Virus record (IMG/VR): IMGVR_UViG_3300042883_000924
Direction: 5' to 3' (one strand)
Length of the DNA stretch: 20,000 nt
Source of the DNA: an uncultured virus (IMG/VR IMGVR_UViG_3300042883_000924)
Lineage: Duplodnaviria; Heunggongvirae; Uroviricota; Caudoviricetes
Under the pieces are notes generated by a model. The model made no database searches. It was not told where the DNA came from and saw only the letters and a list, made by a program, of their open reading frames with translations. The translations under genes were made by a program, and so were the position numbers. Below, piece after piece: positions 1 to 20,000 of this stretch (the first letter of the stretch is position 1; every line of letters begins with the position of its first letter).

Positions 1-1
1 T

Positions 2-3000
2 TTTTGTTTTATCTTCTTTTTTTGACTCCATTTCAACCTCTGCTTTCAATTGCTCTTTAATATCATTGTCAACAGATTCTTTTAATTGCTCCTTTGCTTC
101 TTGTATTTTTTCAAATTTAGCAGTTTCTTCTATCATCATTTTAGGAGTCAATGGATATCCCTTATCTTCTTGTCTACTTAATAAAAAGTTTGATAATGTG
201 TTAGCTTCGTTAAGCTTTTTTATTATTTTTAAACTTTCTAATGCCTTACCAGTTTGAGATGCACTTTGTTGGAATATATTAGCAAATTCAGTAATCTTGG
301 CTAATAATTCTGCTGAAGGATTATTTTTTAATTCCAAATCTAATGCAGCTCTATATTCAGCCATAAATGCATTTTCGTAATTAGTTAAAATCTTTCCTAA
401 TTTTATTTTATCATACAAAGATTCAACGCTTACGCCTTTTTTAATCATCTCTTGAGCTGCCTCTCTTAACATTTCATGAGTTTCAAGAGGTAATCCTTTG
501 TATGGTGGAAGCCCAAGACTTTTTCTTAATTCACCTATATCTGCTGCTGTTATTCTAACATAATCTACATCACCATTATCCAATCCTACATTTTCAATTT
601 CTTCTGGGATTTCCGTAGTACTTTCGGGCTGTGTTGCTTCTGTGCCTGCACCCTCTTCGGTAGTTGTTTCCCCTTCGACTCTTGGTTCCATTCGTTTACG
701 TCCACCCCCTGATTCTCCATCTTCTCCTTGTTTTGGTTGAAGTATTTTCTCTGTGCTTCGCTCTTGTACGGCATCTTTTATATTTTTAAATGTTGGTAAA
801 TCAAATTCTGACTTTGCGATTTCAATTAAATCCTGTTCTGTAAAATCAAGTTCATCTATCGCTTTTTTATCTTCTTCATTTTTTAAATTATCCTTTATGA
901 AATTCTTTTTATTTTTAAAGCTTTTTATTCCTTTTAACTTATCAACTGCTGCTATTTGTTCTTCTTGACTAACAATATCTGCAACTACTTTTTTAGAAAA
1001 TTCATCTAATGTCATATTAGATATTTGTTCAGCAGTCATATTTCTAATTCCAAAATGAATTGCAATTGTATCCCATAAATCTTTTAACCATTGTTTAAAA
1101 TCAGCTTTTTGTGCAGCAGTTACAAATTTTTCTCCATTATCACCTATAGCTTTTGCAAGAGCTTCTGATTTAAAATAATTTTCTCTTTCTAATTCAGGTA
1201 ATTTAGATGCATTTTCTTGGTAAACTGGATTATTCTTAACATCGGAAAGATATTTAGAACCTTCTATTTTAGCCATTCCAGCATCATGCAAATCTTCTCT
1301 ATTTTCTTTAGCCCAACTTAACCATAAATGACCTGCTTCATGGAATGGGGTATTACCATTCATTACATCAGCATTTAATACAATTTTGCCATTTTGCTCA
1401 AAACCATAAATCGTTCCTGTAGCATCTGTCATCATATTAACATTACTAGGATGTTCAGAAGCTGGTTTAACAACTCCTTTAGCCATCCCAATTTGATTAC
1501 TACCAAATTTGCCCGCACCTCCTTTTTTATCTACAGCATTGTTATTTGCATCATTTAATATATCTGTAACGTGTTGAGATTCTTTTAATACATTTAATAC
1601 CGGTTTAACTTTATTGCCATTTTCATCAAATTGTTGCAAATGAAATGGATAACTTTCATGACCTTCTTCTTTACCACTTAAATCAACAACTTTTACTGGA
1701 TGTTTTATTTCAATAGTTGCATATGCTTCACTATTTTTTACTCCAACGGTCATGTTGTCTGATAGTAAATGACCAATAGCATCAATTATACCTTCTTTAG
1801 CAAAACTAATCTCTCCTGTTTTTCTTTCTGTTGATTGTGGTAAAGCTTCAGTATTAAGTAATTCTCTTATTTTACCAATATTTTCTTTAGCGCTTTTACT
1901 ATTTTTAGCTAAATGGTCAATAATATCTTGTACAAAAAAACCTCTTTTTGAAAATGTAGAATCATTTACACCAAAAAATTTTTTAGATATATCATCGTGA
2001 ATAGCTTTAGCATCTAATCTACCATCAAAATCTATATTATATTTTTTACCAACTTCAGTTAATGCTTTTCTAAAATCAGATAAAGAAACTAATTTTTTAT
2101 CTACAAAATATTCTAAAACTTTCATTGCAGCTTTAGCACCTGTATGAGATGTTAAAGATTTTGATAAATCCCCTTTTGTAACAACAACATGAATTGTACC
2201 ATTTCCACCAGCATCGATGTCCTTTTGTCTTGCTTCATTTATATATTTAGCCAAAGTATTAGCTGTAGCATTATCGGAAGATGCCCATACATCACCAAAT
2301 TTAGTAACAAAGTTTATACCACCATTACCATCTACAATCGGTTTACCATTTTTTGTAATAACTTCTCCCGTAAGCATATTATCAGGATTGATAACTACTA
2401 CTGGTTTTCCTTCTAATCCTTTTATGTCAAAATTTAATTTAACAGTACCATCATCAATTAATTTTTTCCATTGAGGTGATTCTTCAAATCCTTTTTTTTC
2501 AAACCCGCCCCAAGATTGCAAATTAGCCCCACCTGTTTTAATAGCATCTTCTAATGCTTTTGCAAAGTTTTTACCCTTTAATACACTTATTTTAGCTTTA
2601 TCACTTAATTTTTGAATACCCTTTCTTATTTTATCAACTATAGGATTATATACCTCTTTTGGTATTTCAACAGGTTTTGTTTCTTCAGCTACTTCAGTTG
2701 GTTTATAAGCCAATAATTGGTCAGGAGTGTAACTCCTTAACATTTCAACAGAAGTGACTTCTACAGGTTCTTCATCTTGTTCTGTTACTGCAAATATTCT
2801 TTCTCCATTACTACGTCTTCTTTCAGCTTCTAATGTGCTTCCTATTGGTTCACCTTTTTCTTCTAAATCAAGTGGTATTTCTACTACTTCAACTGGCTCA
2901 ACTTCTTCTTTTACTTCAACAACCGGTTCAACATTTTCTATTGCTTGCATTGGTTCTTCAACAACTGTTGTTTCTACTTCTGCTTTAGGCTCATTTTTAC

Positions 3001-5368
3001 TTTTTTCTTTCAAGTTTATTTGATAAGCTATATCTTCAGCTATACTTCCCTTGAATGTTCTTTTTTTACCATCAGCTGTTTCTAGATTAACGGAAACTAT
3101 ATTTCCATTCTCATCCTTATTAATTGCTTTTAATGGATTTGAGTATCTGTTTATATAAGGCTTTTGTCTTACATTTATATTCCCTTTATCGTCAACTGAA
3201 ACCAAAGACTCATCGTATTTAACATCAAATTCAGATGCCGGTTTTTCTTGTATTTCAGATGCTTTGCCTATTTCATATTTTTCTCCTGAAGTCTCGTTCT
3301 CAAATACAATGCTATCCCCATCCTGCAAGAATGTTCCTTTTTGCCCTTTGTATGTACCTTTTTTATCTACAACTTCAGCTATTGTAATATCTTTTTCTAC
3401 TGGCGGATTTATAGCCTCTATAAAAGATGCTTCTGTACCCATTTCATTTTCAGCAATTTCTCCTGTTTCTTTGTACTTTTGCGCTCTCTTGTATAAATCA
3501 GGAAGGTAGTTAGGGTCGCTATCTATTTTCTTATTAAATTCTTCAAATGAATTAGGAAAATCAAATTCTGGATTATTTGATTTTACACCATATAATATAT
3601 CAAATTGCTCTACTCTTCTGCGTCTATTTTCGTCAACAGGAGCTTTCTTTCTGCTATCTTCTTTCTTAATTGCTTTAGCTAAATCATAACGAGCTTGACT
3701 TATTGGAGTTTTATCTCCATTTTCATCAACTTTATAATAAGTAGTTTCTTCTCCTTTTTTACCATCTCTTTTTACATATCTTGGCTTCTTTCCTGTTGCA
3801 AGACCTTCTAAATAATCGCCCGTTTCATCTATTTTAGCTTGTATTAAATCAATTTGGTCTTGCTTTTCTTTTCTAAATATAGGGTCAACTTGCATCATCT
3901 CTTCACGAGCGTTTTGCAAATCTTGTTGTAAGCTATTTCTTTGCGAAATGCCACCTATAATTTTATATTTATCTTCAGGTGATACTGTTGTAGGAATCTT
4001 CTCTGCAATTTCTACATATTGTTGTGCTGTAATATTTGCTGCTTGCGCTTCTTCTGGAGTTATATTACCCTCTTCTACTTGTTTGTTTATTTGGTCTTGT
4101 ATATTCTGCAAATCGGTGGTAACCTTTTTGTTACCCGTAGATTGATTAAATTCATTTTCTGTAACCTCTTTATCGTCAACATAAAACTTTTTTTCACCTG
4201 TAGCGTTTGCAACTTGTTGTCTTATTGCCTTATCTGTACTATTTAAACCTTGTAAACCTGCTCCGGTTGCTCCGCCCATTGCAGCACCCATAATAGCATT
4301 ATTAACAACATTTTTCCAAAAGTTTTTATTTATATCTTCTTCATTAAAAACTTCTTTTTCTGCTATTTTATTAGTTGCTACTTTTATAGCATCCGAAGCC
4401 GCTTGCTGAATGCCTTCTGTACTTCCTTCCACAAAAGCACTTTCCAATCCTTTTATTCCTACATTTTTTAATTTAGTAGATATTTTAGCTGCTTTTTTAA
4501 CCATCTCATCTTGAACCTCTTTTGCAGTAGCTTTTATGCCTTTTTGAGCAAATCCTTCAATAACCTCTGCGGTAATTTTCTTTTCTATACTTTTAGCTAA
4601 CCCTGTATTTTTTAATATTTTATCTATAGAAAATTTTTCAAGAGCTGCTTGAGCTGCCGCTTGAGTAAATAAATATCCTACTTTTTGAACATCGGTTAAT
4701 TTTTTACCTTCCCCGCTTTCTTCCAATTCTTTTGCGTTGTCATTGACTGATTGTTGAGCAAATGTTAAACCACCGGACATACTTCCGGCAGCCATTTCTA
4801 ACAATGTTTTAGGTGCTTGAAACGCCAACCCTCTGACATCCTCCCAGTCTACCCCACTCATTAAACCTCCACCCTCTGTTGGGGTAATATCAAATTGACT
4901 TTGTTGTTGCTCAAATTCCTTACTTGACCTTGATGAACGAGCTTGCTCTATAAAATCAACGGCTTTTTTCCTATCTGCTTCTGCAGTTGCAACCCTTACA
5001 TTTAAAGGCATATAAGGTTGAGCGCCAAGTATATCAGCCATATAAGTAAATCCGCCTGAAATTGATGCTAAACTTCCAACTAATGTATTATACACTCCGG
5101 CTACATTGCTACCTTTAATTTTGTCTTTCTGAATAGCTTTACCTATTGGACTTTTATATCCAATAGTAGCCACTTCTTCTCCTATATCAAATTTATCTTG
5201 AGATGGTAATGGTGTAACCGAATATCCTGAAGGTGTAGCTTTTTTTTTTACACCAAATACCTCATCTGGAGTAGGTATTCTTTTTTTAGTTCCAAATACT
5301 TCGTCTGGAGTAGGTATTCTTCTTTTAGGTTGCGCTTGGTCTTGGTCTTGTTCTATTTCTAAAGCCAT
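2..5368 (-). CDS. Giant internal virion/ejection (polyvalent-type) protein, 3'-truncated by the window edge, >=1789 aa; contains a zincin-like (HExxH) metallopeptidase domain
   Basis: Translated by hand: ATG at 5368 (MALEIEQDQDQAQPKRRIPTPDEVFG...) with no stop in this frame down to position 2 (...QLKAEVEMESKKEDKTK). The ORF track missed it because its stop lies outside the window. Motifs: EGSTEGIQQ (4403-4429) and Gly/Ala-rich segments typical of ejection proteins; E/V/P-rich linker (about 2640-3000); GTIYGF..GKIVLN..NTPFHEAGHLW (HEAGH at 1328-1342) with downstream EALA (E at 1163-1165). Lies after two smaller ejection-like genes. Confidence 0.9.
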   Translation of the reverse strand, partial: MALEIEQDQDQAQPKRRIPTPDEVFGTKKRIPTPDEVFGVKKKATPSGYSVTPLPSQDKFDIGEEVATIGYKSPIGKAIQKDKIKGSNVAGVYNTLVGSLASISGGFTYMADILGAQPYMPLNVRVATAEADRKKAVDFIEQARSSRSSKEFEQQQSQFDITPTEGGGLMSGVDWEDVRGLAFQAPKTLLEMAAGSMSGGLTFAQQSVNDNAKELEESGEGKKLTDVQKVGYLFTQAAAQAALEKFSIDKILKNTGLAKSIEKKITAEVIEGFAQKGIKATAKEVQDEMVKKAAKISTKLKNVGIKGLESAFVEGSTEGIQQAASDAIKVATNKIAEKEVFNEEDINKNFWKNVVNNAIMGAAMGGATGAGLQGLNSTDKAIRQQVANATGEKKFYVDDKEVTENEFNQSTGNKKVTTDLQNIQDQINKQVEEGNITPEEAQAANITAQQYVEIAEKIPTTVSPEDKYKIIGGISQRNSLQQDLQNAREEMMQVDPIFRKEKQDQIDLIQAKIDETGDYLEGLATGKKPRYVKRDGKKGEETTYYKVDENGDKTPISQARYDLAKAIKKEDSRKKAPVDENRRRRVEQFDILYGVKSNNPEFDFPNSFEEFNKKIDSDPNYLPDLYKRAQKYKETGEIAENEMGTEASFIEAINPPVEKDITIAEVVDKKGTYKGQKGTFLQDGDSIVFENETSGEKYEIGKASEIQEKPASEFDVKYDESLVSVDDKGNINVRQKPYINRYSNPLKAINKDENGNIVSVNLETADGKKRTFKGSIAEDIAYQINLKEKSKNEPKAEVETTVVEEPMQAIENVEPVVEVKEEVEPVEVVEIPLDLEEKGEPIGSTLEAERRRSNGERIFAVTEQDEEPVEVTSVEMLRSYTPDQLLAYKPTEVAEETKPVEIPKEVYNPIVDKIRKGIQKLSDKAKISVLKGKNFAKALEDAIKTGGANLQSWGGFEKKGFEESPQWKKLIDDGTVKLNFDIKGLEGKPVVVINPDNMLTGEVITKNGKPIVDGNGGINFVTKFGDVWASSDNATANTLAKYINEARQKDIDAGGNGTIHVVVTKGDLSKSLTSHTGAKAAMKVLEYFVDKKLVSLSDFRKALTEVGKKYNIDFDGRLDAKAIHDDISKKFFGVNDSTFSKRGFFVQDIIDHLAKNSKSAKENIGKIRELLNTEALPQSTERKTGEISFAKEGIIDAIGHLLSDNMTVGVKNSEAYATIEIKHPVKVVDLSGKEEGHESYPFHLQQFDENGNKVKPVLNVLKESQHVTDILNDANNNAVDKKGGAGKFGSNQIGMAKGVVKPASEHPSNVNMMTDATGTIYGFEQNGKIVLNADVMNGNTPFHEAGHLWLSWAKENREDLHDAGMAKIEGSKYLSDVKNNPVYQENASKLPELERENYFKSEALAKAIGDNGEKFVTAAQKADFKQWLKDLWDTIAIHFGIRNMTAEQISNMTLDEFSKKVVADIVSQEEQIAAVDKLKGIKSFKNKKNFIKDNLKNEEDKKAIDELDFTEQDLIEIAKSEFDLPTFKNIKDAVQERSTEKILQPKQGEDGESGGGRKRMEPRVEGETTTEEGAGTEATQPESTTEIPEEIENVGLDNGDVDYVRITAADIGELRKSLGLPPYKGLPLETHEMLREAAQEMIKKGVSVESLYDKIKLGKILTNYENAFMAEYRAALDLELKNNPSAELLAKITEFANIFQQSASQTGKALESLKIIKKLNEANTLSNFLLSRQEDKGYPLTPKMMIEETAKFEKIQEAKEQLKESVDNDIKEQLKAEVEMESKKEDKTK
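586..774 (-). CDS. Small basic protein (62 aa, MPYKSEAQRKYF...) nested in the +1 frame of the giant virion gene
   Basis: ATG preceded by an A-rich Bacteroidota-type initiation region (TTTAAAAATATAAAAG-ATG); ends at TAG. The sequence resembles small phage proteins I recall as MP(F/Y)KSxAQxx(Y/F)...W...KxLPxR. The host frame stays open but is low-complexity over the same stretch. Confidence 0.65.
   Translation of the reverse strand: MPYKSEAQRKYFNQNKEKMENQGVDVNEWNQESKGKQLPKRVQAQKQHSPKVLRKSQKKLKM
5252..5320 (-). repeat. Coding direct repeat, 2 x RIPTPDEVFG with a 39-nt period, at the N-terminus of the giant protein
   Basis: Minus strand AGAATACCTACTCCAGACGAAGTATTTGGA (5291-5320) and AGAATACCTACTCCAGATGAGGTATTTGGT (5252-5281); differences are synonymous only. 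Confidence 0.9.
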
Positions 5369-5381
5369 TATTTCGGTTTTT

Positions 5382-5389
5382 CAAATATA
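5382..5389 (-). promoter_or_regulatory. Possible Bacteroidota -7 promoter element (TATATTTG) upstream of the giant gene
   Basis: Matches TAnnTTTG in the 40-nt intergenic gap, 13 nt before the ATG; no TTTG -33 box at the expected spacing. Confidence 0.4.
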
Positions 5390-5408
5390 CAAAATATTAT
5401 TTTCCCTT

Positions 5409-7127
5409 TTATTTTTTATTTTCTGCAATTCTAAATCTCTTCACTTCTTCAGTATTAAGACTTTTTAATTTTTTTATATCTGCATCAGTCCAACCGCCCT
5501 CTACTAAATCATCATAATCATATATTTGGTCTGACATTCCAAGACTTTTACCGCTAACAAGATATACTTTTACATTAGGAGCCTTATCCCCTCCTGCTCT
5601 AAACTTTTTTATCTCTTCGCTTGTAGCACTTGGTTCCTTCGTAGCGCTTGGTTGCTTCGTAGCGATTGGCTCTTTTACTTTTGGAGAAGCTTGATTTAAA
5701 TTTGGTAAATTTTCAATTTCTGCCGCACTTTCACTACCAGATATTTGTTGATAAGAACCCTGAAGCTTATCTCTTAAGTACGGGTCAGTTGCCTTAATAA
5801 TATCACCACCTATTATTTTTCCTTTGCTATCTGCATATTTCAATTGTACCCCAGTAACTACGCCATCTGGTCTTTTATATACTTCTATTTTAGAAAATCT
5901 TGACTTCCCGCCACCTAAACCATAAAGTTTACCAGCTAAAGCTTTTATACTATCTACATTATTAGATTTAATAGCTTGCGTAAATGTATCTAAATATTCT
6001 CCAATTTTACCAGCTTTTCTCTCTCCTTCTGTTGACTTTTGCCCTGCATATGATGGAGGAGGATTGTATGATGTTTCAGATAGACCCACAAATCCTTGTG
6101 TATCTTTCTTTTTTAAATAATTATATAAAGCATTTCTATTAGCAAAATCTTTTTCTTGTGGGCTAAATGTTTTGTACTGTTCTGGAGTAAATTGCTTTTG
6201 TGCTAATGAAACAATTTCAGATTTAGCATTATTTCCACCTTCGGTTAAAAATTTATCATATGCCACTTGAGGAACCATATCTAATGGCTTATCAACTCCC
6301 CTTAATGAATTAGCAGGCAATGGTTCATTTGCTATTTCAACTCCTCCATATGTCAAAGATGGAATCTTTCCACCTTTTTTTATAAATCCGCTAGGTTCAA
6401 CTTCAAATGTTGGCTTATTCCAAAAACCCATTTTACCTGAAAATGTAGTATATGCTTGAGGAGTACCAAGTTTAGCCTCTATATTACGAGAAGATTCTTT
6501 ACCTGATATTACCTTATCCAATGTGTTATATTCTGTAATGTATTTGGATAAATTTTCCGGATTTGACAATTGAGCAATAAGCGCAGAATCTTCTACTTGA
6601 TTTGGGTCAACAAATTGCCCTTCTTTAATTCTTCTATTTCTAACATCGCTTCTTAAATCATTTTTAAGCGCAGCAGCATCTATTGAAGGATAATTTTTTG
6701 CATATTGATTTACAATTTCATCAATATTATTATGTTCTAAAATGAATGTATTCGATGCTCTTGTAATACCCTTCATTACATCGTCTATTTCTGTCTGCAA
6801 TGCAATAGGGTCAATTGATTTATTGTTCAATTTAGCCATTAAGTTAGATTTCACCTTTGATACAGCGTCTTGCGCTACCATATAAGCCTGTTCGTCAGCG
6901 GGCATCCTATCTAATCTAGCTCCAGATTGAATCATTGCCATACCTCTTTGCCTTTCCGCTTCTAATTCTTTGGCTTTTCTTTCTTCTGCTTGTTGATTTC
7001 TAAAATTAGCCGCTTCTTGTCTTTCTAAATCTCTTTCTTTTTTAGCAGATAAAGCTTGCAAAGCTTCGCCCGGAGATTGAAATATCTTTGGAAGATTTAC
7101 CGCATAACTACCTAAATTTTCTGCCAT
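5409..7127 (-). CDS. Putative internal virion/ejection protein (572 aa)
   Basis: Long ORF with a coiled-coil-like N-terminus (KKERDLERQEAANFRNQQAEERKAKELE) and helical charged composition; middle gene of a small-medium-giant trio after the tail nozzle, as in podoviruses. Confidence 0.65.
   Translation of the reverse strand: MAENLGSYAVNLPKIFQSPGEALQALSAKKERDLERQEAANFRNQQAEERKAKELEAERQRGMAMIQSGARLDRMPADEQAYMVAQDAVSKVKSNLMAKLNNKSIDPIALQTEIDDVMKGITRASNTFILEHNNIDEIVNQYAKNYPSIDAAALKNDLRSDVRNRRIKEGQFVDPNQVEDSALIAQLSNPENLSKYITEYNTLDKVISGKESSRNIEAKLGTPQAYTTFSGKMGFWNKPTFEVEPSGFIKKGGKIPSLTYGGVEIANEPLPANSLRGVDKPLDMVPQVAYDKFLTEGGNNAKSEIVSLAQKQFTPEQYKTFSPQEKDFANRNALYNYLKKKDTQGFVGLSETSYNPPPSYAGQKSTEGERKAGKIGEYLDTFTQAIKSNNVDSIKALAGKLYGLGGGKSRFSKIEVYKRPDGVVTGVQLKYADSKGKIIGGDIIKATDPYLRDKLQGSYQQISGSESAAEIENLPNLNQASPKVKEPIATKQPSATKEPSATSEEIKKFRAGGDKAPNVKVYLVSGKSLGMSDQIYDYDDLVEGGWTDADIKKLKSLNTEEVKRFRIAENKK
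5623..5676 (-). repeat. Three imperfect 18-bp coding tandem repeats (KEPIAT/KQPSAT/KEPSAT)
   Basis: Plus strand gtagcacttggttccttc / gtagcgcttggttgcttc / gtagcgattggctctttt. Confidence 0.85.
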
Positions 7128-7148
7128 AATGATTTTTTTTAAATTGCT

Positions 7149-7940
7149 TTATTGTCGTCCCCAAGATGGTATATATGGGATTCCAGTTGTGCCTGCTGAC
7201 GCCATAGGTATTCCTCTGTAATTAGGCGTTATATTTGGCATTCTGCCTGCAAATTCACGAGGGGCGCTATATTTGCCTGTTATTGGCGCATATCTTTGCT
7301 GTGCTACAATACTACTATCAAGACCGCTTAATGGACGACTAGCAAGGGAAGAAGCCGCGCCCGCGCCCGTACTAGCGCCTTTACCCATCATACCTCCTGC
7401 TTGTATCATACCGCCAGCAACATCACTAATACCACCAAATATATTATTCATACCTGATTCTCTTAATGCAGATTGAGCTTGAGAATCTAATTGATATTTC
7501 ATTAACTTATTTGCTTGTACTTTATCGCCTTCGTTAATAGACATTGCATAAGCTCTGCTTAAATTATCCAAAACTCCTACTTGTTGTTGAGCTTCCTGAC
7601 CAGCTAAATTTGAAAAAGCTTGATTAGCATTTTCGGCAGCGCCTGCTCCTGTAGCTAATAAGGTAGCCGAATCTGTTGCGTTTCTTTGAGCATTAGACAT
7701 TTGGTTTGATTGCGCTTGTCTAATATTAGCTTCAGCTTGTGTAAACGCACGATTTTTACCATAAAACAAATTTTGAGTAGCGCCTAGATTTTGTCCAGCT
7801 AATTTGTTTTCTTCGTATTTAGCCCACTCTGGCTTTATTTGTTTAGCCTTATTCATTTGACTAATACCAAAAATTGATTTCCCGACTCCTCCCAAGCCGC
7901 CGATAATCATTCCTGCTGTTGCTAATCCTCCTAATGGCAT
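7149..7940 (-). CDS. Putative small ejection/pilot protein (263 aa)
   Basis: Hydrophobic Gly-rich N-terminus (MPLGGLATAGMIIGGLGGVGKSIFG), Ala/Gln/Asn-rich helical core and a second Gly-rich segment (NIFGGISDVAGGM); first gene of the ejection trio. Confidence 0.7.
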   Translation of the reverse strand: MPLGGLATAGMIIGGLGGVGKSIFGISQMNKAKQIKPEWAKYEENKLAGQNLGATQNLFYGKNRAFTQAEANIRQAQSNQMSNAQRNATDSATLLATGAGAAENANQAFSNLAGQEAQQQVGVLDNLSRAYAMSINEGDKVQANKLMKYQLDSQAQSALRESGMNNIFGGISDVAGGMIQAGGMMGKGASTGAGAASSLASRPLSGLDSSIVAQQRYAPITGKYSAPREFAGRMPNITPNYRGIPMASAGTTGIPYIPSWGRQ

Positions 7941-8356
7941 AAAATATATTTTAATTTTGTTACATTCTCTAATTTACAATAATCCTCTTCCATCCCACAT
8001 TTTTTTAACCAATTGATAGCTCTTTTATTTCTTTCCCACATATAACATTCAAAATAACCATCAAATTCATTTTTTATAATATCAAAAACTTTTTTCAAAG
8101 TTTCTTTATTTCTATGATTCTTATTTATTCCAAAACTTACTAATACGTATTGAAAACAAAAAAAGAACCCAATTAATTCACCATCAATTATTAAATCAAC
8201 AAACTTGCAAGCCCCTATTTGTTCGTGTTCTAATAATTTATCATACACACTCAAAACCAATTCATCAATAGTAGCATCTTTATATTCTGCATCACAATAC
8301 TTGTTTATATCATTGTCATCCTTAAAAGCATACTCTATTGTACTTAATTTAATCAC
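7931..8356 (-). CDS. GNAT-fold protein between nozzle and ejection genes (141 aa, GTG start)
   Basis: C-terminal GNAT-like motif (YMWERNKRAINWLKKCGM), preceded by SFGINKNHR; position equivalent to T7 gp13-like genes. Overlaps the next gene by 10 nt. Confidence 0.6.
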   Translation of the reverse strand: MIKLSTIEYAFKDDNDINKYCDAEYKDATIDELVLSVYDKLLEHEQIGACKFVDLIIDGELIGFFFCFQYVLVSFGINKNHRNKETLKKVFDIIKNEFDGYFECYMWERNKRAINWLKKCGMEEDYCKLENVTKLKYILCH

Positions 8357-8371
8357 TTAAAATTAAACAAT

Positions 8372-11300
8372 TTATTGATTTCCAAGAATAAAATTTTGTC
8401 CTCTTGACAAATTAAATCCTACATCAACAAAATTAACATAAATTATTGATTCGTAAGATTGAAATTCAGTCATAATTTGAGGAATTTGAGAAAGCACAAC
8501 ATCTCCGGTATTAAGTTTTTGGTCTGCCGTTCCTGTTGTATTTGGAGACAATCTATCCCTCAATATTCTAGCATACAAAATACCTTCTTGATTTGTGAAA
8601 TCGGAACTTGTTAAATCAGTAATTTGAGTATTTGGCAATGTTGTGTAAATAACCGTAAAATTAGGCGCTTGACTGCCTTCTATTACAATTTCAGCCATAT
8701 CCTTCAATCCGCTCAATGGCTTGTTTAAAACCCAACATATTCTTACAGGGTATTGTTGCCCAAACCAAGTGTTCCACGTAGAGCTATTTGTATTAAACTC
8801 ATATAAAGCGCCATTTTTCCATCCAAACATTCTGTTGTCAAAATAATCGTATTGTTCCGCAATGAATTGATAATCACTTACCCATTTATTTTCTTGAATA
8901 TTAAAAGTTACTGTTTTAGCTAACCCGTCAGACATATCAAATCTATTAATAATAGAAGAAGCGTAAGATGGCACTGAAGAGTAACTAGGCAGTGTATCGG
9001 CATAGTTTTCATAAATCAATCCGGGCAATGTTACACCAAATTCTTTGTGATAGGGGTCGACATATGTTGGAATATGGTGAAATCCATTAATATTATCTAA
9101 ATTACCCTCGCTTGCTGCTAAATACCCTTTTGCATAATTTTTAAACAACTTTTCTTGCTTATAAGAGCTTACTGGAAATAATCCATTTGAGCTATACTGA
9201 ACAATAGTTCCATTATTTAAATCATACCAAAATATTACACCCAAATATTCAACTACGGTTTCTGGAGCTGTAGTTCCAAACATTCCTTTTAACACATTAA
9301 TTGTACCTATTACAGCAGTATCTTGAACTAAAGACGAATTAGAAGAAGAACCAACTAATTGAACTTCACCCAAGTAGCATGATGCTGTTTGGAAAGAACC
9401 AATAGATAACATTACAACACCCTGTTCCGTTGTTTTTGAAGCTAATTGTAGCTTTTGTATGCTACCGGTACCCAATGGAATTGTTTTAAAATTCAAAGCT
9501 TCAAATGTACTTAATCCATTACTTTGAGTCCCAGCCGCATATACATTTGAATACCTAATCTCATGCTCGTTTCTATTTTGACCTAATAAAATAACAAAAT
9601 TTGGAAATCCTTGGTCAGTAAACCAATTTTTATAAAAAAGGTCATTTGGCGACATTGCTTCTACATAATAATACACGGTAGAATTAAATTGCCTTTGGAA
9701 TACAAAAACATCACCAATTAAGCTACCTGATAATGTAGAATACTGCCTGTTAACAGTTCCTCCATTTGTAATTGGGTATATATTGCCAACTTCATAAAAA
9801 GGTTCATTTTCCCCTTTTATATATGGGGTATATATTTCGTATATAAATGGAATATTTAATAGTGAATTTACTATATAAGCTGAACTCAATAATATATACG
9901 CTCCATCTTGCCCTATGACCGGCAATTCATATCTAGCATCATTAGTATCAACAAGCACACAAACATCTCCCTCTTTATAATTATATCCCAATCCTGATTG
10001 TAATAATATAGTCGAATCTACTGCAACTGCACTGGTTGTAGTAGCACTCCAAGTATCCGAATATGTATAAAGTCCAGTAGTTACATTTTTAGATGCATAC
10101 TTGTTAGTACTACTATAAGAATCTATAAAATATCTTGTTTTTAAATTTGCTGTTCTTAAAATAGAATAATAATGCGCCCAATCTGGTATTTCATTTAATC
10201 TATTGGTATTACTTAATGTCCAATCTAAAGTTTCTACATTACTTGCAGCGCTACTAGATGCTGCAATAGTAAAAGGAGACCCACCATAACATTCTAATTC
10301 ACAAATACCAGCACTAATAAATTGAACTTGAAAAACATCCCCACTTGTTATAGAATAGTTACTTAAAGATAAAGTAGAATTAAAATAATATGGCAATCCC
10401 ATTGATGCTGTATCAATGAATTGCTCTGCAATAGCTGGTATAGAGTAATTTTTAAGTATCCTAATCCTAAATACCGTAAATCCCGGCGTCAATGCTGTTA
10501 CATTACCAATTATATTTACAGACATATCAGCAGTAAAAGAGGATGTAGCTGTAAATGAAGTTCCATTTCCGGGTGCGCCTCCGCTTGCGGTAAAATTACC
10601 CAATTGCACAACTTCAAATTCAAAATTATTATCAACAGCAAAATCGTAATTTGCTATTATAGGATTTACATTAAAATCACTATTTGGAGTAAACACCTTT
10701 GGCGGAGTGGTAGTAATATTACTACCTTTTGTTATAACCCCAGACTTTCTTCTTGCTTTATCATAAAAGGCAACACCTAATTGATAAGAGGATTCGCTTT
10801 TAAAAAACCTTTTATTAGCACCAGCTATTGCTGTTGTTTGCGAAACAGCTAATGATGTTGTAGTTGGGGTATCATAACCTGACAAATTATTACCTAAAAA
10901 CATTCTATTTGTTGCACTTTCCATTGTAGTTGAAAGCAATGGAACGCTATCAAATGGTTTTGCCGAAATTGAACTAGGAATAGTAGCTCCTGTTACATCT
11001 CCGTAATAATCAAAAGAAAGCTGTGTTGTTCCGTTATTGTGAGCTATAAATGGTTGCTCATCTATTAATTTATCAAATGTCTTAATTACATTTGCGGAAT
11101 TAGTAAGTTCATCTTTAGCAACAAGTCTAATAATCCTTGCAGTTTGCGGTATTTTTTCTAATAAACTTAAAGTACAATTTATATAATTATACAAATCCGG
11201 CTCCCCCAATTCTACCAAATTTAGCATAGAAGCAACAGAATATTCTCCAAGTACACTATCTTCGCCATCAAAATATACATATTGCCATGCAAACTTCCAA

Positions 11301-11914
11301 GAGCGGTTTGCTATAAAATTATTTATAAAAGTATTATTGTAAATTTTTTCTATTGAAGGAGCATATACAGGAGGTCTTCTTATTAACATAATCTCGTAAG
11401 AGTCAGTTAAAGTTGTATAAGCTCTAGCATCAGTATTGTATGATGGGTAATTCAATTTTATACCACTATCAATATTAATCTTTTTAGGTTCATTGTAATT
11501 ATCTGTCCAATAAAGTAAACCTTGATTAACTTTGCAATTTTTATCAATCCTATGATTTTTATTAAAATTTAATCCGCCCTGAACCTGACTATCATACAAT
11601 ACAGCATATGTTGTAGAAGTTGCAAAATCAAATGCATAAATTCCGTGGTCATCAAATGTATTATATACAAACCATATTAATCTTTGACCTTCAATATCTA
11701 CACAGCTACCTATACATATATTTGTTCCATAAGGTGGATATACTGATTGCGTTATAGAAGTAGTTCCGGGTACGCCTTCTACTCGATAATTTTTACCATA
11801 TTGAGTAATACCAACACGCCCGTTCATTAGCCTCAAGTATTGAGCATCATCTAATAAATGCAATGAGTCATCTTGATTTGTTCCGCCAGTAAATAATTTT
11901 TTATCTCTTAACAT
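8372..11914 (-). CDS. Tail stabilisation/nozzle (muzzle) protein, crAss/phi14:2-like (1180 aa)
   Basis: N-terminal F-x-GG-x-N-x-D...Y..L.N.R motif; LLYWTDNYNEPKKINI; KFAWQYVYFDGEDS; NRMFLGN; YQLGVAFYDKARRKS; beta-rich composition; follows three ring-protein genes. Confidence 0.8.
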   Translation of the reverse strand: MLRDKKLFTGGTNQDDSLHLLDDAQYLRLMNGRVGITQYGKNYRVEGVPGTTSITQSVYPPYGTNICIGSCVDIEGQRLIWFVYNTFDDHGIYAFDFATSTTYAVLYDSQVQGGLNFNKNHRIDKNCKVNQGLLYWTDNYNEPKKINIDSGIKLNYPSYNTDARAYTTLTDSYEIMLIRRPPVYAPSIEKIYNNTFINNFIANRSWKFAWQYVYFDGEDSVLGEYSVASMLNLVELGEPDLYNYINCTLSLLEKIPQTARIIRLVAKDELTNSANVIKTFDKLIDEQPFIAHNNGTTQLSFDYYGDVTGATIPSSISAKPFDSVPLLSTTMESATNRMFLGNNLSGYDTPTTTSLAVSQTTAIAGANKRFFKSESSYQLGVAFYDKARRKSGVITKGSNITTTPPKVFTPNSDFNVNPIIANYDFAVDNNFEFEVVQLGNFTASGGAPGNGTSFTATSSFTADMSVNIIGNVTALTPGFTVFRIRILKNYSIPAIAEQFIDTASMGLPYYFNSTLSLSNYSITSGDVFQVQFISAGICELECYGGSPFTIAASSSAASNVETLDWTLSNTNRLNEIPDWAHYYSILRTANLKTRYFIDSYSSTNKYASKNVTTGLYTYSDTWSATTTSAVAVDSTILLQSGLGYNYKEGDVCVLVDTNDARYELPVIGQDGAYILLSSAYIVNSLLNIPFIYEIYTPYIKGENEPFYEVGNIYPITNGGTVNRQYSTLSGSLIGDVFVFQRQFNSTVYYYVEAMSPNDLFYKNWFTDQGFPNFVILLGQNRNEHEIRYSNVYAAGTQSNGLSTFEALNFKTIPLGTGSIQKLQLASKTTEQGVVMLSIGSFQTASCYLGEVQLVGSSSNSSLVQDTAVIGTINVLKGMFGTTAPETVVEYLGVIFWYDLNNGTIVQYSSNGLFPVSSYKQEKLFKNYAKGYLAASEGNLDNINGFHHIPTYVDPYHKEFGVTLPGLIYENYADTLPSYSSVPSYASSIINRFDMSDGLAKTVTFNIQENKWVSDYQFIAEQYDYFDNRMFGWKNGALYEFNTNSSTWNTWFGQQYPVRICWVLNKPLSGLKDMAEIVIEGSQAPNFTVIYTTLPNTQITDLTSSDFTNQEGILYARILRDRLSPNTTGTADQKLNTGDVVLSQIPQIMTEFQSYESIIYVNFVDVGFNLSRGQNFILGNQ

Positions 11915-11919
11915 TTCTA

Positions 11920-12714
11920 TTATGATTTAGGCGCTGCCATTGTATTCTTTTGTACAATCCTTTTAATTTTCTCAACACTCCAATCAGCTTTTCTTGCTCT
12001 CAATATCTTTCTTTCACGAATGTATTCGTTTTGAGATAATTGCTTTTCACCCATATTATAATTTCTATTATGGGCTTTTAATTGAGAATCAATATATGCT
12101 TGAATTGTTTTTATTGCATAAGGGTCTACTAATGTTGCAGCATCTGCTGACTGACCATCTGAAATATATTGCAATACCACATTCTCAACATATAATTTTT
12201 GGTCTATTTGAATTTGATTTCTTTCTTTAAAAACTTGAAAAGTATCTTCTTGATACCCTGCACCTAAACCAAAAAACCTACCGATGTTTTCACCAAAATC
12301 ATTGTAGTGAACCGTAAACCATTGAGCATACGGCAATGCGCCATAATACAATTGAGCTTGTCCGTTGTTTGAATCCGGAGGCGTTAAGTTATCTGTCCAA
12401 TCCTGTGGGTTAAAGTTACTATTTGTATCTAAACTTGTTAATGGGTTCAATGTTAAAGTAGGCACTAATGGTCGTATTCTTTGCCCAACCATAACGCTGA
12501 CATTAACATAATCCTGATAATCTTCTGGTAATTCTGCTGTATTAATAGCTTGATTAACCGGAAGTATTTTTGTATTTATAACACGCAAATCGTCAAATGT
12601 TATATCACGAAGACAATCTGATGCGTAAACCATAAATTGCATATACCAATGCAATGGGTATCCCTTTTTTAAAAGGAAATTTTTAACTATATAATCCAAA
12701 CTTGCTGTAGTCAT
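11920..12714 (-). CDS. Tail ring/tubular (adaptor) protein (264 aa)
   Basis: ELPEDYQDYVNVS and VVLQYISDG...VDPYAIKTIQAYI motifs of P22 gp4-like/crAss ring proteins; directly upstream of the nozzle gene. Confidence 0.75.
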   Translation of the reverse strand: MTTASLDYIVKNFLLKKGYPLHWYMQFMVYASDCLRDITFDDLRVINTKILPVNQAINTAELPEDYQDYVNVSVMVGQRIRPLVPTLTLNPLTSLDTNSNFNPQDWTDNLTPPDSNNGQAQLYYGALPYAQWFTVHYNDFGENIGRFFGLGAGYQEDTFQVFKERNQIQIDQKLYVENVVLQYISDGQSADAATLVDPYAIKTIQAYIDSQLKAHNRNYNMGEKQLSQNEYIRERKILRARKADWSVEKIKRIVQKNTMAAPKS

Positions 12715-12716
12715 TT

Positions 12717-13358
12717 CTAATTAATTTTTTGTGTTGCTGAACTATAATTGTTAACTATACCTGTTTCCGGAGTAACTGTAGCAAATTTAGCAAACGCCTT
12801 TTCTACAATTTCCTCTTCCATACTTGCAGGTATTGGCAATGGGTCAGTATTTGAATACAATGATATATCCATTACAATCAAATACATATTTACCGTATTA
12901 ACACCAAGCAATAATATATCTTTTGAAAAAATAACAATGTTTTTTCTTATTTCAAACCAAACATTCCCCAGCAAATCATTTAATAATTTATCCGCTCTTA
13001 ACAATGCCCCCTGACCTAACGGGACAGGAATAAAATCATTATCTTTAGAATCGGTTACTCTATAAACGCCCATGTTTCTTGGTAAAGAAATTGGGATAAC
13101 TGGTAATTCTGCCTGCGATTTATCACCAAGAGTTGTTACTGGTATATTTTCGTAAAAAGCTATCATTAGATTATCTGGGATAGTTTCTCCTGTTGGCAAT
13201 GTAGCATTGTAATACTGCATTTGAAACATAGAGTTGATAATCTGCTCTATTGCTTTAACTATATCTTCATTTTGTACAGGTTGATTTGCATCCCTGAATC
13301 CACCAGCTAATCTAGTTTGTACTTGTTCAGCCAAAAGGTATTTAGTGCTATTAGCCAT
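12717..13358 (-). CDS. Tail ring protein (213 aa)
   Basis: AELPVIPISLPRNMGV and C-terminal DPLPIPASMEEEIV motifs; sits in a ring-protein cluster. Confidence 0.65.
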   Translation of the reverse strand: MANSTKYLLAEQVQTRLAGGFRDANQPVQNEDIVKAIEQIINSMFQMQYYNATLPTGETIPDNLMIAFYENIPVTTLGDKSQAELPVIPISLPRNMGVYRVTDSKDNDFIPVPLGQGALLRADKLLNDLLGNVWFEIRKNIVIFSKDILLLGVNTVNMYLIVMDISLYSNTDPLPIPASMEEEIVEKAFAKFATVTPETGIVNNYSSATQKIN

Positions 13359-13360
13359 TT

Positions 13361-14002
13361 CTATTTAGTTTCTTGCGTTTGATTTTGTGCAAATGCCTGA
13401 ATATCTTGTTCAGCCATATTGATGCCCCAAAACTTTAATGCTATTGAAATAATATTATTAATATAAACATCTGTAAATTCTAACTGCGTACTTGTAGCGT
13501 TATCGTATGTTATTGTTCTTCCTGATGTAGTATAACCATAAACAGGTTTTAATGGTCTTCTTAAGTAATTATAAAAACCGGTTTGAGCAACTTGTGGATA
13601 TATTTGGAATCCGGTTGCTGTATCCCTAGCTATTGGCAATGAAGTACTTACCGGTCTTAATTGACTTTTTAAAGCTAATGCTACCTCGTCTTCATTTACA
13701 AATCTTATTGAATTTATAGTACTACCCGTGACAGTATATGCACCACCAATCATATGTAAGTAATTGGAAGCAAAATCTACTTGCCCGTCTGATGTAGAAG
13801 TGAATTGAACTTGTGAACGAAGTTTTCTTATAGCATCATGAATTTTTTGCGTTGTACCATATAATTCAAACCAATCCGATACAGCTTCTATTTGTGCGTT
13901 ATCAAGTGTTGACTCAAATTCAGGTATTGTAACAAATACACCTCTTTCTTTACGCACAATAAAGACCATGAAGTTGTATATTTCGTTTAAATTGTATGCC
14001 AT
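13361..14002 (-). CDS. Tail ring protein (213 aa)
   Basis: N-terminal EIYNFMVFIVRKERGVFVTIPEF...AQ, YLRRPLKPVYGY and C-terminal LKFWGINM..QDIQAFAQ, as recalled for Bacteroidota podophage structural proteins. Confidence 0.7.
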   Translation of the reverse strand: MAYNLNEIYNFMVFIVRKERGVFVTIPEFESTLDNAQIEAVSDWFELYGTTQKIHDAIRKLRSQVQFTSTSDGQVDFASNYLHMIGGAYTVTGSTINSIRFVNEDEVALALKSQLRPVSTSLPIARDTATGFQIYPQVAQTGFYNYLRRPLKPVYGYTTSGRTITYDNATSTQLEFTDVYINNIISIALKFWGINMAEQDIQAFAQNQTQETK

Positions 14003-14003
14003 A

Positions 14004-14852
14004 TTAATTTTCCTCCCAAATTCCTAATGCTCTATAGGATTTTATTAAATAATAAGATTTATCTCCATATTCATATTTCTCAAGGTACTGCGGTTCAAAA
14101 CCAACAACATCTCCTTTTTCCAAGCCAGAATCTTCGGGAGCTGATAGTACTTTTGCTCTATCTCCAAGTCTAACTTTTGCATCAATAGTATCAACAATAC
14201 CCATTTGCTTTATTACATCTTTTGGTATATTTTCATCAATTGGTTCTAGAATAATTCTATCGCCAACTGTTGTAAGTTCATCATTTTCTATTTTAGCATA
14301 TATATCCCTGTAGTCAGCTTTCCAAACATCTTTGTCGTTTATATCAATTAAATTTTTAAATAAAAACCTTTGGGTTTCACCAAAACTAAATTGAGATTTC
14401 CATCTACTTATATCGTGTTCAGACCCTTGGCATCCATCAACAAAGTTACCTCTTTTATCATGCAATGTACCTACCCATATATGGGTTATCTTTCCCGGCA
14501 TTGCTACAATAAGCAATCTTTCTCCTTTACCATTTGTAAATTTTTGGTAATAAGGGCTATCTTTTGTTATTTCAGTAAAACTTCCACCATCTGATTCAAA
14601 TTTTCTTTCCGCAACTACAGAATAATCAAACAAAACCTTATCTCCATTTTTAAGTTTAGAAACAACTTTTGAATTATCTCCTTTTGGATTTTTTGGCAAT
14701 CCGTAAATTTCACCTACTACTGTAGCGTTCCATTCAGGTCTGTACGACCCGTCAAGATATAACTCTAAATCACCTACCTTGATTGTATCTTGAATAGGTT
14801 TTGTTAAGCTTAAAAAAATATGATTTACCGGTTGTGCTTGCATATATGGCAT
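14004..14852 (-). CDS. Tandem GroES-like (Cpn10-fold) protein (282 aa)
   Basis: Two GroES-like units: PVNHIFLSL...GEIYGLP...LKNGDKVLFDY and VGDRIILEPI...AKVLSAP...LEKGDVVGFEP....YEYGDKSYYLIK. Confidence 0.65.
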   Translation of the reverse strand: MPYMQAQPVNHIFLSLTKPIQDTIKVGDLELYLDGSYRPEWNATVVGEIYGLPKNPKGDNSKVVSKLKNGDKVLFDYSVVAERKFESDGGSFTEITKDSPYYQKFTNGKGERLLIVAMPGKITHIWVGTLHDKRGNFVDGCQGSEHDISRWKSQFSFGETQRFLFKNLIDINDKDVWKADYRDIYAKIENDELTTVGDRIILEPIDENIPKDVIKQMGIVDTIDAKVRLGDRAKVLSAPEDSGLEKGDVVGFEPQYLEKYEYGDKSYYLIKSYRALGIWEEN

Positions 14853-14875
14853 AAAATTAGACTTTTTTATTTATT

Positions 14876-14916
14876 AAAAATTAAAATGCCCCCAAAAATT
14901 TTGAAGGCATTTTTTT
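14876..14916 (-). terminator. Intrinsic terminator downstream of groES
   Basis: Minus-strand RNA stem AUGCCUUCAA / UUGGGGGCAU (two G-U pairs that form only on the minus transcript) followed by UUUAAUUUUU. Confidence 0.75.
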
Positions 14917-14919
14917 AAA

Positions 14920-15180
14920 TTAAATCACAGCGTCGATATAACTTTCGTCTGGGATTAACCTTAACTTTTCTCCATCGACTTCAATATCTACCCCTACGCT
15001 ATGGGCAAACATTATTCTATCGCCTTCTTTAACAAGCGCAGCTTCAGTTCCAACAGCAATTACCTTGCCTGTTGAAAAATCATTTTGAGCTGTTTGCGGA
15101 AGATAGATTCCCGCATCTGTTTGCATTTTTGCTTCGTCAAGCTTTACTAATACCCTTTTGTTTAATGGTTTAAATTTCAT
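14920..15180 (-). CDS. groES: Co-chaperonin GroES (Cpn10), 86 aa
   Basis: Canonical motifs KPLNKRVLVK, mobile loop TDAGIYLP, GKVIAVG, VKEGDRIMF, DIEVDGEKL. Confidence 0.92.
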   Translation of the reverse strand: MKFKPLNKRVLVKLDEAKMQTDAGIYLPQTAQNDFSTGKVIAVGTEAALVKEGDRIMFAHSVGVDIEVDGEKLRLIPDESYIDAVI

Positions 15181-15211
15181 TTTTAATTTAATTTTTGTGT
15201 TTTTTAATTAA

Positions 15212-15331
15212 TTAACGCCCTTGACCTCGGTAAGCCTTTGGTCTTGGATTACTTTTATTGTAAGATTTTTTTGCTCTCCCTGATTTTTTTGTTCCAAATG
15301 TAACTTTGGATGAATTGGTTAGTTTTGCCAT
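15212..15331 (-). CDS. Small basic protein, 39 aa, ending in YRGQGR
   Basis: Hand translation MAKLTNSSKVTFGTKKSGRAKKSYNKSNPRPKAYRGQGR*; ATG overlaps the upstream stop (TAATG); fills the gap before groES; below the ORF-track size cut-off. Confidence 0.85.
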   Translation of the reverse strand: MAKLTNSSKVTFGTKKSGRAKKSYNKSNPRPKAYRGQGR

Positions 15332-15555
15332 TATTTTTTGTTTTTGAAATAATCTTTATCTAATTCCCCGCCGTCCATTTTATTGGGGTAAACAAGTATG
15401 TCTGTGTCGTAAAAGTTCCTAACCATACCGTTGTGCTGTAATATGACTTTCCAAACAGTGTTGATTTCGGTTCCGTAGTCAATCCAAGCGATTGCTTTTC
15501 CTTTACCAAGAGGGGTTTCGACATCTATAATATTTTTAAGTTCGTGAATATACAT
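15331..15555 (-). CDS. Phage hypothetical protein (74 aa)
   Basis: Coupled by TAATG overlaps on both sides; VETPLGKG.A...DYG.E....W.V motif recalled from other phage small proteins; function unknown. Confidence 0.8.
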   Translation of the reverse strand: MYIHELKNIIDVETPLGKGKAIAWIDYGTEINTVWKVILQHNGMVRNFYDTDILVYPNKMDGGELDKDYFKNKK

Positions 15556-15896
15556 TAAAAATTGTTTTCTTCTTTATTACTACTTGATAATAATTGTATT
15601 GTTGATACTCTACAATGTAATTGAGGAACGGTTTCGTTTGTCTTATTGTTTTGATAAGACTTTGCTTCAGGCTTACCTTCTGTATAAACTAGCGTTCCTT
15701 TCTTTAAATAGTTGGATACATTAAGTTTATCTGTCCAGTAGGCGCAAGAAACCCAAGTTGTTCTTTCGGTATCTTCTCCTTGTTGGTTTTTAAATTTTTC
15801 GCTGTAAGCTACTGAAAAATTAATTACACTTTTACCATTGACATTGTTTACGACTGCGTCTTGTCCTAATCTTCCGATTACAGAAATTCTAATCAT
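15555..15896 (-). CDS. ssb: Single-stranded DNA-binding protein (113 aa)
   Basis: OB-fold SSB motifs IGRLGQDA, NFSVA, TTWVSC, YLKKGTLVYTEG; short acidic tail ending in F. Confidence 0.93.
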   Translation of the reverse strand: MIRISVIGRLGQDAVVNNVNGKSVINFSVAYSEKFKNQQGEDTERTTWVSCAYWTDKLNVSNYLKKGTLVYTEGKPEAKSYQNNKTNETVPQLHCRVSTIQLLSSSNKEENNF

Positions 15897-15912
15897 TGTT
15901 TTTGTTTTTATA

Positions 15913-17772
15913 TTAAAAATTTACATCTTCTCCGTTGTCATCCTTATAAGGTACCCAATTATCAAATGTCTTTTGAACTGCCACATCTGGTCTTAAAATT
16001 ATATTTTTATCGTTTATAATCTTCTGCAATGAATCCAATCCATTGAATAAAAACCTTCTAGTTTGGAAAAACATTTGGAACAAAATAAAGCCTTTTTTAC
16101 CAACAATCTTTTGCCTTCTTATTTTTTTACTATGAAATTCACATGATGGGTTTTGCGGGTCTGTTTGCGCAAATGGTCTATGATACACAAGGATATTATC
16201 CATCTTATTATTCCACATAGCTCCATCGGTTAAATCAAATACATCAGGACATGGATAGTTACCATCGGCTGCTTTTTGCATTTTTGTTGGATGCGCAATT
16301 ATCCAAAAGAAAATATTGTTTATTTGAGAAAATCTTGAAAACACTGACAATACCCACTCCAAATACTTATCACTTCTTTGAAACTTTTGATATTCGTTTG
16401 TCAATTGGTTAAACGGGTCAATATCAACACCATCAACATTCTCCTTAACAATTAATTCTAAAAATACTTCCATTATGTATTGTGGCGTAGGTGATACATC
16501 CTTTGGGTAAACATAAAATACATGATGACAAACCAAGTCATAAACATACTCGTACACTTGCTTACTTGGTCTATGTGGATTTGCAGGGCTACAATCGCAT
16601 CCTAATATTATCTCAACAAAGTCGTGGTAATATTCTTCAGGTGGATTATCCTCTGGCGAGAATGTAGCAAACTTCTCTCCGTACAACATAATCCTCATTG
16701 CTTGATACCATTTTTTAAATGAAGATTTACCATAGTTCCCTATTCCTGTAAGTACGGTAATTTCCCCTCTCTTTGGTTTAAATCTTTCATCTAATTCAGG
16801 AACTCCAATACCATCAACCCTAGCATACCCTTCATCATAAATTTTTAACGCCTGCTCTTTTACATCAATTCCGTAAATAACATCCTTCAACTTTAACCCT
16901 TCATCAAATACAGCTTTTTCAACTTCAACTTCCCTTCTTGAAACTTTATCTACCAAGATTTCTTTGTCAAAAGATGCGCTACCAAAATTACCCGAATTAG
17001 CTTTATATGCTGAACGAATTGCCCTATTAGCTTCGTTTTTTGTAAACTCTGAATTAGTTAAAAACTCGCTGTGAATCATTGAATTAGCGGTCATTTCATT
17101 AATCCCAAAACGGCAACAAGCTGATGCTAATTTAAAAATAAAATTATTCCTTTCTCCTGTTACAAAAGCCTCGTTTTTATTTGAAAGCCAAGTAACGATA
17201 TTTTTAAAAATCTTTTCGTCATCATCATTCTTTTCATAAACGACAACCTTCTCTGTTTTCTTAATTTTCTTAAATACTTCAGCATTTTCGTTTATGTAAA
17301 TTTCGGTGTCATAACTTTCATAACAAACCCGACTTACATTAATCCCGCTTCGGTCAATTTCAGGGAAAACTTCTTGCAAAGCTTGAAAGTGTTCTCTATG
17401 CTTTGCTCCATTAGCTATTTTTACCAATGCCTTCAATCCATTTCCAGAAGGACTAATCCAACAAGCATAAACAAACGGATTTGATATTATTTCGGTTTGC
17501 TTTTCCCTTAATTCAAAGATATTGTCAAAATCAAGCACAACAAAACCACTATGTTGAATTAATTGGGCATCAGTTCTATCTGCTCCAAATTTTCCACTAA
17601 AACAAATGGATGGAAGGTTTAATTTTATCTTATTTGCCTTCTCTTTATCAATCGTTTTTCTAATTTCCTCTACTGTTGTTTTACTTTTACCTTGCTGTAT
17701 CCTATTTAGCGCAGCTTCAACTGAAATGTAATTTGGTTCTTTTGAAAAAATGTTCTTAAAAATGGTAATCAT
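15913..17772 (-). CDS. Primase-helicase: BT4734/VirE N-terminal-like domain + PriCT + SF4 (Twinkle/T7 gp4-like) helicase (619 aa)
   Basis: KLNLPSICFSGKF, HSGFVVLDFD, WISPSGNGLK, DRSGINVSRVCYESYD (BT4734-like); GERNNFIFKLA (PriCT); Walker A GIGNYGKS, Walker B VDIDPFN, IIAHPTK and DLTDGAMWNNKMDN (SF4). Confidence 0.85.
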   Translation of the reverse strand: MITIFKNIFSKEPNYISVEAALNRIQQGKSKTTVEEIRKTIDKEKANKIKLNLPSICFSGKFGADRTDAQLIQHSGFVVLDFDNIFELREKQTEIISNPFVYACWISPSGNGLKALVKIANGAKHREHFQALQEVFPEIDRSGINVSRVCYESYDTEIYINENAEVFKKIKKTEKVVVYEKNDDDEKIFKNIVTWLSNKNEAFVTGERNNFIFKLASACCRFGINEMTANSMIHSEFLTNSEFTKNEANRAIRSAYKANSGNFGSASFDKEILVDKVSRREVEVEKAVFDEGLKLKDVIYGIDVKEQALKIYDEGYARVDGIGVPELDERFKPKRGEITVLTGIGNYGKSSFKKWYQAMRIMLYGEKFATFSPEDNPPEEYYHDFVEIILGCDCSPANPHRPSKQVYEYVYDLVCHHVFYVYPKDVSPTPQYIMEVFLELIVKENVDGVDIDPFNQLTNEYQKFQRSDKYLEWVLSVFSRFSQINNIFFWIIAHPTKMQKAADGNYPCPDVFDLTDGAMWNNKMDNILVYHRPFAQTDPQNPSCEFHSKKIRRQKIVGKKGFILFQMFFQTRRFLFNGLDSLQKIINDKNIILRPDVAVQKTFDNWVPYKDDNGEDVNF

Positions 17773-17775
17773 CGT

Positions 17776-18450
17776 TTATATTGGTTTAAAGGCGTTTCTA
17801 GCGTTTTCTAATTCGTTCTGATATTTATTACTAATCTTGGAAGAAGATGGCTGCATTGGCTTCTTTACGGCATCCACAACCCATCTCTTAATAGTTAGGT
17901 AATCTGATTTTGTTTTATAGGATTTTTCAACTTTATAGGAAGAAAGAAAATCAAAACATTTCTGAACAATATCTTCCCCAAATTCTAAATCAAGTTTTAT
18001 TTTTTCTTTTTCAAGCAAAGAAATATTATGCCTGTATTTTATTTCCTTTATTTCCTTTCCTTTCCTTTCCTTTATAGCATTACTATCGGATTGCGGTTGC
18101 AATGCGTTCGCATTATTCCATCTCTTATTAGCTGATTCTCTTGCTTTTATGCTTTTATCATTTCTTTCATCTAGTCTTTTTTGTACTGATAGACTTCCAA
18201 ATGTATTAACATCAAAAACAAATAAATCAAAATCATTTATTACAGAAAAAACAGTGTCGCTATCTGACCTTAAATCATACGCAATACCATCGTAATCCAA
18301 TCGCAATGCGTTCGCATTATTATATAAATCTTCAACTATAGACCAAAACACGCCATATCCTTGCATGCCATGTTTTCTAATAAGCCTTTTTATCTTTTCG
18401 TCATTACGAGCATTATAGTCGTGAGAAAAGTAGAATGTGTCTTTTGGCAT
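17776..18450 (-). CDS. Replication initiator-like protein, DUF4373/Lin1244-type N-terminal domain (224 aa)
   Basis: YFSHDYNARNDEKI..L....G..GYGVFW.IVE.L N-terminus, repeat-rich middle linker and C-terminal KSDYLTIKRWV; lies directly upstream of the helicase. Confidence 0.8.
   Translation of the reverse strand: MPKDTFYFSHDYNARNDEKIKRLIRKHGMQGYGVFWSIVEDLYNNANALRLDYDGIAYDLRSDSDTVFSVINDFDLFVFDVNTFGSLSVQKRLDERNDKSIKARESANKRWNNANALQPQSDSNAIKERKGKEIKEIKYRHNISLLEKEKIKLDLEFGEDIVQKCFDFLSSYKVEKSYKTKSDYLTIKRWVVDAVKKPMQPSSSKISNKYQNELENARNAFKPI
18037..18321. repeat. Iteron-like repeats plus (TTTCC)n tract within the initiator gene; candidate replication origin
   Basis: Exact 19-bp repeat gcaatgcgttcgcattatt at 18099-18117 and 18303-18321, each containing the palindrome AATGCG-nn-CGCATT; tttcc repeats at about 18051-18073. 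Confidence 0.65.
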
Positions 18451-18459
18451 TTTATATGC

Positions 18460-18657
18460 TTAATCGTTAATAAAATCGGTTTTCAACGCCTCGTTAATAC
18501 GAGTTATTTCGGCATCGGTAAATAATAATTTACCTTGCATCTTTCGTGATAATTCCGATTCTGGGATTTTAGCATTTAGTGATAACCACCTTTGTGTACG
18601 CCCATCTAAAGCCTCTTTAATTCTCTCGTGGAGTCTTAATTCAGTTTTGATTTCCAT
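18460..18657 (-). CDS. Small Cro/XRE-like HTH regulator (65 aa)
   Basis: TQRWLS...IPESELSRKMQGK..FT..EI..I pattern; first gene after the leftward promoter. Confidence 0.75.
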   Translation of the reverse strand: MEIKTELRLHERIKEALDGRTQRWLSLNAKIPESELSRKMQGKLLFTDAEITRINEALKTDFIND

Positions 18658-18682
18658 AAATTTGTTTTTGATTATTGAGGAA

Positions 18683-18713
18683 CAAAAATAGTCTTATTTT
18701 TTACATCCCCAAA
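18683..18713 (-). promoter_or_regulatory. Leftward Bacteroidota sigma70-type promoter
   Basis: Minus strand TTTG (18713-18710), 19-nt spacer, TATTTTTG (18690-18683); matches the -33/-7 consensus. Confidence 0.8.
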
Positions 18714-18739
18714 TATTTTTAACTTTTTTTTAAAATTAT

Positions 18740-18769
18740 TTTGTGTTTTAATTAAATTAATTATCTTTG
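18740..18769 (+). promoter_or_regulatory. Rightward Bacteroidota sigma70-type promoter
   Basis: TTTG (18740-18743), 18-nt spacer, TATCTTTG (18762-18769), 20 nt before the ATG at 18790. Confidence 0.78.
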
Positions 18770-18789
18770 CTAAAACATTAAAACAAAAA

Positions 18790-19023
18790 ATGAGTCAAAA
18801 ATTACAGGTGCTTAATCACCTTAAAAAAGCAACCCTAACACCATTAGTGGCATTAAGAAATTATGGTACATTTAGATTAGCGGCTATTATATTTAATCTT
18901 CGTGATGAAGGTTATATAATTGAAACTAATAGCACTAATGTAGGTACAAAGAAAAAACCTAAATATGTAGCTAATTATAAATTGATTACGGCAGAGCAAA
19001 ATAATAAACAAGATGGCATATAG
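18790..19023 (+). CDS. Winged HTH protein (HTH_39-like, 77 aa)
   Basis: SQK.QVLNHL....LTPL.AL..YG.FRLAA.I..LR..GY.I.T signature, with C-terminal VANYKL. Confidence 0.8.
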   Translation: MSQKLQVLNHLKKATLTPLVALRNYGTFRLAAIIFNLRDEGYIIETNSTNVGTKKKPKYVANYKLITAEQNNKQDGI

Positions 19024-19522
19024 TACAATAATAGTTAAGAAAAAACAACTTAAATGTGGTTGTTATGATTACAACTTTAGCAAGAGCAGATGTAAAAAAC
19101 ACGCAACACTTGAGGATACAGCTAATAGAATAATAAAATATAGGCACGAAAATATAAAAGAAGATAAAGAGCAATTATGGGATTGGTTTAAAGAAAAAAG
19201 AAAAGAAATGAAGGGAGTATGTTCTAATTGCAATAATCCATCATCAAAAAAAGATGATGAAAAATTTCACTACAGCATAGCGCATATATTGCCAAAAAGA
19301 TTATTCCCATCGGTAGCCACGCATCCGGACAATTGGATTGAACTTTGTTTTTGGGGCAATAGTTGCCATACTAATTTTGATAACAGTGTAATTGACCTTA
19401 TAGATATGAATTGCTTTGATGAAATAATAGAAAAATTTATAAGGATATATCCAAATGTTGCAGAAGAAGAAAAAAGAAAAATACCACAAATATTGATTGA
19501 ATACTATAACCAAAACAAATAA
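19013..19522 (+). CDS. HNH/NinG-like Zn-binding nuclease (169 aa)
   Basis: CSNC...AHILPK..FPSVATHPDNWIELC....CHTNFD beta-beta-alpha-Me pattern plus N-terminal CGC...C..H; C-terminus is YYNQNK. Confidence 0.7.
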   Translation: MAYSTIIVKKKQLKCGCYDYNFSKSRCKKHATLEDTANRIIKYRHENIKEDKEQLWDWFKEKRKEMKGVCSNCNNPSSKKDDEKFHYSIAHILPKRLFPSVATHPDNWIELCFWGNSCHTNFDNSVIDLIDMNCFDEIIEKFIRIYPNVAEEEKRKIPQILIEYYNQNK

Positions 19523-19525
19523 CCT

Positions 19526-19612
19526 ATGAAACAGTTAGATATACTAATGATGATTATTATAACTTGGGTAATTGGATTTTTAACAGGATATTTTAAAGCT
19601 AAAAACAAATAA
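19526..19612 (+). CDS. Single-transmembrane microprotein (28 aa)
   Basis: MKQLDILMMIIITWVIGFLTGYFKAKNK*; exactly fills the space between junction repeats 1 and 2; hydrophobic core and basic C-terminus. Confidence 0.75.
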   Translation: MKQLDILMMIIITWVIGFLTGYFKAKNK

Positions 19613-19615
19613 CCT

Positions 19616-19894
19616 ATGAAAAGATTATTTATTTATTTACTTAAAAAATATAGTAAAAAAGAATCTGATAGAATTATTATCTATAATGAATTATGGGAAA
19701 GTTTAACTAATGAGTATAATGAACAAAATAATTATGGAAATATTTATAATATGAATATTGAATTTATTATGTCAAATCATTTTATAAATAAAGCTGTAAT
19801 TTCTGAAGATGATATTTCAATAAAAATGATTAAAGGATGTTTAGCAGAGTCATTTAATCATTCATTGATTTATATTAAAAACCAAAACAAATAA
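19616..19894 (+). CDS. Hypothetical protein (92 aa), repeat-flanked cassette
   Basis: Starts and ends within junction repeats 2 and 3; ends NQNK; very AT-rich. Confidence 0.75.
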   Translation: MKRLFIYLLKKYSKKESDRIIIYNELWESLTNEYNEQNNYGNIYNMNIEFIMSNHFINKAVISEDDISIKMIKGCLAESFNHSLIYIKNQNK

Positions 19895-19897
19895 CCT

Positions 19898-20000
19898 ATG
19901 AAAACAGCAATGCAAGAAGCAATAGAACTTGTAAAAGAGTATAACAATAGAATAATACCTTATAATGTTTTATTGGGTAATTTAGAACTATTACTTGAAA
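19898..20000 (+). CDS. Hypothetical protein, truncated by the window edge (MKTAMQEAIELVKEYNNRIIPYNVLLGNLELLLE...)
   Basis: ATG inside junction repeat 3; frame open to the window end. Confidence 0.7.
   Translation, partial: MKTAMQEAIELVKEYNNRIIPYNVLLGNLELLLE

Follow-up and report, generated by a model that had tools for sequence, protein, structure and literature searches.

Integrons are built from IntI, attI and arrays of attC cassettes. Among phage systems, cassettes bounded by PeSLs come closest to the locus reported here, and the work on them reportedly has a follow-up study (PMC4122927). In the available text on the T4-type phages RB49 and phi1 (Arbiol et al. 2010, PMC2839356), repeated motifs flank non-essential ORFans, an ORF lies between two motifs in one strain where the other has a single motif, and insertion, deletion and replacement are directed to tolerable sites. 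All of this resembles the present locus, in which small phage genes are separated by a short stop-to-start repeat (the joint). However, PeSLs are described there as intergenic and composed of a promoter and a stem-loop, whereas the joint is unstructured, carries neither promoter nor terminator, overlaps the coding ends of both neighbouring genes and is common to unrelated phage lineages. Mini-circles are demonstrated for PeSLs in the same text; for the joint they are putative. With integrons, the locus has in common that each unit holds one co-oriented ORF, promoterless as judged from the 3-nt spacing, that the stop codon lies inside the site and that the array stands behind a promoter in a single orientation. 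In contrast to integrons, no tyrosine recombinase was found in the clade and carrier records, the joint has no attC-like hairpin, and crossovers occur at several unrelated sequences. Measured by the defining tests, the joint is neither an integron site nor a PeSL.

A second comparison is offered by the boundary or linker sequences of lambdoid phages (Clark 2001; Susskind and Botstein 1978, as cited in PMC3029335), which, like the joint, are short conserved gene-border sequences used as crossover points in general recombination. The portion of PMC3029335 available states that linkers were not found at most mosaic boundaries and gives one mycobacteriophage case; it also describes Island3 gene 67/68, where the last ~50 bp of the inserted gene are common with the upstream gene, which recalls the NQNK tails found here. 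The present locus differs from these linkers in that one joint defines 17-allele slots, occurs in more than 120 viral stretches and was apparently captured by resident genes. The probable enzymology is that of Rad52-like relaxed recombination, in which short homologies are exchanged (De Paepe et al. 2014, PMC3945230); the part of that study available gives 23-27 bp as the minimum pairing length of Red-beta and deals with scattered homology in lambdoid phages, with no standard joint. A further difference is that no single-strand annealing protein (SSAP) of the ERF, Sak4-like or RecT type was found in G000-G004, all of which are incomplete records. The small accessory Ea22 proteins of lambda and Stx phages, with a constant front and an exchangeable back (PMC10834534, available in part), are reminiscent of the MKTAMQ/WDGH proteins encoded here, although the hosts differ and whole neighbouring genes are swapped here too. 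Ea22/Ead homology was not detected by Pfam for our 152-aa protein, nor by PHROG for this and three other MKTAMQ-type proteins. Literature searches, with subscription journals mostly outside their coverage, yielded no published description of the motif or of its cargo family and nothing relevant on the function of the WDGH domain.

Genome setting and the junction repeat

The window, that is the whole stretch of 20,000 nucleotides analysed, belongs to a contig of 66,701 bp and 33.6% GC (G000), which we regard as a Bacteroidota-type tailed phage from a lake. It is assigned to the tailed phages because its relative G001 encodes a terminase and virion proteins. The genes of G000 include a primase/helicase with a BT4734-like domain and an SSB, and a Bacteroidota host is inferred from the BT4734-like and replication genes, the A-rich starts and a Sediminibacterium MAG contig that carries the motif. 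At least 0.81 of the sampled words were contained in each of 20 lake-water DNA runs, 7 of which are possible sources of the DNA, and 0.06-0.18 in RNA runs. The ends of G000 (1-127 and 66575-66701) form a perfect 127-bp inverted repeat, and G005 was classed likewise. L145, which is 98.7% identical over the left flank, continues past this repeat into a RecE-like exonuclease region, and L127 and L132 also continue; G000 is therefore probably incomplete, and true inverted terminal repeats are doubtful. The most probable cause is that the assembly broke here, possibly at a segment of several kb that can invert.

The features of the locus are as follows (window coordinates unless G000 is named).
18762..18769, plus strand: putative Bacteroidota -7 promoter box TATCTTTG, located by pattern and presumed to drive the HTH/HNH/cassette operon
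18790..19023, plus strand: 77-aa winged-helix (HTH) gene (PF14090, E 3.5e-11), with other genes in its place in several relatives
19013..19522, plus strand: 169-aa HNH-like nuclease gene, the left anchor (phrog_144, E 2.5e-6), whose last codons, YNQNK-stop, are repeat
19508..19531, plus strand: junction repeat copy 1, core AACCAAAACAAATAA followed by CCT and ATGAAA; left breakpoint against near-identical strains at 19531
19526..19612, plus strand: cassette 1, a 28-aa hydrophobic peptide, with an 86%-identical copy in a different slot of L017, repeat at both ends
19602..19621, plus strand: junction repeat copy 2, exact 20-mer
19616..19894, plus strand: cassette 2, a 92-aa ORFan without Pfam or PHROG family
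19880..19903, plus strand: junction repeat copy 3, exact 20-mer
19898..20000, plus strand, cut by the window end (whole gene G000 64462-64920): cassette 3, 152 aa, WDGH domain (PF25311, E 1.5e-34)
19994..20000, plus strand: start of the middle hub (LEKEKEQ codons), which extends 16 bases beyond the window; halves of the MKTAMQ family are exchanged here
G000 64894-64920: repeat copy 4 and end hub; right breakpoint against near-identical strains at 64905
G000 64927-65181 (window-equivalent 20363-20617): 84-aa gene without family match, the last gene in 4 of 13 filled alleles
G000 65183-65208 (window-equivalent 20619-20644): hairpin, the right anchor, terminator-like for the minus strand

The promoter box was named after TAnnTTTG, which we take to be the Bacteroidota promoter consensus. 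The exact 20-mer AAAACAAATAACCTATGAAA occurs in the window at 19512, 19602 and 19884, with no further match at up to 3 mismatches; 0.01 exact matches are expected by chance, and none of 200 shuffles contained three copies. AACC precedes copies 1 and 3 and is missing from copy 2, so that the coordinates 19508-19531, 19602-19621 and 19880-19903, which a sequence-only reading of the window had assigned to an identical stop/start repeat, are correct. The ORF check agrees with the same reading on the units: the joined ORFs encode 169, 28, 92 and 152 aa, each joint reads stop-CCT-start, and the inter-repeat units of 90 and 282 bp hold one ORF apiece (28 and 92 aa), with proteins ending in NK and the next beginning with MK. 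As that reading had also expected, the array runs on past the window, since the 152-aa fourth ORF ends in YNQNK at a fourth core (G000 64906-64920, window-equivalent 20342-20356), just beyond the window and followed by ACTAAA-ATG. Its description of four unrelated joined ORFs holds for the junctions but not for the fourth ORF as an orphan, because this is a mosaic member of the large MKTAMQ family. For the 92-aa cassette, no relatives were found in viral contigs (70 candidate stretches).

When the repeat was counted in the rest of the genome, a check that the reading had proposed, the 20-mer had no other copy in the 66,701 bp of G000, even with 4 mismatches allowed. A single extra match to the 11-bp core by itself, at 18215, falls within a replication gene on its non-coding strand and is taken as chance. 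The core is short, A-rich and internally periodic (TAACC-N8-TAACC); the invariant core comprises 10-15 bp, the joint 15-24 bp and longer hubs 24-40 bp. A cassette unit accordingly extends from CCT-ATG through the gene to AACCAAAACAAATAA. In four lake runs, one of which (X5) is a possible source of this DNA, Logan contigs extend across junctions 1, 2 and 4 without differences, and across junction 3 marginally only.

A placement in a phage early region, as initially suggested, did not hold up. The slot adjoins replication genes and is transcribed away from them, and early-type small genes are located at the other end of the contig. There, over 20 small genes of early type follow one another in G000 681-6953, and A/T-rich words recur from stop to start between them (14-mers, 2-4 times); these words differ from the slot repeat. 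Adjoining the slot, a second variable region covers window 17776-19023, where the replication-organiser, 65-aa and HTH genes are replaced in several relatives. Further upstream, window 14004-15180 encodes two adjoining GroES-like proteins of 282 aa and 86 aa (the latter identified by eye); the homolog of the 282-aa protein in G001 has co-chaperonin PHROG matches at both ends.

Empty and filled alleles in close relatives

Searches with the HNH-like protein returned 20 viral and 45 metagenome loci. Our close set consisted of 32 loci with at least 82% protein identity and G000, 33 in total, of which 31 have both anchors; some of the close loci are probably one assembly present in two collections. 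The 31 two-anchor loci fall into 17 alleles with 0-6 genes, namely 13 filled alleles (20 loci, 1-6 genes) and, at the other 11 loci, 4 empty types. In the empty alleles, one core lies between HNH and hairpin, and filled alleles usually repeat the core around each gene; two-copy and one-copy alleles thus coexist in close relatives, in the manner of PeSLs. Ahead of the hairpin, the last element is a core in nine of the 13 filled alleles and the 84-aa gene, without a full 3' core, in the other four. The 31 cassette ORFs from 14 alleles (including the truncated L156) represent 25 distinct genes. Judged by these alleles, the slot between the HNH-like gene and the hairpin is hypervariable.

In 60 of 66 pairs of filled alleles, identity stops 0-11 nt past the HNH stop, and in the other 6 it stops after a common MKTAMQ start; these counts exclude the 12 pairs that involve L153, because its first junction is altered. 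A replacement is seen in L125, L126 and L145, which are 98.7% identical to G000 for 5.5 kb, as far as window 19531, and 97% identical again from 20341. One unrelated 71-aa gene stands in them in place of the three G000 cassettes, and the swap lies exactly between copies 1 and 4. The proposal that the repeat is a point of single-gene gain, loss and replacement is therefore borne out, as the gene content of relatives differs, the breakpoints lie in the repeat and a single copy persists in empty alleles. An intact left core is present in 12 of 13 filled and in 1 of 4 empty allele types (Fisher p 0.02, in a small and related sample), as would be expected either if incoming cassettes renew the core or if the process requires one that is intact. 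The hairpin-proximal end was common to alleles in three cases and the HNH-proximal gene in one.

All records used are metagenome assemblies, and the hubs are common to many phages per sample, so we considered whether the allele diversity might be mis-assembly at a short repeat. Against this, 8 of the 17 allele groups hold 2-5 loci (some probably duplicates, and L155/L157 being common in the empty core only), empty alleles carry point changes of their own and the Logan contigs span junctions 1, 2 and 4. We consider this explanation extremely improbable.

The sequence-only reading had named the adjacent HNH/NinG-like nuclease as a candidate participant, which the wider comparison does not support. 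Distant homologs have tails such as EYLKTEL and QYINTDK, and NQNK ends none of the 32 readable ones (33 loci, one of them not parsed and one probably misread). Any HNH match was present at just 16 of 122 motif loci (5 the same gene, 11 distant; 81 of the 122 loci having a length of 3 kb or more), so that repeat and nuclease are not linked to each other. The HNH protein was also considered as the mobilising enzyme and found to be unsupported by these counts. The clade proteins end in IEYYNQNK, resembling the cassette-family end EEYYNQTYNQNK, and we infer that the slot may have arisen by replacement of the 3' end of the HNH gene via a short stretch of matching sequence. The HNH gene looks like a bystander that captured the joint. 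Two ERF genes ending in NQNK, one in L207 (the Sediminibacterium MAG contig; directly at the joint, with cassettes after it) and one at G006:26526-27068(-), look like similar joint captures.

Crossover hubs, translation and spread of the motif

Exchange is not confined to whole genes. Cassette 3 is a mosaic with an MKTAMQ front half (39 aa identical to L262), a switch at LEKEKEQ, a WDGH domain and the tail NQTYNQNK. Among 58 MKTAMQ genes in the loci, more than one partner was found for most of the halves that recur (5 of 6 at the front, 6 of 7 at the back), and among the 120 listed of 304 homologs of one member, 10 matched in the front half only, 11 in the back half only and 1 in both. The halves are exchanged at a 26-bp middle hub, the sequence of which is unrelated to the repeat, and the start and middle hubs of the family are nearly fixed at the DNA level. 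Lake contigs leave and rejoin the stretch at the same three hub places. Across 97 loci, 75 of 279 mosaic breakpoints fell in hub windows, which make up 2.4% of the bases, and 204 lay outside hubs (54 of them at ORF borders), the counts being non-independent and the loci picked for carrying the motif. At ORF boundaries, 60 of 114 breakpoints were in hubs versus 11.7% expected, an enrichment of ~4.5-fold over other borders. Mosaic breakpoints thus fall in the boundary sequence, as in boundary or linker shuffling. Comparison of the loci demonstrates that whole genes as well as gene halves are passed on among strains and across unrelated lineages, the breakpoints lying at the core or at two other short conserved hubs. 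A separate observation concerns L217-L239, where the WDGH domain lies inside mosaic small proteins of higher-GC phages, several of which have LKEKNT or AHGI-type tails and 'LALEAL'-type helix starts; this is possibly a parallel hub system in another host group.

These data also bear on whether the repeat is purely a selected translation stop/start signal, viable exchanges falling at gene borders anyway. The joint does provide a stop, a 3-nt spacer and an ATG, with A at -12/-13, which is part of the start context of Flavobacterium, where A at -3, -6, -12 and -13 are positive determinants in the part of the study available (Baez et al., PMC6847099), and the 54 non-hub breakpoints mentioned above are likewise at ORF borders. 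On the other side, the joint has C at -3 (as in 2 of 77 genes) and T at -6, and within 3 mismatches of the 18 bases before the repeat ATG, no match was found at any of the 77 other G000 genes, which speaks against a generic initiation sequence used genome-wide, the reading's own alternative. Moreover, the core is found before the hairpin with no gene after it, hub borders are enriched over other borders and mid-gene swaps occur at a hub without a translation role. As a sole explanation, translation is largely refuted, and we rate it as very improbable. Six of the 21 slot cores do not encode protein, and codons otherwise seldom used in G000 (AAC 24%, GAG 22%, CAG 11%) are retained in the hubs. 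In view of its partial start context, the non-coding cores and the rare codons, the joint is a workable start, with conservation at the DNA level; a putative translation coupling at the joint is plausible.

The motif reaches far beyond the clade. In IMG/VR, the 18-mer was found in at least 122 and the 21-mer in at least 123 stretches, compared with none for the reversed 21-mer, so that a short gene-border sequence is common to different phages, as for boundary or linker sequences. Carriers include three complete, end-repeated 34-kb genomes with 2-4 copies each; the protein families that the clade has in common with every one of them comprise two cassette families and the HTH gene, together with a small membrane protein and two virion proteins. 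L154 of the clade and L024 have 463 bp at 99.1% in common, with the repeat at both ends and no other common stretch of at least 40 nt except repeat copies, and L134 and L080 have in common 217 bp at 96.3%, from the repeat to the end hub. Given this near-identity, transfer between unrelated lineages looks recent. A generic host start signal was also considered and rejected, as the GTDB collection contains 8 motif stretches on 5 contigs only, most in phage-like gene context. Four of the 8 are on the Sediminibacterium MAG contig, and the motif of L212, between housekeeping genes, is probably due to chance. A blastn search of annotated phage records (INPHARED) for a cultured model gave one unannotated partial match only.

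In relatives, cassette families also occupy other slots, often right after a TAnnTTTG box, and occur with a second junction type. Cassettes a few bases after such a box were seen at G003:62163, G003:10250, G001:12024, G002:16029(-) and G006:32240(-), the G003, G001 and G002 positions referring to reverse-complemented records. In the tail regions of G002 and the unrelated G006, the same promoter-plus-leader stands ahead of an MKT-type gene, suggesting that promoter and leader form a mobile block nearer to a PeSL.

Recombination enzymes and mechanism

SSAP genes are common in phages. The sequence-only reading had recommended a search for SSAP or tyrosine recombinase genes nearby, and the outcome was split: SSAPs were found in many carriers and in none of the clade records, and a tyrosine recombinase in no record searched. 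PF00589 was not found in the 5 clade records (all incomplete) or in 29 other carrier records, 10 of them near-complete, nor was the serine recombinase PF00239 in 21 records, 10 of them near-complete, which leaves no resolvase or invertase of the shufflon type among them. A Pfam scan of 63 of the 134 listed ORFs of the three complete genomes detected no recombinase, reverse transcriptase or transposase besides ERF, and no recombinase-like family common to the clade and these genomes was found. ERF is encoded by 9 of 29 carriers (6 of 10 near-complete), RecT by 1 of 21 and a near full-length Sak4-like AAA_24 protein by 4 of 21 (1 over the cut-off), with 2 more partial matches; these SSAP counts cover carriers only. 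A PHROG scan of 46 of the 79 ORFs of G001 gave no annealing protein.

At L145:8674-9761, a 122-aa family abuts the start of the RecE-like exonuclease. It has 607 homologs, the 120 listed ones being unnamed, hypothetical or labelled with stray names. The family has no Pfam or PHROG match, and the Atlas places it in unnamed viral clusters only. A single-sequence fold model matched unrelated folds best (Z 6.4), and an alignment-based model gave non-significant ERF-like matches (E 0.04-0.3). The protein is a candidate minimal annealing or exonuclease-partner protein.

A 50-nt junction folds at 0.0 kcal/mol as RNA and as DNA on either strand, unlike an attC-like hairpin, and the joint contains no inverted repeat. 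The repeats have no terminator-like site, and sigma-70-type promoter matches are at chance level (18 vs 14.8). Contigs of four runs, which drop rare forms, contained neither a circle joint nor a clean within-sample deletion. Contig joints such as 2093-2461 have 22-nt sides with the middle sequence unread and more likely come from other family members. An integron-like mechanism, as first envisaged for the array, is thus disfavoured by the lack of a tyrosine recombinase in the 5 clade and 29 other records, by the lack of an attC-like fold and by swaps at unrelated intragenic hubs.

Overall, the repeat is a common swap point and a portable boundary sequence of many freshwater Bacteroidota-type phages. 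With a probability of roughly two in three, we favour boundary-sequence (PeSL-like) shuffling by short-homology recombination, not an integron, as the explanation of the compared loci. Exchange driven by homology is suggested by the several unrelated crossover sequences, the different SSAPs per carrier and the lack of a common recombinase. The crossovers would arise by sequence-independent short-homology recombination during co-infection, catalysed by phage SSAPs with an exonuclease (ERF, Sak4-like, RecT) or by host functions. One-gene circles could loop out and re-enter at any core as a contributing route, and a gene that captures the joint at its 3' end would create a new slot. Since stop, 3-nt spacer and start all lie within the joint, crossovers would leave intact translatable genes in the operon, and selection would keep the products. 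The longer hubs reach the pairing minimum of Red-beta, but the 10-15 bp core is below it, and some junctions have nothing more in common.

This shortness also bears on recombinase-free template switching or replication slippage at A-rich direct repeats, which would produce the deletions, circles and hybrids and for which an SSAP would not be needed. The short, A-rich and periodic core, the lack of an SSAP in G000-G004 and the mere 10-15 bp at some breakpoints would suit such slippage, which accounts well for losses but leaves unexplained how near-identical genes could be acquired from unrelated phages with a boundary on each side; many carriers do, moreover, encode SSAPs. We regard slippage as unlikely, yet worth keeping in mind.

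The allele pattern would also be compatible with a dedicated site-specific system, either host-encoded or of an unrecognised family, that recognises the core and moves one-gene circles in an integron-like manner. One-core empty and duplicated-core filled alleles are what circle integration would produce, the same core is kept across unrelated lineages, and both the predominance of intact left cores in filled alleles and the more frequent commonality of the hairpin-proximal end point the same way. The negative searches for PF00589 and PF00239 in phage records, the three complete genomes included, the lack of a common recombinase-like family and of an inverted repeat or fold, and crossovers at three or more unrelated hub sequences argue against it, and we assign it a slim chance. 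In its furthest form, there would be a community-wide cassette standard, with one-gene circles moved by a dedicated unrecognised host or phage enzyme and the core spreading selfishly via resident 3' ends; although doubtful, such a standard would be an integrase-free counterpart of the integron that acts across a phage community. With so short a joint of known sequence, it can be tested directly whether exchange is driven by homology or site-specific.

Whether phage mosaicism stems from selected random illegitimate joins or from short conserved linkers is an old question, for which clear linker cases are few according to the available part of PMC3029335. With boundary-sequence shuffling as the preferred reading, the locus offers a dense natural linker example, with one defined joint, empty and filled alleles in near-identical strains, recent cross-lineage transfer and the apparent birth of new slots through joint capture at gene ends. 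It also points to a large unannotated pool of small phage genes, one family of which alone numbers at least 304 clusters; these genes are swapped in many combinations and may be putative host-interaction or anti-defence factors.
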